A DNA stretch of 64,000 nucleotides, taken from contig JAAYVC010000095.1 in NCBI GenBank assembly GCA_012517375.1, positions 7,061 through 71,060 on the forward strand. Reading direction: 5' to 3'. Made by a program: the position numbers and the translations under genes. This stretch comes from a bacterium. Lineage in GTDB: Bacteria; Hydrothermota; Tepidihabitantia; B3-TA06. Below, piece by piece: positions 1 to 64,000 of this stretch (the stretch's first letter is position 1; the number at the start of each line of letters is the position of its first letter). The notes beneath the pieces were generated by a model, which was given only the letters and a program-made list of their open reading frames with translations, did not search any database and was not told where the DNA came from.

Positions 1-784
1 GGAAAGGATCAAAACTGCGGGCATAAACCGGAGAATTAATAAGAATGCCTTCCCTATTTCGAATCATGCCTGCCGTACTCTCAAAAGCGCCCGTCTCAAG
101 GTCCAAAGCCTCTGCAAGCGGTGCTGATTCCTTATCCTTTCCTGTTAGGACCTTCCACAAGCCAAACATGAAAAGACCTTCAAATCCTGGCTTTACCCTG
201 ATAAATTTATGGGCAAAATGCGATGTGTTTGATGCTACCGAATCTACCACAATATAACGAAAATCCTTATTATCGCTCTTTGCCTTTGCAAGATATCCTG
301 ATACCACCGAAAACTGAGAATAAGGATCTCCGACGATTAATGCATATCCTGCTGACGTAACCGCGTCTTGGTTGACGCTATTTCTCTTTCCATAGTTAAA
401 GACTTTTGCCGGAGAAAAGGATACATACGCCATGTTCTTGAAACCCGATGCCGATATCCAGTTTGAATAAGCGTCGATTTCTTCAACGGAAAAAGTATTG
501 TCATAGAGAAAAAGAACCTCCTCGGGTTTGTAATCCGACAACCGCCGTCTCAGATATTCAATACCTGCCGCAATTGAGGATGATTTTCCTTCTACTATTG
601 AATGATACAATCTTTTAGGATGATTGACGAAACTCGAGGCAGCATTTCCTCTCGGACACAATCTGCCTTCATTCCTTGAATTCGCAGTGTATTCAACCCT
701 GCGGACCTCCCCGTCTTTAACCTCAAAGGAAAGCCTGCATCCGAGATTACAAAAAGGGCAAACGGTCGATTCTCTATCGCTCAT
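1..784 (-). CDS. Molybdopterin (Mo/W-bisPGD) oxidoreductase catalytic subunit, N-terminal part. It runs off the window start and has no TAT signal, so it is probably cytoplasmic, formate-dehydrogenase-like.
   Basis: I hand-translated the reverse strand. It is an open frame of 261 codons with no stop, beginning MSDRESTVCPFCNLGCRLSF...GRLCPRGNAASSFVNH. The CxxCxxxC...CP(K/R)G N-terminal 4Fe-4S motif is typical of MopB enzymes. Its ATG overlaps the upstream stop (ATGA). It is missing from the ORF track because it has no in-window stop. Confidence 0.7.
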   Translation of the reverse strand, partial: MSDRESTVCPFCNLGCRLSFEVKDGEVRRVEYTANSRNEGRLCPRGNAASSFVNHPKRLYHSIVEGKSSSIAAGIEYLRRRLSDYKPEEVLFLYDNTFSVEEIDAYSNWISASGFKNMAYVSFSPAKVFNYGKRNSVNQDAVTSAGYALIVGDPYSQFSVVSGYLAKAKSDNKDFRYIVVDSVASNTSHFAHKFIRVKPGFEGLFMFGLWKVLTGKDKESAPLAEALDLETGAFESTAGMIRNREGILINSPVYARSFDPF

Positions 785-1593
785 ACAAATGGATCCTCGA
801 GGTGTTTTATCCTGTCCCACGTGATAACCGGGCCATCCTTGCAGCAGTAAAGCTCACCCAGCCTGCAATGTCCGCATTTACCGAAACCGCAAGACATATT
901 CTTCTCCATGGAAAGATAGATATCTTCATCGGCAAATCCAAGTTCCAGCAGTCGCTTAGTGGCGAATTTCATCATTATTGGCGGACCGCAAACCACAGCC
1001 AATCCGTCTTTCGGCGAGAAAGGCAGATTATCTAATAAGATTGTTACAACACCAACCTGCTCTTTCCAGTTCTTGTCTCCAACATCAACGCTTCGTCTTA
1101 TCTCGACATTTTGGATCTTTGCCCATTCCTTAAACATTCTTTCGTAGACAATGTCCTTTGAGGTCCGAGCGCCATAGTAAAGATGTATACCTTTGTATGC
1201 TGTAGGATTGTGCGTAAGAGCGAAGAATAACGCGCGCAAAGGAGCCATCCCGACGCCACCACCAACAAGTAGAACATGACGCTTCTCGTATTTTTCTATG
1301 GAGTAAGGAACACCATAGGGTCCCCTCACAGCTAAGGAATCACCAGGTCTGGCATCGAATAATTTACCGGTAACACGTCCGACCTTCATTATTGTCATTT
1401 CAATGTTTTTCTGCTCGTAAGGGGAAGATGAAGGAGTAAACGGCGCTTCACCGACTCCGGGAACGGTTAATTCAATGAACTGTCCTGCCCTGAATGCAAG
1501 AAACGGCTTAGGTTCCAGAACGAATGTCCTGATGTTCGGAGTTTCGACAATCACTTCCTTAACAAGAGCTGGCCGGGCTTCGTAGGGATTCAT
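781..1593 (-). CDS. FAD/NAD(P)-binding oxidoreductase with a C-terminal 2Fe-2S cluster (sulfhydrogenase gamma / AsrB / PyrK-like).
   Basis: The ORF is 781..1707. I trimmed it to the internal Met (MNPYEARPALVKEV...), which abuts the upstream stop. FAD/NAD-binding motifs are present. The C-terminus CGFGKCGHCRLGELYCCKDGPV is typical of the PyrK/HydG/AsrB family. Confidence 0.75.
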   Translation of the reverse strand: MNPYEARPALVKEVIVETPNIRTFVLEPKPFLAFRAGQFIELTVPGVGEAPFTPSSSPYEQKNIEMTIMKVGRVTGKLFDARPGDSLAVRGPYGVPYSIEKYEKRHVLLVGGGVGMAPLRALFFALTHNPTAYKGIHLYYGARTSKDIVYERMFKEWAKIQNVEIRRSVDVGDKNWKEQVGVVTILLDNLPFSPKDGLAVVCGPPIMMKFATKRLLELGFADEDIYLSMEKNMSCGFGKCGHCRLGELYCCKDGPVITWDRIKHLEDPFV

Positions 1594-2612
1594 AGGGCCC
1601 CCAGAACTTTGCGTATGTCTATTTTCCCGGAACAAGCGGATATGCATCGGCCGCAGCCTGTACACGCAATAACCTTGAAGTTCCTGGGAAAACTCATGAA
1701 TTTGCATTCAAATCTGTTTCGAAGACGGTGTGAGAAATGTGCAAGGGGGTTTGCTCCCCCTCCAACTCTGCCATAGGCAGCATGGTAGCAAAAATCAAGA
1801 ACTTTGATTCTATTAAAACCCTTGTCGCTTGGAGTATCATAGAGCAGAAAACAATAGCAGGTCGGGCAAATGCGTTCACAAGCCTGACAGTCTACACAGT
1901 TTTCTAAAACCTTGGACCAGAATTTTGTATCCATTTGCTTTTCAACACGTTTATCCAAATCATTCGGAAATTCAGAAGAATTTATTTTCGATAAATTACG
2001 TTCTGCGTCGCTACGGAATTTCTCACGTCGCTTAAGCTCTTTTTCAGGAATCTCAGTGAAAAGAGTACTCGCCTTTTCTATAAATTGTTCGCCTTTCGAG
2101 GAAAGAATATCGATTAAGAGTCCTTCATCTCCGAATGAAATGTTTAGATCGCCACCCCATATCGAGTAAGGCTTCCCGCCAATGCTTGTACAAAAACATG
2201 TATCCTGCGGTTCAGGACAATCTACAGTAACTATAAAATATTTCTCCCTGCGCTCCCGATAGAATGGGTCTTCAACCTCCCCCTTTAGATATATATTATC
2301 CTGTATCTCGATAAGAGAACGGATATCACAATCCTTAGGACCTATGATAACTTTCGGCTGCGATTCTTTTGAAAAGAATTGAGGATATGATGCAACCCTT
2401 TCTCTCGAAACAAGAAAAAATTCCTTTAAAGGTTCAACTGGACGAATCGTCTTCAGAGCTTCAAGAAGCTCTTCTGGTTTGACGGTTTCGTTTTTCCATA
2501 ATTCATATACAGCTTGGCGACCCTTGTTGCGTGGATAATAGGTATCCCCCAAATGCGACAATCGGTTGTATAAAGTAGGAATCGAGGCGTTAACTAAATA
2601 AAGAGACCTCAT
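1590..2612 (-). CDS. Iron-sulfur subunit with two 4Fe-4S cluster motifs (AsrA / sulfhydrogenase beta HydB-like).
   Basis: The ORF is 340 aa with the motifs CVDCQACERICPTCYC and CTGCGRCISACSGKID. It is the first gene of a three-gene coupled operon. Confidence 0.7.
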   Translation of the reverse strand: MRSLYLVNASIPTLYNRLSHLGDTYYPRNKGRQAVYELWKNETVKPEELLEALKTIRPVEPLKEFFLVSRERVASYPQFFSKESQPKVIIGPKDCDIRSLIEIQDNIYLKGEVEDPFYRERREKYFIVTVDCPEPQDTCFCTSIGGKPYSIWGGDLNISFGDEGLLIDILSSKGEQFIEKASTLFTEIPEKELKRREKFRSDAERNLSKINSSEFPNDLDKRVEKQMDTKFWSKVLENCVDCQACERICPTCYCFLLYDTPSDKGFNRIKVLDFCYHAAYGRVGGGANPLAHFSHRLRNRFECKFMSFPRNFKVIACTGCGRCISACSGKIDIRKVLGAL

Positions 2613-2620
2613 TAACGCGA

Positions 2621-2648
2621 ACCATACTCATATTTTTTGGTTTGTCAA
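2621..2648 (-). promoter_or_regulatory. Sigma70-type promoter: TTGACA, 16-bp spacer, TATGGT. The -10 element lies 8 nt from the ATG at 2612, so the operon mRNA is probably leaderless.
   Basis: Read on the reverse strand as aatacTTGACAaaccaaaaaatatgagTATGGTtcgcgttaATG. There is no Shine-Dalgarno sequence. Confidence 0.5.
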
Positions 2649-2870
2649 GTATTTGTTCTGTAGCACTATTTGGAAAATCGTAGCACTGTTTCGTTTTAAC
2701 ATTAAAGTGAAATTTCTTGTGCTTAATGATATCAAGATTATCCGCGGAACACGAATTCTTGCAAGACCTGATGTCCTGGTGGAACAACGGCCGTGTGATG
2801 AGAAGCGTCGGATTTCCCGACGGTCTGGATTTGACAATTTACGATATGATAATACTGTTTGAAAAATGAA

Positions 2871-3180
2871 AACTCGATAATACATCCTTCAGATTCATTG
2901 TTCTTCTCAAGAATGGAACACCTATAGGAGAAACTTCCTACCTCGATCATGATACCGAAAGAAATCAGATCGAAATAGGTTTGAGATACGCAAACCCGAT
3001 CTGTGGGGACAAGGATACGGTACTGAAACCCTTAAGGTCATGACGAATTATGCCTTTGAACATTCGGGTGTGGAGCGCGCTCTTCTTAATCCATCTAAAT
3101 CCAATTCCCGGATTATCCATGTTAATGAAAAGTGCGGCTATAGAACAATTGGTGAAAAAAAAATTATTAATGGAACTTAA
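2871..3180 (+). pseudogene. Decayed GNAT N-acetyltransferase remnant: C-terminal half only, with frameshifts.
   Basis: Two frames together read ...IGETSYLDHDTERNQIEIGLRYANP / DLWGQGYGTETLKVMTNYAFEHSGVERALL...RIIHVNEKCGYRTIG. This is the classic RimJ/RimL-like GNAT core. It is interrupted by a 1-nt frameshift near 2996-2998, and an A9 tract at 3155-3163 gives alternative C-termini. There is no N-terminal half and no start codon. Confidence 0.55.
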
Positions 3181-3555
3181 AAAATGCAATTGGTTTCTGG
3201 ATGAAATCGAATCTGAAAGCATAATTCATTAAACCCTTTCCACTAATAATTCTTTATCTTCCTGAAAACATAAATCTAATACAGGAACACATAAGTTTTT
3301 TGAGGTCAATTTAGTTTGTTAATTACTGAGGTAGATTACAAGACTGGCTCTCCTTCCAATAACATTTCATAAATAAGATTCTGTTAATAGACTTGAACGC
3401 AAAAACCCAACTAAAAGTAAGATGTTATCCAGAGGACACTATCGGCTATCTTTAGGCCAAGCTGATAAATAATCGATATCCTGCGTACAATTGAATCGCA
3501 ATGACTAATCTTGACAGCTTTCAAACCAAACCGTGTTTTAAGATTAAGTTACGCA

Positions 3556-3583
3556 CTTGACAATCCGAAAAGCTGCCTTATAA
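3556..3583 (+). promoter_or_regulatory. Near-consensus sigma70 promoter: TTGACA, 16-bp spacer, TATAAT.
   Basis: The sequence is acTTGACAatccgaaaagctgcctTATAATat. An AAGGAGG RBS sits 6 nt before the ATG at 3654. Confidence 0.6.
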
Positions 3584-3653
3584 TATATCCTTATTGGAAG
3601 CTATGGAGGAGGAAGGAAAAAGATGTCGACGTTTTAACGCAAGGAGGACACTC

Positions 3654-4028
3654 ATGAAACATGAAATTTGGTATGATAACAAAGAAGATGTATTACGAGA
3701 AAGAATAATAGGTACATTAACAGAAGATGATATACCTGAATTCCTTGCCAAGGTTGCCGAATTATTTGAAGGTAAGACACGCAGACGAGCCATTATAGAT
3801 CTCACGCAGGCCTCAAAGCAGGTCTACAGCAAAAAAGCCAGACAAATGCTGTCTGAAGGTTCAGCAAAACTCGGTTATGAAGAAAAAATTGCTTTTGTGG
3901 GGGCGGACCCAACCATAAGAATGATGGCTAAGGTTCTCATTTCGGGAGCAAAATTCCTAGGCAAACCAATAACTGCTCAATTCTTTAAGACAGATAAAGA
4001 TGCGATTGACTGGTTAAATCGCCAATAA
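3654..4028 (+). CDS. SpoIIAA-like / STAS-fold protein (paralogue 1 of 5).
   Basis: I trimmed to the MKHEIWYD start, which has an RBS. The protein is 124 aa. Its C-terminal motif ...IRMMAKVL...FFKTDKDAIDWL is shared with the ORFs at 4974, 5463, 5865 and 8793. Confidence 0.6.
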   Translation: MKHEIWYDNKEDVLRERIIGTLTEDDIPEFLAKVAELFEGKTRRRAIIDLTQASKQVYSKKARQMLSEGSAKLGYEEKIAFVGADPTIRMMAKVLISGAKFLGKPITAQFFKTDKDAIDWLNRQ

Positions 4029-4051
4029 CACTATACCTTAACCATCAATCT

Positions 4052-4678
4052 ATGGACAACTCAAAAATTGACGGATATGTAAGGCCTGCAAGGCCGGAAG
4101 ATGCCACGTATGCAGCCCCTCTTATAATCGAAACGGGATACGATACTATAATCATAAGTTTCGGATCATTAAAAAAGGGAAACCATGTTTTAAAAAGAAT
4201 GTTCTCCTTGCCTTCAAATATGCACAGTTTTCAACACAGTTCCGTGTACGTTAATCAGAACAAAGTTAAAGGTTTGCTTTTAGGATATGGTTCCGAGGAG
4301 GAAAGAAAAGAAACGCTGACAAGTTCAATGCTTCTGATTTCCTCAATGGGAATCTATGGCTTACTGCTTCTTGAAAGACTTTTACGAATCAGGAATCTTA
4401 TCGGCGAAATTCCTGACGAGGATTATTATATTCATTGTCTTGCGGTAAGTCCTGAATTGCGCGGTCAAGGCATAGGCTCCCTGCTTATGAAAGAAGCGGA
4501 ACGAATAGCCAAGCTTTCAAATAAAAAAAGGATTTCGTTGCTTGTTGAAGCAAGAAACAAACGAGCCATCAAGTTCTATCTTCGGGAAGGTTTTAAGGTA
4601 ATAGGACAAAGATACGATACGAGTTTCAAACAGCGATTTAACTTCGATAGCTACATGAAAATGACAAAAGCTCTCTGA
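4052..4678 (+). CDS. GNAT family N-acetyltransferase.
   Basis: The protein is 208 aa. It has the acetyl-CoA-binding motif LAVSPELRGQGIGSLLM and ...NKRAIKFYLREGFKV. Confidence 0.8.
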   Translation: MDNSKIDGYVRPARPEDATYAAPLIIETGYDTIIISFGSLKKGNHVLKRMFSLPSNMHSFQHSSVYVNQNKVKGLLLGYGSEEERKETLTSSMLLISSMGIYGLLLLERLLRIRNLIGEIPDEDYYIHCLAVSPELRGQGIGSLLMKEAERIAKLSNKKRISLLVEARNKRAIKFYLREGFKVIGQRYDTSFKQRFNFDSYMKMTKAL

Positions 4679-4973
4679 CTGATTTAGAAAAGATCCAAAT
4701 AATCGACAAATAACTTTCGAACCAGACAACCAAAATTTCGTACTTGTCAGGATTATTACCTATTTATTACAGTAGGTTATCCATAGTATTGTGCAAAATC
4801 CTTTTCTACCTAGTATTCAGTTACAGGAAGTTTGTTTATGAGGAGTAATTTCTTATACTTAAAACGCTGGCTAAAACAGCCACGCCGTTCTAGATTTTCC
4901 ACTAAAAAATGTTTATTTCTATGCTTTATAACAGGAATTAAACAAACCTTTCTCCCTATGGAGGTAATAAGCA

Positions 4974-5354
4974 ATGGTGACTGAAAAAAAGTTCGAGGGT
5001 GCCTATAATGATGAAAAGAAGTATCTTCACGTTACGGTATACAAAATCGATTCTGCAGATGATGCGCATGGAATGTGGAAGATGATAATAAAGGAACTTG
5101 AAGGGAAAACAAATAGGGAGGTGCTTGTGGATCTGAGTCCAAATAAGCAGACCTCCGTTGCACTCTCGGCAAGAAAGGCTTTCAGGGAATACGAAGATTT
5201 TTTCACGACTATCTCCAAGGTCGCATTCATAGCGGAAAATCCAATAATCCGCATGCTCGTTAAAACGACAATGACCGTTATAGATAAAAATAAAGTCTCG
5301 AAGTATTTTAAAACCGTTTCTGAAGGTTTGGAATGGCTCAAGGAGGGCAATTGA
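4974..5354 (+). CDS. SpoIIAA-like / STAS-fold protein (paralogue 2).
   Basis: The protein is 126 aa with an RBS (GGAGGT). It contains ...VLVDLSPNKQTS... and the C-terminus IRMLVKT...YFKTVSEGLEWLKEG. Confidence 0.6.
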   Translation: MVTEKKFEGAYNDEKKYLHVTVYKIDSADDAHGMWKMIIKELEGKTNREVLVDLSPNKQTSVALSARKAFREYEDFFTTISKVAFIAENPIIRMLVKTTMTVIDKNKVSKYFKTVSEGLEWLKEGN

Positions 5355-5462
5355 ATAGCAATCTAAAAGGACAGGTTAAAAAAACATTGGAATCAAGCAG
5401 GCTGATGGAATTGTCAAATTGCCGCTTGAAAATAAATGCGAGACAAAAGGGAGTTATCTAAA

Positions 5463-5828
5463 ATGCTGCATGAGATTTATTTCGATTATAACACAGGCTC
5501 CATCAGGATGAATTTCAAGGGTTTGTTTACACCGCAAGATGCGGAAGAGTTTTTTCCGTTGACAAAAAAACTCTGCGAAGGAAAAAAACGCTGTTATCTC
5601 CTTTGTGATTTCAAGGAAGGAGGAACTGAAATACCTAAAGATAAGGAATACAGACAGTGGCTTATTAAAATGTACAAGGAATCTGGTTTCGATCGAATAG
5701 CAATCTTCAATACGTCGCCTTCCATGAGAATGCTTGCAAAGATAGCTCTCGCGGCAGCGGGACAATCTAAAAACGTCCGATTCTTCAAAACAGAAGAAGA
5801 GGCACTATCATGGTTTCAAAACGAATAA
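5463..5828 (+). CDS. SpoIIAA-like / STAS-fold protein (paralogue 3).
   Basis: I trimmed to MLHEIYFDYN, parallel to MKHEIWYDN of paralogue 1. The C-terminus is MRMLAKIAL...FFKTEEEALSWFQNE. Confidence 0.6.
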   Translation: MLHEIYFDYNTGSIRMNFKGLFTPQDAEEFFPLTKKLCEGKKRCYLLCDFKEGGTEIPKDKEYRQWLIKMYKESGFDRIAIFNTSPSMRMLAKIALAAAGQSKNVRFFKTEEEALSWFQNE

Positions 5829-5864
5829 ACAACGAAACCATAAGTTAGTAAAAGGGGTGTCATC

Positions 5865-6053
5865 ATGGATGAATACCTTATACCTCAGGCTCTGAATTTT
5901 CTCGATGAAGCCTGCAGAGAGATGAATTGGAAGAAAGTAGCGTTTATCAACGCCGGTTCTCTTGTCCTCATACAACGTCTTGCAGCAAAAGATGGAATTC
6001 GAATTTTCAACAGTAAAGATGAGGCATTGAACTGGTTGAAGGATGGATTATAA
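5865..6053 (+). CDS. Truncated SpoIIAA-like paralogue (C-terminal half only, 62 aa).
   Basis: It retains the family C-terminal motif LIQRLAAKDGIRIFNSKDEALNWLKDG. It has its own RBS (AAAAGGGGTG). Confidence 0.45.
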   Translation: MDEYLIPQALNFLDEACREMNWKKVAFINAGSLVLIQRLAAKDGIRIFNSKDEALNWLKDGL

Positions 6054-6332
6054 ACTATTTTTTTGTTAAATTATTATAATGCTATGCTCTTCACTTTCCC
6101 CTGTATCTAGTTTAGAAGATTATTGTAGGGTAATTCTGTATAATTATTCGTTAACTAATACCGTTTTTAAAAATAAGGATTATTCGAGCAATGGGGTTGC
6201 ATAAGAGGAAAATTATGTATAATTACGTTACGGGTATCGTAAAACTATTTGTATTGGTTTCAAGTGAGGTAATAAATCAGGAGGATGTAAAATCCTCAGG
6301 AAACCTCGTAATAAGATACTGAAGGAGTAAAA

Positions 6333-6986
6333 ATGGCTGAAGGAAAAGTAAAAGGAATCAGAAACTTCGAAAAGAGAATCGAAGCCATCGAAGAAGTGCT
6401 TGCTACTGCCGCTGGCGGCGATTTCATGTCAGAGATCTCCATCGATATGGAGGAACCTGATGTACTAACATCAGTTGAAACGGGCATAAATCTTTTGATT
6501 TCTGATCTCGGAGAAGAGGTACGCCAGAGTCAGAATCGTGCCCAGGAACTCCAGGATAAACTGGACCTAATCGAGAAACAAAGACAGGCAATCGAGGAGC
6601 TGTCAACACCCATAATAAAGATTTGGGATCAAGTGTTAGTCTTGCCTCTGATAGGCGCACTTGATACAAGACGTTCGCAAAAACTTACGGAATCGCTATT
6701 AAACGAGATTGCTTCAACTCAAAGCAAGGTCACGATACTTGACATCACGGGCGTTCCAACGGTGGATTCGGCAGTGGCTAACCACATACTCAAAACCGTT
6801 GCATCTGTGAAACTTCTCGGCGCCCAATGCGTAATTACAGGTATAAGACCTGAAGTCGCACAAACCATCGTTCACCTTGGAGTTGATCTATCTGAAGTCG
6901 AAACCCTATCAAATCTTTCAGAAGGACTCAAGTGGGCCTTCAAACATTTGCATCTTAAGATAACAGAAGATAACAAGAAGGCTTGA
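6333..6986 (+). CDS. rsbR: RsbR-like stressosome sensor/co-antagonist: a short N-terminal coiled-coil domain plus a C-terminal STAS domain.
   Basis: The C-terminal part STPIIKIWDQVLVLPLIGALDTRRSQKLTESLL...VTILDITGVPTVDSAVANHILKTVASVKLLGAQCVITGIRPEVAQTIVHLGVDL closely follows the RsbR STAS consensus. Confidence 0.8.
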   Translation: MAEGKVKGIRNFEKRIEAIEEVLATAAGGDFMSEISIDMEEPDVLTSVETGINLLISDLGEEVRQSQNRAQELQDKLDLIEKQRQAIEELSTPIIKIWDQVLVLPLIGALDTRRSQKLTESLLNEIASTQSKVTILDITGVPTVDSAVANHILKTVASVKLLGAQCVITGIRPEVAQTIVHLGVDLSEVETLSNLSEGLKWAFKHLHLKITEDNKKA

Positions 6987-6987
6987 A

Positions 6988-7422
6988 ATGCTGCAAAATA
7001 ATCCCGTTCCCATTCTCAAACTCAGGGATTTCCTCCTCGTTTCTATACAGACAGACCTCCATGACCGTATGGCAGAACAACTCCAATATGATATCCTCAG
7101 GCGGATTTCGGAAACGCAGGCGAAGGGCGTCTTGATAGATATCTCCGCATTAGAGATGGTCGATTCTTTCATTGGACGAACCCTTGCGGATACTGCACGA
7201 ATGGCAAACACGCTGGATGCAGAAATAGTAATAGTAGGAATGAAGCCTGCAGTCGCAATAACCCTAGTCGAACTCGGTCTTTCTCTTGGAGACGTTCAAA
7301 CCGCCCTTTCTTTGGAAGACGGATTCCACATCCTAGAAGAATCACTCCTTGATTCCAGTTCTAAAGACGAAGAGGAAGCTTCAGAAGAAACAGAGGTCGA
7401 AGAGAATGATGATTCCAATTAA
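6988..7422 (+). CDS. rsbS: RsbS-like stressosome scaffold (single STAS domain) with an acidic C-terminal tail.
   Basis: The sequence is PILKLRDFLLVSIQTDLHDRMAEQLQYDILRRISETQAKGVLIDISALEMVDSFIGRTLADTARMANTLDAEIVIVGMKPAVAITLVELGL. It starts 1 nt after the rsbR stop. Confidence 0.8.
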   Translation: MLQNNPVPILKLRDFLLVSIQTDLHDRMAEQLQYDILRRISETQAKGVLIDISALEMVDSFIGRTLADTARMANTLDAEIVIVGMKPAVAITLVELGLSLGDVQTALSLEDGFHILEESLLDSSSKDEEEASEETEVEENDDSN

Positions 7423-7792
7423 TGAGGAATCTGATATCGTTCACGCACGCAACGAAGCAAAGGAATTCGCAAAAAAGCTGGGATTCGGTCTTGTCGACCA
7501 GACAAGAATAAGCACAGCCGTATCCGAGCTCGCTCGAAACGTTTACACCTATGCAGGAAAAGGGGAGGTTACAATTCAAGAACTTTCAAATCCTCATCGG
7601 GGAATACGTATAGAGTTCAAGGATGAAGGACCTGGGATTGAAGACGTAGAACTCGCAATGCAGGACGGGTGGTCATCATCCCGGAGTATGGGCAAAGGAT
7701 TACCCGGCTCTAAAAGACTCGTCGATTTTATGGAGATAAATAGCAAACCTGGTTCAGGAACCTTAATTATTATTGAAAAATGGCTGAGTTGA
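7406..7792 (+). CDS. rsbT: RsbT-like switch serine kinase (GHKL ATPase).
   Basis: I trimmed to MMIPINEESDIVHARNEAKEFAKKLGF...ELARNVYTYAG...EDEGPGIED. The length and motifs match an anti-sigma-regulatory-factor kinase of about 130 aa. It overlaps the rsbS 3' end. Confidence 0.75.
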   Translation: MMIPINEESDIVHARNEAKEFAKKLGFGLVDQTRISTAVSELARNVYTYAGKGEVTIQELSNPHRGIRIEFKDEGPGIEDVELAMQDGWSSSRSMGKGLPGSKRLVDFMEINSKPGSGTLIIIEKWLS

Positions 7793-8796
7793 AACCAGAA
7801 AAAGGCGAACTTCAAATCGAAGTATCCGAACATATTCTCTGGGCTAAGGGTGTAGTAAAGCGATTCGCAGAAAAGCTTGGCTTCTATTCAAGCTCCCTTC
7901 ACGAAATAGAGCTTTGCGTTGCCGAACTTGCCACGAATCTTATCGTGCACAAGGTCAAAAATGGAAGATTGAGTTTTAACGCAATCTCTGAAAACGGGCT
8001 ACGCGGGATAGAAATCACGGCGCAGGACGAAGGACCTGGCATCAAAAACCTGCCGGACGCCTTGAGGGGAGGGGTAAGCTCCTCTGGCTCGTTGGGACAG
8101 GGTCTGGCTTCAGTACAACGATTTGCAGATGAATTCGAGATACATTCGAATCAGGAAGGAACGCATGTCAAAATACGCAAATACCTTCCACCTGAAAAAG
8201 AAAGCGAAGATACTTCCAGGAGAGACCTTACAGTCAGCGTTTCAGTAAGAACTCACCCCGAATCGACCGTTTGCGGAGATGGACATATAATCCGTCACGA
8301 CGGTCCAAAAACGCTTTTAGCCGTTATTGACGGCCTCGGACATGGCAAATCCGCACGGGAAGCCGCGGCCGCAGCCGAAGCTTATATACACGCTAATTAT
8401 CGGAAAACCCTGGAACAAATGCCTGAAGAATTGCATTCTATTCTGCGTCATACTAGAGGAGCGGTTGCATCCATAGCTAGAATCGACGAAGACAAGGAGA
8501 AAATTGACTACATTGGAGTCGGCAACATCAGTGCAAGATTATGGCTTCCTCAATCATCTGAAATGGTAAGGCTTGTCTCAATGAGCGGTACGCTCGGAGT
8601 CAGTCTTCGCACGCCGAGGCTTTTCAGTTATCCATGGAAAAAGAAAAGCGTTTTAATCATGCACAGCGACGGAATCCGCGAGCACTGGGAAGTTACAAAG
8701 AAAGAGCTTTCCGAATCGCCGACCGAAATAGCTCAGGAGTTGATTAAAAATTACTGGCGTAAAAACGACGATGCCACCGTTCTTGTCGCAAAATGA
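7780..8796 (+). CDS. Fusion protein: N-terminal RsbT/RsbW-like GHKL serine kinase domain plus a C-terminal PP2C (SpoIIE/RsbU/RsbX-type) phosphatase domain.
   Basis: The N-terminus VSEHILWAKGVVKRFAEKLGF...ELATNLIVHK...QDEGPGIKNL parallels RsbT. The C-terminus GDGHIIRHDGPKTLLAVIDGLGHGKSAREAA...IMHSDGI is a PP2C signature. Confidence 0.7.
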   Translation: MAELKPEKGELQIEVSEHILWAKGVVKRFAEKLGFYSSSLHEIELCVAELATNLIVHKVKNGRLSFNAISENGLRGIEITAQDEGPGIKNLPDALRGGVSSSGSLGQGLASVQRFADEFEIHSNQEGTHVKIRKYLPPEKESEDTSRRDLTVSVSVRTHPESTVCGDGHIIRHDGPKTLLAVIDGLGHGKSAREAAAAAEAYIHANYRKTLEQMPEELHSILRHTRGAVASIARIDEDKEKIDYIGVGNISARLWLPQSSEMVRLVSMSGTLGVSLRTPRLFSYPWKKKSVLIMHSDGIREHWEVTKKELSESPTEIAQELIKNYWRKNDDATVLVAK

Positions 8797-9173
8797 AACT
8801 CTTGAGTTTTACGGAGCAGGGCATATGTCGCATGCGACTCGAGGGGCTTCCCGAACCGAAAGAGATTGAAGATCTTATTGAAGAATATGTCACTCAAGTC
8901 GAGCTTCTTCCTTACTCTCTTAAAATAATATACTTTGATATTTCCAATCTCACCCACATGGGCGCGAGGGCAAGACAAGTTTTTTCGGAACTGCTTACCC
9001 AAGCTTCAATGCATTACGGCGGAAAAGTCCAGCTTGTTGTTGCAGGGGGATCACTCAATCTCAGACGTTTCATAGAGCTTTTCTGCAAAGGGATTGGATT
9101 CGTAGACCACAGCCACTTCTTTGAAACATTGAAAGAAGCTGATGATTGGGTGGCTGAATTTCTTTCTTCCTGA
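8793..9173 (+). CDS. SpoIIAA-like / STAS-fold protein (paralogue 5), a likely phospho-substrate (anti-anti-sigma-like) of the preceding kinase/phosphatase.
   Basis: It overlaps the upstream gene by ATGA. It contains ...IIYFDISNLTHMGARARQVF..., a DLS-x-SSG-like phospho-site region with Thr. The C-terminus FFETLKEADDWV matches the paralogue family. Confidence 0.55.
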   Translation: MKLLSFTEQGICRMRLEGLPEPKEIEDLIEEYVTQVELLPYSLKIIYFDISNLTHMGARARQVFSELLTQASMHYGGKVQLVVAGGSLNLRRFIELFCKGIGFVDHSHFFETLKEADDWVAEFLSS

Positions 9174-9239
9174 AACCCGTACTTGACAAAACCAAATACA
9201 ACCGCATAATAAAATTATAAACTCGTCAAGGAGGAGTCT

Positions 9240-10451
9240 TTGAATAAAACATTTCTTTTTGTCCTGGTTTTATACGCATCAACAGCGTTGATTGCAGGTG
9301 ATTCGCTAAATGTAAAGACAATTGGAAGCTACGAGTCCTCTACCCTTGCAAAATACATAACGATATCCGGGGATTATGCATATCTGTCGTGCTTTGATAT
9401 GGCGTTAAAAATCATTGATGTATCCGACAGAACCAATCCCATTGAAGTCAGCCATTATCAAACAACAGACTTCTACAATCCTAACGGAATCCACGTTTCA
9501 GGAACAAATGCCTTTCTTGCGTACGGTTTTGACAATGACAGTACAGGTATGGCTGTCGTAGATATCTCCAATGAATCCGGTCCGTTTGAAATCAGTTATA
9601 CACCAACCGAACTCAGGGCGCATGACGTTTATGTTTCCGGTTCGTACGCCTATGTTCCTGAGTGCCTGGGGCTTTGTATTTATGATATCTCTTCTCCATC
9701 AACACCGGATTCGATTGGATACTGCGAAATATCACTCTTATCCCATCCTCAATGCGTATTTGTTTCAGGTAATTATGCATACGTGGGCGGGACAAAAACC
9801 TTGAAGATAATCAATATAACCGATCCACACAAGCCCTTCGAATCAGGCTCCTGCACTGTGGAACCTTACGTTTGGGGCGTTTTCGTATCAGGTAACTACG
9901 CCTGCCTTGCGGCAGACATCTCAGGACTTAAGATACTGGACGTATCTGATCCCTCAAACCCCGCTGTTATCGGTTCGTACGACACACCTGGAAGCGCCAA
10001 TGCCGTTTACGTGTCCGGTTCTTATGCATACGTTGCGGATGACTTTGCTGGATTAAGAGTTATCGACATATCGACACCTACAACTCCACAAGAAGTGGGT
10101 TATTATGAGACCCCCAATATCGCTCTTGATGTCTATGCTTCTCATCCTTACGCTTATGTAACTTGCCAAAGCAAGGGTTTGCAAATATACGAATACGGAG
10201 AACTACCTGTATCGGTTAAGGAAACACAAGCGCAACAGCCGTGCATTTCCTGTTCTTTGAACAAACTAATCTATGATGTAGCTGAAAAGACGGATTTGAG
10301 AATATACGCTCCGAACGGTCGATTATTGTTTGTAACCCAGATATCCGGGAAAGGAGCAGTTGATTTTTCGAATAAGTTGGTAAGCGGTGTTTATTTCGCT
10401 CAACTAAGCGATGCTCCTGGGAACAGGGTTAAACTAGTTATCATGAATTGA
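9240..10451 (+). CDS. LVIVD-repeat secreted protein with a T9SS/Por-type C-terminal sorting domain.
   Basis: It has a signal peptide and TTG start. It carries 7 or more LVIVD-type repeats (VSGSYAYV...GL.I.DIS.P..P). The C-terminus is SGVYFAQLSDAPGNRVKLVIMN. Confidence 0.75.
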   Translation: MNKTFLFVLVLYASTALIAGDSLNVKTIGSYESSTLAKYITISGDYAYLSCFDMALKIIDVSDRTNPIEVSHYQTTDFYNPNGIHVSGTNAFLAYGFDNDSTGMAVVDISNESGPFEISYTPTELRAHDVYVSGSYAYVPECLGLCIYDISSPSTPDSIGYCEISLLSHPQCVFVSGNYAYVGGTKTLKIINITDPHKPFESGSCTVEPYVWGVFVSGNYACLAADISGLKILDVSDPSNPAVIGSYDTPGSANAVYVSGSYAYVADDFAGLRVIDISTPTTPQEVGYYETPNIALDVYASHPYAYVTCQSKGLQIYEYGELPVSVKETQAQQPCISCSLNKLIYDVAEKTDLRIYAPNGRLLFVTQISGKGAVDFSNKLVSGVYFAQLSDAPGNRVKLVIMN

Positions 10452-10474
10452 ATCTCTTATTAAGGTGTTTCTTA

Positions 10475-10515
10475 AAAGGAAGAAGCCGGTTGCCCGCTTC
10501 TTCCTTTTTATTATA
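10475..10515 (+). terminator. Rho-independent terminator.
   Basis: The sequence is AAAAGGAAGAAGCcggttgcccGCTTCTTCCTTTTTATTAT. Confidence 0.7.
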
Positions 10516-10544
10516 ATTGCCTTTGAACGAAAGGAGATGATTAA

Positions 10545-11597
10545 ATGAAATTGTTCGAGTTCGACACACTACCTGGTGTATATTCAATGACTACATTCCA
10601 TACCCTGGCACGAGAGGGAATCGAAGCTTTCAGCTTAGTTTCCCCTGAAACACCAATAATCAGCGTCGGCTATTTCCAGGACGCCAGCCTGGAGATTGAT
10701 TTGGACTACTGCGTGCAAAAAAATCTTCCTGTTTTCAGGCGCGAAATTGGAGGGGGAGGCGTATACCTTGATCGCAATCAGATATTCTATCACGTCATTC
10801 TTCGCCGCGACAACCCGTTGGCATCCCGAAGGATATCTGATCTATATGAGATGCTATCGATTCCACCGATAGAAACCTACAGGGAACTTGGAATAGAAAC
10901 AAAATTCCGGCCAGTTAATGATATTGTTACTTCCGACAGCGAGAGAAAGATATCGGGAGAAGGCGCAGGGGATATAGGTCCTTGCGTTGTTTTCGTCGGT
11001 TCTATAATGTTAGATTTTGATTATGATACAATGGCCCGAGTAATCAGAGTTCCTGATGAAAAATTCCGCGACAAAATTCACAAATCCATCAAGGATAATG
11101 TAACCACCGTTTTTAAAGAGACAGGCAAGCGACCTTCGAGACAAGAAATCCGCGAAATCCTCAAGAGAAAATTCTCAGCAATTCTTGGAAAATTCGAAGA
11201 AGCTGAGTTAACCAACGAGTTGATTGAACAACGCAAAGATATAACTTCGAAGATGATGGATCCGCAATTCGTTTTCAAACGCACAATGAAGAAACCTGGA
11301 GAACTTCGAATTCGCTCGGGCGTCGAGTACATCTTGGGAATCCACAAGGCCCCTGGCGGACTAATAAGAACGGCATCTGAAATCAAAAACAGCAGACTTG
11401 TTGATGTGTCCATATCCGGAGATTTCACGCTTCTACCCATTCAAGGCCTGCCTAAAATTGAGAACAGCCTTTCAGGCGTCGAACGCACTAAAGGTGAAGT
11501 CGCAAACAGGATAGAACGCGTAATCTCTGATGAAGAATTACAGGTCCCCGGAGTCTCAATCGAAGATTTTCTGCTGGCTCTGAAGATTGAAGAATAG
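10545..11597 (+). CDS. lplA: Lipoate-protein ligase A.
   Basis: The protein is 350 aa. It has the RREIGGGGVYLDRNQIFYH motif of the biotin/lipoate A/B ligase family. The length fits LplA. Confidence 0.75.
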   Translation: MKLFEFDTLPGVYSMTTFHTLAREGIEAFSLVSPETPIISVGYFQDASLEIDLDYCVQKNLPVFRREIGGGGVYLDRNQIFYHVILRRDNPLASRRISDLYEMLSIPPIETYRELGIETKFRPVNDIVTSDSERKISGEGAGDIGPCVVFVGSIMLDFDYDTMARVIRVPDEKFRDKIHKSIKDNVTTVFKETGKRPSRQEIREILKRKFSAILGKFEEAELTNELIEQRKDITSKMMDPQFVFKRTMKKPGELRIRSGVEYILGIHKAPGGLIRTASEIKNSRLVDVSISGDFTLLPIQGLPKIENSLSGVERTKGEVANRIERVISDEELQVPGVSIEDFLLALKIEE

Positions 11598-11705
11598 TTC
11601 AGCATTCGATCATTAATAATCTCTACAAACCTGAAGATAAGGTATTGACAACTAATAGTTATTTCTTATATTTCACTTTGAGAAAAATCCAACCAGGAGG
11701 AATGC

Positions 11706-12149
11706 ATGATTCATTCTAAAACAAGCCGCATAGTTCTATTGCTTGCTACCGTTCTCTTTTTTGCATTCATAAGCTGCAAAAAAGAAGACCCCCTTAAGGA
11801 AGGAGACTTAGTCTTCTGCCAGGATGATCCTGGCGAAGGTAATTTCTGGGAACCTGCGAAAGTGGTAAAGGTAGAAAATGAAACGGTGACAATAGCCTGG
11901 GATGATACCTTTATGAAAGACGGTCCTGAAGCTCAGAAAAGCATAAGTGAGGTAGTAAAACGCCAACAGGCCGATCCTAAGAAGGTTAAAGAGAACATGG
12001 CTATTATAATCCACCCGCCAGTATTTCTATATCCGTATAAAGGGATTATTGAGAAAGTCATGGGCGACCGCTATATCGTCAGATACAAGTCGGGAAGTGT
12101 TGAAAGGCACGACACAGTAGATATCACATCTCTCTATAAATACAAATAA
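11706..12149 (+). CDS. Hypothetical lipoprotein.
   Basis: It has a signal peptide with lipobox FISC. A TTGACA-N17-TATATT promoter sits at about 11644-11672. Confidence 0.5.
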   Translation: MIHSKTSRIVLLLATVLFFAFISCKKEDPLKEGDLVFCQDDPGEGNFWEPAKVVKVENETVTIAWDDTFMKDGPEAQKSISEVVKRQQADPKKVKENMAIIIHPPVFLYPYKGIIEKVMGDRYIVRYKSGSVERHDTVDITSLYKYK

Positions 12150-12166
12150 CCATTAAAGTCGTACCA

Positions 12167-12195
12167 CAAAGAGTCCCTTAAGGGACTCTTTCTTT
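12167..12195 (+). terminator. Rho-independent terminator.
   Basis: The sequence is AAAGAGTCCCttaaGGGACTCTTTcttttaa. Confidence 0.7.
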
Positions 12196-12328
12196 TAACA
12201 TGCAAAATTTATGCTTCTACGCAGTTCACCAAATAGTTGTTTTACGAGCGACTGAGAAACAAGAATGAGCTGTAAACACTTGACTCTTAACATTATACGA
12301 ATAGAATATAATTTACCGGAGGCAATAA

Positions 12329-12643
12329 ATGAATAATCAGGAATCTCAAATTCGTTTAGATGTGGAAATCAAACCTGAGCAAGCTGAAGGTGTCTATTCG
12401 AACCTCGTGCTTGTAGCCCACTCCTCTTCGGAGTTTATCTTGGATTTCGCCCGTATGCTTCCTGGATTGCCTAAAGCAAGGGTATTTTCAAGAATTGTGA
12501 TGTCTCCACAACATGTAGAACTCCTCCGCCGGACTTTAGAGGAAAACATAAAAAAATACGAGGCAAGATACGGTAAGATTGAAGTCAAGGATCAACCCGG
12601 AAGCTCTAAAGAAATGGGCTTCACTGCACCGCAACAGAAGTAA
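12329..12643 (+). CDS. Small hypothetical protein (DUF3467-like).
   Basis: The protein is 104 aa. The motif ...YSNLVLVAHSSSEFILDFARMLPG resembles the DUF3467 signature from memory. Confidence 0.45.
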   Translation: MNNQESQIRLDVEIKPEQAEGVYSNLVLVAHSSSEFILDFARMLPGLPKARVFSRIVMSPQHVELLRRTLEENIKKYEARYGKIEVKDQPGSSKEMGFTAPQQK

Positions 12644-12647
12644 CTCA

Positions 12648-13805
12648 ATGCGCTGGTTGGGAAAGCTGGCCGAACAAGAAAATGTAAAGTTATACCTGGT
12701 CGGCGGTGCAATCAGGGATAGATTGAATAAGGATAATACCTTAGACATAGATCTTGCGTGTGAAGGCAGTGTAAAGCATTTTGGGAAACGTCTTGCCAAA
12801 GAACTTGATGCAAAATTCATATACTACCCATCATTTCAGACGGGAACGATTGAATCCCTACAAGGCGCTAGAATAGACTTAGCTGCAACAAGGAAGGAAA
12901 CTTATCCCCGAAAAGGCGAACTACCTAAAGTCGAACATGCATCGATACATGAGGATATTTATCGTAGAGATTTCACAATAAACGCAATCGCCGAATCCCT
13001 AAACCCTGGTGAATACGGTAAGATTCTTGATCCCCTAAATGGAATTTCAGACATCAAAAAAAGATTAATCCGAGTGTTACACGACGAAAGCTTTGAGGAT
13101 GACCCGACCCGCATCTTCAGAGCCGTGCGTTATTCGGCAAGACTAAGATTCCGTATTGAACCCGAAACTTTTAATTTGTTAAAACGGTCGGTACCAAGAC
13201 TGATTAAGCTTTCTGGAGAACGGATTCTTTATGAGCTCAAATGTATTGCAAGAGAGGATAGCAAGGTACGCGTAAATACTATCAAACGATTAGAAGCGCT
13301 AGGCGCATTGAATTTTCTTGGCAAGCCTCTCAGGCCTCTCTCCCCTACTGAGTTGAACCGGATTTCTTCTGATGATTCATGCGCTTTTTTATGTTTTTTG
13401 CTTTCACATTTCGAAAATGCTTCTCTGTCAAAACTGCCCTTGAGCAAAAGATGCCTGAATACAATTGAAACCATATCCAAGATATATATATTGCAAACAG
13501 AACTAAAAAAACCTCGCAAACCTTCTCAGATTACTTCCGTCCTTAAGAAATATGATGAAAGAGGATTAGAGATAATTACCGTAACGAGCAAATTCAAAGT
13601 TTTCCAGAAAATAATAAGCTATCTTGAGAATTACAGCAAAATCAAAATAAAGACTACAGGAGAAGATCTCAAACGTCTTGGGATTAAACCTGGGCCAAAA
13701 TATGGTGAAATACTCGATTTAATTCTCAAAGCAAGACTTGACGGTTTAATAGAAGGGAAAAAAGAAGAAATAAGATATGCAAAGAAATTTCTCGAAGGAT
13801 GCTGA
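12648..13805 (+). CDS. tRNA nucleotidyltransferase / poly(A) polymerase family protein (CCA-adding-like head domain).
   Basis: I trimmed to MRWLGKLAEQENVKLYLVGGAIRDRLNK...DIDLA. The GG.RD and D.D nucleotidyltransferase motifs are present. Confidence 0.7.
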   Translation: MRWLGKLAEQENVKLYLVGGAIRDRLNKDNTLDIDLACEGSVKHFGKRLAKELDAKFIYYPSFQTGTIESLQGARIDLAATRKETYPRKGELPKVEHASIHEDIYRRDFTINAIAESLNPGEYGKILDPLNGISDIKKRLIRVLHDESFEDDPTRIFRAVRYSARLRFRIEPETFNLLKRSVPRLIKLSGERILYELKCIAREDSKVRVNTIKRLEALGALNFLGKPLRPLSPTELNRISSDDSCAFLCFLLSHFENASLSKLPLSKRCLNTIETISKIYILQTELKKPRKPSQITSVLKKYDERGLEIITVTSKFKVFQKIISYLENYSKIKIKTTGEDLKRLGIKPGPKYGEILDLILKARLDGLIEGKKEEIRYAKKFLEGC

Positions 13806-14461
13806 TGTTCTCAAGATTCGTTGATCCTTCATACTGGAAAGCTATATTGCTGGCCCTACCTGGAATGCTTATCGGACTGGTTTTTCATGAATTTTCCCAT
13901 GCATGGATGGCTAACAAAATGGGGGACCCCACACCAAGAGAATTCGGCAGATTAACCCTTAACCCGCTCCGCCATTTAGATATTATTGGAACCCTCGCCC
14001 TCGTTTTCCTGCGTTTCGGTTGGGCAAAGCCGGTGCCAATAAATCCGAATAATTTTAGAAATCCCCGTAGAGATATAATACTTGTCTCGCTTGCAGGACC
14101 AGGTTCAAATTTGATACTTGCTGTCTTCTTTGCTCTGCTATTTCGCTTGCTTAGTTACCTGATACCGATAGACACGCCTTTAGTAGCCTTATTCAAAGGC
14201 ATTGTGGGAATGACTGTACTTTACAATTTTCTTTTGGCTTTCTTTAATATCATCCCAATACCACCATTAGACGGTTCCCAGATTCTTTTCAGTTTACTGC
14301 CGTCGAGATTATCTAATGCCCTTCCGTGGCTGCAGCGCTACGGCTTTATAATCCTCTTACTCCTCCTTGCATTCGGCGTGCTATGGCCGGTAATAGGATT
14401 CCCCAGCGTGTTATTCACTACCCTTATTGCTGGTCCTGAAGCATTATTAGGGGGAATCTGA
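13799..14461 (+). CDS. Site-2 protease family membrane zinc metalloprotease (M50).
   Basis: It has the HEFSHAW HExxH motif in a transmembrane helix. It is a multi-pass membrane protein of about 220 aa. Confidence 0.75.
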   Translation: MLMFSRFVDPSYWKAILLALPGMLIGLVFHEFSHAWMANKMGDPTPREFGRLTLNPLRHLDIIGTLALVFLRFGWAKPVPINPNNFRNPRRDIILVSLAGPGSNLILAVFFALLFRLLSYLIPIDTPLVALFKGIVGMTVLYNFLLAFFNIIPIPPLDGSQILFSLLPSRLSNALPWLQRYGFIILLLLLAFGVLWPVIGFPSVLFTTLIAGPEALLGGI

Positions 14462-16866
14462 TGGCACGAGTAAAAACAGAAAAGAAATCTCCAAATCCAT
14501 CAAAGACAAATGGCGAAAAAACAAAAAATCAAAAAAACAAGAGAGATAATACTGATCCTATCATAGGTCTCCTTTTGATTCTTATTGCCGGCTTTGTAAC
14601 AATAAGCCTTATCAGCTTTGTTCCGAAAGGAACCGTTGATAATCCATTAAACTGGGGTGGCGTTCTTGGCTTCCTTCTCGCAAAAGCTCTTTACTCAGGG
14701 ATAGGAGTCGTTTCCTTTGTTATTCCCTTGCTGATTTTATTATGGGGAATAAATCGATTGCTGCGCAGACCTGCAAAAAAACTTTTACTGTCATCGTTAG
14801 TGCTTCTGGGTTTTTCTTTTTTTGTTGAAACAACACTGGGTTATTTTCATAACATACCGTTTTTTCCGGTAAGGACGCCCTCGGGCAAAATACTAGAATC
14901 TATGACGCTTGCCGGTAAACTAGGTTCTGCAGTATTTGATTACTTGGCAAACCTTGTAGGAAGACTGGGTCTTGGCTTCATTCTGGGATTTCTGCTGCTT
15001 ATTTCAGTTGTTCTGATATTTGACATCAATCTTCACAAACTCATTGTTAATGCAATTGAAAAGGCTAAGCGCATTTCTGAAGAAAATCGTCAGAAAAGAG
15101 CTATCATGGAAGCTACGCGGACGAAATCCGAATTCGAAGAAGAAGCGGAATTAACGCAACAGAAAGGTGAAAACGGAGAAAAAGAAACTACCGAAAAGAA
15201 TGATGAAAACAAGATAATAATCCCTACAGAGAGGATTGTGAGGCAGATTCCTGCGGAAATACCTGTAGAAGAACTTCATCTTGCAGAACTCCTGGACCCT
15301 GTAAACGAAGACTGGGATACCCTTCCGGATCATGAGGCTAAAGAAGGGGCAAAACTTCTTGTCAAAAGACTGGAGGAATTCGGGGTTACAGGCTCGGTAG
15401 GAGATATCATACCTGGACCTGTAATTACTCGATATGAGTTTCACCCTGCCCCGGGAATCAAGATATCTAAAATAATGGGACTCGCAGACGATCTTTCTCT
15501 ATCCTTGAAGGCAGAAAGAATAAGGATATTGCCGATTCCAGGGAAATCTGCCGTCGGGATAGAAATTCCCAACAGGAATCGAAAAAAAGTCGGGCTTCGC
15601 CTCGTTGTCGGCTCAAAGGATTTTCTTGATTCGCAGAGCCCTTTAACGATAGCGTTAGGAACAACAATAACCGGCGTACCGGAAGTTGCCGACCTTGCCG
15701 ATATCCCTCATCTATTAATTGCTGGCACTACAGGTTCGGGTAAATCAGTTTGTATTCACAGCCTGCTTACAAGCATGTTAATAAAATCAAGTCCAGCAGA
15801 TGTACGTTTCATGGCTATAGACCCAAAAAGGCTTGAACTGCCTGCCTATAATCCAATTCCTCACTTCATTCAGCCCGCTATTGTCGACCCCAGACAGGCA
15901 GCTAATAGTCTGGAGTTCGTAGTAAAGATCATGGAGGAAAGATACAAGGAGTTTTCTCGAGTAGGCGTCAGGGATATTGCAGGCTATAATGCTCAAACTA
16001 AGAACAAACGGCCTTATATAGTAGTCGTCGTGGACGAACTGGCCGATTTAATGCTTACTGCCCCTGCTGAAATAGAGCAACGTATTATTAGACTTGCACA
16101 AATGGCAAGAGCGGTCGGAATTCACCTGGTCTTAGCCACGCAAAGACCATCTGTAGATGTAATAACAGGACTGATAAAGGCAAACTTCCCTGGCCGAATT
16201 GCATTCCAGGTTGCCTCAAAAACAGACTCAAGAACGATTCTTGATATGAACGGAGCTGAAGCTCTTCTTGGCCGCGGAGACATGCTCTTTCTGCCCCCGG
16301 GTAAAGGCGAACCTGTAAGACTCCATGGGTCGTTCGTTTCAACAGGTGAAGCTGAAAGAATTGTTGATAAGCTCGCTGAATCGAGATTGAAATCCCTGCT
16401 TTCGACACAATTGGACGAAGAAAGGGCTTCAGAATTAGCCGAGGCCATCCTTTCCGCGGATCTCCTTGATCCCCTGCTCGATCCTTACGAACCTCTTTTC
16501 CAAACCAAACGGCAGCGCCTCGCAGAAATCATCTCTCCTGAGATACTCGCAGCCGTTGAGGGTCATTATTATCCTCCAATGGAAGAACTTGCTCCAATAA
16601 GAGAGCAGATGCAGCACACTGGTTCTATAGATGAAGTAGATGAATTCTTTGCGGAAGCGGCAAGACTCGTGATCAGGAATAAAGAAGCCTCGGTTTCGAT
16701 GCTGCAAAGACGTTTGAATGTGGGATGGGCAAGAGCTGGAAGAATAATCGATCAGCTTGAGCAAGCGACCATTGTCGGTCCTTATGAAGGCAGCAAATCC
16801 AGAAAGGTTCTGGTTCAGGATGAATCGGAACTTGAGAAAATCCTTAAGGGATTCGGGAATCTGTAG
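14461..16866 (+). CDS. ftsK: DNA translocase FtsK/SpoIIIE.
   Basis: It has N-terminal transmembrane helices and Walker A AGTTGSGKSV. It also has VVVVDELADLM, ATQRPSVDVITG, and a gamma winged-helix domain (QRRLNVGWARAGRIIDQLE). Confidence 0.95.
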   Translation: MARVKTEKKSPNPSKTNGEKTKNQKNKRDNTDPIIGLLLILIAGFVTISLISFVPKGTVDNPLNWGGVLGFLLAKALYSGIGVVSFVIPLLILLWGINRLLRRPAKKLLLSSLVLLGFSFFVETTLGYFHNIPFFPVRTPSGKILESMTLAGKLGSAVFDYLANLVGRLGLGFILGFLLLISVVLIFDINLHKLIVNAIEKAKRISEENRQKRAIMEATRTKSEFEEEAELTQQKGENGEKETTEKNDENKIIIPTERIVRQIPAEIPVEELHLAELLDPVNEDWDTLPDHEAKEGAKLLVKRLEEFGVTGSVGDIIPGPVITRYEFHPAPGIKISKIMGLADDLSLSLKAERIRILPIPGKSAVGIEIPNRNRKKVGLRLVVGSKDFLDSQSPLTIALGTTITGVPEVADLADIPHLLIAGTTGSGKSVCIHSLLTSMLIKSSPADVRFMAIDPKRLELPAYNPIPHFIQPAIVDPRQAANSLEFVVKIMEERYKEFSRVGVRDIAGYNAQTKNKRPYIVVVVDELADLMLTAPAEIEQRIIRLAQMARAVGIHLVLATQRPSVDVITGLIKANFPGRIAFQVASKTDSRTILDMNGAEALLGRGDMLFLPPGKGEPVRLHGSFVSTGEAERIVDKLAESRLKSLLSTQLDEERASELAEAILSADLLDPLLDPYEPLFQTKRQRLAEIISPEILAAVEGHYYPPMEELAPIREQMQHTGSIDEVDEFFAEAARLVIRNKEASVSMLQRRLNVGWARAGRIIDQLEQATIVGPYEGSKSRKVLVQDESELEKILKGFGNL

Positions 16867-16953
16867 AATTGACAATGTCTCTTGAAAACTTAAAATATTA
16901 CTATTCTTGGGGAAAATTTCGCTTAACACCTCGCCTTATTTAGGAGGAATAAA

Positions 16954-18333
16954 ATGATAACTTTTTTAAAAGAAATCTTAGCCCACGTTCCTTCAGATTA
17001 TGCCGAGTTGAGATACCATGACCGCCGCTTTAAGTCATTATCCGTAAGAAAAGGTGAGCCTGAAATTGCTCAATCTAATCATCTTACAGGCGTTGGTGTT
17101 CGTGTCCTTGACAGCGGCAGATGGGGTTTTTCTTCTTGTGCAGGCAGCGAAAGAACTGATATACTGAAGGCAGTTGAAAATTCTTTCACCGCTGCCAAGG
17201 TGTTGAATAAATCAAAAAAAGACCTTGCTCCAGCCAAACTAGCGAGAGGTGAATTCAGGCCAGTCATTAATGACCCCTTGGAGAACCACAGTCTTGAGGA
17301 GAAACTCGAAATAGTAAAAAAAGCAGAAGCTCTTTCAAGACGTTCAAAAAGCATAATTTCGGCTTCTAGCGGGTACGTTGAATTTATAGATAAGAAGGTT
17401 ATTGTTACTTCCGACGGAGCAGAAGCCTTAATAACGGATATCAAGCCTGAGTTCCGCTTAACCGTTGTTGCAGGCGAAGGCGCTAATATGGTCACGGCTT
17501 CAGAATCAATCGGAGTTACTGGAGGATGGAAGGAATTGTGGAGATTTCACAACTGGCAAGAGGTTGTAGAGAAAGCGGTTACAAGAGCTCAAAGGCTATT
17601 AAAGGCTGATTTCCCTAAAGGTGAAAAAACAAAGGTAATATTGAATCCAGAGCTTGTAGGGTTAATAGCCCATGAAGCAATAGGACATACAGTTGAAGCT
17701 GATTTTGTTCTTTCAGGTGCGGTTACAAAAGGGAAAATTGGGAAAAAGGTTGCAAGCGAATTGGTAACGCTGGCAGACACGGGTCCATCTCGATACGAGC
17801 CAGGAGCAGCAGGCACTCTAATTGTCGACGATGAAGGAGTCATTACCGAAAATACGGTCATTATCGAGAATGGTATACTTAAATCTTTTCTTCATAATCG
17901 CGAAAGCGCTGCAAGTTTCGGCGTCAATCCTACAGGCAACGCAAGAGCTTTTGAATACTCCGATGAACCTATCATCAGGATGAGAAACACTTACATTGAA
18001 CCTGGAAAAATAAGTTTGGAAGAACTCTTGGATTCTTCCGAAAAAGTGCTTCTGCTCGAAGGAGCTGGCAGTGGGCAAGCGGATGCAAATGCAGAGTTTA
18101 TGTTTGGAGTTCAGGAAGCGACGCTCATTGAAAAGGGCAAGAAGACCAAAACATTCAGAGGGGTTACGGTATCAGGAAATGCTTTTGAAGTTCTCCAATC
18201 CGTTGATGCGATATCTAAGGAATTTCGTTGGGCGCTCGGCTCAGGCTATTGCGGAAAGTTCCAGTCGGCTAAAGTCGACGCCGGAGGAGCATATGTCCGC
18301 TGCGAAGCAATAATTGGAGGCCGTCATGGATAA
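16954..18333 (+). CDS. tldD: Metalloprotease TldD.
   Basis: The protein is 459 aa. It has the HEAIGHTVEAD HExxxH motif typical of TldD. Confidence 0.9.
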   Translation: MITFLKEILAHVPSDYAELRYHDRRFKSLSVRKGEPEIAQSNHLTGVGVRVLDSGRWGFSSCAGSERTDILKAVENSFTAAKVLNKSKKDLAPAKLARGEFRPVINDPLENHSLEEKLEIVKKAEALSRRSKSIISASSGYVEFIDKKVIVTSDGAEALITDIKPEFRLTVVAGEGANMVTASESIGVTGGWKELWRFHNWQEVVEKAVTRAQRLLKADFPKGEKTKVILNPELVGLIAHEAIGHTVEADFVLSGAVTKGKIGKKVASELVTLADTGPSRYEPGAAGTLIVDDEGVITENTVIIENGILKSFLHNRESAASFGVNPTGNARAFEYSDEPIIRMRNTYIEPGKISLEELLDSSEKVLLLEGAGSGQADANAEFMFGVQEATLIEKGKKTKTFRGVTVSGNAFEVLQSVDAISKEFRWALGSGYCGKFQSAKVDAGGAYVRCEAIIGGRHG

Positions 18334-19663
18334 TTTACAGGGTATTGTAGAGAATCTAACAAAATGTGCCATAAAAAAAGGTGCAGATCAGGCAGAAGCA
18401 TTCGCCCAGCGCGTTGAATCCCGAGAGGTCTGGATTGAGAGCAATAAGTTCAAAACAGTAAAATCGGCGCCATCCCAAGGAATCGGCCTGAGGATAATCA
18501 GAAAAAATGCACTCGGATTTGCCTCCATTAGCAGTCTCGAGGATAGGTTCTTCGATGAACTCTGCGAAGAAGCCCTTGCTATAGCTAAAGCTAATCTTAA
18601 TGACAAACATTTGATCATCCCTGAGGCTTCAGTTTTATCGTATCTCAAAGATCTTTATGATCCTAAACTTGCGGCTCTTCAGCTTAAGGAAGTGATAAGC
18701 AAGGCTAAATTGCTGCTTGAAACCGCTCGCGGATACGATAAGCGAGTTACGGTTGATTCAGGAGGAGTATTCGTTAATGTGGGCGAAAAGGCTGTCTCAA
18801 ATTCGAATGGACTAAAAGCATATGAAGCAGAAACCAGCATCAGCACATTGATCATGGGTATGGCTAGAGACAAGGATGAGGTTTCCTCCTTCAGCATGGA
18901 ATTTGACGGAGCACTAGACTTATCAAAAATAAAAATCGAACAAACTGCCAAGAAATTTGCTGAAAATGTAATTCGATCACTTGGCGCAAGGCCCGTAAAA
19001 TCCTTTAAAGGAACGGTGTTGTTTTCACCGAATGCCGTTGCAGAAACCTTGCTCTTCCCTGTCATATTCGGAATAAACTCCCAGAATGTGCAAAAAGGGA
19101 TGAGTCGCCTATCTGGAAAACTTGGAAGTCAGATAGCCTCCAAAATCCTTAGCATTGAAGATAACGGCATACTTGAAGGAGGACTCTCTTCATCAACTTT
19201 TGACAGAGAAGGTCAACCGCATCAGAAAACCGTTATTGCTGAAGATGGAATCCTGCAGACATACCTTTACAACAGCTATACAGCCAAAAAGGACAACAAA
19301 AGATCAACAGGTCACGCAAGCGGCAGTTACAGGTCCTTACCCGGGATTGGCACAACCAATCTTGTAATACGAGAAGGTAGCGGTACAAAAAAAGATCTTA
19401 TAAAGGAAATTAAAGAAGGAATCCTTGTGACTCGGTTTTCCGGAAATTCAAATCCAATCAACGGTGATTTTTCTGGAACAGTGAAGGGAGGGTTTTATAT
19501 TAAAAACGGAAAACTCGATCACCCAATCACTAACACCATGATTGCTGGCAATGTTTTCGAGGCTATTTTGAATATTACATCCGTTTCAAAGGAAACTCAA
19601 AAGGTATTCTCGAATATACTTCCCTACATCACTGTCGAAGGAATTTCTATAACGTCATCATAA
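18314..19663 (+). CDS. pmbA: Metalloprotease PmbA/TldE.
   Basis: The protein is 449 aa. It is a TldD/PmbA-family protein without HExxH, and is the usual partner of TldD. Confidence 0.85.
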   Translation: MEAVMDNLQGIVENLTKCAIKKGADQAEAFAQRVESREVWIESNKFKTVKSAPSQGIGLRIIRKNALGFASISSLEDRFFDELCEEALAIAKANLNDKHLIIPEASVLSYLKDLYDPKLAALQLKEVISKAKLLLETARGYDKRVTVDSGGVFVNVGEKAVSNSNGLKAYEAETSISTLIMGMARDKDEVSSFSMEFDGALDLSKIKIEQTAKKFAENVIRSLGARPVKSFKGTVLFSPNAVAETLLFPVIFGINSQNVQKGMSRLSGKLGSQIASKILSIEDNGILEGGLSSSTFDREGQPHQKTVIAEDGILQTYLYNSYTAKKDNKRSTGHASGSYRSLPGIGTTNLVIREGSGTKKDLIKEIKEGILVTRFSGNSNPINGDFSGTVKGGFYIKNGKLDHPITNTMIAGNVFEAILNITSVSKETQKVFSNILPYITVEGISITSS

Positions 19664-19668
19664 GATCT

Positions 19669-20985
19669 TTGAACAAATTGACATATAAAAAAAGCCTGGA
19701 ATTTCTGTCATCTCTTATTGATTATGAAAGATGGCACCATCACAATTACGAATTCAAACTGGAAAACTACCGATACTTTCTTAATAAAATTGACAACCCT
19801 CAGTTGAAAGTCAAAAAAACCGTACTTATAGCCGGTACGAAAGGAAAGGGATCCACTGCAACAATGCTTGCCAAGCTTCTTCAATCTCAAGGAGAAACGG
19901 TAGGATTATATACCTCTCCCCATCTCTGCGATTACAGGGAAAGAATACGAATAAATGGCTCACCAATTAAACAAAATGATTTTGCTTCTATCATGGATTT
20001 TCTTCAACCATTTATAATAAAAGAAAAGCAAAGAATTACTTTTTTTGAGACGTTAACCACCATTGCATTTCTTTTTTTTCAAATGCAAAAAACGACAGTA
20101 AATGTATTTGAGATAGGATTAGGCGGGAGACTGGATGCGACCAATGTCACGGAACCAGAGTTATCAATTATTACACGAATAGGTTACGATCACACACATT
20201 TGCTCGGTAAAACCCTCGGTAAAATTGCCGGGGAAAAATGCGGGGTTCTAAGAAGAAACAAGCAAGTCGTTATTTCTTATCAGCGTAACGCAGCACTAAA
20301 AGCAATTGAAAAAAAAATTAAAGAAACAGGTGCGATAGGTGTTTATTACGGTAAGGATTATGACGCAACCCTACTTGAAGAAACTATCACGGGATTAAAG
20401 ATTCACTACAACGGCATTAATAATGATTTAGATATTAGCGTTCCTATGCTCGGAATCCATCAAATCTATAATATCTCGACGGCTCTTGCAGCCGTTGAAT
20501 TGCTTAAGCCCAATCTAAACATTAATAAAACGCAAAAATCTCTCGAAAAAATGGTAATGCCTGCACGAATCCAAATAATACAAAACAACCCCATCATAAT
20601 CCTCGATATGTCTCATAATGCCGAATCCGCCGAATGTTTGCGGGATGTACTTGATAAGCATTTCTCGAATAAAAAAAGGAAGATATTATTAATAGGTATC
20701 ACAAAGGAGAAAGCGAAGAATTCTATCCTTAAGGCTCTTTCTTCTTTCTTTTCTGAGATATACGTCACTCAGGCGGATTTGCCAAGAGCCGAATCCAGAG
20801 AGATTCTATACCGAATCTGCTGCAAATTCCACAACAAATGTTTTATGACACAATCAGTTGAAAGTGGAGTAAATCACATTGTTAATATAATGAATACCCA
20901 TGACTTATTGGTAATTACCGGTTCAGTTTACGTAGCCGGAGAGGCAGTTAAGGCTCTACAGACGAGAGAAAGGTCCAACATCTAA
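19669..20985 (+). CDS. folC: Bifunctional folylpolyglutamate synthase / dihydrofolate synthase.
   Basis: It has the Mur-ligase P-loop IAGTKGKGST and SPHL...RERI. It has a TTG start. Its AT-rich composition (about 38% GC) differs from its neighbours. Confidence 0.85.
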   Translation: MNKLTYKKSLEFLSSLIDYERWHHHNYEFKLENYRYFLNKIDNPQLKVKKTVLIAGTKGKGSTATMLAKLLQSQGETVGLYTSPHLCDYRERIRINGSPIKQNDFASIMDFLQPFIIKEKQRITFFETLTTIAFLFFQMQKTTVNVFEIGLGGRLDATNVTEPELSIITRIGYDHTHLLGKTLGKIAGEKCGVLRRNKQVVISYQRNAALKAIEKKIKETGAIGVYYGKDYDATLLEETITGLKIHYNGINNDLDISVPMLGIHQIYNISTALAAVELLKPNLNINKTQKSLEKMVMPARIQIIQNNPIIILDMSHNAESAECLRDVLDKHFSNKKRKILLIGITKEKAKNSILKALSSFFSEIYVTQADLPRAESREILYRICCKFHNKCFMTQSVESGVNHIVNIMNTHDLLVITGSVYVAGEAVKALQTRERSNI

Positions 20986-21933
20986 AGCAGACACCTTTCC
21001 TTCAAGAAAAGCATTAATTCCGACAATAGATCCTTTCATAATCATATTATGTATTTTAGCCCCGGAATTAACAATGGAATCAGAAATAATGCTGTTTTGA
21101 ATTTCAACAGTATCACCAATTGAAACATAGGGTCCTATGATAGAGTTCTCTATGATGACGCTGGATGAGATCCAACAAGGTGGTTTAATTGTTGACCCCT
21201 TAGAAGGAATCGCTCTGGAATTCAGTTTTAATAATTCTCTATTCGCTTCCAGCAATGAACTTGATGTTCCACAATCGAACCATTCATCAACTATAACAGA
21301 CCTAAGCCTCTCCCCGTTCTCTATAAGCAATGTCAATGCATCCGTTAACTGGAATTCGCCTCTTGTCTTATGATCCCTCTTGATAATATCTTCCAATGCA
21401 CTATTCAGCCTTTTAGCGGACGGCAAATAGTAAACCCCGGCGATAGCCAAATTACCCAATGGTTTTTCCGGCTTCTCGACAAGCCCTGTTATCCAATTTT
21501 TTTCATTTGTCTCTATGACTCCAAAACGCCTTGGTTCATCAACTTTTTTTGCCAAAAGAAACCCGGTCCCAACTTCGGTATCAAGAATAGCCTTTCGGTA
21601 ATCGAATGGAATTATCGTATCTGAAAGTATTATCAATACTGGTTCGTCCTGCAAATCCTTTAATGCCTGTAAAACAGCGTGGCCTAACCCAAGAGGTTCT
21701 GCTTGTTCCCAGAAAGAACAATGTCTTTCCGGATACATCTCACGCATTTTTTTGGGCAATAAAGTTTCGGGTGCACATACGATTCTATACTCTGAGATCT
21801 CGAGCTTGTCGAGATATGAAAATATGTAACCAAGGATAGTGTCACCCGCCACAAAAAGAAGAGGTTTGGGCGTGTAAAGGGTATGAGGTCTTAGACGCGT
21901 ACCCAAACCACCTGCGGGGATAACAACCTTCAA
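20956..21933 (-). CDS. Sugar-phosphate nucleotidyltransferase with a C-terminal left-handed beta-helix (mannose-1-P guanylyltransferase / GlmU-like).
   Basis: The N-terminus is MKVVIPAGGLGTRLRPHT. The C-terminus has hexapeptide repeats (IIENSIIGPYVSIGDTVEIQNSIISDS...). Confidence 0.75.
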   Translation of the reverse strand: MKVVIPAGGLGTRLRPHTLYTPKPLLFVAGDTILGYIFSYLDKLEISEYRIVCAPETLLPKKMREMYPERHCSFWEQAEPLGLGHAVLQALKDLQDEPVLIILSDTIIPFDYRKAILDTEVGTGFLLAKKVDEPRRFGVIETNEKNWITGLVEKPEKPLGNLAIAGVYYLPSAKRLNSALEDIIKRDHKTRGEFQLTDALTLLIENGERLRSVIVDEWFDCGTSSSLLEANRELLKLNSRAIPSKGSTIKPPCWISSSVIIENSIIGPYVSIGDTVEIQNSIISDSIVNSGAKIHNMIMKGSIVGINAFLEGKVSALDVGPFSRL

Positions 21934-22913
21934 GAAAGCTCCTTCTTGAGTCTTTCAATTGAATTAATTCGAAATGGATCAACACCACGGACTGAGGCCA
22001 GAAAAAAGCTCAGCAAGTCGACTTTAACTAGTAGCGAAATAAAGCGTTCCAGTCTGGTTCCACCTTCTGCATCAATGCTAAATACAGGCAGTGATTCCGG
22101 AATTATTCTTCTTAAGACAATCTCCCTGCGAACTATATTCCTGTGATTGGCAAAACCTACACCGGGGTTAATAACAACTATAGCAAGATTTCTGATATCT
22201 CCTTCATACCCAACTATTTCATTATGATTCATCTCCGGATAAACGCTCGAATGAGCTATCATCTTTGCATTTTCGTTTAGCTGACATGATAGTCTATATC
22301 CTATCGCCGAAAAGCTTGCATCAAGCGTGTGAATTATAGGTAAAGTGTTTTTGAGGCCTTCCGCAAACGACCTCATTTCTGCTTCCCAGTGTTCAGTCCG
22401 CGAATTAATCAGGTCTATTGAAGCTTCTAATTCCGATTGTGCAGCATCATAAAGATTCCAATGATAACTTAATCTGAGAAGAGGAGCGAAAAGGTATCCA
22501 ATAGAGGCTCTTGGAGGATTTCCTGGAGGTACTCTTACTATAGGATGTTCTTGTTTTATTGCATTATCTTCAAGTGTTCCGCCTGAGGTTATTGCTAAAA
22601 TATCTAATCCTCTCCTGCGCATTGAATCCCATGCAGATAATGTTTCTTCTGTGTTGCCTGAATAACTGATTGCAATCCCGAAGTGATCTTCTTTAATCCA
22701 TAAAGGCAAGGTATAGTCTTTCAGAACTTCTATCGAAACACTTGAATCGTAATAAAGGAGACCGCGAAGCAAATCCCCTGCAATCCCGGAGCCGCCCACA
22801 CCGCATATTACAATCCTAGTAAGATTTTTTTTATCAATTCTTTCTATCGTGTCTTTTGAAGATAACCACCCGTAATTTAGCTGAGATGGTATTGAACGAA
22901 TCAAGTTGAGCAA
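21930..22913 (-). CDS. Bifunctional phosphoglucose/phosphomannose isomerase (SIS domain, archaeal-type PGI/PMI).
   Basis: The protein is 327 aa. It has the SIS motifs VICGVGGSGIAGD and ISYSGNTEET. Confidence 0.7.
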   Translation of the reverse strand: MLNLIRSIPSQLNYGWLSSKDTIERIDKKNLTRIVICGVGGSGIAGDLLRGLLYYDSSVSIEVLKDYTLPLWIKEDHFGIAISYSGNTEETLSAWDSMRRRGLDILAITSGGTLEDNAIKQEHPIVRVPPGNPPRASIGYLFAPLLRLSYHWNLYDAAQSELEASIDLINSRTEHWEAEMRSFAEGLKNTLPIIHTLDASFSAIGYRLSCQLNENAKMIAHSSVYPEMNHNEIVGYEGDIRNLAIVVINPGVGFANHRNIVRREIVLRRIIPESLPVFSIDAEGGTRLERFISLLVKVDLLSFFLASVRGVDPFRINSIERLKKELS

Positions 22914-24667
22914 TAGTTCTTCCTTTCAAGGAATAATGCCGAGAGTTCCGGAAATTTACGACTTAGTTCCCTTCTAAGGTAGCGAATAACTTCAATAGGA
23001 GTAGAGTATTCCAAAGCTTTAGAAGAAATCTTTCTCAAATCCTCAATGCTCACGTTGCGTATTATATTGCGGACAACAGGCACTGCACAAGGAGTCATCG
23101 ACAATTCATCGACACCCAGACCTAGAAGTAATCCGACACCCAAAGGTTCGGCGGCCATTTCTCCGCAAACACCTACCCAGATATGTGCTTTGTGGGCAGC
23201 CCCTATTACCCGTCTGATTAGCTGAAGTATTGCAGGATGATAATGAGAAAAAAGCCTGGATATTTTTTCATTACCCCGGTCTACAGCTAAAGTATACTGA
23301 GTAAGGTCATTGGTTCCTATACTAAAGAAATCGACATACTCAGCAAATTTATCGGCCATCAGAGCAGCAGATGGTATTTCGATCATTATACCGACTTCTA
23401 TTTCAGAATTAAATGACTCCTTCTTGGATGCTAATTCATTCTGGGCTCTTTTTATGAGTAATTTTGCCCGTTTTATTTCGGAAATATCAGAAACCATCGG
23501 AAACATAATCTTTATATTTCCATGCGCAGAAGCCCGCAAAATTGCTCTTATCTGGTCCAGAAAAATATCCTCATTGTCAAAGCAGAATCGTATGGCCCGC
23601 CAGCCTAGAAATGGATTGGCTTCGCTGTATGATTGAAAAATCTTGTCCCCACCGATATCAAGAGTACGAATAATAAGAGGTTGCGGCTTCAATTGCGTTG
23701 CGGCTTCTCTATAAATTTGATACTGCTCATCCTCGGTGGGAATTCTTCTTTTTGTAAGAAAAATATACTCCGTTCTGAACAGCCCGACACCCTCTGCTCC
23801 GTATCGTTTTAACGAATATATCTCGCTTGTGAATTCAATATTAGCTGAAACATCAATCTTCCTTTCATCACGGCTAAGAGTAGCTTGAGTTGAGGAACTA
23901 ACAAATAGATCCTTCTCTTTTTCATAATCCTTTAATTCATTCCTGTAACTCGAAAGTTTATGGTCGGTGGGCCAGAAAACCACTTGTCCTCTTTGGCCGT
24001 CGATTACAACCAAACCGTCGCCGTTTCCTGCATTGTCTATTAATCGTTCCACGCCTAAGAGAGAAGGAATCTCAAGAGCTTTGGTTATTATTGCTATGTG
24101 AGAGGTTCTGCCGCCTATCTCGGTCGCCAAGCCCCGAACTAGTTTAGGATCGAGGAGAACTACCTCCGAAGGCGGAATACTATGCGCAAGAACAACCGCA
24201 CCTTCTGGAACGTCAATAATCGATAACGATGGAAGAGAAAGAAGATTCCTTAAGACTCTGTTTGTTACATCCTCGATATCAGCCATTCTTTCTTTGAATA
24301 GCCCGGCTTTTGAGGATATGAGCGGTTTTGCAATGTCTTCAACAGCCTTATTGAAAGCATATTCGGAACTGTAGGCTTGATCTATATAAGTTAGACTTTT
24401 TTCAAAGATAGCAGGATCGGATAATATTTGAATTTGCACTTCAAGGAAATTAGCGAACTCGGGTCCAAGGGAATTGCGTATTCTGATCTGAAGATCGCCT
24501 AGTTCCTTAGTTGTTGATAATAAGGTTTTCTCAAGACGTTCTTTCTCCTCTTGTACTTTTTTTTCAGGAATACGTATTCTTCTTAATTCGGGAGGAAGAG
24601 AAGTAAAGATAAACGGTTTTCCAATTCCTATCCCTCCCGATACAGCTATGCCGCGAAGGATTATCAA
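22901..24667 (-). CDS. ptsI: PTS enzyme I (PEP-protein phosphotransferase).
   Basis: It has GGRTSHIAIITKALEIPSLLGV (active-site His), RTLDIGGDK, GIMIEIPSAA and FFSIGTNDLTQY. Confidence 0.95.
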   Translation of the reverse strand: MIILRGIAVSGGIGIGKPFIFTSLPPELRRIRIPEKKVQEEKERLEKTLLSTTKELGDLQIRIRNSLGPEFANFLEVQIQILSDPAIFEKSLTYIDQAYSSEYAFNKAVEDIAKPLISSKAGLFKERMADIEDVTNRVLRNLLSLPSLSIIDVPEGAVVLAHSIPPSEVVLLDPKLVRGLATEIGGRTSHIAIITKALEIPSLLGVERLIDNAGNGDGLVVIDGQRGQVVFWPTDHKLSSYRNELKDYEKEKDLFVSSSTQATLSRDERKIDVSANIEFTSEIYSLKRYGAEGVGLFRTEYIFLTKRRIPTEDEQYQIYREAATQLKPQPLIIRTLDIGGDKIFQSYSEANPFLGWRAIRFCFDNEDIFLDQIRAILRASAHGNIKIMFPMVSDISEIKRAKLLIKRAQNELASKKESFNSEIEVGIMIEIPSAALMADKFAEYVDFFSIGTNDLTQYTLAVDRGNEKISRLFSHYHPAILQLIRRVIGAAHKAHIWVGVCGEMAAEPLGVGLLLGLGVDELSMTPCAVPVVRNIIRNVSIEDLRKISSKALEYSTPIEVIRYLRRELSRKFPELSALFLERKNYCST

Positions 24668-24924
24668 GCCTCCTCCTCTGCAAAAATAGTGCTCAAAGCC
24701 TGAAATGCTTTTTCTTCATCAGGTCCATCTATTTCAAGGATAATAGTGCTTCCTTCTTCTGCGGCAAGGGTTAAAAGAGAAAGTATACTTTTACCATTTA
24801 CTCTAATGCCATTTTTAGAAACCCAGATTTCGCTATCAAAGGTTTCTGCAGCCTTCACGAATTGAGCCGCTGGACGCGCATGAAGCCCTATTTTGTTTCT
24901 GATAATAACTTCCTTTTTTATCAT
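24664..24924 (-). CDS. ptsH: Phosphocarrier protein HPr.
   Basis: I trimmed to MIKKEVIIRNKIGLHARPAAQFV (His15 motif). The protein is 87 aa. Confidence 0.9.
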   Translation of the reverse strand: MIKKEVIIRNKIGLHARPAAQFVKAAETFDSEIWVSKNGIRVNGKSILSLLTLAAEEGSTIILEIDGPDEEKAFQALSTIFAEEEA

Positions 24925-25625
24925 ATCATGAAACCTACAACTATGACTGCAGCGAGATTGAAGAATAAACCAAGGATGAATGGAATCTTTAGAATTGAAA
25001 AAAATAGGGATACAGCAAAAAGAGGAAGGAAAATAAACCATTCAACTCGAGCGAACAAGAAATGTTCATTGTTAAGTATAAAAAGCATTAAGGAAACTAG
25101 AAAGCCTAGAATGACTCCTGCAACAATCAAAACAATTTTCTTTATCTTTGACAGCGAGGTCAACAAAGGAACCAACGCTTCTTTGCCTTTCTCCAATCCC
25201 CTTTTAAATCCAACCAGTCTTTCTCCCTGAGCGAATGCATTGAAACCCAGGAAGAATACTAACATACCTATGAGAGGTTGTCCGAAAAGTACAAATCCCA
25301 TCGAGATTAACAAAGCAGCAGGCCTTAAAAGTCTCCAATACAAATCATCTCCTTGTGCAGCAAGGCTTGTTTCTAGGAGAGATGATATCTCTTCCATCTT
25401 TTCCCCCGAGTTTTCTTTTAGCAAAACCCCGGCAAGAAAAGAGGCCAGATATGGATGGGTATTCAAAGTATTCCTGGGAATTGACACTATCCTACCTTTA
25501 TTCCTAATTGATAATGCGAGCGTCATTCCAATACGTTGTTCATTATGGAAATTCCACCCATTCTGAATAAACAGCTGAAACATATAGTTCACAAGAATTT
25601 TATACAAAACCATACTACTGCCCAT
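24921..25625 (-). CDS. PTS mannose/fructose/sorbose family IID component.
   Basis: LFIQNGWNFHNEQRIGMTLAL parallels ManZ LFQGSWNFERMQALGF. It is a multi-pass membrane protein. Its start is probably at a later Met (25613 or 25583). Confidence 0.8.
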   Translation of the reverse strand: MGSSMVLYKILVNYMFQLFIQNGWNFHNEQRIGMTLALSIRNKGRIVSIPRNTLNTHPYLASFLAGVLLKENSGEKMEEISSLLETSLAAQGDDLYWRLLRPAALLISMGFVLFGQPLIGMLVFFLGFNAFAQGERLVGFKRGLEKGKEALVPLLTSLSKIKKIVLIVAGVILGFLVSLMLFILNNEHFLFARVEWFIFLPLFAVSLFFSILKIPFILGLFFNLAAVIVVGFMI

Positions 25626-26272
25626 GATGCAAAACCCGCAAGGGCGGGAATAGCTGCCTTCTTAAGACCAATCAGGGTTAATGCTCCTGCAAGTCCTATG
25701 CTAAAAGTGGAAACTAACAATCTTTCAAACGGAATAAAAGGTATATAAGCAATCAAAGGTACTGACAGCAAACTTACAACAAATGATGCGACTGCAATAA
25801 TAACGCCCCTTAAAAATGCAACATCCAATGCCGCAGCATGAACAAAAGCAACTTCCCAAAGACTTGTTGCGCGTTCAATTCTCAAGGATATATAACCGTT
25901 TATCTTTCGTTGTACCAAGTCTAACCATCCGCCCAGTATGCTCATTATTGAGGCTAAAACAATTGCCGCAAATGCGGCTTTTTCAAAAGGAACCTTGCCG
26001 ATCAATATTAAAGTAAAAAAAACAACCGCTCCTGCGATTCCTGAAGCCTGACCGTCCAGCGGGACTTTTCTGCCTATAGGAAGCTCAACAATCCATAAAG
26101 GCTGCAGAAGCAAACCTAACAAAACCCCTTTGGAAAAATCACCGGCTGCAAAACCCAGTATTGAAGCAGATAGAAGGGGCTGGGAAATCCCGAACTCTCC
26201 AACCGAATACTTATCAAGTAATATGATTCCTGAAATCAAACACATGATAATCAATAATAATTGCGGCGTCAT
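25589..26272 (-). CDS. PTS mannose-family IIC component.
   Basis: It has a ManY-like N-terminus and is a polytopic membrane protein of 227 aa. Confidence 0.75.
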   Translation of the reverse strand: MTPQLLLIIMCLISGIILLDKYSVGEFGISQPLLSASILGFAAGDFSKGVLLGLLLQPLWIVELPIGRKVPLDGQASGIAGAVVFFTLILIGKVPFEKAAFAAIVLASIMSILGGWLDLVQRKINGYISLRIERATSLWEVAFVHAAALDVAFLRGVIIAVASFVVSLLSVPLIAYIPFIPFERLLVSTFSIGLAGALTLIGLKKAAIPALAGFASWAVVWFCIKFL

Positions 26273-26769
26273 GTTACCCTTTTTTGCATTATCATACTAA
26301 TTACATCAACTTCTTTAGAACCAGGTAAATCCTTTGCAACAATCTTGATTCCTTCTTTTGCCAAATCAAGTATAGCTCTCATCTCGGTAGAGTCAAGATA
26401 TAAATAGGGAAGAAACATTTCTCTGCCACTCTTGGCATGGATACCGCCAAGTACAAGCATAGAGATGCTGAAGCCTGACTTTACAAGATATACGGCGTCT
26501 TCAATTGATTCTATAACAACCATAATTTTTTTATCTGGGCTTTTTGTCTTCAACACGTTTATAAAATTCTTCTTCGTAAGAATTTCAATGTCAATATCAT
26601 CCGCTAGCGCGCTAGCGGCGCTTAAGAGAGTTTTTTTTAACCATGCATCTTCATCAATTCTGTCGGATATAAGAATGATTTCTTCAATACATAAAGGTAT
26701 AGCCCACCCTACAACAACCTGCCCGTGTATTAAGCGATCATCTACTCTAATTATAAGATTATTTTTCAA
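26269..26769 (-). CDS. PTS mannose-family IIB component.
   Basis: IRVDDRLIHGQVVVGW is the phospho-His motif of EIIB(Man). Confidence 0.85.
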   Translation of the reverse strand: MKNNLIIRVDDRLIHGQVVVGWAIPLCIEEIILISDRIDEDAWLKKTLLSAASALADDIDIEILTKKNFINVLKTKSPDKKIMVVIESIEDAVYLVKSGFSISMLVLGGIHAKSGREMFLPYLYLDSTEMRAILDLAKEGIKIVAKDLPGSKEVDVISMIMQKRVT

Positions 26770-27677
26770 GAACCCGCCGTGGGTATCTCTACAAATGCAG
26801 GCGAAACAATATTTCCTGCAGCATCCTTTCCCCAGATACGGGCTCTCAATGGAAGGGCAGGCAACCTATCCGCTGCAAACACGCTTATTGAAGCCTCAAG
26901 GGTTTCAGAGGCTTTAAGAGGAGGGAGTGTAATTTCCTCAAAAGATAAGTACTGCTCGAGACCGGTATCCCGCATTACAACATTGAGATATATCGAATCT
27001 GAATCACGCAATCCTTTGTTGGAAACCAAAAATAGAAGTCTCCCCTGTTCGCCAGGATCAAGAATGCCATTGGCGTTACCGTTCAAGGCGTCTTCAAAAA
27101 TAACACTCGAAATCTCAAGACGAGGCAAAACCTTTTCGGATGAAACTGGACCAGACGTGCCAACGAAACCGGAAATGTTGAGATAAACTCTTAATCCAGC
27201 ATCTTTAGGTATTAAAGTCCCTATAGTTGCTTCTACTCCAAGCATTCTTATTGGAGACCATCTGCCTGCAATTTCAATCGAAATATAGGGTGCTTTTGCT
27301 TCCCAATCGGGAGAAAGAATGAAAGACAAGGGACTTACACCGTTATATCTCTGCCCCCAGGGAGAACCCCTTATTTTCAAATAAAGCAATCTGTCAAAAA
27401 AAGCTTCTTCTTTCCAAAAAGCTATTTTCTGATAGATATTCATTGTAACCTGAAGAGGAAGAAGGGATCCAATGAATTGGCCTCCGTCAACAAATCCGTA
27501 AGATTCAACAACAGATGTTCCTATACCAAAATGAGAAATACCTAAACTGAAATCCACAAGATTCAACCGGTTAGATACGGGTACTCCAATCCCAAAACGG
27601 GCGCCTATATCGCCCCATTCTTTTACTTGAGTATCACCCCAAAAAGCCGCACAAAGCAGCAAAAAAATATTAAGCAA
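26766..27677 (-). CDS. Hypothetical secreted protein (possibly an outer-membrane protein) co-oriented with the PTS operon.
   Basis: It has a signal peptide and is 303 aa. I recognised no motif. Confidence 0.4.
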   Translation of the reverse strand: MLNIFLLLCAAFWGDTQVKEWGDIGARFGIGVPVSNRLNLVDFSLGISHFGIGTSVVESYGFVDGGQFIGSLLPLQVTMNIYQKIAFWKEEAFFDRLLYLKIRGSPWGQRYNGVSPLSFILSPDWEAKAPYISIEIAGRWSPIRMLGVEATIGTLIPKDAGLRVYLNISGFVGTSGPVSSEKVLPRLEISSVIFEDALNGNANGILDPGEQGRLLFLVSNKGLRDSDSIYLNVVMRDTGLEQYLSFEEITLPPLKASETLEASISVFAADRLPALPLRARIWGKDAAGNIVSPAFVEIPTAGS

Positions 27678-27684
27678 AACTATT

Positions 27685-28233
27685 CTACTCTATTTCGTTA
27701 ATCCAGCGGTTGAATCCTTCAAGAGCTTCTTTGCGATACATATACAAGGTGTAATTCTTTTTTCCCAAGGTCAACGTTCCCTTTCCGCCAGGAAGTCCTG
27801 TGAAAACGGTAAGAACTAACTTGATTGTACCTAGTTGCTCCCCAGAAACGATTTGTCCTAGTTCGGTAACCTTGCTTGAAAATACTTTGGCTTCCAGATA
27901 GTTGCTGCTCAATTCAATGACTTCAAGAGGATACGTATTGTATCCCAACCTGATTGCCGATGGTTTTACTAAGACTTTTTGACTTACCGGAACCGAACCC
28001 ATTGAGGTTTCAGCCGCCTCAAGCTCTTGAACTCTCGAATATATCTTTAAGACAAAAGTCTCCGGGTTGACTTTAGCAGTATCAACGGGCGGGCTTTCGT
28101 AGGCAAAACCCAAACCTATTAACTCTAAGGTGTATACGCCTTCTTCACTAGAAACCGTTCCATAAGGTAAATCGGCTGCTTGTATTACTCCTATTACCCC
28201 TAAGAAGACAACCCAAACCACGACACGCTTCAT
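27685..28233 (-). CDS. Hypothetical secreted protein.
   Basis: It has a signal peptide and is 182 aa. Confidence 0.4.
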   Translation of the reverse strand: MKRVVVWVVFLGVIGVIQAADLPYGTVSSEEGVYTLELIGLGFAYESPPVDTAKVNPETFVLKIYSRVQELEAAETSMGSVPVSQKVLVKPSAIRLGYNTYPLEVIELSSNYLEAKVFSSKVTELGQIVSGEQLGTIKLVLTVFTGLPGGKGTLTLGKKNYTLYMYRKEALEGFNRWINEIE

Positions 28234-28259
28234 GATAAGCCTCCTAAGACATTCTAAAT

Positions 28260-29945
28260 CTACAACGCAATTATGTCAACGCGGCGATTCATATCCTGGC
28301 CAACTCTCGTACGATTATTGCCACGAGGTCTGGATTCTCCGAATCCAACAACACTGATTCGATCGGAAGATATGCCGTTTCCTACAAGAAAGGATTTAAC
28401 AGATTCAGCGCGTTTTACCGATACGTAATAATTTGATTCCGAATCGCCTACGCTGTCAGTATTTCCCTGAAGTTCAATCTTAACATACGGATTTGTTTTA
28501 AGGATATCGACAACCTGCTGCAGCATAGCATAGTTTTTTGGAGAAACAAACACTTCACCTCTGCCGAAATATACAACTGGAAAAACAAGTGGTTTTGGTT
28601 GAGGTCCTTCAGCAGATTTCTCAAGCCTGAAATCTACCACAAGTTCATCTGCTTCCTTAAGAAGCATACTCTTATGTGATTTTTTGTAGGCATTTGCTTC
28701 TACATTGACCTTATAGGTTCCGGCAGGCACTATTGCTCTATAATAACCAGATACAGGATCACTCTTAAAGGATGAAATAATTGTATCTGCGCTAATATTG
28801 ACAAACGAAAGTACCGCTGAAATCGGATCTCCATCAACTGCATCGGATACTACGCCTACAACTGTTGCTCCTGCTGAATATTTGGAAAGCTCTAGCATTA
28901 CCGTTCCGCCTTCGAGCTCAATTAATTCCGAGGCGGTCTTTGTTGCTAAATAATCTGGATGCTCTGCAAGCAATGTGTACTCTCCAGACGGTCTGGATAT
29001 CGTAAACCGGCCATCGGGACCTGTAGTATAAGGTTCTATATCAGAAGATCCTTCAATTGATATTTTTGCCCCTTCAATAGGCTTCTGAGTTTCTTTATCC
29101 ACAACAAGTCCGGATATCAGTCCTTCTTTAGATGGCATCAGATCAAAACCCAGTCCAAAGCCGGCTAGCGCATGCCAGCGGAAAGGCGTCTGCATAGGCT
29201 CAAGCTCAGCACCAAGATTGATATTGAACTTTACGACTCTTCCGCCAAAACCGAAGCGCAATCCAGGAGTTACTCTTAAATAATTTGCGAAATTTGCGAA
29301 ATCATTAGATGGAATCCTTGCAGTACCGTCAACTATTATTCCTGCGAACTTGAAAGGCCAAATCTCAAGTCCGGCTCCTCCAAGAACATTGCTAGTGGTT
29401 GTAGGTCCTGTTATGTATTCATATCCGCCATTTAGATGAATGCCAAACCAGGCGGCATTAAATGTAAACAATCCAAGGCCGCCAAAACCGTAACTTTGTG
29501 CAGGCGTTCCCAAGCCGTGCATGTACGCGAAACCGTCTATGCCCGGCGCGATATATAAGTTGTTGTTTTCATTGAAATATATAGGTATTCCGCCTTTGAC
29601 CGAAAGCCCGAGATCGTTGTAAAAATCAGAAACTGCCGAACTGTAATTTCCTATGGTTGCATATCGACCGTGCCCCCACAGACCAAACTCAAGGTAATGC
29701 CAGGGCGTAAAAGAAAGTCCAAAGTATGGCAGCACTTCTGTAAGTTGCGCAGTTACCGTATCATTGCCAATCACCGTATCCTGGATATTTATCATCGTTC
29801 CAAGGGCGTTCAAGTCGATGGTAAGCATACCCATATCTTCACAGCTGCCTGAGTAAACGTTGTAAGTTCCGCGATTACCGAGATTTGTGTTGTAAGCAAA
29901 AGCGGCGGTCAAAACCAAAAGTGCTGAAATTAAGACTTTCCTCAT
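28260..29945 (-). CDS. OmpA-family outer membrane protein with carboxypeptidase-regulatory-like domains.
   Basis: It has a signal peptide and CarbopepD_reg-like segments (GLVVDKETQKPIEGAKISIEG...PDGRF). The C-terminal OmpA peptidoglycan-binding domain reads ...LQGNTDSVGDSESNYYVSVKRAESVKSFL...NRRVDI. Confidence 0.8.
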   Translation of the reverse strand: MRKVLISALLVLTAAFAYNTNLGNRGTYNVYSGSCEDMGMLTIDLNALGTMINIQDTVIGNDTVTAQLTEVLPYFGLSFTPWHYLEFGLWGHGRYATIGNYSSAVSDFYNDLGLSVKGGIPIYFNENNNLYIAPGIDGFAYMHGLGTPAQSYGFGGLGLFTFNAAWFGIHLNGGYEYITGPTTTSNVLGGAGLEIWPFKFAGIIVDGTARIPSNDFANFANYLRVTPGLRFGFGGRVVKFNINLGAELEPMQTPFRWHALAGFGLGFDLMPSKEGLISGLVVDKETQKPIEGAKISIEGSSDIEPYTTGPDGRFTISRPSGEYTLLAEHPDYLATKTASELIELEGGTVMLELSKYSAGATVVGVVSDAVDGDPISAVLSFVNISADTIISSFKSDPVSGYYRAIVPAGTYKVNVEANAYKKSHKSMLLKEADELVVDFRLEKSAEGPQPKPLVFPVVYFGRGEVFVSPKNYAMLQQVVDILKTNPYVKIELQGNTDSVGDSESNYYVSVKRAESVKSFLVGNGISSDRISVVGFGESRPRGNNRTRVGQDMNRRVDIIAL

Positions 29946-29982
29946 GTAAAGCCTCCTTTAAAAGATTTCCACATTCAAAAAG

Positions 29983-30034
29983 CAGAAATACATTTCTGCG
30001 TGTAATATTTTACAATAGAACTAAGGATTTGTCA
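29983..30034 (-). promoter_or_regulatory. Sigma70 promoter (TTGACA-N17-TAAAAT) for the OmpA-family gene, with a perfect 7-bp inverted repeat CAGAAAT-ac-ATTTCTG over the transcript start.
   Basis: The reverse strand reads gggacTTGACAaatccttagttctattgTAAAATattacacgCAGAAATgtATTTCTGc...AGGAGGctttacATG. Confidence 0.55.
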
Positions 30035-30312
30035 AGTCCCTTTAGACCTGAACTTAACTAACAAAAAATGAGCTCGTCAAGGCGCTGTAAATGCATGCTC
30101 GTCTTACTGGCTGTAAGATATTCCTTGCTTAAACTTATGATGAGTATGTTTTTACAACCTCTCGAATCCGCTATAAAGTTATCCACAATCCACAATTCAA
30201 GGAATAAGGCAGGCATAAGTGCAGTGATTCATTAATCCTGACTCGGTTTGTGGCACGCTTTCCGCTCGCCGTAGCACGCTTGAGGTCAGGTTTTATGGAC
30301 AAATACTCCCCA

Positions 30313-30356
30313 AAAGCTGGTCAAAAGATGGTCAGAAGATGGTCAAATGATGGTCA
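30313..30356 (+). repeat. Four tandem copies of the 11-bp direct repeat RAWGMTGGTCA.
   Basis: The copies are AAAGCTGGTCA AAAGATGGTCA GAAGATGGTCA AATGATGGTCA. The same unit recurs at 53412-53444 and 53542-53607. Confidence 0.9.
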
Positions 30357-30748
30357 ATTTCGAGGGTGTTGGGTGCTCAGGTATTGTTTTAAGACCCGAT
30401 CCACTGAGTGAAAGCCGACCCTATTTCTTTGTAGAGATTAAGCAGGTCGGTTTACCTTGTGCTCTTGAGCTTTTCCTTAGTCTTGGGTTCGGACAGGCCT
30501 TGTGGGAACTCAGGAGGATAATAAATAGCAATAGCCATATCTGCGCTTAATTGCTCTATTCTTTTCTTAGCATCGGCTTCGGCATCTTGCTTGGAGTAGG
30601 AACCCTCAAGAACAACGGCAAGACCTTGATAGGAAACAAGGACATCCTGTCTTCCCTTTTTCCCTATTAGTTCGGCTCTTGAGATAATGCCTGTTTGGTG
30701 AAGTAACTCTGACAGGTAAACGTTTAGAATACTCTCATAAACAAACTT

Positions 30749-32974
30749 CTACTTCAGTATCACGAACTTGACGCGCTCGGAGCGCGCGGCAAAGCGCACG
30801 ACCGCTATGTAGAGCCCGGCTGAAAGGTTCTGCACCCCGAGCTCCGCCTGTTTTACGCCCTGTATGGTTCGGAACCCGGACGAGGGAATCTCCGCAACCC
30901 TCTCCCCTGCCAGGGTGTAGATGACAACGCTTTGCGCGTCGTCGAGCGGCGTAAAGCGCACGGGCAGTCCAAGCGACGCATAGCAAGGATTAGGGTATAC
31001 GGATATTTTTTCAGACGTTGTGTCGGTGTATTTGGGCATGGTGAAGAGTGACACCCCTCCCCCTGCAGTGCCTATTGCAACACGTCCGGTGCGGTCCGCC
31101 GAGAGCGTCGTGTAGTCGAATCCCGGCATGATGGAGCTGTTGGATGTCGTGAAAATCTGCCACAGCCCTGCGGAGGTGTCGTATGCAGCGCCTGCCGGAT
31201 CGTGCACCAGCAAGCCTTTGTGCTTCATGAGGAAGTACAGTCTGCCCCAGGGATCCCGGTCCACGTCGACAATATCGTTCTCCATCATCGAAAGGTTGTT
31301 CTGGTTGTAGCGGGTTGTTGAGTTCTGGGTCCAGTGGAACACTCCCTCATTGGTTGCGCCCCAGCATCCGCCCCGGCCGTCCAGAGCTATGCCCGTAACC
31401 TTGGAGTTCGTAAGAAGACGCTCGCTGAACTCGCCGTGCTCGAGGTCGGAGACGAAGTCCTGCGGCTTGTATGAGATAAGTCCTGCGCTTGTCGCGGCCC
31501 AGAGCGTGCTGGAGTCGAACTTAAGGTCCCAGACATAGTCGTAGGGCCAGTCCAGGACCGCAATCTCTTCGAGGTCATCTGATAGGACGCGCAGCTGGTT
31601 CGAGTAGAATATGGAGACCCAGATCCTGTCCAGAGGGTCAACCGCCAGCCATGAAACCCTGTTCGACACGGGCGAAGCGCCCCATGAGTGCTCCTCCCAT
31701 GCGCCCGCGACCGGATCGAATCTTGTAACGCCTCTGCCGCCCCACCATCCTCCGAAAACAACTCTTCCCTTTGAATCAACGGCAGTGATCTTGGTGGATG
31801 CGTCGAAATCTACGGTATCATTCTCCGTATAAGCCCTGTAAATGAAGTTCTCCCAATGCCCATCGTGATATCGTGTGACGCCTCGTTCATTATAAGCAAA
31901 CCAGTGCGCGGTCCAGAGGTTCTGATTATCATCAAGAAGCGCGTGGAATATGTAGTTCGAATTAAGCCCAGGATTGTCTACAACCTTGACGCGATTCTTC
32001 TTCACGTCCCAGACAACCAGGCCGTCTCCTGCGAACTCACCTGATGCTCCCGCCCATACTCTTCCCGAAGCGTCCGTCCTTACGCAGGAAATCGTCCTCA
32101 TCCAGTGAGGGGCTGTGCCCGCAGATGCGTTTATCCAAAACCCGATAGTATCAAGCGTATCGAGAGATTCTACGTATCTGAACAGACTCTTGTAAGTCCC
32201 TGAAATTCCGAGCGTGGAAACGTAAAAAGTGTCTCCTGCCTCTGCGATAGAAGTGAACTGGGGCAGGGGGTCCTGAAAGGCATAAACAGTCTTGAAGAAG
32301 CCGGAATCCGCATCGTATCTGGCAAACCCTTTCGAACACAGCGCAACCATGGATTCTTCGATGCATACGTCTGCAACGTCGGAGGATGGAAGCCCTTTTG
32401 AAATCGCATACCACTGAGTTGAGTCTCCATTAAGATAGTAGCGCAACAAACCTATGGATGTCGCCATCCATAAATCCCCCATGAACCATGCGGCCTTTCG
32501 AATCGAATACTCTTGAGAGTTCTCAGGAGTAAAAAAGAATACATCGTCATCTTCAAAGCTGCCGGGTGTATTCATCGTTCGTATGATATAGATCCCTGTC
32601 TTTGTCACCACTGCAAGCGTATCTCCGGACAAGGCAAGAGAGAAAACAGTATCAGAAATACCCTGGTAGCGCCTGGCCGCGCCCGAAGAAGGCACGATAA
32701 GGGCCAGCCCAAGATCGGTTCCGGCCCAGAGTTCACCCGTTTGAGTAATGGCAATAGCCCTCGATGTGTTGTGAGGCAAACCGTCCGTGTTTCTGAACGA
32801 GAGCGTAAATGAAGAGTCCTCCAGCGAAAAGAAATGGACTCCGCCGTTAGTCGCGCACCATGCGCCTTCGTCCGAGGGCGCGATGTCGTAAATCCTGTTG
32901 GAGTTCAAAAGACTTGTCCATTCTCCGGCCTTTATGCTTGAGAAAAAAAGGATTGCTGTAAAAAAAGCTGTCAT
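30749..32974 (-). CDS. Secreted beta-propeller protein (two-component-regulator-propeller-like repeats) with a T9SS-type C-terminal sorting domain.
   Basis: It has a signal peptide and repeated ...GGV/GL..F...W.. propeller-like blocks. The C-terminus is AGLYIAVVRFAARSERVKFVILK. GC is about 60%. Confidence 0.6.
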   Translation of the reverse strand: MTAFFTAILFFSSIKAGEWTSLLNSNRIYDIAPSDEGAWCATNGGVHFFSLEDSSFTLSFRNTDGLPHNTSRAIAITQTGELWAGTDLGLALIVPSSGAARRYQGISDTVFSLALSGDTLAVVTKTGIYIIRTMNTPGSFEDDDVFFFTPENSQEYSIRKAAWFMGDLWMATSIGLLRYYLNGDSTQWYAISKGLPSSDVADVCIEESMVALCSKGFARYDADSGFFKTVYAFQDPLPQFTSIAEAGDTFYVSTLGISGTYKSLFRYVESLDTLDTIGFWINASAGTAPHWMRTISCVRTDASGRVWAGASGEFAGDGLVVWDVKKNRVKVVDNPGLNSNYIFHALLDDNQNLWTAHWFAYNERGVTRYHDGHWENFIYRAYTENDTVDFDASTKITAVDSKGRVVFGGWWGGRGVTRFDPVAGAWEEHSWGASPVSNRVSWLAVDPLDRIWVSIFYSNQLRVLSDDLEEIAVLDWPYDYVWDLKFDSSTLWAATSAGLISYKPQDFVSDLEHGEFSERLLTNSKVTGIALDGRGGCWGATNEGVFHWTQNSTTRYNQNNLSMMENDIVDVDRDPWGRLYFLMKHKGLLVHDPAGAAYDTSAGLWQIFTTSNSSIMPGFDYTTLSADRTGRVAIGTAGGGVSLFTMPKYTDTTSEKISVYPNPCYASLGLPVRFTPLDDAQSVVIYTLAGERVAEIPSSGFRTIQGVKQAELGVQNLSAGLYIAVVRFAARSERVKFVILK

Positions 32975-32993
32975 CTGTCCCCCTTATATTTGT

Positions 32994-35900
32994 TTATTTT
33001 AATTCATCCAACGCTTCCTGCGCCCGCATCCCGAAGGGGTCGTTGATGCCGCGCGAAGCGATGATGGCCTCGAAAATAACCCTTGCATCCTCAAGACGCT
33101 CGAGCTGAACGTAGCCCGAACCGGCCTGGAACCAGCTCTCGAGTCCCCACTGATCCTGCGGGAATTCATCGTGACATTTAAGGAACAGGGAGACCGCCTT
33201 CTCGGTATGCTCAGGGTCTGCAAAAGCGGCGTACGAACGGGCAGTCCAGTAAAGGAGCCTTGCTCTGTCCTTCGTGACGAGCGGAGTGGCCTTCTCGAAG
33301 TACGTGACCGCCTGCGAAAACTTGTACGCATTGTATGCCGTTATGCCTAGTTCGGTGTAAAGATCGCCGCGCTCCTCGGGAGAGCTGGATTCGTTCACAA
33401 GGGTTTCAAAATACTCGAAGGCTTTGTTGTATTCCTCCTTGTTCCTTGCAATAACGGCAAGATTGCGAAGAGCTGAGGAACGAAGATCAGGGTCCGCGAG
33501 AGCGTCGGAATAATGCAGGGCGGCGCTGTCAAGCTCCTGGATCATGTAGAAGAGCGTTCCCAGCTTGAAGTGAACGGCGGGTACAAGCTGGCTGCGCGGA
33601 AAGGCTTCGAGGAACGCCTTGAAATTCTCGAGGGCTTCCTCCTGCCTGCCGGCTTTTGCCGCAGTCAATCCTTTATAGTAGATGTAGTTCTCGTTGCGCA
33701 TGAGCGAACGAACGTTCGAAAGGGACGAAAGTACCTTGTCCGCTTCGTCAACACTTCCCGCGTTGAGAAGATAGCCAACCTTTTCAAGAAGCAGTGCGGA
33801 CTGGTCTCCTGGACTCAGCAGATCGAGCCTCATCCACAACGAATCCGCTTCCTTCAGTTCGCCGGAGCGGTAGAGCGCCGTCACGAGTTTGGATAGAACG
33901 AGCGTATCCGTAGGGTTGGCCGCATAGAGTTTTCGCAAGGTTGCGACGGCGTTTGAGTCCTCGCCGCCGGCAAGCTGGTGCTGAGCGACCAGGAAGTCGG
34001 CCTTTGATACAAGACTCGAATCCCTGCCTTCACTGACCAGACGTTCAAGCAGATGCCTTCCGAGTCTGTTGTGATCAACGAGGCTTAATCCGACTCCGGA
34101 CCAGTAAAGATATGGGTCCTTGAGCGCAGCGGGCCTCTGATGCATCAAGCTTTTGACATCGTCGACCTTTGCAAGCTGGCTCTCGACTTTCGCGACCTTA
34201 ATCCAGAACGAGATTTCGTCCTGGTACTCCGAATCCTCGAGAGCGCGTGCAAACTCATCCAGTTCGTTGTACTGCCTCAGCTTGAATATGAGTCCGAGCG
34301 CTTTGTGCCAGATATCCCGCGGTATCACGCCGAGCTCGACTGCCATGTTTCTGTAAAGCGAAAGCGCCTCAAGATTGCGTCCTCGAGACTCCTCTATCTC
34401 GGCCAGATTCTTTAATGCAAGATAATAGACAGTATCGTGGGGAGATATTGAAAGTATAAGGTTGAACTTCGCCGACGCGTCGCTTGTATCAGCCTCAAGC
34501 AGCGCCAGCTCCGCTAGCTCGTACAGCACGGGAAGATTGTAGGAGCTCTTCGGTTTTGTCAGATAAAGATTCTCCCACTCGCTTCGGGCCGCAACAGTAT
34601 CGCCAAGAGAAAGCTGGACACCGCCCAGAAGGAAACGGATTTCATCCGAGTAGCGGCCTTCGGGAAAGTGGTCGAGATAGTTGAGCGCCCTCTCCATCTT
34701 CTTCAGGGGATCCCTTAGTTCTATGAGGAAGAGACGGTACAGAGCGTCCTCGACGAGAGCGTCCTCAGGAAACTGCCAGTATAGATTCTCGTATCTCTCC
34801 CTTGCCTTGTCAAGCAATCTAACCTTGCCATCCTTCAGGTAAAGGCGCTCATAGGACAAGGCGGAGTAGTAAAACGCCTGAGGAGTCGCAACGGTATCAA
34901 GGAAGGAGATTGCGCCCTCGTAATCCTTCGCATCCTCGAAAAGAATCTTGCCCTTCTCCGAAGAGGTCGTTGCCCTTACCAGTTTTTTTAAGGCGGCATC
35001 GGCGTCTTTGAATTCAAAGTATTTAATGATGTCAGCTTCCCTCTGAACCTCGGAGCGGTTTACCGAATAAGGCGCCCTTTTAAGGAAATCGCTATAATAA
35101 TCGAGCGCTTCCTTGGGAAGTCCTCGCGAGTTTGCAAACCTTGCCCTTCTTAAGATGTCCTCTACCCTTTCGAATTTCGACAGAGAAAGAAGTCTATCGT
35201 ACGTCTGGAAATCTTTCTTTTCGCTGAGTGCATCCAGCACTTTTTCGAATTCATCCCATGTCTTGAAGCTGGCGTCTGTCAAAGCCCGTGCATCGTATTC
35301 GAGTCCCGATAGTATTCTTGCCTTCGCCTCGAGGGCGCGATCGGATTGAGTGAAGGAAAGCTTCTTTCGAGCATCGTCGTAAGCCTTAAGGGCTTTTGGC
35401 GTATTGCCCAGAAGCGAATAGGAAGAAGCAAGGGGAAGCAGGGCATCGTAATAATGCTGTTTTGAAGCCGATTCAAAGTACTCGACCGCATCCTCGTAGA
35501 GAGAGAAACTCTCGAAAAGTTTACCCAAGGCGTATGCCTGCGCCGGGTTGATTGTCGACGGCTCGCCCATTGCAAGACCCGCCTCCATTGAAGAAAGGCT
35601 GTCTGCCCTTGCAAGGGTTGCATCTATCTGAAGCGAAGCAACAGTTGCCGCAACCTGCGGATAGGTTTTTTCAAGATCGGCAAGATACGGTCTCAGGAGA
35701 TCTTGTCTTCCTGCGGCAAGAAGCATCTTTGCACCCATGAGCCGCAGATCAGGGTCGTCAATGGTCATATAGACATCGCGCGCGCGCTCGTACTCCTTTG
35801 CCTCCTCGAGTTTCATTGCGAGGCGAAGCTTCACGTCCTTCGCAGGTTCAAGACGCGGATATTTCATGAATAGTTCGTAGGATTTTGCGAGCTGCCCCAA

Positions 35901-36188
35901 TTCAAGGGATGAGATTACGCATCTTTCAAGAGCGTAAGGGTCAGGGTCGGAAGATTCGGCAAGATGGCGCTCAAGGTAGCGCAGGGCCTTGTCGTATCTC
36001 GAAAGCGCGAATGCGGACTGTCCGGCGATAAGAAGCGCGCTGTCCTGTGCCTCGAAACCGGGTTCAAGCAGAAGCTGTTCCATCGCGTAGAGCGCGGGTC
36101 CGTAAAGCCCGTTGCGGTAAGCCTCAACCGCCTGATCGAAATCCTCCCTGGGAGTGGAGAAAAGAAAAACGAGAAGCACAGAAAACAT
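32994..36188 (-). CDS. Large tetratricopeptide-repeat (TPR) protein, secreted or periplasmic.
   Basis: It is 1064 aa with a signal peptide. It has pervasive TPR-like A/Y/L periodicity (ALRYLER..., AIEYFE..., AVTYFEKA...). Confidence 0.7.
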   Translation of the reverse strand: MFSVLLVFLFSTPREDFDQAVEAYRNGLYGPALYAMEQLLLEPGFEAQDSALLIAGQSAFALSRYDKALRYLERHLAESSDPDPYALERCVISSLELGQLAKSYELFMKYPRLEPAKDVKLRLAMKLEEAKEYERARDVYMTIDDPDLRLMGAKMLLAAGRQDLLRPYLADLEKTYPQVAATVASLQIDATLARADSLSSMEAGLAMGEPSTINPAQAYALGKLFESFSLYEDAVEYFESASKQHYYDALLPLASSYSLLGNTPKALKAYDDARKKLSFTQSDRALEAKARILSGLEYDARALTDASFKTWDEFEKVLDALSEKKDFQTYDRLLSLSKFERVEDILRRARFANSRGLPKEALDYYSDFLKRAPYSVNRSEVQREADIIKYFEFKDADAALKKLVRATTSSEKGKILFEDAKDYEGAISFLDTVATPQAFYYSALSYERLYLKDGKVRLLDKARERYENLYWQFPEDALVEDALYRLFLIELRDPLKKMERALNYLDHFPEGRYSDEIRFLLGGVQLSLGDTVAARSEWENLYLTKPKSSYNLPVLYELAELALLEADTSDASAKFNLILSISPHDTVYYLALKNLAEIEESRGRNLEALSLYRNMAVELGVIPRDIWHKALGLIFKLRQYNELDEFARALEDSEYQDEISFWIKVAKVESQLAKVDDVKSLMHQRPAALKDPYLYWSGVGLSLVDHNRLGRHLLERLVSEGRDSSLVSKADFLVAQHQLAGGEDSNAVATLRKLYAANPTDTLVLSKLVTALYRSGELKEADSLWMRLDLLSPGDQSALLLEKVGYLLNAGSVDEADKVLSSLSNVRSLMRNENYIYYKGLTAAKAGRQEEALENFKAFLEAFPRSQLVPAVHFKLGTLFYMIQELDSAALHYSDALADPDLRSSALRNLAVIARNKEEYNKAFEYFETLVNESSSPEERGDLYTELGITAYNAYKFSQAVTYFEKATPLVTKDRARLLYWTARSYAAFADPEHTEKAVSLFLKCHDEFPQDQWGLESWFQAGSGYVQLERLEDARVIFEAIIASRGINDPFGMRAQEALDELK

Positions 36189-36197
36189 CTTGACCCG

Positions 36198-36944
36198 CTA
36201 CATGAGCATTCCGCCGTCCACCCTGATCACCTGACCGGTGATGTAGGAGGCGTCATCCGAACAAAGGAACTTGACGACCTTTGCAACGTCTTCCGGGGTG
36301 CCCGGCCGCTTCAGGGGAATCTGTTTGAGGAAGTATTCCTTGACCTCATCGGGCAGGACTTCCGTCATTGGCGTCTGGATATACCCTGGCGCCACGCAGT
36401 TTACCGTTATGTTTCTCGAGCCCAGCTCGCGTGCAAGAGTCATTGAAAAGCCAATTAGGCCCGCCTTGGATGCCGAGTAGTTTGCCTGGCCTACGTTTCC
36501 CATCTGCCCGACTACCGAACTCATATTGATTATACGGCCCCAGCGCTCCTTCATCATCGACTTGACGAAAGCCTTTGATACATTGAATGCGCCAGTGAGA
36601 TTGACCTTAAGCACCGTTTCCCAGGTATTTGAGTCCATGCGGATGAACAGCGTGTCGCGCGTTATCCCGGCGTTGTTTATTACTATGCTGACAGTGCCCT
36701 GCTCCTGCTCTATTCGCAAGGCAAGCTCATTCATCGCATCGAGAGATGTAACGTCGGCTTTGTAAAAAAAAGCCTCTCCTCCAGCGTCTTCGACGAGTTT
36801 CTTTGTTTCTTTGAGTCCTTCCTCGTTAACATCCAGAAGAATCTCGCGGTAAGTGCCTGCCAGTTCCAACGCTATTGACCTGCCTATTCCTGCTGCCGCA
36901 CCTGTTATCAATGCCCTTTTGGTTTCATTCACAATTTCCTCCAA
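36198..36944 (-). CDS. fabG: 3-oxoacyl-[ACP] reductase (SDR family).
   Basis: It has TGAAAGIGRSIA, NNAGITRD and YSASKAG catalytic-tetrad motifs. It is 248 aa. Confidence 0.85.
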   Translation of the reverse strand: MEEIVNETKRALITGAAAGIGRSIALELAGTYREILLDVNEEGLKETKKLVEDAGGEAFFYKADVTSLDAMNELALRIEQEQGTVSIVINNAGITRDTLFIRMDSNTWETVLKVNLTGAFNVSKAFVKSMMKERWGRIINMSSVVGQMGNVGQANYSASKAGLIGFSMTLARELGSRNITVNCVAPGYIQTPMTEVLPDEVKEYFLKQIPLKRPGTPEDVAKVVKFLCSDDASYITGQVIRVDGGMLM

Positions 36945-36950
36945 ACTGTA

Positions 36951-38681
36951 TCATCGAACAAGAGTCAGCGTACTCTTGCTCCGCTCTTTGACCAATCCGT
37001 TTTCGTACGTTTCGATTATATAGAAATAAAGTCCGGAAGCCACCGGTTTCTTGCCGTCGTTCCTGCCGTCCCAGTAAGCGACTCGACCGTAGACGCTTAT
37101 CTCAGCGGGCTTCTCATCGAGAACCCTGACCCGCTCGCCCGCGAGATTGTAGATGTAGACCTTGAAATCGGGGTACTGACCCTGGGTCTTTTCTTCGTCC
37201 GTAGGTTCGTAGACGATGGTTACTTTCTCCCTTTCATGCGCGTTGAAGGGATTAGGATAAGAGTAGGTTCTGCCGAGAAGAAGAGCCGCTATCTCTAATC
37301 TGGCCGTCATTATGCTGTCGGCTTCTGATATGAGGGATACGGAAGCGCCCGAAGGCACGCCGTCATAAAATCTGCTGGATGGCACCGAGGAGTTCGAGAA
37401 ACCGAAGCTGTCGGACTTCCACAGATCGGATGCCGAACCCTGGCCCGAGGTGAAGAGGAATTGAGGGCTGCCGTCGGCCTGCATAATTCCTACCAGAGGA
37501 TTCGAAAGATTGTTGTTGTTCTCCTGGGATTCATCGACATGGAGTACAAGAAGCCCGTCTCCGGGCAATCCCTTGTCGAATCCCTTGCGCCTTCGGTTTT
37601 CGGCAAGAAAATATTCTCCTATGCCGGCTTTCTCGAAAGACCACTCGGCGCCGGATGGGTTCGCAAATATCCTCCATGCCGAGGCGGATGAATTCGATTC
37701 GGCGAACTCCGCCGCATCAACCTCTTCAAGGGCTCCCCTCTCAAGCGACTGCGGTTCCACCCAGCCGAGGAGATACTTGCACCACGCAGAGGGATGAACA
37801 GGAGATGAACCAGCAGGCGTTCCGCCCCACGAACCAGATGCCATGAGGCAGAAGATGCCGAGACCTGCAGAGCCTGAGGATGGACCATCGGTGATGTAGA
37901 GGTCGGGCAAGCCGAATCCGTGGCCCCACTCGTGGCAGAATACGCCAATGCTCGATATCGTTCCATCGACGGACTCGCTTGAGCGCTCGGGGTTGATGGT
38001 GTAGACGTCTATCTTTATCTTCTGGCCCGGGTGATTGGGATCGGCATCGTTCGTCTCATAGACGCCAGGGCCTCCGTAGGACGCCCAGCCTGAGAGAGAG
38101 AACTCGTGGGACCAGATATCGCCGGTGATTCCGGTCTCCTCTGCTCCGTAGCCAACGTGTATGACGGTGAAGATATCTACATACCCGTCGCCGTCGTTGT
38201 CGTACAGCGAGTAGTCGACCGATGCATCGGACGCCTGACAGGCCTCAAGAACGAGCGCGCCTGCCGAACGCGCATAGTTGTTGCCTATGCCGTAGTTGTC
38301 GTCGGCATAGTAGGATGCAGTGTATTTTGCAGGATACGGCCCGACTACTTGGCCTCGCAGATCAACTTTTCCGTAGGAAACCTCTTCGTAATAGTCGTGC
38401 GCGGACCCGCTGGTCCAAGGTCCGTCGAAGAGCATAGCCTGAAAATCAGAGGCATCATACTCAGCCCCGACGTCTGAATACGACATGAACACTACAGGGA
38501 AACGCCTAGTTCCGGATACTGTCTGGATCTGTATGTTTCCAGTTGTTGTCCGAGCGAATCCCCTGGATTGATTCAGTCCCAGTTCTCCGTATCTTTGCCA
38601 GGCATTAGCTGATAACGTTACCCCCGCCTTGGGAGGCATTGACCACAGCAACGCAAGTGTCGCACACAGTGCGGCATTCAT
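36951..38681 (-). CDS. M6-family (immune inhibitor A-like) zinc metalloprotease with a T9SS-type C-terminal sorting domain.
   Basis: It has HEWGHGFGLPDLY (HExxH...D/E). It has a signal peptide. The C-terminus is GLYFYIIETYENGLVKERSKSTLTLVR. Confidence 0.7.
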   Translation of the reverse strand: MNAALCATLALLWSMPPKAGVTLSANAWQRYGELGLNQSRGFARTTTGNIQIQTVSGTRRFPVVFMSYSDVGAEYDASDFQAMLFDGPWTSGSAHDYYEEVSYGKVDLRGQVVGPYPAKYTASYYADDNYGIGNNYARSAGALVLEACQASDASVDYSLYDNDGDGYVDIFTVIHVGYGAEETGITGDIWSHEFSLSGWASYGGPGVYETNDADPNHPGQKIKIDVYTINPERSSESVDGTISSIGVFCHEWGHGFGLPDLYITDGPSSGSAGLGIFCLMASGSWGGTPAGSSPVHPSAWCKYLLGWVEPQSLERGALEEVDAAEFAESNSSASAWRIFANPSGAEWSFEKAGIGEYFLAENRRRKGFDKGLPGDGLLVLHVDESQENNNNLSNPLVGIMQADGSPQFLFTSGQGSASDLWKSDSFGFSNSSVPSSRFYDGVPSGASVSLISEADSIMTARLEIAALLLGRTYSYPNPFNAHEREKVTIVYEPTDEEKTQGQYPDFKVYIYNLAGERVRVLDEKPAEISVYGRVAYWDGRNDGKKPVASGLYFYIIETYENGLVKERSKSTLTLVR

Positions 38682-38685
38682 AACG

Positions 38686-39042
38686 TCACTTCTTAGTCTC
38701 CTCCTTCTCCTTCATCGAGCATCGGCCTTCAAAAAAGACGTTGTCCTGAATCACGAGCCCTTTGCATGTGACGTCGCCAGTCAGATTCGCCCCTGAATGC
38801 ATCTCAACCTTGCCGTGCGAATAGACGTTACCCTCTATTCTTCCGCCGACAAAGGCATCCTTGCAGCGAACGTCGCCTTTAACCCGGGCGCTTGAACCGG
38901 CCGTGAAGGTATCGGAGACGGTTATGTTGCCTTCGAACTCTCCGTCTATACGGAGACTGCCCTTAGTTTTAACGTTGCCTGTAATTATTGTCTCTTTTCC
39001 AATTATCGTATCAAGCTTGGCGTCTTTGCCAGTGCTATTCAT
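38686..39042 (-). CDS. Bactofilin family cytoskeletal protein.
   Basis: It is 118 aa with beta-helical repeats (GSLRIDGEFEGNITVSD...ARVKGDVRCKDAFVGGRIEGNVYSHGKVEMHSGANLTGDV). Confidence 0.8.
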   Translation of the reverse strand: MNSTGKDAKLDTIIGKETIITGNVKTKGSLRIDGEFEGNITVSDTFTAGSSARVKGDVRCKDAFVGGRIEGNVYSHGKVEMHSGANLTGDVTCKGLVIQDNVFFEGRCSMKEKEETKK

Positions 39043-39991
39043 TGTATACTCCTCCTTTATATTCGCGTTTGAGGATGAAAAGGTTAGAGGGGTCTATAGG
39101 GGTTCCTTTGTGGCGCACTTCGAAGTGAAGATGAGGTCCGCTCGAGCGGCCTGTGTTGCCCACAAAGCCCACTATTGTATTCATTTTTACTTTTTCTCCC
39201 TTTTTCACCGTAACAGACTGCAGGTGTCCGTAGAAAGTTTCGTAATAAGGCCCGTGTCGTATCTTAAGAAAATTGCCGTATGTGGAATCGACACCTACAT
39301 CGCTTACAACACCCTCAGCCGTAGCAAAAACAGGCTTCCCCTCAGACGTTGCAAAATCTATTCCGGGGTGCGATTGAGAAAAGCCACGAGAAACCTGGAA
39401 ACCTACCGTGGGTAGTACCTGAGGATAAAAACCTTCTACGTCTTTCTCTATAAGATTCGTGTCAGGAGGCAAGGTGTCCAGGCTGTCCAGCTTCGGGATA
39501 ATAGGCCTGTACTGAAAAACAAGTTCTGTTGAATCCACAGGTCCGGGAGCTTTGGCAAGTCCGAGCATTATCCTGAGCTGGTCGAGTTTCTTCTCGCTCG
39601 TCGCAAGTTCCTTTTTAAGAACGGGCAAGTTGACCAAACCCTCTTCAAGTTCGGAGTTTCTCCTTCGCAAGTAATGGACCTCAGCTACTTGTCCGTATAT
39701 TTGAAGGGAATAAATAAGCATGAAGATGACGCCCGCTACGAAAACTCCAATGCCTGATAGTATTGCCAGAACCGCGTTCCTCGAATAGGTTTTGCCGAAG
39801 TATTTGTTTGTGTAGTTGGGTGTGATATTGAAGGATATCCTCTTCGGGATACTAAGCGGTTTATCGTAACGCTTCGGGGTCCGCTCTACGGGTTTTGTTG
39901 TAGCTTCACCGTTTGGTGGTTTATCCAGCTTCAGCTCCTGCTGTTTTTTATTCGATTTCTGCTCTTTTGGCTTCATTTCACAAGCCTCCAT
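39035..39991 (-). CDS. M23 family (LytM-type) peptidoglycan endopeptidase, membrane-anchored with a coiled coil.
   Basis: It has an N-terminal transmembrane helix and coiled coil. The C-terminus is HPGIDFAT...GNFLKIRHGPYYETFYGHL...GNTGRSSGPHLHFEV. Confidence 0.85.
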   Translation of the reverse strand: MEACEMKPKEQKSNKKQQELKLDKPPNGEATTKPVERTPKRYDKPLSIPKRISFNITPNYTNKYFGKTYSRNAVLAILSGIGVFVAGVIFMLIYSLQIYGQVAEVHYLRRRNSELEEGLVNLPVLKKELATSEKKLDQLRIMLGLAKAPGPVDSTELVFQYRPIIPKLDSLDTLPPDTNLIEKDVEGFYPQVLPTVGFQVSRGFSQSHPGIDFATSEGKPVFATAEGVVSDVGVDSTYGNFLKIRHGPYYETFYGHLQSVTVKKGEKVKMNTIVGFVGNTGRSSGPHLHFEVRHKGTPIDPSNLFILKREYKGGVYNE

Positions 39992-40872
39992 ACGAGCTTA
40001 AGCAATGCATCGTAATCGGTTTTCCTTACCTTCTCGACCCCCTGAGCGTAGCGCTCTAATGGTATTCCTAATACGGCACATTCTAAACCCGCCCTTGCGA
40101 GAATGTCCGATGCCGATGAATGCTCTAAATTTATTGTATTCCTAACGACGACTTTCTCCTTCGCGGCAAGATCGCTTACATACTCCCTCGTGTTTGACGA
40201 GGGAATACTCCGCTGGGTTCTCACCGGCAACAACACGCTTCCCTCGCTGTTTTGGGATGGCGAAGGCATCGCTTCAAGAACGAACGTATTCGAGACGCTC
40301 ATACCCGCCATTGACGATGTAAGTCCCATATATCCAAGATGCTTCCCTGTGTAAAAAAGAAAGGCAACAGGCTTTTTGATTTCACCCGATTTTGATGCGA
40401 GTTCGAGCAGAATAGCCGAGGCGAGCCTGTCGGAAAGGGCGCTTGCATATATTGAATTATCTGTTTCGAAAAACTCGGGCGCCCGAACAAGAAACGTGCC
40501 TGCAGAAATATCGCCAGCGAAAAGTGGTTCGGCGCGCTGCTCCTTCCCGTCGCACGAAGGCGACACCAAATAGCGGTTTCCCTTTTCATCGAGGGCCCAG
40601 CCGCCTTCCTGAACCGGACCGGATGGAAGCGTTTTCAGATGCATTACGCCCTCAGCGTCCTTGTGTTCAACCACCCACGAACGCTGGTCGGTGTTAGTGA
40701 CAAAAAGCTCATAAGGCTCTTTCCCGCGGAAGCCCTTAAGATTTCCGAGATTGTCTATTGATACTTCAAAACCGGCATCGCTTAGTTCTTTCTTCAAATA
40801 CTCGACAAACAAAGCCTCCCTGCCCGTAGGTCCAAAAAGGAAGCAGACTTTCTTTAGCAATTCAACGTTCAA
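39973..40872 (-). CDS. M42 (TET/FrvX aminopeptidase) family paralogue that is predicted catalytically inactive.
   Basis: It aligns with the two downstream M42 genes. It has TNTDQ in place of H(M/L)D(E/Q)VG, and GKHLG in place of QEEVG. At 299 aa it is shortened. Confidence 0.55.
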   Translation of the reverse strand: MNVELLKKVCFLFGPTGREALFVEYLKKELSDAGFEVSIDNLGNLKGFRGKEPYELFVTNTDQRSWVVEHKDAEGVMHLKTLPSGPVQEGGWALDEKGNRYLVSPSCDGKEQRAEPLFAGDISAGTFLVRAPEFFETDNSIYASALSDRLASAILLELASKSGEIKKPVAFLFYTGKHLGYMGLTSSMAGMSVSNTFVLEAMPSPSQNSEGSVLLPVRTQRSIPSSNTREYVSDLAAKEKVVVRNTINLEHSSASDILARAGLECAVLGIPLERYAQGVEKVRKTDYDALLKLVWRLVK

Positions 40873-41899
40873 TGTAACGCCTCTTTAAATCATGTGTCAC
40901 TTTTTTAACTAGCTTTATTGCATTAATTATATCATCAGTGGATGAAATTGCAACAGGCGAATGTATGTATCTAGAAGGTACTGCCACAACGGCCGCATCA
41001 AGAGATTTAACCCTTACCGCAGCGCCTGCATCAGTACCGCCGACAAGAGGTCTTTTATACTGCCAAGGCAGGCCGCAAGCGTCCGCCGTATTCGTTATGA
41101 AATCCATAAGTCTTCTGCTCGCGACAACGCTTCCGTCCAGTATGGTAATGACAGGACCCTTGCCGATTCTCGGAAGCCGCGACGTGTCTTTATCGACCGG
41201 AACATCGCCTGCGCCAGTACCTTCAACGACGATTAGTATATCCGGCTTAACCCTTGCGGAGGCTATTCTTGCGCCTCGCAATCCCACCTCCTCCTGCACC
41301 GTCCAGATAAAGGTAACCGGTACATCATAGTCTTCGCGAATGAGTTCTGCGAGTATGTAGCAGCCGAGTCTGTCGTCAAAAGCTTTTCCCTTTATGATGC
41401 CGTCTCTTGCTTCGAAATTCGTATCGAAAGCGACCGGATCTCCTGGCGATACAAGGCTTTGGGCCTGCGCTTTTGATGATGCTCCTATATCCAACCTTAA
41501 ATCTTTTATGCCTATAACTTTTTTTGAATCCATGGCATCCACGAGGAAAGGCGGTACGCTGCCGATGACGCCAGGTATCCGTTCCTTTCCGACGGTCACT
41601 CTCTTCGCAAGAAGGACCCTTGGGTCTATACCGCCCAGAGGAGTAAGCTTGATATATCCATCTTCGTCCACCCTGTCGACCATCAGCCCGACCTCATCCA
41701 TGTGCGCTGCAAAGGCGAGATGAGGTCCGCGATTTCCCTTCCCCTTAGTCATATAGAGATTGCCGAGCCAGTCAGTTTCGACTTCATCGGCATAGCTTGA
41801 GACTTTGTCGTGGATGAGCGTCCTGACTTCATCTTCAAGTCCGGGAAGCCCGTTCGTGTCCGTCAGTTCTTTAAGGAATTCTCTGTCTAAAGACTCCAT
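40862..41899 (-). CDS. M42 family metallo-aminopeptidase (TET / FrvX-like).
   Basis: It has FAAHMDEVGLMV, FDDRLGCY, VQEEVGLRGA and YIHSPV, so all metal ligands are present. Confidence 0.8.
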   Translation of the reverse strand: MESLDREFLKELTDTNGLPGLEDEVRTLIHDKVSSYADEVETDWLGNLYMTKGKGNRGPHLAFAAHMDEVGLMVDRVDEDGYIKLTPLGGIDPRVLLAKRVTVGKERIPGVIGSVPPFLVDAMDSKKVIGIKDLRLDIGASSKAQAQSLVSPGDPVAFDTNFEARDGIIKGKAFDDRLGCYILAELIREDYDVPVTFIWTVQEEVGLRGARIASARVKPDILIVVEGTGAGDVPVDKDTSRLPRIGKGPVITILDGSVVASRRLMDFITNTADACGLPWQYKRPLVGGTDAGAAVRVKSLDAAVVAVPSRYIHSPVAISSTDDIINAIKLVKKVTHDLKRRYIER

Positions 41900-42927
41900 A
41901 TCTCCTTATCCGCAAACACTCTTGAAAGAAGAAGCGAGGCATTCTCGACATCCTTCATGTCCATCACCTCGACGGGCGTATGCATGTAGCGGACTGGTAT
42001 TGAAATAAGCGCCGCAGGCAAACCTTCGGCTATAAGGGTAATGACGTCCGATTCTGTGCCTGTAGAGCGTCCGAGAGGTTCCAGACCATAGGGCACGGAT
42101 AGCGTCTCAGCCTTATTTTTTATTGCCTCAAGATGCGGCTTTGACAAGACAGGACCAACGCCCAGCGTCGGGCCTGCACCCAAGGGAAATGAATAATCGC
42201 TCGATCCGTGAGAAATTCCGTATGTAACATCGGCGACAACGGCAAAAGAAGGATGAGCGGAGGACATGCTTCTTGCAGCGGATGAAGCCCCTAACATCGA
42301 GACCTCCTCCTGTGCGGATGCGACGAATAGAATCTTGCCGGGAAGCTTGCGCGCGTTGAGTTCCTTGGTAAGAAGCAAAGAAAGAAATACACCCGCCTTG
42401 TTATCCAGGCCGGCTGAGGTCACGAGAGAACCTTGAAGCGCCTTCGGTTTGGAATTCCAGACACACGGGTCTCCGGTTCCGACAATCCCTCTTAGCTCCT
42501 CAGCCTTCATACCGACGTCTATGTAAAGCTTGTCTGCAGGAATTGTCTGTCTGCGCTCTTCTTCGGTGACGAAGTGCGGCGGGCTCATACCTACAACGCC
42601 CCTTAGAGCTTTTTTCCCAAGCACGGTTAGCTCCTGTGAAACCACTATCCTAGGATCGATGCCGGGCATCTTGACGTATATGTAGCCTTCATCATCTACA
42701 TGTTCGACGATCAAGGACACCTGGTCAAGATGCGCGAAAAAAAGCGCCGTTCTCTCACCCTGGCCTATCTCCCAGCTCAGGCCTGAAGTACCAAGGTCAA
42801 AAGAACGGACGCTAATCGAATCAAGATACTCTTCAAGAAATCTCTTGGCCATTCCTTCGTGACCGGATGGAGATGGGATCTCAAGAAAACTGAAAAACAA
42901 ATCCCGGTTCATCTGGTTTTGAACCAC
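41887..42927 (-). CDS. M42 family metallo-aminopeptidase (TET / FrvX-like).
   Basis: It has FFAHLDQVSLIV, LDNKAGVF, AQEEVSMLGA and YMHTPVE. Confidence 0.8.
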   Translation of the reverse strand: MVQNQMNRDLFFSFLEIPSPSGHEGMAKRFLEEYLDSISVRSFDLGTSGLSWEIGQGERTALFFAHLDQVSLIVEHVDDEGYIYVKMPGIDPRIVVSQELTVLGKKALRGVVGMSPPHFVTEEERRQTIPADKLYIDVGMKAEELRGIVGTGDPCVWNSKPKALQGSLVTSAGLDNKAGVFLSLLLTKELNARKLPGKILFVASAQEEVSMLGASSAARSMSSAHPSFAVVADVTYGISHGSSDYSFPLGAGPTLGVGPVLSKPHLEAIKNKAETLSVPYGLEPLGRSTGTESDVITLIAEGLPAALISIPVRYMHTPVEVMDMKDVENASLLLSRVFADKEIWSL

Positions 42928-43748
42928 TCTATCAGTCTTGACAGTTCCGATTCGTCAGAGAAGAGAAGTTCTAGACGACCGCCCTTTCCGGAACGTAGGA
43001 GTCTTACCTTTACACCAAGCTTTTCTCCAAGGAATTCTTCAGTGGACGCCCTTATTCCGTCATGCTGCTTGCGCCGCTCTGGCATCGTTACCCTGTTTGA
43101 CGACTGCGCTATCTTCTCGACAGACCTCACGGTAAGTCCTTCGCTCACTATTCTGTCGCATACCTTTTCGATAAGCGATACGGACGTGATGGAAAGCATC
43201 GCCCTTGCATGTCCCTCCGATATCTTGCCCTCTTCAATGAACAATCTGGCTTTTCGCGGAAGCGACAGCAACCTCATGGTGTTCGCAACAGTGGAGCGGT
43301 CCTTTGCGACAATCCTTGCTATCTCCTCCTGGGTCATGGCGAACTCCTCGCTTAACTGCTTGTATGCAAGCGCAGACTCAATAGGATTAAGGTTCTCCCT
43401 CTGAAGGTTCTCAACCAAAGCAAGCGCCAGCATCTGCTTCTCGGTAACTTCCTTGATGACGACCGGAACGTCAGTAAGACCTGCGAGCTGGGACGCCTTA
43501 AGCCTGCGCGAGCCAGCTACAAGCTGATAGCCTGAGCCGTGTTTTCGAACGACTATCGGCTGCAGCACCCCGTGCTCCCTTATTGAAGCTGCAAGTTCGG
43601 CGACCTCCTGGCCCGTCACCTTTCTCGGCTGGTACGGGTTATCGGCAATGAGCTTTACAGGAAGCGTGAGCGGCGGTTCCTTTGAGTCCTTCTGGACGGT
43701 TGCAGGGATCAGCGCTTCGATTCCCTTTCCTAGCGCTTTTCTAGCCAC
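42909..43748 (-). CDS. parB: Chromosome partitioning protein ParB.
   Basis: It has GLTDVPVVIKEVTEKQMLALALVENLQRENLNPIE (ParB box) and a helix-turn-helix. Confidence 0.9.
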   Translation of the reverse strand: MARKALGKGIEALIPATVQKDSKEPPLTLPVKLIADNPYQPRKVTGQEVAELAASIREHGVLQPIVVRKHGSGYQLVAGSRRLKASQLAGLTDVPVVIKEVTEKQMLALALVENLQRENLNPIESALAYKQLSEEFAMTQEEIARIVAKDRSTVANTMRLLSLPRKARLFIEEGKISEGHARAMLSITSVSLIEKVCDRIVSEGLTVRSVEKIAQSSNRVTMPERRKQHDGIRASTEEFLGEKLGVKVRLLRSGKGGRLELLFSDESELSRLIEWFKTR

Positions 43749-44496
43749 GCGATATCACCTCGCTCGCAAGCTCGAGATAAGCCTGGGCGCCTCTTGAGTT
43801 GATGTCGTAGTGAAGGATGGTCTGGCCGAAGCTCGGAGCCTCGGCAAGGCGAACGTTACGCGGAATCATAGTTACGAAAACCTTTCCCGAGAAATACTTT
43901 CTTACCTCCTCTGCGACCTGGTCTGCAAGATTCGTGCGGGGGTCGTACATAGTCAGAAGCACACCGAAAATCTCGAGACCGGGATTTAGGGACTGCCTGA
44001 CGCGGTTGAGGGTATCAGTAAGCTTGCTGATTCCCTCAAGAGAATAGTACTCGCACTGAACCGGAATAAGCACGCCCTCGGCAGCAACAAGCGCATTGAG
44101 GGTAAGGATGCCGAGCGAAGGCGGAGCATCCATAATGACGTAATCGTAGGAATCAAGCCCTTCTATCGCTCGTTTAAGTCTTGCTTCCCTTGCCTCTGAG
44201 TCGATCAGCTCTATCTCAAGGCCTGCAAGATCGAGCGACGCCGGTATAATGTCAAGGTACTTTACAGAAGTACCCTGTACGGCTTCGCGGGTACGCTCCG
44301 GGTCCATGAATATCTCGTATGTAGAAAGCTTCGGCTCGCGGTTGTCTATCCCCAGACCGGATGTGGCGTTTGCCTGGGCATCCACATCGATGAGAAGAAC
44401 CCGTTTTTCGGCAACCGCTAGCGCGGCCGAAAGGTTGATGGCGGTGGTGGTCTTGCCGACCCCGCCCTTTTGGTTGACTACGGCAATCCTTCTCAT
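43741..44496 (-). CDS. parA: Chromosome partitioning ATPase ParA/Soj.
   Basis: It has the deviant Walker A motif MRRIAVVNQKGGVGKTTTAINLSAALA. Confidence 0.95.
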   Translation of the reverse strand: MRRIAVVNQKGGVGKTTTAINLSAALAVAEKRVLLIDVDAQANATSGLGIDNREPKLSTYEIFMDPERTREAVQGTSVKYLDIIPASLDLAGLEIELIDSEAREARLKRAIEGLDSYDYVIMDAPPSLGILTLNALVAAEGVLIPVQCEYYSLEGISKLTDTLNRVRQSLNPGLEIFGVLLTMYDPRTNLADQVAEEVRKYFSGKVFVTMIPRNVRLAEAPSFGQTILHYDINSRGAQAYLELASEVISRG

Positions 44497-44499
44497 TCT

Positions 44500-45810
44500 T
44501 TATGTTATTGAATTATCACCGCTTGTCAACAAAACCGCGGGAGACATAAGTTCCGGAATCTTGTATAAGTCGTCTGCAGAGACTTCCTTCTGCTCACTGG
44601 TTGTCATGTTTCGCAAGATAAAGCGTCCTTTAGCTATCTCATCGTCGCCTATTATCAGTACATACCTTGCGTTTCTTGCGGAAGCGCGCTTAAGGAGTTT
44701 GGAAAGACCTGCCTCGCGGTATTCGAGCTGGACATGGATTCCTTTTTCGCGGAGCCTGAAGGCGAGTTCCAGGCCAAAGCTTGCTCCACGTTCACCTAAA
44801 GGAAGCAAAAGAAGCGGTATGGCGTAACCCGGGAATTCGAGAATCGATTCCCCCTTCGAAGCAAGGAGCGCGCGTTCGACACCGAAAGCGAAACCTATGC
44901 CAGGAGCCGGCTGCCCGCCCATCTCCTCCATGAGGTAGTCGTACCTGCCTCCGCCGCAGACGGTATCCTGGGCGCCGAGTGTTGTCGATTTGAATTCTAT
45001 GACGGTACGGGAATAGTAGTCGAGTCCTCTGACCAGACGAGCGTTTTCGGTATACGGTATCGAAAAGGTGCCGAGACCTCTTTTGACGCCTGAAAAATGC
45101 GCCGAACACTCCTCGCACAGATATTGTGATTGCGACGGAGCGTCCTTCAGAATATTCTGACACCTTTGGAGTTTGCAGTCGAACACCCTTAAGGGATTGC
45201 GGGTCATCCTCAGCTTGCAGTCGTCGCAAAGGTCTTCTTTATGCTTTTCGAGAAAGGCCACAAGGGTTGACGTATAGCCGGGCCTGCACTCTCTGCATCC
45301 TATCGAGTTGAGTTCGAGGTAAAGCCCTGCGATTCCTATGTTCGAGAAAAGGTCGTATCCGAGTTTTATCAATTCGACGTCGACCCCAGACTCTGCCTCG
45401 CCCAGAATCTCGACGCCTATCTGCGTGTGTTCTCGGTAGCGGCCCTTTTGCGGTTTGTCCTGCCTGAACATGGGCATCATGTACCACAACCGTATGGGTA
45501 GTTTGAGATTGTTTTCCAGTACGGCGCGTATAACAGAGGGGGTTCCCTCGGGACGAAGTGCAAGTTCCCTCTGAGCCATATCCTTGAAGTGGTACATCTC
45601 CTTGGTGACGATATCGGAAGATTGACCAGTGGAACGTTCGTAAAGCTCGCAGGATTCGAATGTGGGCGTCAAAATTGGCAGGATTCCGGCCTTAAGGAAG
45701 TATCTTGAGACGAGTTCCTGGAGCTCCTGTCGCGCGAAACCCTCTCTCGGAAGGACGTCTCTGGTTCCTTTAACCCGCTGAAAGCGCACGTTTCTTTCTC
45801 CAGTAGCCAA
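44500..45810 (-). CDS. hisS: Histidine--tRNA ligase.
   Basis: It has FQRVKGTRDVLP (motif 1 region), class II motifs and GGGRYD. It is 436 aa. Its true start is possibly an internal GTG. Confidence 0.9.
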   Translation of the reverse strand: MATGERNVRFQRVKGTRDVLPREGFARQELQELVSRYFLKAGILPILTPTFESCELYERSTGQSSDIVTKEMYHFKDMAQRELALRPEGTPSVIRAVLENNLKLPIRLWYMMPMFRQDKPQKGRYREHTQIGVEILGEAESGVDVELIKLGYDLFSNIGIAGLYLELNSIGCRECRPGYTSTLVAFLEKHKEDLCDDCKLRMTRNPLRVFDCKLQRCQNILKDAPSQSQYLCEECSAHFSGVKRGLGTFSIPYTENARLVRGLDYYSRTVIEFKSTTLGAQDTVCGGGRYDYLMEEMGGQPAPGIGFAFGVERALLASKGESILEFPGYAIPLLLLPLGERGASFGLELAFRLREKGIHVQLEYREAGLSKLLKRASARNARYVLIIGDDEIAKGRFILRNMTTSEQKEVSADDLYKIPELMSPAVLLTSGDNSIT

Positions 45811-46102
45811 GAAAATATCCGGTTATTATGCCTGCTTCGTTGAATGCTATATCCCAGAAGCCCACCTGCCTTCCAGGAGCAAGAAGTTGAAGAAACTCGT
45901 TTCCTGCTCCGAAGGCGAGAACGAGAATTGCTGCCCACCATCCGAATGACCTTGAGGTAAGGTATCCCAGATACGAAAATGCAAAAAAATGCAGTATCTT
46001 ATCCATGGGGAATTTGTGAGCAGGCGTTATCCTTCCCGGTATGAGGGAAAGCGCGACCAGGAATAACACCCATACGATAAGATATACGTGATACCGCCGC
46101 AT
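45770..46102 (-). CDS. VanZ-like family membrane protein.
   Basis: It is 110 aa with 3-4 transmembrane helices. It has DKILHFFAFSYLGYL and NEFLQLLAPGRQVGFWDIAFNEAG. Confidence 0.55.
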   Translation of the reverse strand: MRRYHVYLIVWVLFLVALSLIPGRITPAHKFPMDKILHFFAFSYLGYLTSRSFGWWAAILVLAFGAGNEFLQLLAPGRQVGFWDIAFNEAGIITGYFLGYWRKKRALSAG

Positions 46103-46103
46103 C

Positions 46104-46721
46104 CTAACCCCTTATTATCTCTTTAATCCTCATGAGGCGAGTGAGATTCCCTCGCTCCATCTCCGAAAGCTTCAGGTTAATGTAGGAGATCGTTTCCTTG
46201 ATATTCGGGACCACTATGTATTCCAGGGCATTCACGCGCCGCCGGGTACGCTCAATCTCTTCGGCAACAAGTTCAAGTGTCTTCTCCTTCTCGGCCAATA
46301 GAACCATCTTTTCGAGAACGGCGAATATAGCTTCAAGCGAAAGGTCAAGCTCGGCAGACGTTTCGAGAAAACCGTAGCACCGCATTTTTCCTTCGAGCCT
46401 TGGCTTGAAGGTCGGCGCCTTTACGTTAAGGATTCTTTTCGTCCCTGATTCTATTTCGAGTTTCACAGACGGAAGCGACGTTGCGATATCGGCCGAGCGG
46501 GGATTACGCTGATTCTTGGCCAAAGCGTATCTGGCAAAGGCTTTCCTCAGTGCGTCCTCCACCTCCTTCCGGAGAGCCTGAATCTCGTCGACAAGAGAGT
46601 AGACATTGCGCATGAGCTCTTCGAGCTTGTCCTTGAGAAGTTTGTGGCCTCGCTCCGCGATAACGAGTCTCCGCCTCAGCTTCAGGAGCTCCATCCTTGT
46701 CGCGTTGACGTTCAATCTCAC
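46104..46721 (-). CDS. atpD: V-type ATP synthase subunit D.
   Basis: The N-terminus MRLNVNATRMELLKLRRRLVIAERGHKLLKDK is a hallmark of the V/A-type D subunit. Confidence 0.9.
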   Translation of the reverse strand: MRLNVNATRMELLKLRRRLVIAERGHKLLKDKLEELMRNVYSLVDEIQALRKEVEDALRKAFARYALAKNQRNPRSADIATSLPSVKLEIESGTKRILNVKAPTFKPRLEGKMRCYGFLETSAELDLSLEAIFAVLEKMVLLAEKEKTLELVAEEIERTRRRVNALEYIVVPNIKETISYINLKLSEMERGNLTRLMRIKEIIRG

Positions 46722-46772
46722 GAAAACCTCTCTTCCGCAGATTGAGCAATTCTCTTATAAAAGGTCTTCAAC

Positions 46773-48266
46773 TCAGTCCTTCTTCGAATCCTTGCCGGCA
46801 AGGGCTGCATCGAAGTATTTCGCAAGATTCTCATCACGGACGCGCTTCATTTCAGATCTTGGAAGCGTGGTCAGGAGCTCCCAGCCCAGGTCGAGCGTAT
46901 ACTCTATTGTTCTGTTCTCATATTCCGACTGGGAGATGTAGCGGCGTTCGAAATCCTCCGCAAACTTCATGTAAAGCTTATCTATATCCGTGAGAGCGGC
47001 CTCTCCGAGAATGACCGCAAGTTCCTGAGCCTCTTTCCCTCTCGCGTAAGCCGCATATAGCTGATTGAAGGAATCGGCATGATCCTCACGAGTCTTGCCT
47101 TTGCCGATGCCCTTATCCTTCAAACGAGAGAGAGAAGGAAGAACGTCTACGGGAGGCGCGACGTTCTTGTTGTTGAGGACTCGGGAGAGGATTATCTGAC
47201 CTTCGGTGATGTAGCCTGTGAGGTCGGGAATAGGATGGGTCTTATCGTCCTCAGGCATGGTAAGTATGGGTATGAGGGTTATGGAACCCTTAGAGCCTTT
47301 GATTCTTCCGGACCGCTCATAGATAGTCGCAAGATCAGTGTAGAGATAGCCGGGATAACCGCGCCTGCCGGGAATCTCCTTTCTTGCTGCCGAGATCTCG
47401 CGAAGCGCCTCGCAGTAGTTGGTCAAATCGGTCAAGATGACGAGAACGTGGTAATTCTTTGTAAAAGCCAGGTACTCGGCTGCGGTGAATGCCACGCGCG
47501 GTGTTGCGATTCGCTCGATTGCCGGGTCATCGGCAAGATTAAGAAAAAGGACGGTGCGTTCAAGAGCGCCAGTGCGTCGGAAATCCTCGATGAAAAACTC
47601 TGCCTCCTCGAAGGTAATGCCCATTGCTCCGAAGACGACTGCGAACTCCTCGCCCGTTCCAAGAACCCTGGACTGCCGGGCAATCTGCGCGGCCATGCGG
47701 TTGTGAGGAAGACCGGAACCTGAGAAGATGGGCAGCTTCTGACCGCGAACTAGCGTGTTGAGGCCGTCGATGGCGGAGATGCCTGTCTGGATGAACTCGT
47801 TAGGGTAGCTTCTTGAGAAAGGATTGATAGGAAGACCGTTTATGTCCCTGAACTCCTCGGGTATGATTGCGGGAGAGTGGTCGCGCGGCCTGCCAAGACC
47901 GTCGAATACCCTGCCTAAAAGCTCTTCGGAGACACCCAGGGTGATGCCCTTACCGAGAAAGCGCACGCGTGTTTGGCCTATTTCGATTCCGGACGAACCC
48001 TCGAATATCTGGATAAGAGCCTTATCCTGGTTGACCTCAAGCACTCTGCCCCTGCGGCGTTCGCCTGACGGAAGGTAAATCTCAACGAGTTCTTCGTATT
48101 TGACTCCCTCCACTCCCTCGACAAGAAGCAAAGGCCCTGCAACTGAGGAGATAGTCTGGTAATCGGTTATGCCTTTAAAGGCTCTAGTTACATCTGATGC
48201 ATCACTGGTGTCGCTGGTGCTACGGGTGTTACGGGTATTACTGGTATTACGGGTGTTACGGGTCAT
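46773..48266 (-). CDS. atpB: V-type ATP synthase subunit B, with an unusual ~27-aa low-complexity N-terminal extension.
   Basis: The core from [36 protein letters not shown]... onward aligns with the NtpB/AtpB consensus. The N-terminal [26 protein letters not shown] is encoded by 9-bp tandem repeats. Its ATG overlaps the atpA stop. Confidence 0.9.
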
Positions 48267-50035
48267 GATACATCCTTTCTCAAAGCTGAAATATCTGTGG
48301 TGATTTCTTCTTCGATTTTCGTGATGCTTTCCCGTTCGGCTTCAGGCAGGTATCTGACTCGGGCTATCTTCTCCCTTACGGGCAGATTGATAAGGCCGTC
48401 AAGCCCGGCGCCCTGTTCGAGCGCCTTCTTCGATTCGCGGAAGTATCTGAGTACAAGGGAGAGCATGCGCGCCTGCTTATCAAGGCTTGCGTATGTGTCA
48501 ATCTCGTGGAATGCGTTTTGATGCAGGAAATCCTCGCGGATAGAGCGCGCGGCTTCCATTATAAGGCGCTCGTTAGGCGAAAGGGCGTCAATGCCTATGA
48601 GACGGACTATCTCAGCGAGATCGGCCTCCTCCTGAAGAAGCCTCATGGCTTCCTTTGAATCCTCGAGGAACTTCGGACCGATGACCGATTTAAGGGATGA
48701 GGCTATTGAGTCAGAGTATAAGGAGTACGAACGAAGCCAGGAGATGGCAGGAAAATGGCGGGCGTAGGCAAGGTTCGCTTCAAGCGACCAGAACACCTTC
48801 ACGACGCGAAGGGTCGCCTGCACTACAGGGTCGGAAAGGTCTCCTCCGGGTGGCGAAACTGCTCCTATTACGGAAAGCGCGCCACGCCTTGAATCCGAGC
48901 CAAGGCACTCGACAAGCCCGGCCCGCTCGTAAAACTCGGCGATACGGGCGGAGAGGTATGCAGGATAACCTTCCTCGCCCGGCATCTCCTCGAGCCTGCC
49001 GGATATCTCGCGCATTGCTTCTGCCCACCTTGAGGTCGAGTCTGCCATAAGGGCCACGGAGTAGCCCATATCGCGGAAATATTCTGCGATAGTTATTCCT
49101 GTGTAGACTGAGGCTTCGCGCGCAGCAACCGGCATGTTAGATGTGTTGGCTATGAGTACCGTCCGTTTCATAAGGGGTTCTCCGGACTTGGGGTCCTTGA
49201 GTTCAGGGAACTCGATGAGAACGTCGGTCATCTCGTTACCGCGCTCTCCGCAGCCCACGTACACGATGACCTCGGCATCAGCCCATTTAGCAAGCTGGTG
49301 CTGGATTACCGTTTTTCCAGAACCGAAAGGTCCTGGAACGCAGGCGGTTCCTCCCTTACCCAGAGGGAAAAAAGCATCAACCACGCGCTGTCCGGTCGAA
49401 AGTATCTCATGCGGAGCGTATTTGCGTTCATAAGGTCTGGGCTTGCGGACCGGCCAGCGTTCGAGCATTGTCACTTCAGCCTTTTTCCCGTCGGCATTCT
49501 TGATAACGGCAACGGTTTCTTCGATTGTAAAGCTGCCGGAGTTTATCTCCACTACCTCGCCTGAAACTCCGGGCGGAACCATTATCCTGTGCTCTACAAG
49601 GATGGTTTCTTTTACCGTACCGAGGATATCGCCGGGTTTTACGTTCTGGCCTTTTTTTGCAGAAGGATTAAACTGCCACCTGCGCTGTCTTGAAAGAGCA
49701 GGGACTTCCACACCGCGGGATATGAATGCTCCCGTTTTTTCACTGATGTCGGACAATGGACGCTGGATGCCGTCGTAAATGGCTTCCATGAGTCCTGGAC
49801 CAAGCTCGACTGAAAGAGGTTCGAAGGTCGGATACACGGGTTCTCCCGGGCCTATCCCACCCGTATCTTCGTAAACCTGAATGGACGCTCTGTCGCCTGT
49901 AAGACCGATTATCTCTCCGACCAGACGTTTTTCCGAAACCTTAACCACATCGTACATCTTCGAGGTGCTCATACCCTCTGCGACAACTAGGGGTCCTGAA
50001 ACCTTAACTATGCGACCGGTATCTTCTTTTCTCAC
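48263..50035 (-). CDS. atpA: V-type ATP synthase catalytic subunit A.
   Basis: It has Walker [10 protein letters not shown] and the typical non-homologous-region insert. It is 590 aa. Confidence 0.95.
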
Positions 50036-50373
50036 TTTTGCTCCCAGTAGACATCTACTCCAATGGCCTTTTTGATTAATTCTCTCAAGCGTTCTAAAGC
50101 GTACCTTTCTCCTTCACCCAGCGAAGGAATAGGGATGTAGGTCGGGAAAACCCCGCCCTGCCGCTTTAGAAGAAATTCTCTTAAATGAGGATAAAACTCT
50201 TCGGCGTAAAATACTATCTTGTAGTCGCTCTGAGAAAGAGCTTTCGCTCTTTCAAGAGCATCCGATTTTCCTGCAACAATACCTTTAAGACCTACCGCTC
50301 TGAATGGCTCGAGCAGCTCCTTCGGTCCCAGAATACAGGCTTCGCTCGAAACCTTTTCAGTCAAACCATGCAA
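50032..50373 (-). CDS. atpF: V-type ATP synthase subunit F.
   Basis: It is about 100 aa. It has ...[23 protein letters not shown]..., a V-ATPase F-like GF.LAGI region. It lies between C and A as in ntp operons. Its start may be non-ATG. Confidence 0.65.
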
Positions 50374-51343
50374 TTGAATTCCTTACGGTTTCTTTTTCCA
50401 GTCCATACCGCAGTCCTGTGGCAACTCGCGCTATGTTCTTGCGCTCTTCACGCTTTATGAGCGCGTACCCGACAAGAGGTTCGTAACCGAATGTGAGTCT
50501 CCGCGTCGACAATAGCAACAAGAGTTCCGATTCCTTTATTTGCTTTTCAAGCAAAAGAAAACTCTCCGAAACCGCTTTTAATCCCTCTGAAAAGGATTTG
50601 TAACTGTCAATCTTTAAAACGGATGATGATATACCGTCCCTGCCCTGCTCCCACAATATTTTGAATCTTTCAATCTTTACTGCACCGTACGGCAGAAAGC
50701 CTTTTTCAAAAACATCCCATTCTCCTTCTGAGAATTTTAACCTGAGGAAGGTAAGGAGATTTGTCGAATCAACCTGGTGAACCAGAATCGCCCTCAAAAA
50801 TGAATACCCTTTTGAAACCAGATACAGATGTTCTACGAGGGCATTATCGATTATGACGTCAATACTAAAAGCGTCCACGTTCCTGATGTTTGCGGCTACT
50901 GCTTCGCCTGCCGCGTCCTTCAACCAGAGAGGCGCACTTACAGATTCTCCTTCAAGCATCTTCTTGAACACCTCAATTGAGGGTGAACCTTTGGGAACGA
51001 AGAGACTATCGTCTATTTCAGCGCCGTACAATCTGCGAAGTGCTAACTTGAGATTGGAAGCAAGATTAGGCGCATTAAAGAAGTCGCGGATGTCTTCTTC
51101 CTCAAGATAGCGCAGAAAAAAAGCTTCTTCCTCTGCCTCCGCGCGGCCGAGCATTGTATCTACGTCGTCAGCTCTTGTCTCTGAATACGGCGTATCGGCT
51201 AGAGAAGAGATGATCTGATCCTCGCTGCGCGATTCGGAAAGCCGCTCAAACTGCTGTCGGGAAAGAATTCTGGCTTCGCGCGAACGCACACGGCCTACCG
51301 CAAATCCATACCGCGGGTCTTCAGAGGGGGTATACGCGATCAT
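50357..51343 (-). CDS. atpC: V-type ATP synthase subunit C (V0 d-type).
   Basis: The N-terminus YGFAVGRVRSREARILSRQQFERL...ISSLADTPY parallels NtpC. It is 328 aa. Confidence 0.8.
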   Translation of the reverse strand: MIAYTPSEDPRYGFAVGRVRSREARILSRQQFERLSESRSEDQIISSLADTPYSETRADDVDTMLGRAEAEEEAFFLRYLEEEDIRDFFNAPNLASNLKLALRRLYGAEIDDSLFVPKGSPSIEVFKKMLEGESVSAPLWLKDAAGEAVAANIRNVDAFSIDVIIDNALVEHLYLVSKGYSFLRAILVHQVDSTNLLTFLRLKFSEGEWDVFEKGFLPYGAVKIERFKILWEQGRDGISSSVLKIDSYKSFSEGLKAVSESFLLLEKQIKESELLLLLSTRRLTFGYEPLVGYALIKREERKNIARVATGLRYGLEKETVRNSIAWFD

Positions 51344-51351
51344 GTGGAAGG

Positions 51352-51379
51352 ATTATATACAGGCGAAAAGTAGTGTCAA
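51352..51379 (-). promoter_or_regulatory. Perfect-consensus sigma70 promoter (TTGACA-N16-TATAAT) 8 nt upstream of the atpC ATG, so the V-ATPase operon mRNA is probably leaderless.
   Basis: The reverse strand reads cgggTTGACActacttttcgcctgtaTATAATccttccacATG. There is no Shine-Dalgarno sequence. Confidence 0.6.
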
Positions 51380-51480
51380 CCCGAATTCTGAAAGGACAAA
51401 TACATCGAATCAGCCACAAAACCGCTTCTCAAGGGAATAATTTAATGCTCCTGCGGTATTAATGGACAAAGGAGGATGAA

Positions 51481-52110
51481 ATGGCACAAAAAACAGCCAC
51501 CATCCGCGAACATGCAACCGAACGCATGCAGATGGGAGTGATAGGCTCACTGGGAATAGTTGTCACGCTCTTTCTGGTACTTGGAAATATGGGAATTAAA
51601 CCGATGGAAATAAAAAGGGTAAGCTCGGATCCGGTTAAATGGAACGGAACATTGATGGATGAAACAAAATACACTCCTCCGCCCATTAACAGCAAGGTCG
51701 TCGAGGTGACAAAGGCAACATCCGACGATAAGGCAGATACAACCTTACCTGGGCAAACAAATTTCAACGATATTACATTAATAGGCAACGACCGTCTGAA
51801 GAGGACGTTCGACGATGTCAACATCCCTCCTGTAAACGCTGTAAAGCCTCAACTTGTAGGAAAAATGGACGTAAGGTATCCCGAAAGGATGCGCAGACTT
51901 GAAGCCGAAGGACTCGTTATCGTAGGTGCAGCGCTCGACGAAGAAGGACTGGTCTTTGATACAAGGATTTTAAAAGGTTCCGGTTTCGCTGAACTTGACA
52001 GTGCAGCCGTAGATGCTGTCCGCAAGGCCCGCTTTACCCCTGCGATGCAGGGCGACAAGGCTCTTGCAGTCAAGATCTCGGTACCTGTAAAATTCAAACT
52101 AACGGATTAG
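51481..52110 (+). CDS. tonB: Energy transducer TonB family protein.
   Basis: It has an N-terminal transmembrane helix and a Pro-containing linker. The C-terminal TonB domain reads ...YPERMRRLEAEGLVIVGAALDEEGLVFDTRILKGSGFAELDSAAVDAVRKARFTP.... Confidence 0.8.
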   Translation: MAQKTATIREHATERMQMGVIGSLGIVVTLFLVLGNMGIKPMEIKRVSSDPVKWNGTLMDETKYTPPPINSKVVEVTKATSDDKADTTLPGQTNFNDITLIGNDRLKRTFDDVNIPPVNAVKPQLVGKMDVRYPERMRRLEAEGLVIVGAALDEEGLVFDTRILKGSGFAELDSAAVDAVRKARFTPAMQGDKALAVKISVPVKFKLTD

Positions 52111-52125
52111 CACTAGGAGGCTATC

Positions 52126-53121
52126 ATGAAGTTTTTCTTAGGAGTTATACTTGCAGTTCTGGGTTCAACTGCAGACGATGAAGCCGTAGTCAACGCAATA
52201 CCCGGAAAGGTGAGCATTCTCAACTATACAGAGGCTGAAAACCTGAGAATCTATCCCCTATCCTACTCCGGCGACGCTAAAAGCTTTATGGTTCTCAAGG
52301 ATGCCCTGGATAAAGGGCTCGTCGTTGTCAAGGAAAAGGACGAAGGCGAAGTCAATACAGTACTTGTGAAAAATAAGGGATCGAACTCCGTTTTCGCGAT
52401 GGCAGGCGAAGTCATCCTCGGCGCTAAACAGGACCGAATGATAGAAAACGACCTTATCCTTCCACCGAACTCCGGATGGCTCGAAGTCGCAGTCTACTGC
52501 ACCGAACACGGCCGCTGGTCAGGCTCAAGCAAGGAGTTTGCAGCCGCAGACATCAACGTCTCGCCTTCTGTACGAGCCAACGCACGGGCGAATAAAAATC
52601 AGTCAGAAGTCTGGGCTAAAGTAGCTGAGAATCAAGAGAAAGTAATGGGCGGCGCTTCTTCAACCGGCGCATTCAAGGATATTTACGATTCAAAATCCTA
52701 CCAGGGCGACCGCGACAAGTACTGGAAAAAGCTCAAAGACCTTGCCGACAACAACTCAAACATGAAGGGCGTTATCGTATGCGTAGGCGATGAGGTTGTA
52801 GGGATCGACCTCTTCAGTTCCCATACGATGATGAAGAGCTATTGGCATAAGTTGCTGGATTCTTATATAGTTGAAGCAATGCAGGGCGATCAGCACGGCT
52901 CCGTCTCATGGCAGGAAGCAAAAGACCTTTTGAATGAATACACAAAGGCAGACCTCGACGACGAGTATACTCCGGGATCAGGTGACTTATACGAAGTCGA
53001 AGGCGGCGATTCGCAAGGTTCTGTGATTCTTTCAGGCGGCATTCTCGTGCATACCGACCTGTTTCCCGAGCAAACCTCTAAGCCCGTGATTGACGATTAC
53101 AACCAACGATACAACGAGTAG
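52126..53121 (+). CDS. Hypothetical secreted protein.
   Basis: It is 331 aa with a signal peptide. I recognised no catalytic motif. It starts 16 nt after tonB. Confidence 0.45.
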   Translation: MKFFLGVILAVLGSTADDEAVVNAIPGKVSILNYTEAENLRIYPLSYSGDAKSFMVLKDALDKGLVVVKEKDEGEVNTVLVKNKGSNSVFAMAGEVILGAKQDRMIENDLILPPNSGWLEVAVYCTEHGRWSGSSKEFAAADINVSPSVRANARANKNQSEVWAKVAENQEKVMGGASSTGAFKDIYDSKSYQGDRDKYWKKLKDLADNNSNMKGVIVCVGDEVVGIDLFSSHTMMKSYWHKLLDSYIVEAMQGDQHGSVSWQEAKDLLNEYTKADLDDEYTPGSGDLYEVEGGDSQGSVILSGGILVHTDLFPEQTSKPVIDDYNQRYNE

Positions 53122-53199
53122 AAGTTACTATCCGACAAGGGGTTATGGAGTCTGCCCCAACGGATAACCCAATGAGCACAAAGACTCCGCATGTAGCGA

Positions 53200-53232
53200 G
53201 CGATCGCCGCCACAATAAGTGGCGGCGATTTG
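53200..53232 (+). terminator. Perfect 11-bp-stem hairpin ATCGCCGCCAC-aataa-GTGGCGGCGAT, probably the terminator of the 52126..53121 gene.
   Basis: It was seen directly in the sequence. It is followed by TTTGCTTAAGTTATT. Confidence 0.5.
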
Positions 53233-53411
53233 CTTAAGTTATTCCTTTCCTTAAGTTATAGATTGACTTAAGCTGAGGGATTCAATTCCTACGACACGTA
53301 ATAAGTGACGGCGATTTACTAAGTTATTTTTTATTTTTATTTCGATGGAACCAAGCGCATCTTTCTAAAAGGGTCCCCGCAAAGCTGCGGAGCAGGTTTG
53401 TGGGATAGAAA

Positions 53412-53444
53412 AAGATGGTCAAAAGATGATCAAAAGATGGACAA
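53412..53444 (+). repeat. Three tandem 11-bp repeats of the RAAGNTGGTCA family.
   Basis: The copies are AAAGATGGTCA AAAGATGATCA AAAGATGGACA. Confidence 0.85.
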
Positions 53445-53492
53445 TTCGGGAAATTTGCCTTCCAAAATGACCAAATAATAGGGACAAATTTA

Positions 53493-53520
53493 AAACCGCC
53501 ACTCAGGGCGGTAGGTTTTC
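53493..53520. terminator. Bidirectional rho-independent terminator-like hairpin.
   Basis: The sequence is aaACCGCCactcagGGCGGTaggttttctc. It is T-rich on both sides. Confidence 0.5.
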
Positions 53521-53541
53521 TCGGAGTATTTTTCGTGAAAA

Positions 53542-53607
53542 AAAGTAGGTCAGAAGTTGGTCAGAAGTGGGACAAAAGATGGTCAAAAGCTGGTCAAAAG
53601 ATGGACA
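53542..53607 (+). repeat. Six tandem 11-bp repeats of the RAAGNTGGTCA family.
   Basis: The copies are AAAGTAGGTCA GAAGTTGGTCA GAAGTGGGACA AAAGATGGTCA AAAGCTGGTCA AAAGATGGACA. Confidence 0.9.
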
Positions 53608-53806
53608 AATCAACCGCTAAGATGAAGTCAGATTTAATAGTTTGTTGTCAGGTTCAATGGAACGCCTCAGAGCAACATTCCAATGTCATTGCGAGGCTTC
53701 ATCCAGAAGACGAAGCAATTGCCCAAATCATCTTGATCTTTACCCTCTCCTCAGGAAGATGATTCAACGTAGGGGCCGACTTTCAAGTCGACCCGCACCG
53801 CTCGGG

Positions 53807-55057
53807 CTAGATGTTTCCTTCCTCATTTCCATCATCTTGATCTTCATTTTCTTCTTCATATCCAATTTCTTGCTTTGCTTCTTCAACGGGAAGTTCTTCG
53901 ACTTTTCTAAGTTTACCCTGTATCGTTTTCGTTTTTGTAGTGGCTCTTTTTATTGTACCACTTACAGTTTGCAATTGCTTTTGTGTGGTTTCTAAAAGCT
54001 GACCGAAGTTCCCAAACTCGGTCTTAACAGCACCTAGCAATTTCCATACTTCACTAGAACGTTTTTGGATTGTCAAAGTTCTAAACCCCATATGCAAACT
54101 ATTGAGAAATGCAGCAAGCGTCGTTGGACCATTAATTGCAACCCTAAATTCACTTTGCAGACTCTCGGATAACCCTGGTATTCTTATAATCTCCGCAAAT
54201 AGACTCTCTGTGGGTAAGAACATTATTCCAAAATCTGTAGTCTTTGGTGGATCTAAGTATTTATCTTTGATTGATCTAGCTTCTTTTTTGATTGTATCCG
54301 CTAGTTGTTTTCTAGCTATCTCAATCAGCGTGACATCTGCCTTTTCTTGGGCTTCAAGCAATTTGGAATAATCTGCCTGTGGAAATTTTGCATCTATAGG
54401 TAGAAAGACCTCTCCTCCATCCTCATCGCTTTTACCAGGCAACTTTATGGCGTATTCAACCCTCTCTTTTGACCCCTTCTTTATTTGCACATCTTTTTCG
54501 TATTGTTCAGGTGTTAATATTTCTTCAAGAAGATTGCCTAGTTGAATCTCCCCCCAAGTACCTCTAGCTTTCACATTGGTTAATACTTTCTTGAAATCGC
54601 CAACATCGGCCGCCAAAGTCTTCATCTCACCAAGCCCCTGCTGAACGGATTCAAGTTGCTTACTTACCTGATTGAACGATTCACCTAAACGTTTTTCAAG
54701 AGTTGTGTGTAGTTTTTCATCAACTGTTTGTCGCATTTGTTCAAGTTTTTTTTCATTGTCTTCCCGTAATTCCTTTAGCTTCTGATCCATAGTATCTCTC
54801 ATGTAATCAAGTCTTTTCCCAGTTGATTCGGATAAGTCTTTTATTTGATTATTTACTTCTTCCCTAAGAACCTTAGCGTTTTCATTGGATTCTTTTCGAT
54901 TGGTTGCAAACTCACCACGTACAGTACTTCCTAATTCGTTATTAAAACCTTTTAAGATTTCTGATATTTTTTCCTCACTTTTAGTGGGTTTTTTTAGAAG
55001 CACAAATACAAGTAGAACGATAACCACAATCAAAAGAGAAAGCAGAACATATTGCAT
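53807..55057 (-). CDS. rmuC: DNA recombination protein RmuC.
   Basis: It has an N-terminal transmembrane helix and a long coiled coil. The RmuC domain reads ...GTWGEIQLGNLLEEILTPEQYEKDVQ.... It has an acidic C-terminal tail. GC is low (about 40%). Confidence 0.8.
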   Translation of the reverse strand: MQYVLLSLLIVVIVLLVFVLLKKPTKSEEKISEILKGFNNELGSTVRGEFATNRKESNENAKVLREEVNNQIKDLSESTGKRLDYMRDTMDQKLKELREDNEKKLEQMRQTVDEKLHTTLEKRLGESFNQVSKQLESVQQGLGEMKTLAADVGDFKKVLTNVKARGTWGEIQLGNLLEEILTPEQYEKDVQIKKGSKERVEYAIKLPGKSDEDGGEVFLPIDAKFPQADYSKLLEAQEKADVTLIEIARKQLADTIKKEARSIKDKYLDPPKTTDFGIMFLPTESLFAEIIRIPGLSESLQSEFRVAINGPTTLAAFLNSLHMGFRTLTIQKRSSEVWKLLGAVKTEFGNFGQLLETTQKQLQTVSGTIKRATTKTKTIQGKLRKVEELPVEEAKQEIGYEEENEDQDDGNEEGNI

Positions 55058-55094
55058 AGAAACCTCCTGTTTGGTTTCTTTTTTTTGAATTCGG

Positions 55095-55125
55095 AATTAC
55101 GAAATCTTACCCCTTTTCCCTTCCT
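55095..55125 (-). promoter_or_regulatory. Sigma70-like promoter (TTGACA-N16-TAAGAT) for rmuC.
   Basis: The reverse strand reads gcTTGACAaggaagggaaaaggggTAAGATttcg. The RBS is CAGGAGG. Confidence 0.45.
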
Positions 55126-55263
55126 TGTCAAGCCCATTCTTATCAGGAACTTAAGGCGTAAAAGAATCCGTCATCGCGAGGGAGTCGAAGGCGACCGTGG
55201 CGATCTCATAGCACTATCTCAAAAAACGCAAGAAAGAGCCATGTGTTTTAAGCATGTTGCCAT

Positions 55264-55322
55264 GAGATTGCTTCGATTGCTCGAAGCAATCTCGCAAAGA
55301 CAAGGGGCTTAAGCCCCTTGTC
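55264..55322. promoter_or_regulatory. Two adjacent perfect palindromes: a 13-bp-arm inverted repeat (GAGATTGCTTCGA-ttgc-TCGAAGCAATCTC) and a 24-bp perfect palindrome (GACAAGGGGCTTAAGCCCCTTGTC).
   Basis: They were seen directly. They lie between the transporter 3' end and the rmuC promoter, so they could be a terminator or a dimeric-regulator site. Confidence 0.6.
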
Positions 55323-55521
55323 TGAAAAAAGGCTGAAGGCGATTGTTCCGCAAGCGTCGCCCTTCGGACTCACGGCCGCTAGAAGCATCCTCAGAATGAC
55401 GTGGGAGTGTTGTTACGGGTCCCCCTCCCTGGTGGACAGCGTGCCCCTTGGGGTGCCTGCACCTCATAGGGTAGGGGGTTGGGGGCGGGGACATCCGGGG
55501 GGTCCCCAAACGAGAACGCAG

Positions 55522-56781
55522 TTATCGATTGGGGTGCTGGAACAGCAGAAGCCAGACCGCGAACGTCACGATTGCGACAGCGATAACGGATGGAACCAGC
55601 CACTTGTAGACCGAACCCCAGCTTGCCCGAAAGTACTCGCGGGATAAGGCAAGGCAGAGATGCGAGGGCGAAAGCATGACGCCGAAGAAGCCAAACGCAT
55701 AGGCGAGCATGACGAGTCCGGGGTCATGACCGATGAAGGGCGCGAGCAGGGGGAACGTGGTTGCAACGTAAGCCTGGTTAAGCCCCACGAGGAGCCCGAC
55801 GACGAAGGGCAGGAACATTATCATGGCGACGATGAGGGAGGAGGGGGCGCCGGAAAGCATAGGACCCAGACCGGCGAGGGCGGACGAGCGGTCGAGCATG
55901 TACTTGAAGAACATGACCGAAGCCATTAGCGATATAACGCGCCAGTCGAGCGCGGAAAGGATGAGCTTTCCTGAGCCTTTGAGAGGCACCTTGTAGAATA
56001 TCCACGAAGAGACCAGAACGACGAGCATGACCGCGGAAACGGGAATCTTGATTATCGAACCCAGCGCCTGCGTGATAGCGATGAGGACGACGATGATCAT
56101 GAGAGGAAACGCGCCGTAGAGCACGTCTTTTGTGGAGGAGCTGCCCTTGCCCGGCAGGCGTTCGGGACGAACATCTCTGCGCTTGACGAATGCGAAGAGG
56201 ATAACGGCGCCTGCGGCTATAGCGAGCAGGGTGACGAACGACTGGTGGACGATAACGGAGCCGACTGTCAAGTTCTTGATGATGGCGAAGCCCACGATAA
56301 GGCCTGGGTACAGCGGCCAGAAGTACTCCCACACGTGCCTGAACCAGTAGTTGATGTAGACCGCAAGCCCTGGCTTTATTCCGTAGGGCTTTATCTGCTC
56401 CTCGGTCATTGGGGCCGTGAAGTATGCGCCGCCCGGCATTGGCAGGAGACCGACGAACATCGGAATCGTGACCACGCTCACGCGAGAGCCGCGCAGCAGG
56501 TAGTCGGCGCCTCCGGCGAAGCGGGAGAGGATTCCGCGCTCCTTCATCATCTTGCCGAGGATCTCGATGAAGCATACGATGAGGATGGTGTCAATGGTGT
56601 AGAAATCGATGACGCTATCGAGAAAGGTCCTCGCGATATCGAACGCAGGCATGGTGAAGAGTATGCCGGTTACTATTGCGCCGAGCAGGATGGGAACGAA
56701 CGTCGGCAGCCTGAAAATCATGACCAGGATGATGACGCCGAAGATGATTCCGAGTTTTGCGAGGAGAGGTAAGTGCTCCAT
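55522..56781 (-). CDS. Polytopic membrane transporter (DUF401-like / ion-transporter superfamily).
   Basis: It is 419 aa with about 12 predicted transmembrane helices. It has no ATP-binding motifs. The family assignment is from memory. GC is about 60%. Confidence 0.45.
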   Translation of the reverse strand: MEHLPLLAKLGIIFGVIILVMIFRLPTFVPILLGAIVTGILFTMPAFDIARTFLDSVIDFYTIDTILIVCFIEILGKMMKERGILSRFAGGADYLLRGSRVSVVTIPMFVGLLPMPGGAYFTAPMTEEQIKPYGIKPGLAVYINYWFRHVWEYFWPLYPGLIVGFAIIKNLTVGSVIVHQSFVTLLAIAAGAVILFAFVKRRDVRPERLPGKGSSSTKDVLYGAFPLMIIVVLIAITQALGSIIKIPVSAVMLVVLVSSWIFYKVPLKGSGKLILSALDWRVISLMASVMFFKYMLDRSSALAGLGPMLSGAPSSLIVAMIMFLPFVVGLLVGLNQAYVATTFPLLAPFIGHDPGLVMLAYAFGFFGVMLSPSHLCLALSREYFRASWGSVYKWLVPSVIAVAIVTFAVWLLLFQHPNR

Positions 56782-57097
56782 AACGCTCGATTATACGGGC
56801 TTTGGGAACGAGGTCAACTCGTGCGGCCCTGTTCTCGACAAAAAGGAATAAATTTCTACACAGGTTGTATTGCGAGTATACTATAAACTTGCGAGACAGC
56901 AAGGAGGGCGCGCCTGGAAGGCGCTTGGCGGAAGTTTTACTTCCGCAATTTTACTGCCGGTCTTTAAGGAGGCGCCTGGGCGGCGCCGTGTTGAACCCAA
57001 TGCTGCGATGGGCGTCATGGGGTCCCTTGAAAATCACAGAGTGATTTTCAAGGCTGGTGTTTCCTGTCTCCGTAAAACAAACCTAAAGGAGATAACA

Positions 57098-58558
57098 ATG
57101 TCAACCCTGAAAAAACTAATGGTTATCGTCGCAGTGATGCTTGTGAGCGCAAGCCTTTTCGCCGAAAGGATTGAAGGCTATGCCAGCCCTTGGGCCGTCA
57201 AAGGCATCTCACAAGTTTATGTTAACTACGGATATCTGGGTCACGACGACTACGGGGTTTATGGCAAAGATAGCTCAAGCAATAACCATGGATATCTTGG
57301 TTCAGACGACTACGGTGCTTATGGAAAACATTCTTCCTCGGGCAACTATGGATACCTGGGTTCATATTATTACGGGGCCTACGGATACGACAGCTCGTCA
57401 GGAAACTACGGGTACCTGGCACACAACCTTTACGGCGCATATGGAAGGAGCAGCGGCAATTACGGTTATCTAGGTTCATCTTCCAACGGCGCATACGGCA
57501 GCAGCTCTTCGGGCAACTACGGCATTCTTGGATCTTCCAGCTATGGAGCCTACGGAAGATACACCAACGGCAACTACGCATATCTCGGCGGTTCCACGAA
57601 AGCTTTGGGCTCATACGCGGCGACCGCGGCCTCTTACGCCGCCCACTTCTCTCATATCAGCGGCTCATATATGTATCTTGGAGCCAATTCGTACGGGGCG
57701 TTCTTCCATGGCCCGGGGTCGTCCTCGGCAACTATTTGCAACTCCTCGGATATAGGAATCGGAGCGTACGGTCCTGAAGATGCCGCATACTTTACGGGCG
57801 ACGTTACCGTTTCGGGCGACCTTTACGTAACAGGCGACAAGGACAACGTGATCAAGCTCGACGACGGCACGTGGGTCACCATGTCGGCAACCGAGGCGCC
57901 CTATCCGGAGTACACGATATCGGGACGGACAAAGCTCTCCAACGGCACAGCGAGGATAGAGTTCGATGAGCCGTACCCAAAGGTGATTTCAAAGGAAATC
58001 CCGATAAAGGTAATCGTGACGCCCGAAGGTTCTTACAGCGGCATATACGTGAAGGACGTGTCGGTAAATGGTTTTACGGCTGTTTCCGATGTTGGCGACC
58101 GCAACGCGACCTTCAGCTGGATGGCTATTGCGCGAGTAAAGGGGAAGGAACAAAAGACCGACTACGGGGCGGTCACAGCGAAGATGCAGAAGCTTGAGGC
58201 CTCGCAGAGGCTGCTCGGGCTCCCGAATCGCAATACACCGATGGAACACGAGGAAGCTTTGGAGCCTCGGAAAATCCAGTCGCTGCCGGAGCTTCGTCTT
58301 TCAGCGCCTGAGCTGAGTGCGGGTAATTTGACCATCGAATACGAGCTACCCACTGCTTCAAGCGCAACCCTTTCCGTTTTTGACGAATCAGGCAGGCTGG
58401 TGCGGACGCTTGCGAGCAGTCAAATGAGTAAAGGCAATCACATCCTCTTCTGGGATCGCACGGACGACGCGGGCCGTGCGGTATCCGCAGGCGTCTACTA
58501 CATGAGACTCGACGCCGGCGCCGACACAAAGACGGCGAAGGTGACTATCGTCAAGTAA
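57098..58558 (+). CDS. Secreted Gly/Tyr-rich tandem-repeat protein with a T9SS-type C-terminal sorting domain.
   Basis: I trimmed to MSTLKKLMVIVAVMLVSASLFA (signal peptide). It has about 7 repeats of about 17 aa (NYGYLGSDDYGAYGKHSSSG...). The C-terminus is GVYYMRLDAGADTKTAKVTIVK. Confidence 0.7.
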   Translation: MSTLKKLMVIVAVMLVSASLFAERIEGYASPWAVKGISQVYVNYGYLGHDDYGVYGKDSSSNNHGYLGSDDYGAYGKHSSSGNYGYLGSYYYGAYGYDSSSGNYGYLAHNLYGAYGRSSGNYGYLGSSSNGAYGSSSSGNYGILGSSSYGAYGRYTNGNYAYLGGSTKALGSYAATAASYAAHFSHISGSYMYLGANSYGAFFHGPGSSSATICNSSDIGIGAYGPEDAAYFTGDVTVSGDLYVTGDKDNVIKLDDGTWVTMSATEAPYPEYTISGRTKLSNGTARIEFDEPYPKVISKEIPIKVIVTPEGSYSGIYVKDVSVNGFTAVSDVGDRNATFSWMAIARVKGKEQKTDYGAVTAKMQKLEASQRLLGLPNRNTPMEHEEALEPRKIQSLPELRLSAPELSAGNLTIEYELPTASSATLSVFDESGRLVRTLASSQMSKGNHILFWDRTDDAGRAVSAGVYYMRLDAGADTKTAKVTIVK

Positions 58559-58582
58559 ATCATTTAAGGATAAAATGACGGG

Positions 58583-58600
58583 CGGCGAAAGCCGCCCTTA
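58583..58600 (+). terminator. Rho-independent terminator-like hairpin.
   Basis: The sequence is GGGCGGCgaaaGCCGCCC followed by ttaccttt. Confidence 0.55.
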
Positions 58601-58741
58601 CCTTTACCCAAAGCTGGTTCGCATCTTAGCGGGGACGCCGAATCGCAGGATTGTATTGCCACTTTCATCTGGACGATCCTTTTTGTCTCGAGAATAAAAA
58701 CGGGGCCTTCAAGCGAGAACGACTTTATCGCTTGGGGTTAA

Positions 58742-59509
58742 TTAAAGCGGCAGAAAAATCTGGCGCCTGCCTGTCTGCGGGTGCCGGCCCTCGACCGGCC
58801 GCACTCCCCAGTAACGTTCTATGATCTCTGGCTTAAGGAGCGCGTCGGGAGAATCGTCCTCGGCTAGCCGGCCGCGGGCGAAGATGAGCATCCGGTTCGA
58901 GCAGAGCGCGGCCTGGTTGAGGTCGTGCGCAACGAGAACGATGCAAATCCCCTCCTCGTTCAAGCTTCTGAGAAGCGCGAGCACATCGTGCTGGTGTGCA
59001 AGATCTAGATGATTGAGAGGTTCATCGAGAAGGATTACGGATGGCTCCTGCACGAGCGCTCGACAGATAACGGCGAGTTGGCGCTCTCCAGATGAGATAT
59101 TGTTGATGGACTTTTCCGCGAGATGGAGAATACCAAGCCTCTCGAGCGCCGAGCGGGCTAGGGCGTAATCGGATGAGCGATAGCGCTCGAGCGCGCCAAG
59201 GTAAGGATGGCGTCCATGAAGCACGGTCTCGATAACGGTAAAATCAAGGCTGAAACGGCTCTCCTGCGCAACGTATGCAAGGCTTCTGGCAAGCTCGCGT
59301 CGGCTGATGGAATCGAGCTCGGTACTGTTAAATAGGATACCGCCGGACGATGGATGAAGAAGACGCGCGAGAAGCTTCACGAACGTGCTCTTTCCTGCCC
59401 CGTTCGGTCCAACAACGGATACGAATTCGCTCTTGCCGATGCTCGCCGAGAGGTTCTCGAAAAGAGGCCGTCTCGGATAGGAGAAGGAAAGCGCGCGAAC
59501 ATCAAACAC
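58742..59509 (-). CDS. ABC transporter ATP-binding protein (iron-siderophore/cobalamin type, BtuD/FecE-like).
   Basis: It has Walker A GPNGAGKST, the signature LSGGERQ and Walker B ILLDEP. Confidence 0.9.
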   Translation of the reverse strand: MFDVRALSFSYPRRPLFENLSASIGKSEFVSVVGPNGAGKSTFVKLLARLLHPSSGGILFNSTELDSISRRELARSLAYVAQESRFSLDFTVIETVLHGRHPYLGALERYRSSDYALARSALERLGILHLAEKSINNISSGERQLAVICRALVQEPSVILLDEPLNHLDLAHQHDVLALLRSLNEEGICIVLVAHDLNQAALCSNRMLIFARGRLAEDDSPDALLKPEIIERYWGVRPVEGRHPQTGRRQIFLPL

Positions 59510-60446
59510 TAAGCCTCCTTTTCATGATGAAGAGGAAGAACGGCACGCCTATAATCGTTGTGACAACCGAAAGTGGCAGATAAACGTTCGTAGCCATGGA
59601 AAAAAGCCTGAGCGCGAGATCGGAGGCGAGAAGCAAAGATGCTCCAACAAGGACGCTTGCCGGAAGAACCCGCAAGTGTCTGGGCCCGAAGAGGAAACGG
59701 ACGATATGGGGAACAATAAGCCCCACGAAGCTCACGGCGCCTGCAAATGCGACAACGACACCAACGAGCAAGGCGGATATTATAAAGACCTCGGAAGTCA
59801 GTCTGCGCGTGTTGACTCCCAGCGTTTCCGCGGCTTCTACGTTGGATGAAAGGATATCGAGCGAGCGCCATCGACCGAGTATCCATGCGGCGCCTGCAAC
59901 GGAAAGCGATGCCGAAACGATAAATGTCCAGAGTTCCTGCGGGGTAAAGATGATGTTGGTCGAACCCATAAGAAGATAGATGATCTGGGAAAGTTCGGAG
60001 CGTGAAAGCACCATGAGCACCATTACAAGGCTCGAACAGACGAAGCTCAGGGCAACCCCTGAGAGTATGAGGGATAGCCTGGTCGCCCTGCCGCGAACGC
60101 TGGCTATTGCGTACACGAGCGCAAGCGCGCCTATTGCTCCTGCGAACGCGAATAAAGGCCTGCCGAAAACGGACGTCCACCCGAAAAGAAGCGAAAGGGC
60201 GACACCGACTCCCGCACCTGAGGATGAGCCGATTATATAAGGGTCTACTAAAGGGTTTTCGAGAAGCCCCTGCAAGCTGGCGCCCACGAATGCAAGAATA
60301 CCGCCCGCAAATACGGTCAAAATCACCCTCGGAAGCCGGAAAACCAGCAGCTCAAGGGAGAATCCGGCAGGTCCCAAAAAGCAAGAAAGGATTACAAGCG
60401 CGGCAAGAAGGATACCAAGAAGCAGCCAGCCCAGACTAGTGCGCAT
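59502..60446 (-). CDS. ABC transporter permease (FecCD/BtuC family).
   Basis: It is 314 aa with about 9 transmembrane helices. It has the FecCD-type pattern ...GAIGALALV..RLSL...G. Confidence 0.85.
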   Translation of the reverse strand: MRTSLGWLLLGILLAALVILSCFLGPAGFSLELLVFRLPRVILTVFAGGILAFVGASLQGLLENPLVDPYIIGSSSGAGVGVALSLLFGWTSVFGRPLFAFAGAIGALALVYAIASVRGRATRLSLILSGVALSFVCSSLVMVLMVLSRSELSQIIYLLMGSTNIIFTPQELWTFIVSASLSVAGAAWILGRWRSLDILSSNVEAAETLGVNTRRLTSEVFIISALLVGVVVAFAGAVSFVGLIVPHIVRFLFGPRHLRVLPASVLVGASLLLASDLALRLFSMATNVYLPLSVVTTIIGVPFFLFIMKRRLSV

Positions 60447-61344
60447 GAGTGACGATGGAATCTGTTTTTACGAGAGCACCGACAAAACGAGGACCCGGAC
60501 GCATCATCTCGTCAAGCGGAAGAGAATCAAAAACCAGCCTTTCCCTTACAGCGGGGATGCCGGACCAGCCGATGCGCGAAAGCACGGATTCCCGACTCGC
60601 GCCGGGATAAAGAAGCAGTATGACCCTTGGCGAGCGTTTGATGACCTCCTCCTGGTCAATAGCAGGATACCCTTCACGTTCGGAAAATACGTTGCGAAGC
60701 CCTATTTTTTCGAGTCCATCGGTAATGTATGTCTTTCCGACGGTAATCAAGGGACTCGACGATATCTCAACGTAGACAGAAACGGTTTCCCTTTTTTCTA
60801 TCGAGGCAAGCTCCCTGCGAAGACTGTCTGCAAGCCGCTTTCCCTTCTCGTGAACGCCGACAGTATCCGCTAGCGATTCAATCTGTTCAAGCATCTCCTT
60901 AATGCTGGAGGGATCCCTGAACACGGCTACCCTGTATCCCATTGTCTTCAGGGACACAGCAAGCTGAGACTGCGTCGGCGTCGTAACAAGAATTAAATCC
61001 GGCTTCAACGCCTCGAGCTTTTCAGGATCTGGAGAAAGAAAATCGCCGACAGTTGGCTTAGTTAATGCATCTTTAGGATAGTCGCAGAAGGTCGTAACAC
61101 CCGCAAGCCTTGATTCCGCGCCCAATGCATACACTATCTCGGTAAGACTCGGTACAAGCGAAACAATCCTCTTTGGATGACCTTCGCTCTTCTGTCTGCC
61201 AGATGGAAAGCAGGAACTAAGGCTTAAAGCGAGGAGAAAGAGGAGTATTCCTTGAGTACTCTTTATAAACTTCGCCCCATTCAACGGCAAGCTTGCGCTC
61301 CTCGAATCTAATTTCAAGATACCACAAAGGAAGTCCCACAACAA
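60436..61344 (-). CDS. ABC transporter periplasmic substrate-binding lipoprotein (BtuF/FecB-like).
   Basis: It has lipobox LSLSSC. It has PKRIVSLVPSLTEIVYALG, typical of the cobalamin/siderophore-binding class. It overlaps the upstream ICMT gene by about 128 nt as annotated, so its true start is probably a downstream non-ATG codon. Confidence 0.7.
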   Translation of the reverse strand: MLWDFLCGILKLDSRSASLPLNGAKFIKSTQGILLFLLALSLSSCFPSGRQKSEGHPKRIVSLVPSLTEIVYALGAESRLAGVTTFCDYPKDALTKPTVGDFLSPDPEKLEALKPDLILVTTPTQSQLAVSLKTMGYRVAVFRDPSSIKEMLEQIESLADTVGVHEKGKRLADSLRRELASIEKRETVSVYVEISSSPLITVGKTYITDGLEKIGLRNVFSEREGYPAIDQEEVIKRSPRVILLLYPGASRESVLSRIGWSGIPAVRERLVFDSLPLDEMMRPGPRFVGALVKTDSIVTHAH

Positions 61345-61852
61345 CGGTCAAAAGCATAGCCCAAGGCGAAAAGAAGACAATGGGCACGGCAAACATGATG
61401 AGAAGCATCCCGATATAGCGGGGATGTCTTGAAAGCTGCCATGGTCTTGTCCTGAGTACATCCTTGGGATTCTTTTTTGATTTTATGACGAAAAGAGACC
61501 AGAGCCGGACAGATATACCTGAGGCAAAGATGAGTAACCCAAGAACGCCGAACAAAGGATAAAGAAACCGGATCTCGGTCCCGCCGAAAGCGTCCCAGGG
61601 CGCGAGACCCTGAAGGGCATAGAAGTAAATTGCAAAACCGGCCTTTAGCCAGGGATTGAAGTTCGGTACAAGACTCGACTGGAAAAACAACGCTCCAAGG
61701 TAAAACTCGACGCCCAGCCACAAGAGCCATAAGGAAAAATATACTATCGGTATAGCCGCTTCCGAGCCCGCGACATCTCCAAAAAGATTCTTTACGAAGT
61801 TGAAAAGATACAAAACCACGAAAAGGGTCCAGAGCAGTCTTCCCCATCTCAT
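61217..61852 (-). CDS. Isoprenylcysteine carboxyl methyltransferase (ICMT/PEMT) family membrane protein.
   Basis: I trimmed to MRWGRLLWTLF. The C-terminus is RTRPWQLSRHPRYIGMLLIMFAVPIVFFSPWAML...EERKLAVEWGEVYKEY. Confidence 0.65.
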   Translation of the reverse strand: MRWGRLLWTLFVVLYLFNFVKNLFGDVAGSEAAIPIVYFSLWLLWLGVEFYLGALFFQSSLVPNFNPWLKAGFAIYFYALQGLAPWDAFGGTEIRFLYPLFGVLGLLIFASGISVRLWSLFVIKSKKNPKDVLRTRPWQLSRHPRYIGMLLIMFAVPIVFFSPWAMLLTVVVGLPLWYLEIRFEERKLAVEWGEVYKEYSRNTPLSPRFKP

Positions 61853-61893
61853 CCCGCTCTTCTTTTCATCTTTTTTTGCAACTGCTATCTGCG

Positions 61894-63033
61894 TCAATCG
61901 TCCTCCTTTGCAAACATTTGCTTGGCTAACCATCCCGACACAAGACCTGTCGGTCTTGCTTGCACTCCCTCAAAAGCCATGTTGCCGACAAAAAGGGATG
62001 ACGGTACGATTACTTCTTTCACGTTCAAACCCAAATCTTTTTTGTTTTCTCCCGCCGACGCGATATAGTCCTCGCTTGAAACCGCAAGAAAAATCTCCGG
62101 GGAGAAAATCCTTCGCATCTGGCCGAAGGTTATATCACCTGCCGGCAACGAATCTCTGACAAACCCGTCTCCCAGGTAGACTATAGCGCCCTCCTGGGAT
62201 GCAGATTTCAAGATATTTTCAGCAAGCGTTCGAAGCGAATCCCTGCCTATGCCTTGAGCGCTGAAACCTATGATCTCGGAATCCATTGAATCGACTTTGG
62301 CGCTCCATAGCGAGTACGGATTAAGCGTCGACTGACCGGCTGGCCTTATAGGCTTCTCTTTGAGTCTGAATTCCCGAGCGCTTTGAATACTTAGGGTCAA
62401 GTCGCGGGACCTTCCTCCTCTGGAAATCGACTCGATTCCCGATGCGGCCTTGTTCAAGGAATCAGTGTTGAAGAAAAAAAAGTAGTCTGATTGAAGCGCG
62501 AGGAAAGATGCGGTAACGGGTAAAAGCGAGTCGGTATCTAAGAATTTCAAGCCCGCTGAACCCATTCCTTCGGGGAAAGCGGGCGCTGCAGCTGAAAAAG
62601 CAAGTCTGTAAGGACTCTGGGTTCTGATCATGTAGCGCGGAAGAGGATATCTCATCGAATCGTCGCAAAGATTGAGACTGACGATAAAGAAATCGGCCTC
62701 TGCTGATAGTTGCTTGAGCTTTTCTGCACCAAGATAAAGCCAAGTCGAAGGTGGAAGGAATATGTCAGCCCCCAGAGTATCACAGAGAAAGAGCTCCTTC
62801 TCGCCCTCCCACCATGCAAGATCGGCAAGAGTTGAAAAGGATGAATCATCAATTATAACAAGCGGTTTGTTGAATGATTTTATCGAGGAGTAGAGCGCGG
62901 AAAACTCGGCGTCCGAGCGAGGAAGTTCTGAGATGTACAGTATATCGAGCTCGCTCCTTGCTTTTTTAACGGATTGCGACGCGCATCCTGCCAAAAACAA
63001 AAAAATCGAGACGAGTGTAAGCCAACGCTTCAT
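61894..63033 (-). CDS. Hypothetical lipoprotein.
   Basis: It has lipobox FLFLAGC and is 379 aa. Any 5'-nucleotidase C-terminal resemblance is weak. Confidence 0.4.
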   Translation of the reverse strand: MKRWLTLVSIFLFLAGCASQSVKKARSELDILYISELPRSDAEFSALYSSIKSFNKPLVIIDDSSFSTLADLAWWEGEKELFLCDTLGADIFLPPSTWLYLGAEKLKQLSAEADFFIVSLNLCDDSMRYPLPRYMIRTQSPYRLAFSAAAPAFPEGMGSAGLKFLDTDSLLPVTASFLALQSDYFFFFNTDSLNKAASGIESISRGGRSRDLTLSIQSAREFRLKEKPIRPAGQSTLNPYSLWSAKVDSMDSEIIGFSAQGIGRDSLRTLAENILKSASQEGAIVYLGDGFVRDSLPAGDITFGQMRRIFSPEIFLAVSSEDYIASAGENKKDLGLNVKEVIVPSSLFVGNMAFEGVQARPTGLVSGWLAKQMFAKEDD

Positions 63034-63250
63034 AAGGCATTATAAGACATGCTCCCCGATATGTCAACCGAAAAACAAATTGACTTCCCAAGTCGATACG
63101 CCCCCCCGCGACAAGGATTTATCTATCGGGTATAGCCAAAGTTTCGGTTATCACATCAAGTTTGCGGTCATGGGAAAGTCTATAAGTCGATAGCGACTTG
63201 ATCGAGTGTCGATATCTAATACATGCAAGAGATTATGACGCCGGTTATAC

Positions 63251-63278
63251 TTGACTCCTCCCCTGACCCGTGTAAGAT
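63251..63278 (+). promoter_or_regulatory. Sigma70 promoter TTGACT-N16-TAAGAT ending 5 nt before the rmlA ATG, so the mRNA is probably leaderless.
   Basis: The sequence is acTTGACTcctcccctgacccgtgTAAGATagcgcATGAAAC. There is no Shine-Dalgarno sequence. Confidence 0.5.
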
Positions 63279-63283
63279 AGCGC

Positions 63284-64000
63284 ATGAAACTTCACAAAGG
63301 CGTAATACTTGCCGGAGGAATGGGAACAAGGCTCTCACCCCTGACCAACGTTACGAACAAGCATCTCCTGCCTGTTTACGATAAGCCGATGGTGCTTTAT
63401 CCCTTAGAGAAACTGGTCGAGGCCGGAATCGAGGAAATCCTTCTCGTTACCGGCGGCGAGTTTGCGGGCGATTTTTTAAGGCTCCTCGGCAATGGCAAGA
63501 AGTTCGGCATCAAGGGGCTGCACTACACCTACCAGGACGGACACGGCGGAATCGCCGAGGCGCTTTCCCTGGCTGAGGATTTTTCAGAAGACGAGCCGGT
63601 TATCGTGATACTTGGGGACAACATCTTTTCAGCCCCCCTCCTCCCCTACATAAATAAGTATAATGCGACCGGCGCTGGAGCTATGATTCTTTTGAAGGAA
63701 GTCAAGGATGCATGCAGGTTCGGCGTGGCTTCTGTAGACGGAAAAAGAGTTTCAAAGATAGTCGAGAAGCCTAAGAATCCAGAATCAAACCTTGCCGTCA
63801 CAGGCATCTACTTCTACGACAAAAGGGTATTCGAGATTGTCAAGGGACTTTCACCGTCTGCAAGAAACGAGCTTGAGATTACGGACGTGAACAACACGTA
63901 CATCTCATGGGGCCAGATGCGTTGGGCAAAGCTTTCAGGTTGGTGGACGGACGCCGGCACCTTCGAATCGCTCTACCGTGCGACAGAACTCGCGAGAAAA
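63284..64000 (+). CDS. rfbA: Glucose-1-phosphate thymidylyltransferase (RmlA-like), N-terminal 239 codons; it runs off the window end.
   Basis: MKLHKGVILAGGMGTRLSPLTNVTNKHLLPVYDKPMVLYPLEKLVEAGIEEILLVTG parallels the RmlA N-terminus (GGSGTRL...K.LLP.YDKPMI.YPL). There is no stop in the window, so it is missing from the ORF track. Confidence 0.8.
   Translation, partial: MKLHKGVILAGGMGTRLSPLTNVTNKHLLPVYDKPMVLYPLEKLVEAGIEEILLVTGGEFAGDFLRLLGNGKKFGIKGLHYTYQDGHGGIAEALSLAEDFSEDEPVIVILGDNIFSAPLLPYINKYNATGAGAMILLKEVKDACRFGVASVDGKRVSKIVEKPKNPESNLAVTGIYFYDKRVFEIVKGLSPSARNELEITDVNNTYISWGQMRWAKLSGWWTDAGTFESLYRATELARK

Follow-up and report, generated by a model that had tools for sequence, protein, structure and literature searches.

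Helically phased 11-bp repeat arrays of the WOR-3 lineage belong to a dispersed intergenic element beside variable, defence-rich regions

Three arrays of an 11-bp direct repeat lie in the 64-kb stretch of DNA analysed here (the window), and they are copies of a mosaic element that is scattered through intergenic DNA and is specific to the WOR-3 lineage. The side of the element that carries the downstream 'D block' is where gene content changes among strains and species, often to defence genes. The arrays are probably strongly bent, protein-binding DNA. A first-pass annotation of the window had likened them to OmpR/PhoB-type binding arrays or iterons, a suggestion that our analysis partly supports: phased protein-binding repeats are a fitting description, but OmpR boxes for the flanking genes and iterons are not. 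Neither Rfam, nor phage and plasmid records, nor the searchable literature, queried by unit sequence and by topic, yielded a description of the element.

Results

The arrays and their setting in the window

The window is part of a 117-kb metagenome contig. The closest labelled homologues of its V-ATPase A come from candidate division WOR-3, with 80–83% identity, and the contig is chromosomal DNA of a WOR-3 bacterium. The 11-bp direct-repeat arrays first noticed in the annotation are present at both loci (Table 1). Tandem Repeats Finder gives a period of 11 for all three, with 4.3 copies at 30311–30357, 3.2 at 53410–53444 and 6.3 at 53541–53609. When the window is scanned for TGGTCA-N5-TGGTCA with at most one mismatch, seven matches are obtained, all on the plus strand and all within the three arrays, whereas 100 dinucleotide shuffles give an expectation of 0.26 and a maximum of 2. 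The motif is strictly phased inside the arrays, as had been claimed. The alike ends of the arrays (...TGGTCAATTTCGAGGG and ...TGGACAATTCGGG) are also real, and both fit the conserved downstream block of the family described below. Outside the arrays, TGGTCA is neither enriched nor skewed between the strands of the window (8 on plus and 11 on minus, with about 14.5 expected per strand), and a Chi-like dispersed motif (GCTGGT...) was rejected for this reason.

Independent assemblies from other samples (L314 and L316) also carry the arrays, indicating that they are not an artefact of a single assembly. At least 12 short-read contigs terminate within arrays, which we attribute to the repeated or variable nature of the array sequence.

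Table 1. Features of the window loci and modules of the family
Feature	Position	Strand	Description
Upstream flank of array A	30238–30302	+	imperfect inverted repeat CCTGACTC...GAGGTCAGG and a degenerate TGGACA unit
CAGGTTT motif	30288–30294	+	conserved; in the upstream flank of array A
Array A	30313–30356	+	4 head-to-tail AAAG-N-TGGTCA units
D block	30357–30376	+	downstream of array A; ATTTCGAGGGTGTTGGGTGC; the breakpoint between strains is the block end
Variable segment, locus A	30377–30745	.	369-nt remnant in the window strain; 3.2-kb replacement in L316
5'-truncated ORF	30452–30748	-	in the locus A remnant
M4-type hairpin module	53371–53405	+	before array B1; GGGTCCCCGCAAAGC...CAGGTTTGTGGGA
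Array B1	53411–53443	+	3 units in the window strain; 4 in strain L314
D-block-like end of B1	53444–53460	+	AATTCGGGAAATTTGCC
G+C-rich hairpin	53495–53512	.	between B1 and B2; T runs on both strands; bidirectional terminator-like
Array B2	53542–53607	+	6 units, several off consensus (AGGTCA, GGGACA)
Family module M1			upstream box; AACTCGTCAGGTTTGAGTGNCACTCGTCAC
Family D block			downstream; phased T-tracts, (TTTTGGGGNNA) x3
Family module M4			hairpin; GGGGTCCCCGC...GTGGGGTAAAAAAG

Locus A separates a 741-aa gene, whose 3' end faces it, from an OmpA-like gene, whose 5' end does so; locus B is flanked by the convergent 3' ends of ARPP-1 and rmuC. The genes between 30.7 and 53.1 kb encode T9SS-tailed proteins, a TPR protein, peptidases, a bactofilin, ParAB, HisRS, a V-type ATPase, TonB and ARPP-1; those from 30.7 to 51.3 kb are on the minus strand. 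The first-pass annotation had pointed out that the two loci bracket this gene block. The bracketing is coincidental, because the 22 kb between the loci is housekeeping DNA (V-ATPase, HisRS, ParAB, peptidases) whose gene order is kept in relatives. Each locus is conserved independently at its own position, and one related species lacks array A. A mobile 22-kb block bounded by the arrays was rejected on the grounds of these same housekeeping genes and their order, and the arrays neither regulate nor mobilise the block.

In the window and about 12 kb of extra flank, we found no integrase, transposase, Rep gene or response regulator and no gene with a Trans_reg_C or Response_reg domain, which confirms the earlier remark that no response regulator or Rep protein is encoded nearby. 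The window contains no detected tRNA gene. CRISPR-associated or Tn7-like transposon ends were rejected in view of the absence of tns and cas genes, and cyanobacterial HIP1/STRR repeats, a guess from the GCGATCGC motif, in view of the WOR-3 taxon.

A dispersed family of mosaic intergenic copies

The earlier annotation had proposed looking for arrays elsewhere, and they are widespread: about 45 family arrays of 3–9 units each were found in WOR-3, Stahlbacteria and TA06 MAGs and in metagenomes. Scanning metagenomes with two TGGTCARAAGN units followed by TGGTCA returned 66 loci, about half of which have flanks that resemble one another and, in part, those of the window. Scans with a generic pattern of three TGGTCA-N5 units are too unspecific; in such a scan of genomes, at least three contigs named Stahlbacteria or WOR-3 carry arrays of this kind among the matches listed. 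The array module has no match in 72,556 PLSDB plasmids or 50,697 GenBank phages, and the M1 box is absent from IMG/VR.

Across 40 arrays and 194 units, the unit reads AAAG-N-TGG-(T/A)-CA. Position 5 is unconstrained, position 9 holds T or A, and the remaining positions are 87–100% conserved, a range that is inflated, since likeness to the consensus was the basis on which units were picked. The free variation of position 5 next to otherwise fixed positions suggests recognition rather than simple slippage. These 40 arrays hold 3–7 units, with a mode of 5.

The array is one of several modules. M1, the array, the D block, the M4 hairpin and two further short tandem repeats, (CAAAATG)n and (CAGCTGACGG)n, join in differing combinations, and some contigs hold two or three arrays, mostly on the same strand. 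Of the family features, the window has the array itself, the CAGGTTT motif, M4 before B1 and, following both A and B1, the beginning of the D block. The M4-type hairpin before B1 recurs at four other loci (L262, L281, L327 and L328), and one locus, L259, carries 'caggttttatggacaaa' exactly as it stands in the upstream flank of array A. An HMM of M1 finds no match in the window, which shows that the flanks of the window arrays have diverged from the family consensus.

Family copies are exclusively intergenic, have no fixed neighbour and occur in every configuration of neighbouring genes. Upstream genes are on the minus strand in 20 cases and on the plus strand in 11, and downstream genes on plus in 18 and on minus in 15; neighbours tend to be transcribed away from the array. 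Clustering of ORFs revealed no recurrent neighbour gene that could be a candidate binder, apart from DUF2254 membrane proteins. At least seven arrays directly follow a gene for tRNA-Ser, tRNA-Gly or tRNA-Tyr, with the same polarity as in phage attP.

Conservation of position and rapid change of the arrays

Both window loci keep arrays at the same position in related species, in line with the conservation that the first reading of the window had put forward as a check. At locus B, two relatives whose V-ATPase A is 87% (L327) and 84% (L328) identical to that of the window again carry arrays after the ARPP-1 terminator. The architecture of L327 is nearly that of the window (M4, three units, D block, 'cgtgaaaaaaaag', three units, D block), and L328 has M1, six units, two units, M4 and one unit. 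The gene past the arrays differs. At locus A, an M1 box and an array lie about 300–500 nt upstream of the OmpA-like gene in L332 and L333 (OmpA-like protein 70% identical) and in L334 (65%); the upstream flank of the L334 array is also found in L255 and L280. In L330 and L331 (74%), neither an array nor inserted genes are present, and the interval is a 368-bp spacer.

The position of the arrays is kept while their content changes. Between the window and L314, 9 of 99 aligned array positions differ, compared with 4 of 497 elsewhere in the spacer (Fisher p = 2.8e-5), and B1 of L314 has gained one unit. Unit number varies at all loci compared: 3 in strain L316 versus 4 in the window at A, 3 versus 4 at B1, and 4 versus 9 between L332 and L333. 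In strain L318, the second unit of array A has AAAGC instead of AAAGA, and the contig terminates within the array. The arrays change, in both unit number and sequence, about 12 times as fast as their flanks do.

Gene content changes on the D side

One junction comes from the window's own species. Apart from having 3 units instead of 4 in the array, L316 is identical to the window from the OmpA-like gene up to the end of the 20-bp D block; it then diverges, placing the strain breakpoint 20 bp from array A. Past this point L316 has 3.2 kb with a gene for a 1051-aa Type IIG R-M protein (PADLOC E = 9.5e-288), which starts about 65 nt past the array and about 45 nt past the breakpoint and is preceded by TTGACA-16-TATTCT. 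The window strain has at this position a unique 369-nt remnant, whose truncated ORF has no Pfam family and no relative among the retrieved loci. No core sequence or flanking direct repeat can be defined at locus A; the other boundary shows a weak 11/14 match.

Other pairs behave similarly. L332 and L333 encode an identical OmpA-like protein and differ in cargo, an HATPase_c_3 protein and its partner in one versus Ymh and a BglII-type endonuclease in the other. In the orthologous sets L257/L304, L282/L297 and L270/L274/L212, the upstream side and the array are kept and divergence begins directly after the last unit. Among the co-oriented genes that follow arrays are those for a Type II methylase together with an EcoO109I-like endonuclease, for a second methylase, for a PDC-M68A HNH protein, for a PD-T4-6-type kinase and, at five loci, for DUF2254 membrane proteins. 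Since a few defence-type matches also lie upstream of arrays, the association is with defence-rich regions and not strictly with one side. What can safely be said is that the arrays lie in variable regions rich in defence genes and that the breakpoint is on their D side.

Curvature, folding and promoters

We calculated the path of the DNA axis with a dinucleotide wedge model. The 15 most curved 90-bp windows of the 64 kb all fall on the three arrays, where the ratio of end-to-end distance to contour length is 0.68–0.80 compared with a median of 0.97; the result of this model is indicative only. The predicted curvature arises because A4 tracts recur every helical turn. In this model, each unit would place an A-tract and a TGGWCA core on one face of the helix, and the arrays are predicted to be the most curved DNA of the window. 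As RNA, the arrays are unstructured (z = 0.35 to 0.75) and the flanking hairpins alone fold. Rfam gives no match at the gathering threshold or at E<=1, save one chance snoRNA match elsewhere in the spacer. A known RNA family or a structured RNA was rejected on these two results.

An exact, co-oriented TTGACA lies 53–108 bp downstream of 12 of 37 arrays, in about seven independent contexts. Around the same 37 arrays, one TTGACA is antisense downstream and none is upstream in the sense orientation. In most cases a plausible -10 element and a co-oriented gene then follow, and the conservation of the module stops just past the -10. In the window strain, neither locus has such a downstream TTGACA promoter.

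A parallel in phage attachment sites

A single layout occurs in 16 marine contigs, four of which are also in the IMG/VR viral collection. Past the 3' end of a gene for a 379-aa integrase, which has an Arm-DNA-bind_1 domain of the lambda type, come three TGGTCAAAAGT units, about 55 nt, a tRNA 3' fragment and a co-oriented fourth unit 220 bp from the array. This is the classical attP layout, and the units are likely integrase arm sites. In two further viral contigs (L104 and L114), TGGTCA/A-rich arrays adjoin integrases. The likeness was selected by the search pattern and is therefore taken as a possible use of such a unit, not as homology. Neither phmmer nor motif searches found a linked integrase in the WOR-3 family loci. 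A tyrosine recombinase is present at one of about 45 loci (L270), 5.5 kb from the array. None is in the window or its 12 kb of extra flank, where the available Pfam annotations contain no other recombinase-type family.

Discussion

Relation to known repeat systems

The element has the geometry of OmpR/PhoB/ArcA operators without their position or a linked regulator, and the genomic behaviour of BIME and BOX elements without their palindromes. Like pho boxes and ArcA DR elements, the arrays are multi-unit direct repeats spaced 11 bp centre to centre, and a third of the family copies lie upstream of a promoter. They differ in that the core TGGWCA is no described box, the arrays end at least about 55 bp upstream of the -35 with no overlap, some stand between convergent genes, the whole module is repeated and no cognate regulator is linked. 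With REP/BIME, BOX and Correia/ERIC sequences they share multiple, strictly intergenic and modular copies, variable internal units, a presence at rearrangement junctions and an ability to carry promoters or terminators. The core here, however, is a direct-repeat array and not a palindrome, and terminal inverted repeats are lacking; no RAYT-like transposase was seen, and no inverted repeat lies between the array flanks.

By analogy, the element would work most like arm-type or Xis-type arrays or an integron attI platform. The arm-type array of the lambda family (P'1-P'3 of attP) and Xis-type tandem sites also consist of head-to-tail units of about 10–11 bp, one per helical turn, with at least three in a row beside a recombination junction. 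The unit TGGTCAAAAG flanks the tRNA-fragment core by the arm-domain integrase in the marine phage contigs, and several family arrays follow tRNA genes with the same polarity. In contrast to these systems, about 45 loci have no linked integrase or Xis, chromosomal copies are many and arrays reach nine units; array A is on the conserved side of the breakpoint, and many family copies have an outward consensus promoter. Integron attI likewise has accessory direct repeats beside a fixed point, strain-variable cassettes beyond it, some of them for defence, and often an outward promoter. Here, intI is absent, no attC lies between cassettes (no attC-like imperfect palindromes were seen at cassette ends), there are many platforms instead of one, and cargo is found in both orientations. 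Because a linked integrase, a definable core and attC are lacking, the element would not qualify as a member of either class.

Alternative explanations

Head-to-tail units spaced by one helical turn are an arrangement used by cooperative DNA-binding proteins. The main rival to the platform reading given below, which we consider on balance doubtful, is that the arrays are cis-regulatory: a transcription factor of the OmpR/PhoB/ArcA type, or a silencer of acquired genes, would bind one monomer per turn and act on the following promoter. The same account, held no more firmly in this part, would have the intrinsic bend and the phased T-tracts of the D block aid contact with RNA polymerase. It is the best explanation for the promoter bias and the DUF2254 association. 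The 11-bp direct repeats, 3–7 per array, would suit such a factor, as would the co-oriented TTGACA found downstream of 12 of the 37 arrays, mostly with a -10 and a gene, the tendency of neighbouring genes to run away from the array and the strong predicted curvature; the DUF2254 paralogues all have an upstream array, at five loci and from three array subfamilies. The first-pass proposal of OmpR/PhoB-type sites stands in its geometry, head to tail at one helical turn with about a third of family copies upstream of a consensus -35, and falls for boxes serving the flanking genes. The arrays hold no fixed position relative to a promoter: in the window strain no co-oriented gene follows A, convergent genes enclose locus B and at least four relatives, and 25 of the 37 family arrays lack a co-oriented TTGACA. 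The array at locus A is kept while the cargo next to it differs in identity and orientation between strains. Near-identical modules of 200–250 bp are repeated as a whole, beyond the sites alone, before unrelated genes. Consensus promoters would need no activator, no regulator gene is linked, and the units drift fast between strains. A related idea, that gain and loss of 11-bp units upstream of R-M or defence promoters tunes expression between cells, strikes us as very improbable. Short repeats do tune expression in phase-variable R-M systems, and here unit number varies between strains at all loci compared, assemblies break in the arrays and R-M genes follow several of them. But a unit of one helical turn keeps the phase and leaves the -35/-10 spacing unchanged, many arrays have no downstream gene, and conservation of the sequence across the phylum is atypical of contingency repeats.

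The arrays could instead be a mosaic repeat, selfish or neutral, comparable to REP/BIME, BOX or Correia sequences, with no dedicated host function and spread or homogenised by recombination or by an enzyme acting in trans. We regard this as unlikely, and equally so its corollary that the junctions result from homology between copies in ectopic or HGT-driven recombination, with promoters and terminators riding along. It would account for copies that are solely intergenic, in all gene orientations and without a fixed neighbour, for modules that combine variously, for variable unit number and substitution faster than in the flanks, for orthologues that begin to diverge at unit boundaries or within M1, and for the partly degenerate copies of the window. 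On the other hand, the unit is kept across the divergence of WOR-3, Stahlbacteria and TA06, and arrays stay at one chromosomal position among species whose OmpA-like proteins share only 65–74% identity; neutral minisatellites seldom persist over such divergence. Terminal inverted repeats, target duplications and a linked transposase are also lacking. A role as RNA is barely credible, whether as a protein sponge transcript, a C-rich Rho-loading site in the TGACCA sense or a structured non-coding RNA. Read in the TGACCA sense, the D block and array are G-poor with CC every 10–11 nt, and all three window arrays are then downstream of minus-strand genes; yet no Rfam match and no structure was obtained, the orientation to flanking transcription is mixed, and promoters lie downstream of arrays and point away. 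A Rho-loading site in particular was rejected on the mixed orientation of neighbouring genes. We give virtually no credence to iterons of an integrated plasmid or phage, or to centromere-like repeats of the ParR/parC type. Some Rep and ParR proteins use 11-bp tandem repeats, and parAB is 9–13 kb distant from both loci. Plasmid iterons and R1 parC, with its ten 11-bp ParR sites, resemble the arrays in their tandem units and in the cooperative binding that we infer here. The arrays are unlike them in being chromosomal and multi-locus, with dozens of copies, many per genome, no Rep, ParR or ParM gene and no match in the plasmid and phage records; ParAB is an ordinary chromosomal pair that relatives have at the same position. 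DnaA boxes are scattered (18 versus 11.5 expected) and form no cluster. A replication origin was rejected on this last point.

A possible accessory platform at recombination junctions

The reading that we favour, tentatively, is that the arrays are accessory, arm-type-like and cooperatively bound platforms at recombination or landing-pad junctions. It is favoured because of the behaviour of the junctions, the tRNA context, the phage precedent and, in L330, the joint absence of array and cargo. The array would be bound cooperatively, head to tail, by a sequence-specific protein whose gene lies elsewhere in the genome; this candidate binder would resemble the proteins that recognise arm-type accessory sites in lambda-family recombination, such as the N-terminal domain of an integrase or a factor like Xis. 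The platform would then mark or promote the junction, or landing pad, that joins acquired cassettes to the conserved chromosome. The window copies may be old and partly decayed, with A beside a cassette remnant and B1 and B2 a tandem pair whose cargo is gone.

Some observations run against the platform reading. Array A is on the conserved side of the breakpoint and not inside the exchanged DNA, where a classical attP arm would be. The orientation bias of the promoters, 12 sense versus 1 antisense, is not predicted by a role in recombination. Homologous recombination between dispersed copies could also give the same junctions with no dedicated protein.

A more far-reaching version, which we consider a long shot, is a WOR-3 cassette-capture system that operates on many platforms. 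The array and a core-like CAGGTTT box would together form an attI-like landing pad present at dozens of sites, and a recombinase or arm-binding protein encoded elsewhere would assemble there and insert or swap integrase-less, mostly defence cassettes. If this many-platform capture is true, the arrays organise how defence islands are built in WOR-3.

Implications

The arrays offer, as modelled, a clear case in nature of DNA that is strongly curved and helically phased. On either the recombination or the regulatory reading, they account for the breaks seen in short-read assemblies of such genomes. Were they regulator sites, they would define a large regulon of acquired genes. If they are cassette junctions, the array would be a simple hotspot marker in MAGs, predicting variable cargo alongside. 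Should these junctions be protein-bound, they would give a sequence handle on the assembly and turnover of defence islands in an almost uncultured phylum.

Sequence features around array A

The G+C content changes sharply near array A, the array at locus A next to an OmpA-like gene and a 741-aa gene, from about 0.40–0.42 in the first 30 kb of the window to about 0.52 between 30 and 50 kb. The join is no misassembly: related species, as well as assemblies made independently, show the same gene order across it.

Two further features were observed at this locus. Directly past the stop codon of the 741-aa gene, and in frame with it, lies an open frame of 98 codons that lacks a start codon. It matches no Pfam family, has no relative among the fetched loci and resembles what would be left of the C-terminal part of a gene since lost. 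The second feature, a 7-bp tandem repeat upstream of the OmpA-like gene, is overlapped by a perfect DnaA-box sequence, TTATCCACA, and similar TTTCCACA motifs are found at the equivalent position in related species. A replication origin at this site was considered and rejected, since the box is not part of a cluster.

Features of the window and of related contigs
Feature	Contig	Positions	Strand	Detail
G+C step	window	28000-34000
DnaA-box sequence	window	30179-30196		tandem repeat ATCCACA x2.3
98-codon open frame	window	30452-30748	minus
9-bp tandem repeat	window	48216-48263		GGTGTTACG x5.3
ARPP-1 domain gene	window	52126-53121		upstream of locus B
86-bp duplication	window	53214-53320		AATAAGTGGCGGCGATTTGCT / AATAAGTGACGGCGATTTACT
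Strain-variable spot	window	56870-58558		3 kb from locus B
Strain-variable spot	L314	9066-12028
Inverted terminal repeats	L044	1-110, 13240-13346

Strain variation at and near locus B

Upstream of locus B lies the gene for a protein with an ARPP-1 domain, adjoining one for a protein with a TonB C-terminal domain; this pair, followed by an array, is kept in three species. Part of the ARPP-1 terminator hairpin is copied in an 86-bp duplication, which is absent from L314, another, independently assembled strain. The same two strains differ at a second spot, where L314 has two unknown genes along with one for SSB, and where a different, 463-aa gene replaces the one for the 562-aa FlgD_ig protein of the window. 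Elsewhere in the window, the ORF for the V-ATPase B subunit has a 9-bp tandem repeat at its 5' end, adjoining the end of the A-subunit gene.

Short repeats and similar arrays elsewhere

Further short tandem repeats lie downstream of the arrays in seven loci (L259, L265, L270, L280, L282, L291 and L334): a GCGACTTCGTCGC hairpin precedes runs of short units rich in A, for example CAAAATG. The repeat (CAGCTGACGG)n is found downstream of the arrays in L259, L265 and L334, and in L334, from a related species, short tandem repeats occupy about 800 nt of the spacer.

Multi-copy arrays with the TGGTCA core at 11-bp spacing and other spacers (TGATG; TTCAA) are present in lineages besides WOR-3, namely Cloacimonadota (L150, L215, L228, L230, L176) and Bacteroidales, Rikenellaceae and Ignavibacteriales (L145, L149, L178, L180, L194, L208, L226, L241). 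Some of these also sit among other short repeats, and masked stretches adjoin two of the Cloacimonadota copies. A 13.3-kb viral contig, L044 (IMGVR_UViG_3300045988_055724), encodes a DNA polymerase B of the protein-primed type. Each of its inverted terminal repeats carries four TGGTCAaagaa units, so arrays of this kind may have a role at the termini of a linear replicon.

Follow-up and report, generated by a model that had tools for sequence, protein, structure and literature searches.

The question raised by this locus is why a bacterium that carries two apparently intact M42 (TET) aminopeptidase genes should keep, directly beside them, a third that seems to have lost its active site. TET/M42 aminopeptidases are large, self-compartmentalised enzymes whose physiological role and regulation are poorly understood. 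The three genes, here called A, B and C, lie in a stretch of 64,000 nucleotides of DNA from an uncultured bacterium of candidate division WOR-3, called the window in the following.

Three overlapping M42 genes

A preliminary description of this DNA had reported three tandem M42 paralogues, and the open reading frames are indeed co-directional and overlapping, by 13 nt between A and B and by 11 nt between B and C (Table 1). Family membership was called at the gathering score of Pfam PF05343 (Peptidase_M42), 23.2 bits, which is passed by all three proteins (A 188.8, B 273.5 and C 35.2 bits); the NCBIfam equivalog cutoffs were reached by none of them. A and B align full-length to solved TETs, the closest structure for A being 1vho (151 bits), while B matches 1vhe (235 bits) and 2fvg (TM1049, 216 bits). 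The public annotation of the gene C protein is "hypothetical protein" or "endoglucanase".

Table 1. Position and assignment of the M42 genes and their neighbours in the window
Feature	Coordinates	Strand	Assignment
ParB	42909..43748	minus	Pfam ParB_N and HTH_ParB; upstream neighbour in all WOR-3 loci
Gene A, M42/TET aminopeptidase	41887..42927	minus	Pfam M42; position-1 profile; catalytic set intact
Gene B, M42/TET aminopeptidase, 345 aa	40862..41899	minus	Pfam M42; position-2 profile; catalytic set intact
Gene C, M42 paralogue (TmPep1050-type), 299 aa	39973..40872	minus	Pfam M42; position-3 profile; predicted catalytically dead
M23 (LytM-type) peptidase	39035..39991	minus	Pfam M23, 112.8 bits
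Bactofilin	38686-39042		after M23; Pfam Bactofilin, 95.8 bits

Gene A would encode 346 aa from the GTG at 42927 and 341 aa from the ATG at 42912; the ATG, which overlaps the ParB stop as ATGA, is probably the true start. An AAGGAG stands directly 5' of the ATG of gene B, and gene C has a TTG start with AGAGG 7 nt upstream. The overlaps had been read as a pointer to translational coupling and to a hetero-oligomer. They are real, but they constitute weak evidence for a shared particle, because ParB and A overlap too, as do C and M23 (the in-frame ATG of M23 at 39976 forms an ATGA with the gene C stop), and because many intact trios elsewhere have gaps of 20-100 nt between their genes.

Catalytic residues

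Ligand positions were mapped by HMMER alignment to PhTET2 (1y0r) and PfTET3 (4x8i), and also with MAFFT, and were compared with the residues that define M42/TET peptidases, namely H62, D64, D173, E205, E206, [DE]228 and H307 in PhTET1 numbering (PMC12516491). Genes A (H66, D68, D175, E207, E208, D233, H316) and B (H66, D68, D175, E203, E204, E226, H313) keep all seven, as had been described, and are intact binuclear metallo-aminopeptidases; the Glu of B at the D235 position is found also in TM1049-type proteins. At the same positions gene C has N60 (in TNTDQ), D62, S147, K177 and H178 (in GKHLG), E200 and A276. The loss of the first His and of the Glu-Glu pair, already noticed, is thus confirmed and extends to the bridging Asp and the C-terminal His: five of the seven residues are gone (H68N, D182S, E212K, E213H and H323A in PhTET2 numbering) and only D62 and E200 are kept. 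The general base and four metal ligands are missing, both M1-specific ligands being among the losses.

It had been considered that these ligands could be merely shifted, or that an upstream extension could restore the motifs. In the alignment they are not shifted, despite the presence of D148 one residue past the lost bridging Asp and of His178 at the Glu213 position. An extension is impossible because an in-frame stop precedes the reading frame and its start is the first start codon past that stop, because residues 2-3 already align with the TET N-terminus and because homologues begin with MNV(E/D)LL. Nor is N60 a sequencing error, since all five near-identical cluster members (5/5), which come from many contigs, carry it.

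Five glycines are also conserved in the family (G44, G77, G85, G86 and G211 of PhTET1; PMC12516491). In the MAFFT alignment B has all five and gene C three (P83 and S84 replacing the others), and A also has three (with S48 and P88), the alignment of A at the first and third positions being uncertain. On its sequence, gene C is an M42 homologue that falls outside the seven-residue definition of an M42 peptidase given in PMC12516491.

Conservation and selection in WOR-3 relatives

Gene C is intact, full length and in the same synteny in the window and in loci L001/L002, L003, L004 and L005/L006, that is, in at least five WOR-3 genomes. Its identity to these relatives is 33-49%, and its core family forms six clusters at 50% identity. 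No other gene of the block evolves as fast: its identity is 49% and 36% in comparisons where A and B show 53-62% and the neighbours 65-92%. Its dN (0.50 and 0.64) is only 1.2-1.7 times that of A and B, and pS, at about 0.75, has reached saturation; 62 columns are invariant among five members of the family. By these substitution patterns, purifying selection acts on gene C across at least five WOR-3 genomes, and the gene is not a decaying pseudogene.

Fold, PDZ-like domain and interface residues

The AF2 model of gene C (pLDDT 71, pTM 0.74) has low confidence at residues 176-182, the former active-site loop. Compared with solved structures, it matches MjTET 9qr6 with a TMq of 0.84 (E 9e-21), 1y0y with 0.81 and 4x8i and 4p6y with 0.79 each, the probability being 1.00 in every case. 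According to the model, gene C keeps the two-domain TET subunit fold, catalytic plus PDZ-like. It therefore has, as far as sequence and model can tell, the features of a pseudoenzyme: it has kept the fold while its catalytic residues are lost, it is under purifying selection and it is conserved across species, the inactivity itself being a prediction.

The PDZ-like domain mediates dimerisation. In gene C it is about 20 residues shorter, the segment between the D70 and D182 equivalents counting 85 residues vs 107 in A and B (105-107 among the proteins compared); the shorter length of the gene C protein, which had been remarked upon, comes from two deletions in this domain. The interfaces are altered as well. 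The M1 site stabilises the oligomer interfaces in PfTET3 (PMC4745047), and two of its three ligands are missing in gene C. Among the PfTET3 interface residues Q206, R212, R311 and Y312, B keeps all four, A three and gene C none: R311 and Y312 are replaced by E and R in the window copy, and across the WOR-3 C family Q206 is changed to G/N and R212 to M/S/A, both in 9/9. Degenerate position-3 proteins outside WOR-3 keep Q206 in 47/53 and R212 in 46/53. The H60A and H307A mutations of TmPep1050 reportedly impair dodecamer formation; structures of these mutants and of a dimeric form are in the PDB (5ne6-5ne9).

A three-gene module across bacteria

A survey anchored on gene B covered 80 metagenome loci, about 46 of them assessable. 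It gave 39 full trios whose third gene is intact, 3 with a degenerate third gene, 4 with no third gene and 2 solo genes; the M42-M42-M42 architecture accordingly accounts for 39 of the roughly 46 loci that could be assessed. For an intact trio, the best PDB match of the third gene is TmPep1050 and that of the second is TM1049. Three position-specific HMMs were built from 35 intact trios, and each gene of the window scored best with the profile of its own position: A with position 1 (261 bits vs 162 and 151), B with position 2 (405 vs 246 and 259) and C with position 3 (54.7 vs 37.4 and 22.5). Judging from these scores, A, B and C represent in WOR-3 a widespread M42 module in which each position is conserved (position 1, TM1049-type, TmPep1050-type). 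Gene C is very probably a conserved, dead, position-3 paralogue.

Degenerate third genes form 62 clusters at 50% identity and occur in many lineages, and 54/61 clusters fit the position-3 profile. All seven degenerate proteins that were sampled (7/7) are encoded by the third gene of an M42-M42-M42 cluster, beside two intact M42 genes, in otherwise unrelated neighbourhoods, whose genes include a Na/Pi transporter and an ACT protein; VanZ; a Mur ligase and MiaB; and, in L012, an Opp oligopeptide transporter. M23 and bactofilin are absent beside the degenerate trios of other lineages, and their linkage is specific to WOR-3. Across the 62 clusters D70 is retained in 100%, the other catalytic positions vary (the base position is K/R in 31/62) and only scaffold residues are conserved, suggesting that the degeneration at position 3 represents a loss and not the gain of a new function. 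The tandem trio is therefore a common bacterial module whose third member has lost its active site in many lineages while staying linked to two intact enzymes.

Possible role of gene C

Gene C descends from the position-3 enzyme of the module. The reading we prefer is that it would no longer hydrolyse peptides and would be kept as a non-catalytic partner of A and B in the cytoplasmic breakdown of oligopeptides. In its most likely form, C2 dimers would join building blocks of A and/or B, giving mixed TET-like particles or, considering the altered interfaces of C, a modified assembly; C would then tune assembly, substrate access or specificity instead of cutting. A Lys or Arg in place of the general base may make up for the missing metal charge and keep the active-site loop competent for assembly. 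We counted in favour of a partnership that the degenerate gene always stands beside two intact M42 genes, that the TET fold is kept and that selection is purifying; a part in peptide catabolism is supported by the linkage to an Opp transporter in L012. By analogy with archaeal mixed particles, a hetero-dodecamer containing gene C is plausible, but for the WOR-3 family this idea is weakened because the interface residues are lost, the M1 site is remodelled and the PDZ-like domain is shortened, all of which count against co-assembly of the WOR-3 copy. We hold the statement as a whole, that a conserved dead position-3 protein acts as the non-catalytic partner to A and B, with slightly less than even confidence, and its physical co-assembly with A or B is a tentative proposal, a little more doubtful still.

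Co-operonic paralogues can act as separate homo-oligomers, and PhTET1, 2 and 3 each form homo-dodecamers. In the same way A and B could each build their own homo-dodecamer and C a homo-oligomer or dimer that stays outside the A/B particles and whose task is not catalytic, for example to bind or sequester peptides or amino acids or to work in a chaperone-like or regulatory way, the three products sharing only a pathway. Position-3 orthologues crystallise alone (TmPep1050, 4p6y and 3isx), the losses at the interfaces and in the PDZ-like domain of the WOR-3 C family point in this direction, and its invariant motifs DQRSWVVEHKD, GWALD and LPVRTQxSIP suggest a family-specific surface or pocket. However, these motifs do not recur among degenerate position-3 proteins at large, in which no shared new function is apparent, the interface residues are kept outside WOR-3, and the strict 7/7 co-occurrence with two intact M42 genes is what would be expected of a partner; we judge this alternative unlikely, though to be taken seriously.

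It is much less probable that gene C serves the M23 peptidase and bactofilin in cell wall or shape functions, for example as the inactive, translationally coupled adaptor of a LytM-type enzyme. The C-M23-bactofilin order is kept in all WOR-3 loci examined, with 4-nt overlaps in L004 and the ATGA in the window; but other lineages keep their degenerate third gene beside the M42 pair and lack these neighbours, and the overlap of ParB with A indicates that such overlaps reflect compact gene packing. Furthermore, gene C lacks both signal peptide and membrane segment, unlike the M23 protein with its hydrophobic N-terminal segment.

That gene C might still be an enzyme with a remodelled site, where His60 (in relatives), Asp62, Asp148, His178 and Glu200 would bind one metal for a different or weaker hydrolysis, seems improbable too. 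His178 and Asp148 are invariant in the five closest members, [DE]200 is kept and relatives retain His60; yet His60 is missing from the window copy, His178 becomes N or Y in P0006-P0009, the Glu212 base is K/R in 9/9 core-family clusters and, beyond the structural D70, no residue of catalytic type is conserved over the 62 degenerate clusters. Finally, a functionless pseudogene in slow decay, which the fast evolution, the weakest Pfam score and the "hypothetical protein" annotation could recall, is highly improbable, since at least five diverged genomes carry the full-length open frame, dN stays well below the saturation that synonymous sites have reached, 62 residues are invariant, start and ribosome-binding site are conserved and the fold match is confident.

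Extending the preferred reading, the non-catalytic partner, beyond WOR-3, it can be speculated that dead "pseudo-TET" subunits are recurrent and selected, the leucyl-aminopeptidase-type position-3 paralogue having repeatedly turned non-catalytic and co-assembling with two active paralogues to control assembly, gating or specificity of the peptide-degrading particle, with WOR-3 as the most derived case; this generalisation is, in our view, rather unlikely as it stands. Recent family-wide surveys define M42 by the seven catalytic residues and so filter out degenerate copies (PMC12516491), and the searchable literature yielded no description of an inactive TET subunit. If a dead subunit does enter or regulate the particle, it would offer a natural handle on the control of TET assembly, substrate access and specificity, M42 would join the hydrolase families with functional pseudoenzyme subunits, and a built-in regulatory subunit of a self-compartmentalised protease, not described for TET enzymes, would be at hand. 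If it plays no such part, the result is still a useful correction of the annotations attached to gene C.

Comparison with known systems

To our knowledge, TET hetero-assembly has been demonstrated only for two active archaeal enzymes, PhTET2 and PhTET3, and we know of no tandem arrangement of their genes. In Pyrococcus horikoshii these two form a hetero-dodecamer from homodimeric blocks, in 6:6 and 8:4 proportions (Appolaire et al. 2014, PMC4220976). Their particle serves as the mechanistic model for one that would include C; both archaeal subunits are active with complementary specificity and neither is inactive, whereas C is predicted to be dead, and gene C is without the M1 ligands and interface residues that canonical TETs use. 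In Bacillus subtilis the paralogues YtoP and YsdC interact, as found by in-cell crosslinking and AlphaFold-Multimer (O'Reilly et al. 2023, PMC10090944; PDB 9a5r). The view that the arrangement is mainly archaeal must hence be revised, as the archaeal pair consists of two active enzymes (PMC4220976) and a bacterial pair is reported (PMC10090944). Both chains of the YtoP-YsdC pair match the gene C model structurally, but YsdC (1vhe) has the full catalytic set and no pseudo-enzyme member is reported. The ytoP and ysdC genes are presumably not in tandem.

A parallel is offered by pseudoenzyme subunits of oligomeric hydrolases in general, for example in Helicobacter, where the inactive M23 protein Csd2 is paired with Csd1. 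As in the case of C, a dead paralogue is kept next to an active one with a presumed role in assembly, although fold and family are different; no M42/TET equivalent of such a Csd2-type subunit is documented in the searchable literature.

The nearest parallel in gene content is the trio TM1048, TM1049 and TM1050 of Thermotoga maritima (PDB 1vho, 2fvg and 3isx/4p6y), all M42 paralogues, whose locus tags follow one another. We take 1vho to be TM1048 and, partly from the locus-tag numbering, the three genes to be adjacent and co-oriented. Gene A matches 1vho best, B matches 2fvg strongly and the best profile for C is that of position 3. TmPep1050 (TM1050) is a leucyl aminopeptidase stimulated by cobalt (Dutoit et al. 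2012, PMC3511314). All three Thermotoga proteins have the full catalytic set in the alignments, and TmPep1050 is active, whereas gene C, at the corresponding third position, has lost five of the seven residues and about 30 residues of its length.

The three M42 genes and their catalytic residues

Three co-directional open reading frames, A, B and C, occupy 39973-42927 with overlaps of 13 nt (A/B) and 11 nt (B/C). All exceed the gathering score of Pfam Peptidase_M42 (23.2 bits), and none reaches an NCBIfam equivalog cutoff. Against solved TET/M42 structures, A (top match 1vho, 151 bits) and B (1vhe, 235 bits; 2fvg, 216 bits) align end to end, and C gives a weak match that spans its whole length. 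The start of A is more likely the ATG at 42912 (MNRDLFF..., as in orthologues), which forms an ATGA with the ParB stop, than the GTG at 42927; C starts with TTG, with AGAGG 7 nt upstream. The overlaps had been read in the preliminary description as a sign of translational coupling; they are real, but they add little, since overlaps occur also at ParB/A and C/M23, and in many intact trios the genes are separated by gaps. Rfam and tRNA searches gave no matches, and promoter and terminator scans gave counts no higher than expected from shuffled sequence, being uninformative on operon limits.

Coordinates of the M42 genes and of neighbouring features in the window
Feature	Coordinates	Strand	Remarks
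A	41887-42927	minus	M42, 346 aa; Pfam Peptidase_M42 188.8 bits
B	40862-41899	minus	M42, 345 aa; Pfam Peptidase_M42 273.5 bits
C	39973-40872	minus	M42, 299 aa; Pfam Peptidase_M42 35.2 bits
M23 (LytM-type) peptidase and bactofilin	38686-39991	minus	8-nt overlap; directly after C; pair kept in all WOR-3 loci
M6 (immune inhibitor A-like) metallopeptidase	36951-38681	minus	Pfam profile
Putative V-type ATPase subunits	46104-50035	minus	Upstream of HisRS-ParA-ParB-M42 block; assigned by gene order

Ligands were mapped by aligning C with PhTET2 (1y0r) and PfTET3 (4x8i) in HMMER, with a cross-check by MAFFT; the printed numbering of both structures reproduces the ligands of the literature. As previously described, A and B each possess all seven M42 catalytic residues. 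In C five of the seven are lost: the absence of the first His and of the Glu-Glu pair, noticed earlier, was confirmed, and the bridging Asp and the last His are gone as well. The second Asp of FDDR was also considered as the bridging ligand, a choice making A defective (N176) and C intact (D148), and it is excluded by the PhTET2/PfTET3 chain numbering, in which the ligand is the first Asp.

Equivalents in C of the M42 catalytic residues
PhTET2 residue	Role	C
H68	M2 ligand	N60
D70	second shell	D62, kept
D182	bridging ligand	S147
E212	general base	K177
E213	M1 ligand	H178
D235	M2 ligand	E200, kept (D or E both normal)
H323	M1 ligand	A276

C is indeed shorter than A and B, two deletions having reduced its PDZ-like domain, so that 85 residues lie between the equivalents of D70 and D182 against 107 in A and B. 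No upstream extension restoring the motifs is possible, as the N-terminus already aligns from TET residues 2-3; homologues of C also start with MNV(E/D)LL. N60 is not an error, being present in 5/5 near-identical database members. It occurs only in the lineage of the window, the other C-family relatives keeping the first His (H60), while the whole family is without the bridging Asp, the general base (replaced by K/R) and the last His.

Conservation of C in WOR-3

The relatives of C are found in MAGs of candidate division WOR-3. The window and the loci L001/L002, L003, L004 and L005/L006 share one gene order, ParA-ParB-A-B-C-M23 peptidase-bactofilin-M6 peptidase-SDR-TPR protein. Amino-acid identities of the window to L001 and L003 are 53% and 56% for A, 62% and 60% for B and 49% and 36% for C, and those of neighbours with a full-length match are 73-92% and 65-83%. 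Synonymous sites are saturated in both comparisons (pS ~0.75), so that dN/dS is not computable and only dN and pN/pS were used. C has dN values of 0.50 and 0.64, compared with 0.40 and 0.41 in A and 0.32 and 0.38 in B; with saturated pS, the values of C indicate purifying selection, somewhat relaxed. C is thus a conserved gene and not a relic. Five members of its family share 62 invariant positions, family-specific motifs included, and the AlphaFold2 model of C (pLDDT 71, pTM 0.74) matches TET structures with probability 1.00, with a TMq of 0.84 to M. jannaschii TET and of 0.79-0.81 to PfTET3, TmPep1050 and PhTET2.

Two gene calls in these loci deserve a comment. The C orthologue P0004 in L001/L002 (7929-8828, MAG CBFGKC010000006.1) is called by NCBI with 275 aa, from a start that is too late; tblastn and ORF analysis revealed that the locus encodes a full 299-aa orthologue. 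The position-1 gene (the counterpart of A) in L005 (4873-6000) and L006 (1562-2689) is called with 375 aa versus 343 aa elsewhere; the difference may reflect a genuine N-terminal extension or a miscalled start.

The M42 trio as a widespread module

A word-indexed homologue search retrieved 5 relatives of C, and the wider set of degenerate proteins was seen by an exhaustive profile search. In the latter, made with the C family, six clusters scored above 286 bits, and hundreds of M42 proteins came next, separated by a gap, at 100 bits or less. Of 148 aligned sequences (A, B, C and the top matches), the catalytic set is complete in 77, and 62 are degenerate, with three or more catalytic residues missing. 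All degenerate proteins with an inspected contig are encoded third in an M42-M42-M42 cluster, in neighbourhoods unrelated to one another: the WOR-3 context for P0006, an Na/Pi cotransporter upstream and an ACT-domain protein downstream for P0017 and P0162, VanZ for P0010, Mur ligase and MiaB for P0013. In L012 (1-6966) the trio of P0027 follows directly on the genes for an Opp-type oligopeptide ABC transporter (OppC, two ATPases, SBP_bac_5), which is a direct genomic link of the M42 module with the catabolism of imported peptides. An intact relative, P0011, is a third gene too.

Since an alignment of 50 degenerate sequences was too diverse for a metagenome pattern scan, a less biased survey was anchored on position 2, the gene corresponding to B, and architecture was counted where the flank sufficed on both sides. 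Among the 80 metagenome loci surveyed, which are the 80 best out of more than 593 matches, chosen by two exact motifs, so that frequencies are indicative only, 39 hold a full trio with an intact third gene, one (L058) a full trio with a degenerate third gene, 4 no third M42 gene and 2 a solo position-2 gene; two further degenerate third genes are in L063 and L086. In the intact trio L016 the top match of gene 3 is TmPep1050/TM1050 (296 bits) and that of gene 2 is TM1049 (281 bits).

Profile HMMs for positions 1, 2 and 3, built separately from 35 intact trios, gave respective scores of 261, 162 and 151 for A, 246, 405 and 259 for B, and 22.5, 37.4 and 54.7 for C. Position 3 is the best profile for all WOR-3 C-like proteins and for 54/61 degenerate clusters, with scores continuous from 422 bits down to the 55 bits of C. 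The seven remaining clusters (P0035, P0066, P0067, P0091, P0093, P0105 and P0149) score best on position 2, so active-site loss is not limited to the third paralogue. NJ trees separate the proteins of positions 1, 2 and intact 3 from one another; the degenerate proteins have long branches close to the root and make up at least two groups, so that loss may have happened once or several times. These trees were not relied on for the number of losses, and position-specific HMM scores were used instead. The third genes of L027 (3480-4484) and L079 (2650-3633) group with position-1 proteins, and some trios may come from a different duplication. Judging from the sequences, C is very probably a conserved, catalytically dead position-3 paralogue.

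Possible roles of C

Most likely, C would be a partner of A and B, itself non-catalytic, in the breakdown of oligopeptides in the cytoplasm, a pathway that the Opp linkage of L012 fits. This reading is based on work on related enzymes: in PfTET3 the M1 site (Asp177, Glu208, His314) lies on loops of the oligomeric and dimeric interfaces, removal of M1 destabilises the dodecamer, and M2 is the catalytic metal, with Glu207 as base (PMC4745047); homodimers of PhTET2 and PhTET3 form 6:6 and 8:4 hetero-dodecamers (PMC4220976); YtoP and YsdC interact in B. subtilis cells (PMC10090944); and TmPep1050 is an active leucyl aminopeptidase (PMC3511314).

Outside WOR-3, most degenerate proteins of position 3 retain interface residues of PfTET3, with Q206 present in 47/53 and R/K212 in 46/53, which is consistent with continued assembly. 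The WOR-3 C family is the extreme case of interface change, with Q206 replaced by G/N and R212 by M/S/A in 9/9, and the C of the window also carries R311E and Y312R (PfTET3 numbering) and a trimmed PDZ-like domain. Given these replacements and the trimming, a canonical hetero-dodecamer is only one possibility and a modified assembly containing C is possible; physical co-assembly of C with A or B is put forward tentatively, at somewhat less than an even chance. An independent, stand-alone non-catalytic role, which the altered interface would also allow, is somewhat less likely still.

The M23 peptidase and bactofilin that accompany C in WOR-3 resemble known bactofilin/M23 cell-shape modules; degenerate third genes elsewhere have other neighbours, and we regard C as a partner of this pair as very improbable. 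About as improbable is that C is a remodelled enzyme. In the 62 degenerate clusters, good conservation is limited to scaffold positions common to active enzymes (G17, E19, D40, G43, N44, D62, G125, G183 and D286 in C numbering), and the strictly conserved Asp, D70 of PhTET2, is kept in 62/62; the catalytic positions vary, 31/62 having K or R where the general base would be, and no new conserved catalytic-type residue appears among these clusters. Such a pattern argues for a probable loss of catalysis with retention of the fold, rather than for a new enzyme. That C is a pseudogene is the least likely of these readings, considering the selection acting on it.

The C-terminus of the M6 peptidase scores 26.5 bits for a CHU_C/type IX secretion-like domain, just below the Pfam cutoff of 27 bits, and a putative secreted protease adjoining the cytoplasmic peptidase trio is suggested. 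The putative V-type ATPase genes are arranged like the annotated subunits A, B and D of L001 and the other WOR-3 relatives. GC content is 0.39-0.46 over 1-30000, 0.50-0.54 over 30-50 kb, where the M42 block lies, and 0.46 over 50-56 kb; this step may mark an island, a mosaic structure or a join made in assembly.

Comparison with known systems

A 2025 survey of the M42 family defines peptidases by their catalytic residues and filters out degenerate sequences (PMC12516491), a criterion that C fails. The literature searched yielded no inactive TET/M42 subunit or M42 pseudoenzyme, nor any account of the conserved M42 trio; in public annotation C is a "hypothetical protein" and one other degenerate member an "endoglucanase". 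Both the M42 family and the concept of mixed TETs are known already; as far as the literature searched shows, a widespread M42 module whose third member is a conserved pseudo-enzyme was not. Pseudoenzyme paralogues are common in general and the mechanistic claim for C is a proposal; the dead third paralogue nonetheless corrects the annotation usefully and gives specialists on TET a clear lead that can be tested. By mechanism, the closest system is the archaeal PhTET2-PhTET3 hetero-dodecamer, both subunits of which are active. By sequence and gene order, the closest to A-B-C is TM1048/1049/1050 of Thermotoga, which we take to be an adjacent M42 trio, and in which, unlike here, all three members are intact.

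What the first reader, a model, noticed from the sequence alone, without database searches (positions are those of the whole stretch)
48190..48266. A 9-bp in-frame tandem repeat encodes a low-complexity N-terminal tail on V-ATPase subunit B
Roughly eight copies of ACGGGTRTT (and variants) on the plus strand encode [26 protein letters not shown] ahead of the conserved B-subunit N-terminus. No alternative start codon exists downstream, and the ATG overlaps the atpA stop, so the tail is probably translated. In-frame 9-bp repeats are slippage-prone. That gives a potentially length-variable, Ser/Thr/Asn/Arg-rich appendage on a core bioenergetic enzyme, which is highly unusual.
Basis: seen in the sequence. 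Interest (0 to 1): 0.5.

Follow-up and report, generated by a model that had tools for sequence, protein, structure and literature searches.

The report
Repeat-encoded variable tail on V-ATPase B
A run of 9-base repeats sits just after the start codon of a core ATP-synthase gene and is almost certainly translated into a floppy, length-variable tail; in a related genome the same repeat sits in frame in other genes, so the tail looks like a tolerated passenger, not a new enzyme feature.

Summary
On the minus strand, atpB (46773..48266) starts at an ATG that overlaps the atpA stop (ATGA). Eight 9-bp units (ACCCGTAAC and variants, 48192..48263) follow and encode [24 protein letters not shown].

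- **Translation:** very likely. There is an AAGGA Shine-Dalgarno 6 nt upstream, no ATG/GTG/TTG before codon 46, and the frame is open in all 11 loci examined (the window and 10 relatives).
- **Not an artefact:** five assemblies carry the identical allele.
- **Length variation:** a second allele differs by 3 of 1398 nt in the atpB core but by +9 and +18 bp in the array.
- **Distribution:** every relative of at least 84% identity has a 19-57 aa low-complexity, mostly basic tail. Relatives at 80% or less start MIKEY or MKGIVDY.

The tail is not specific to atpB. A related contig (L177) has four such arrays in 13.5 kb, on four different genes. Three of those sites are empty in the window. Metagenome contigs of unestablished lineage carry the same unit in frame in MurE, a radical-SAM enzyme, a phosphatidyltransferase and a glycosyltransferase.

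Best reading: a disordered passenger peptide from a lineage-specific dispersed repeat, changing by whole-unit indels. A function for the tail is neither shown nor excluded.

The parts
48192..48263 (-). In-frame array of eight 9-bp units (ACCCGTAAC and variants), codons 2-25 of atpB, encoding [24 protein letters not shown]. The best-conserved part is 48216..48263.
   Evidence: TRF period 9, score 68; lag-9 identity 0.74; 4 pattern matches against 0.06 expected.
48177..48191 (-). Codons 26-30 (VTRAF). This is the non-repeat end of the tail, just before the conserved core that starts at K31 (KGITDYQ), which aligns with the M-KGIVDY start of tail-less relatives.
   Evidence: PDB homologues align from query residue 33-35.
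48263..48266 (-). ATGA junction. The atpB start codon ATG (48266..48264) overlaps the atpA stop TGA (48265..48263), the arrangement expected for translational coupling.
   Evidence: The same overlapping or abutting junction is found in 10 relatives and in tail-less outgroups L012, L013 and L015.
48273..48277 (-). Shine-Dalgarno-like AAGGA, 6 nt upstream of the atpB ATG, inside the 3' end of atpA. The sister allele L006 has AAGGAGG here.
   Evidence: SD-like motifs precede 24 of 46 ORF starts in the window, against a 19% background.
46773..48266 (-). atpB, V/A-type ATPase subunit B, 497 aa. It is identical to NCBI NLI98991.1.
48263..50035 (-). atpA, V/A-type ATPase catalytic subunit A, 590 aa, immediately upstream in the operon C-F-A-B-D.

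Best explanation
The tail is a translated, intrinsically disordered N-terminal extension of V/A-ATPase subunit B. It is encoded by an in-frame array of a short repeat, unit ACCCGTAAC. In a related genome of this WOR-3-type lineage the same unit is dispersed over several genes.

The array lies between codon 1 and the ancestral codon 2 of atpB. Because its first base is A, the ATGA overlap with the atpA stop, and so the coupling with atpA, is kept. Ribosomes must read through the array to make subunit B, because there is no other start.

The array gains and loses whole units, most simply by slipped-strand mispairing or unequal recombination, so closely related strains differ in tail length. It is tolerated because the N-terminus of B precedes the beta-barrel that forms the solvent-exposed crown of the A3B3 head.

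Shown: the anatomy, in-frame conservation, allele variation, restriction to one clade, dispersal of the unit to other genes in a related genome, and predicted disorder. Inferred: that it is actually translated, that slippage is the mechanism, that it was inserted once in an ancestor, and that it has no effect on the enzyme.
For: Start site:
- AAGGA lies 6 nt upstream of the ATG that overlaps the atpA stop.
- There is no ATG/GTG/TTG before codon 46.
- AAGGAGG-type Shine-Dalgarno motifs (9 of 10) and the same junction occur in 10 orthologous loci.
- The tail frame is open in all 11 loci (window plus 10 relatives). The +2 frame has 1-10 stops.
- In L011 the gene caller chose an internal ATG, yet the upstream tail frame is still open from the ATGA.

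Real sequence, variable length:
- The 497-aa allele has 0 nt differences across five Logan assemblies.
- The 506-aa allele (L006, L007) differs by 3 of 1398 nt in the atpB core and 4 of 969 nt in atpA, but by +9 and +18 bp in the array.
- Within 90%-identity clusters, total protein lengths are 491, 495, 496, 499, 502, 503, 505, 517 and 524 aa.

Clade:
- All full-length hits with at least 84% identity carry tails of 19-57 aa, apart from two start-site miscalls (P0127; P0136).
- Those hits are labelled WOR-3, Stahlbacteria or TA06 B3.
- Hits at 80% or less start MIKEY, or MKGIVDY at the position of the window's KGITDY.

Dispersed family:
- L177 is syntenic with window 55.5-62 kb and holds four arrays in 13.5 kb.
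- They form a C-terminal tail, a post-lipobox linker, an ABC-ATPase N-terminus that begins ATGACCCGTAAC on an ATGA overlap, and the atpB tail.
- The first three sites are empty in the window.
- Other metagenome contigs, whose lineage is not established, carry the array in frame in a CDP-alcohol phosphatidyltransferase N-terminus, MurE, a radical-SAM/DUF2344 linker and a GT4 glycosyltransferase.
- One carries it at the start of a 904-codon ORF.

Disorder: in the AlphaFold2 model, residues 1-32 have pLDDT of about 30 and no secondary structure. The barrel begins at residue 34. PDB homologues align only from residue 33-35.
Against: - No protein-level data show that the tail is made.
- In the 64-kb window itself this is the only array, so dispersal is shown for a relative (L177), not for this genome.
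- The lineage of most other array-bearing metagenome contigs was not established. Only L097 and L177 share orthologues with the window. Many pattern hits are unrelated low-complexity DNA in other frames (PAT, PVT, HPQ).
- Tails persist across the whole clade even where the repeat has decayed (P0005, P0007, P0008). Net charge is positive in 12 of 13 tails, +2 to +14, and zero in the other. This would also fit a selected function.
- Slippage is inferred from unit-sized indels. The 18-bp difference (ACTCCCTCCTCCCGTAAC) is not a simple copy of a unit.
Confidence: 0.62

Rival explanations
1. The tail is a selected functional arm. In this reading it is a basic, Ser/Thr/Asn-rich disordered peptide projecting from the crown of the A3B3 head. 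It would bind a partner such as the peripheral-stalk subunit E, a nucleic acid or another acidic ligand, or be a regulatory phosphorylation site with repeated R-x-T motifs.
For: - The tail is kept in every full-length relative of at least 84% identity, even where the 9-bp periodicity has decayed.
- Net charge is positive in 12 of 13 tails, +2 to +14.
- The extreme N-terminus (M-T/P-P/R-H/R-N-T-R-N-T) and the pre-core K-L-Q/R-G recur across clusters.
- Eukaryotic B subunits have 25-45 aa N-terminal extensions at the same place.
Against: - Length (19-57 aa) and sequence are extremely variable. The window allele is only +2, and its distal half is acidic (TSDTSDASD).
- The same repeat occurs at termini and linkers of unrelated proteins, which a V-ATPase-specific role does not explain.
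- Persistence is expected without selection, because the only start codon lies upstream of the array.
Confidence: 0.2
2. The constraint is on the RNA. The A+C-rich, G-poor array keeps the first roughly 90 nt of the atpB cistron unstructured, so that ribosomes finishing atpA restart efficiently at the overlapping ATG. The peptide would be a by-product.
For: - Tails are 63-71% A+C, against about 50-53% in the core, in all 11 loci.
- Their residues are mostly those with A/C-rich codons: T, P, H, N, Q, K.
- The predicted MFE of -40..+90 is weaker for the native sequence than for the tail-deleted sequence in 10 of 10 loci.
Against: - The predicted unpaired probability of the SD-start region is higher for the native sequence in only 6 of 10 loci. 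In the window itself it is lower: 0.34 native, 0.40 deleted.
- Tail-less relatives use the same ATGA junction without an array.
- The same arrays sit at C-termini and internal linkers, where initiation is irrelevant.
Confidence: 0.1
3. The array is not part of the protein. It is either an assembly artefact or an untranslated spacer, with subunit B starting at a non-canonical internal codon.
For: - ATA (codon 33) and ATC (codon 39) are in frame near the start of the core.
- One relative (L011) has an in-frame ATG two codons before the core.
Against: - The sequence is identical in five assemblies and the gene order is the same.
- There is no Shine-Dalgarno before ATA or ATC.
- The frame is open in all 11 loci, while another frame has up to 10 stops.
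- Indels between the two alleles are multiples of 9.
- The Shine-Dalgarno and ATGA overlap are conserved at the upstream ATG.
Confidence: 0.04
4. It is a contingency (phase- or antigenic-variation) locus, in which repeat slippage switches or diversifies the product at high frequency within a population.
For: It is a tandem repeat inside a coding region, and copy number differs between strains.
Against: - The 9-bp unit cannot shift the frame, so there is no on/off switch.
- The product is a cytoplasmic housekeeping subunit.
- One allele has 0 nt differences in five assemblies.
Confidence: 0.04

Closest known systems
Rickettsia palindromic elements (RPEs): dispersed repeats inserted in frame into unrelated protein-coding genes
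   Same: A repeat family recurs in many unrelated housekeeping genes, always compatible with the reading frame. It is translated as extra peptide at permissive sites. RPEs are described this way in PMC10969869.
   Different: RPEs are single elements of about 100-150 bp. Here the basic element is a tandem array of a 9-bp unit with variable copy number. Only some relatives add a 57-nt hairpin-bearing insert. In the window itself only one site is occupied.
Cyanobacterial short tandemly repeated repetitive (STRR) heptamer arrays (from my own knowledge)
   Same: A lineage-specific short unit forms tandem arrays at many places in the genome.
   Different: STRR units are 7 bp and lie mainly between genes. 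Here the unit is 9 bp, with 12- and 15-bp variants, so the arrays can sit inside coding sequence and be translated.
Mycobacterial interspersed repetitive units (MIRUs) at intercistronic junctions (from my own knowledge)
   Same: Copy-number-variable repeats lie between cistrons of an operon, with stop and start codons overlapping those of the neighbouring genes. Here the ATGA junction appears at atpA-atpB and, in L177, at a permease-ATPase pair. L011 and L092 have a small ORF ending on the atpD start.
   Different: MIRU units are 40-100 bp and encode separate small ORFs. Here the array is fused to the downstream protein.
N-terminal extension of eukaryotic V-ATPase subunit B (yeast Vma2, mammalian B1 and B2)
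   Same: An extra 25-45 residues precede the same beta-barrel start. The window core aligns from residue 26 of yeast B and residue 46 of mammalian B2.
   Different: The alignments start only at query residue 33-35, so no sequence similarity in the tail is detected. The eukaryotic extensions are not tandem repeats. Their reported actin-binding role (my own knowledge) has no known counterpart here.
Simple-sequence contingency loci of pathogens
   Same: A tandem repeat in a coding region that varies in copy number between strains.
   Different: The unit is a multiple of 3, so it cannot switch the gene off. The protein is cytoplasmic. The allele is stable across five assemblies.

Membership tests
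V/A-type ATPase subunit B | The N-terminal beta-barrel, nucleotide-binding and C-terminal domains of the alpha/beta family, in the V/A-type arrangement | tested here: met
   PF02874 (residues 39-105, 5e-13), PF00006 (162-380, 2e-78) and PF22919 (385-484, 5e-32). Best PDB match is E. hirae NtpB, E = 1e-220, over query 33-485.
V/A-type ATPase subunit B | Operon context next to catalytic subunit A and stalk subunit D | tested here: met
   The order is C-F-A-B-D on the minus strand. The same order is found in 10 relatives.
In-frame dispersed repeat elements (RPE-like) | The same element is present at many loci of one genome | tested here: inconclusive
   Met in a relative: L177 has 4 arrays in 13.5 kb, and L097 and L123 lie on one 320-kb contig. 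Not met within the 64-kb window, where atpB holds the only array. The rest of this genome was not available.
In-frame dispersed repeat elements (RPE-like) | Insertions lie inside unrelated protein-coding genes and preserve the reading frame | tested here: met
   Found in a CDP-alcohol phosphatidyltransferase, MurE, a radical-SAM/DUF2344 protein and a GT4 (Pfam), and in an ABC ATPase, a lipoprotein linker and a C-terminal tail in L177. The orthologous sites in the window are empty.
In-frame dispersed repeat elements (RPE-like) | A palindromic element of about 100-150 bp | tested here: not met
   The window element is a 72-bp tandem array of 9-bp units with no palindrome. Only some relatives carry a 57-nt two-hairpin insert.
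Contingency locus (phase-variable simple-sequence repeat) | A change in copy number shifts the frame or the promoter spacing and switches expression | tested here: not met
   The unit is 9 bp. The indels seen are +9 and +18 bp.
Contingency locus (phase-variable simple-sequence repeat) | High-frequency variation within populations | not testable with these tools
   Reads are not available. At assembly level one allele is identical in five assemblies.
Eukaryotic-type B-subunit N-terminal extension | Sequence similarity of the extension to the eukaryotic B N-terminus | tested here: not met
   phmmer alignments to yeast and mammalian B start at query residue 34-35.
Known structured RNA families (Rfam), tested for the 57-nt insert seen in relatives | A match at or above a family's gathering score | tested here: not met
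   The only hit is ivy-DE at 18.8 bits, against a gathering score of 41.4, E = 0.76.

The most novel reading that the evidence does not exclude
ACCCGTAAC arrays may form a previously undescribed family of coding-compatible selfish repeats in a WOR-3 subclade, together with the 57-nt two-hairpin insert that always sits right after ACCCGTA. Such a family would spread by an active insertion mechanism rather than slippage alone. It would settle preferentially at gene starts, gene ends and ATGA-coupled junctions, remodelling the termini of many housekeeping proteins. The atpB tail would be its oldest fixed copy.
Probability: 0.3. Interest if true: 0.65.

Novelty: new variant of a known kind. Interest (0 to 1): 0.45.

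Why it matters
For V/A-ATPase biology, this is a natural series of N-terminal tails of 19-57 residues on a bacterial subunit B. It implies that the crown end of B tolerates almost any disordered peptide. That is useful for tagging, and for asking whether the eukaryotic B extension began the same way.

For genome evolution, it points to an uncultured lineage in which one 9-bp unit has entered several genes in frame. This resembles Rickettsia RPEs but is built from a tandem microrepeat. The window and L177 give filled and empty versions of the same sites, which is the material needed to work out how such repeats arise and spread.

For annotation, gene callers sometimes trim such tails (P0127 in L011), so start-site calls in this clade need care.

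Tried and rejected
- **Tail-only protein search.** The third, a 41-aa natural tail, returned no candidate sharing three 5-residue words. That route to other proteins with RNT tails gave nothing.
- **The search for related loci in genome contigs with full AtpB.** No tail-clade genome or organism name came back. Apparent matches to query residues 1-12 in Clostridia were tblastn run-on into upstream DNA, not real tails.
- **Linking array-bearing metagenome contigs to the window's lineage.** tblastn of window proteins tied only L097 and L177 to it. The window has no orthologues of MurE, the phosphatidyltransferase, the radical-SAM protein or the GT4 to compare.
- **Unit length versus coding status.** Spacings that are multiples of 3 made up 58 of 70 in arrays inside open frames of 200 codons or more, and 34 of 49 in arrays with no open frame of 100 codons. 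The difference is too weak to use, because 9 is the default unit everywhere.
- **Translation-enhancer idea.** The MFE is weaker with the tail in 10 of 10 loci, but SD-start accessibility improves in only 6 of 10, and not in the window.
- **Rfam on the 57-nt insert.** Nothing significant.
- **Literature searches.** Searches for WOR-3 with tandem repeats, for a V-ATPase B N-terminal extension and for Stahlbacteria found no description of this feature.
- **A fuzzy-regex scan for the insert timed out.** blastn replaced it.

Full report
**1. What is there**

On the minus strand a 497-codon ORF (46773..48266) encodes V/A-type ATPase subunit B. It carries PF02874, PF00006 and PF22919. It lies in the operon order C-F-A-B-D.

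Its ATG (48266..48264) overlaps the TGA of atpA (48265..48263). AAGGA lies 6 nt upstream. Codons 2-25 are eight 9-bp units: ACCCGTAAC, ACCCGTAAT, ACCAGTAAT, ACCCGTAAC, ACCCGTAGC, ACCAGCGAC, ACCAGTGAT, GCATCAGAT. They encode [29 protein letters not shown] follows, then the conserved [21 protein letters not shown].

- TRF reports period 9, 5.3 copies and score 68 at 48216..48263.
- Base identity is 0.74 at lag 9.
- The two-unit pattern matches 4 times in 64 kb, all here, against 0.06 expected.

**2. Is the tail translated?**

There is no ATG, GTG or TTG in frame between codon 1 and TTG at codon 46. Codon 46 lies inside the conserved GPLLLVEG strand. ATA (codon 33) and ATC (codon 39) have no Shine-Dalgarno. 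The organism uses Shine-Dalgarno sites: 24 of 46 ORF starts have one, against a 19% background.

In ten orthologous loci from relatives the start is the same. It is an ATG overlapping or abutting the atpA stop, preceded by an AAGGAGG-type Shine-Dalgarno motif in nine. The tail frame is open in all 11 loci (window plus ten relatives), although the sequence is very different. The +2 frame has 1-10 stops.

In L011 the public gene call starts at an internal ATG (MQG...). The upstream frame is nevertheless open back to the ATGA and reads MTPHAAASRRRGDP....

Translation is therefore very likely. It is inferred, not shown.

**3. Artefact or real, fixed or variable?**

The exact 497-aa protein is NLI98991.1 and is on record from at least 11 contigs. 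Five Logan assemblies carry atpB with 0 nucleotide differences from the window. They are SRR15661549, SRR15661556, SRR15661557, ERR1876141 and SRR15712936.

A second allele of 506 aa is seen in SRR16241906 and SRR24100338. It differs by 3 of 1398 nt in the atpB core and 4 of 969 nt in atpA. In the array it has one extra ACCCGTAAC at the front and 18 extra bases (ACTCCCTCCTCCCGTAAC) in the middle.

So the array changes by whole units far faster than the flanks change by substitution. It is still stable enough to be identical in five assemblies.

**4. Who has it?**

All full-length database relatives with at least 84% identity have a low-complexity N-terminal tail of 19-57 aa, apart from two start-site miscalls (P0127; P0136). 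They are labelled WOR-3, Candidatus Stahlbacteria or TA06 B3.

Examples are MTPHNTRNTRNTRNTPNTSLKTKKASVKGSRRLQG, MPRTRNTPRNTSPHNTPSKKKVLKSKK... and MTPQKTPSTKTEKTASKQKLRG. Within single 90% clusters, total protein lengths of 491 to 524 aa occur.

Relatives at 80% or less start MIKEY. The nearest ones start MKGIVDY or MKEIIDY, so their Met sits just before the residue that is K31 in the window. They use the same ATGA junction. The simplest history is one insertion between codon 1 and codon 2 in the ancestor of this subclade. Because the array starts with A, the TGA of atpA is preserved.

Tails are 63-71% A+C, against about 50-53% in the core. Net charge is positive in 12 of 13 tails and zero in the other.

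**5. The repeat is not specific to atpB**

Many are unrelated low-complexity DNA read in other frames (PAT, PVT, HPQ). A subset has 49-57% G+C and the same unit.

The clearest case is L177. It carries an atpB with the tail MTPHNTRNTRNTRNTRNTPNTS... It is syntenic with window 55.5-62 kb, with 53-74% protein identity. It has four arrays in 13.5 kb:

| Site in L177 | Position in the protein | Window orthologue |
|---|---|---|
| Orthologue of window 61894..63033 | C-terminal tail | Empty: ends ...KQMFAKEDD* |
| Orthologue of window 60436..61344 | Linker after the lipobox Cys | Empty |
| ABC ATPase, orthologue of window 58742..59509 | N-terminus; ORF starts ATGACCCGTAAC on an ATGA overlap with the upstream permease | Empty |
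| atpB | N-terminal tail | Occupied |

Other contigs carry the array in frame in several genes, but their lineage was not established:

- the N-terminus of a CDP-alcohol phosphatidyltransferase
- the middle domain of MurE
- the linker of a radical-SAM/DUF2344 protein
- a GT4 glycosyltransferase (Pfam)
- the start of a 904-codon ORF

Some arrays lie between genes and include 7-, 8-, 10- and 11-nt units.

In several relatives a 57-nt insert with two hairpins sits inside an array, exactly after ACCCGTA. Its sequence is CCCCTTCGGGGCATTCTCATAATTACTCGGAGCTTGCGCTCCGCTCACAAGGAAATA. At least nine copies are in the loci held, including one inside the atpB tail of L009. It has no Rfam match.

Within the window itself atpB holds the only array.

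**6. Structure**

AlphaFold2 with a 36-sequence alignment gives pLDDT of about 30 and no secondary structure for residues 1-32. The beta-barrel starts at residue 34. The overall model is only moderate (mean pLDDT 69).

Solved homologues align from query residue 33-35. That corresponds to residue 2 of E. hirae NtpB, 7 of T. thermophilus B, 26 of yeast Vma2 and 46 of mammalian B2. So the tail precedes the whole fold. From general knowledge of V/A-ATPase structures, the N-terminal barrels form the crown of the A3B3 head, near where the peripheral stalks attach. Eukaryotic B subunits already carry unrelated extensions of similar length.

**7. Explanation and rivals**

The best-supported reading is a translated, disordered passenger peptide. 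It is produced by an in-frame array of a lineage-specific dispersed repeat. It changes by unit-sized indels and is tolerated at a solvent-exposed terminus.

- **Selected function.** A basic arm on the crown or a regulatory site is not excluded. The tail persists across the clade and its charge is consistently positive. Persistence is also expected without selection, because the only start codon lies upstream. The same repeat also occurs on unrelated proteins.
- **RNA-level role in coupled initiation.** Support is mixed. The MFE is weaker with the tail in 10 of 10 loci. SD-start accessibility is better in only 6 of 10, and not in the window.
- **Artefact, untranslated spacer, contingency locus.** The data are against all three.

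**8. Comparison with known systems and novelty**

The nearest parallels are:

- Rickettsia palindromic elements, which are in-frame dispersed inserts (PMC10969869)
- cyanobacterial STRR arrays
- mycobacterial MIRUs at operon junctions

This case differs in being a tandem 9-bp array that is translated at protein termini and linkers. Literature searches found no description of it in WOR-3 or in V-ATPase work.

I rate it a new variant of a known kind. Interest is moderate. It is ordinary as enzyme biology. It is more interesting as a case of coding-compatible repeat spread, which is so far shown for one related genome (L177) and not for this one.

Noticed in passing
window 30311-30357, 53410-53444, 53541-53609: Three intergenic arrays of a different, 11-bp unit (AAAAGATGGTC and variants, 3-6 copies each). 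One unit per helical turn suggests a binding-site array or a second dispersed repeat family.
   Followed up: partly
window 14461-16866 (+), N-terminus at about 14461-14560: An 801-aa ORF starts with another low-complexity basic tail, MARVKTEKKSPNPSKTNGEKTKNQKNKRDNTDP, ahead of a hydrophobic segment. TRF finds an AAAAAACA repeat at 14516-14540.
   Followed up: no
L009 3843-3916; L135 7965-8042; L109 5989-6062 and 11291-11364; L209, L172, L154, L211: A conserved 57-nt insert with two hairpins (CCCC-loop-GGGG and GGAGC-loop-GCTCC) always lies inside a 9-bp array, right after ACCCGTA. Its loops vary while its stems are kept. It is translated in frame inside the atpB tail of L009 and inside the N-terminal tail of a CDP-alcohol phosphatidyltransferase. 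It has no Rfam match.
   Followed up: partly
L011 7490-7590; L092 4100-4215: An insertion of about 85 nt carrying 9-bp units sits after the first 26 or so nt of atpD, and the atpD start is duplicated. The upstream copy opens a 33-codon ORF whose TGA overlaps the real atpD ATG. This hints at insertion rather than slippage alone.
   Followed up: partly
L177 60-125, 845-915, 2617-2720, compared with window about 61894, 61250 and 59509: Three filled-versus-empty site pairs between a related genome and the window: a C-terminal tail, a post-lipobox linker and an ABC-ATPase N-terminus.
   Followed up: yes
L011 5917-6003 (protein P0127): The public gene call starts AtpB at an internal ATG (MQG...), although the tail frame is open from the ATGA upstream. 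Start-site calls for this clade are inconsistent.
   Followed up: yes
window 46104-46721 (-): The mechanical ORF for atpD starts at GTG (205 aa). Public calls on identical DNA (L001) give 196 aa from a downstream ATG. The atpD start is unresolved.
   Followed up: no
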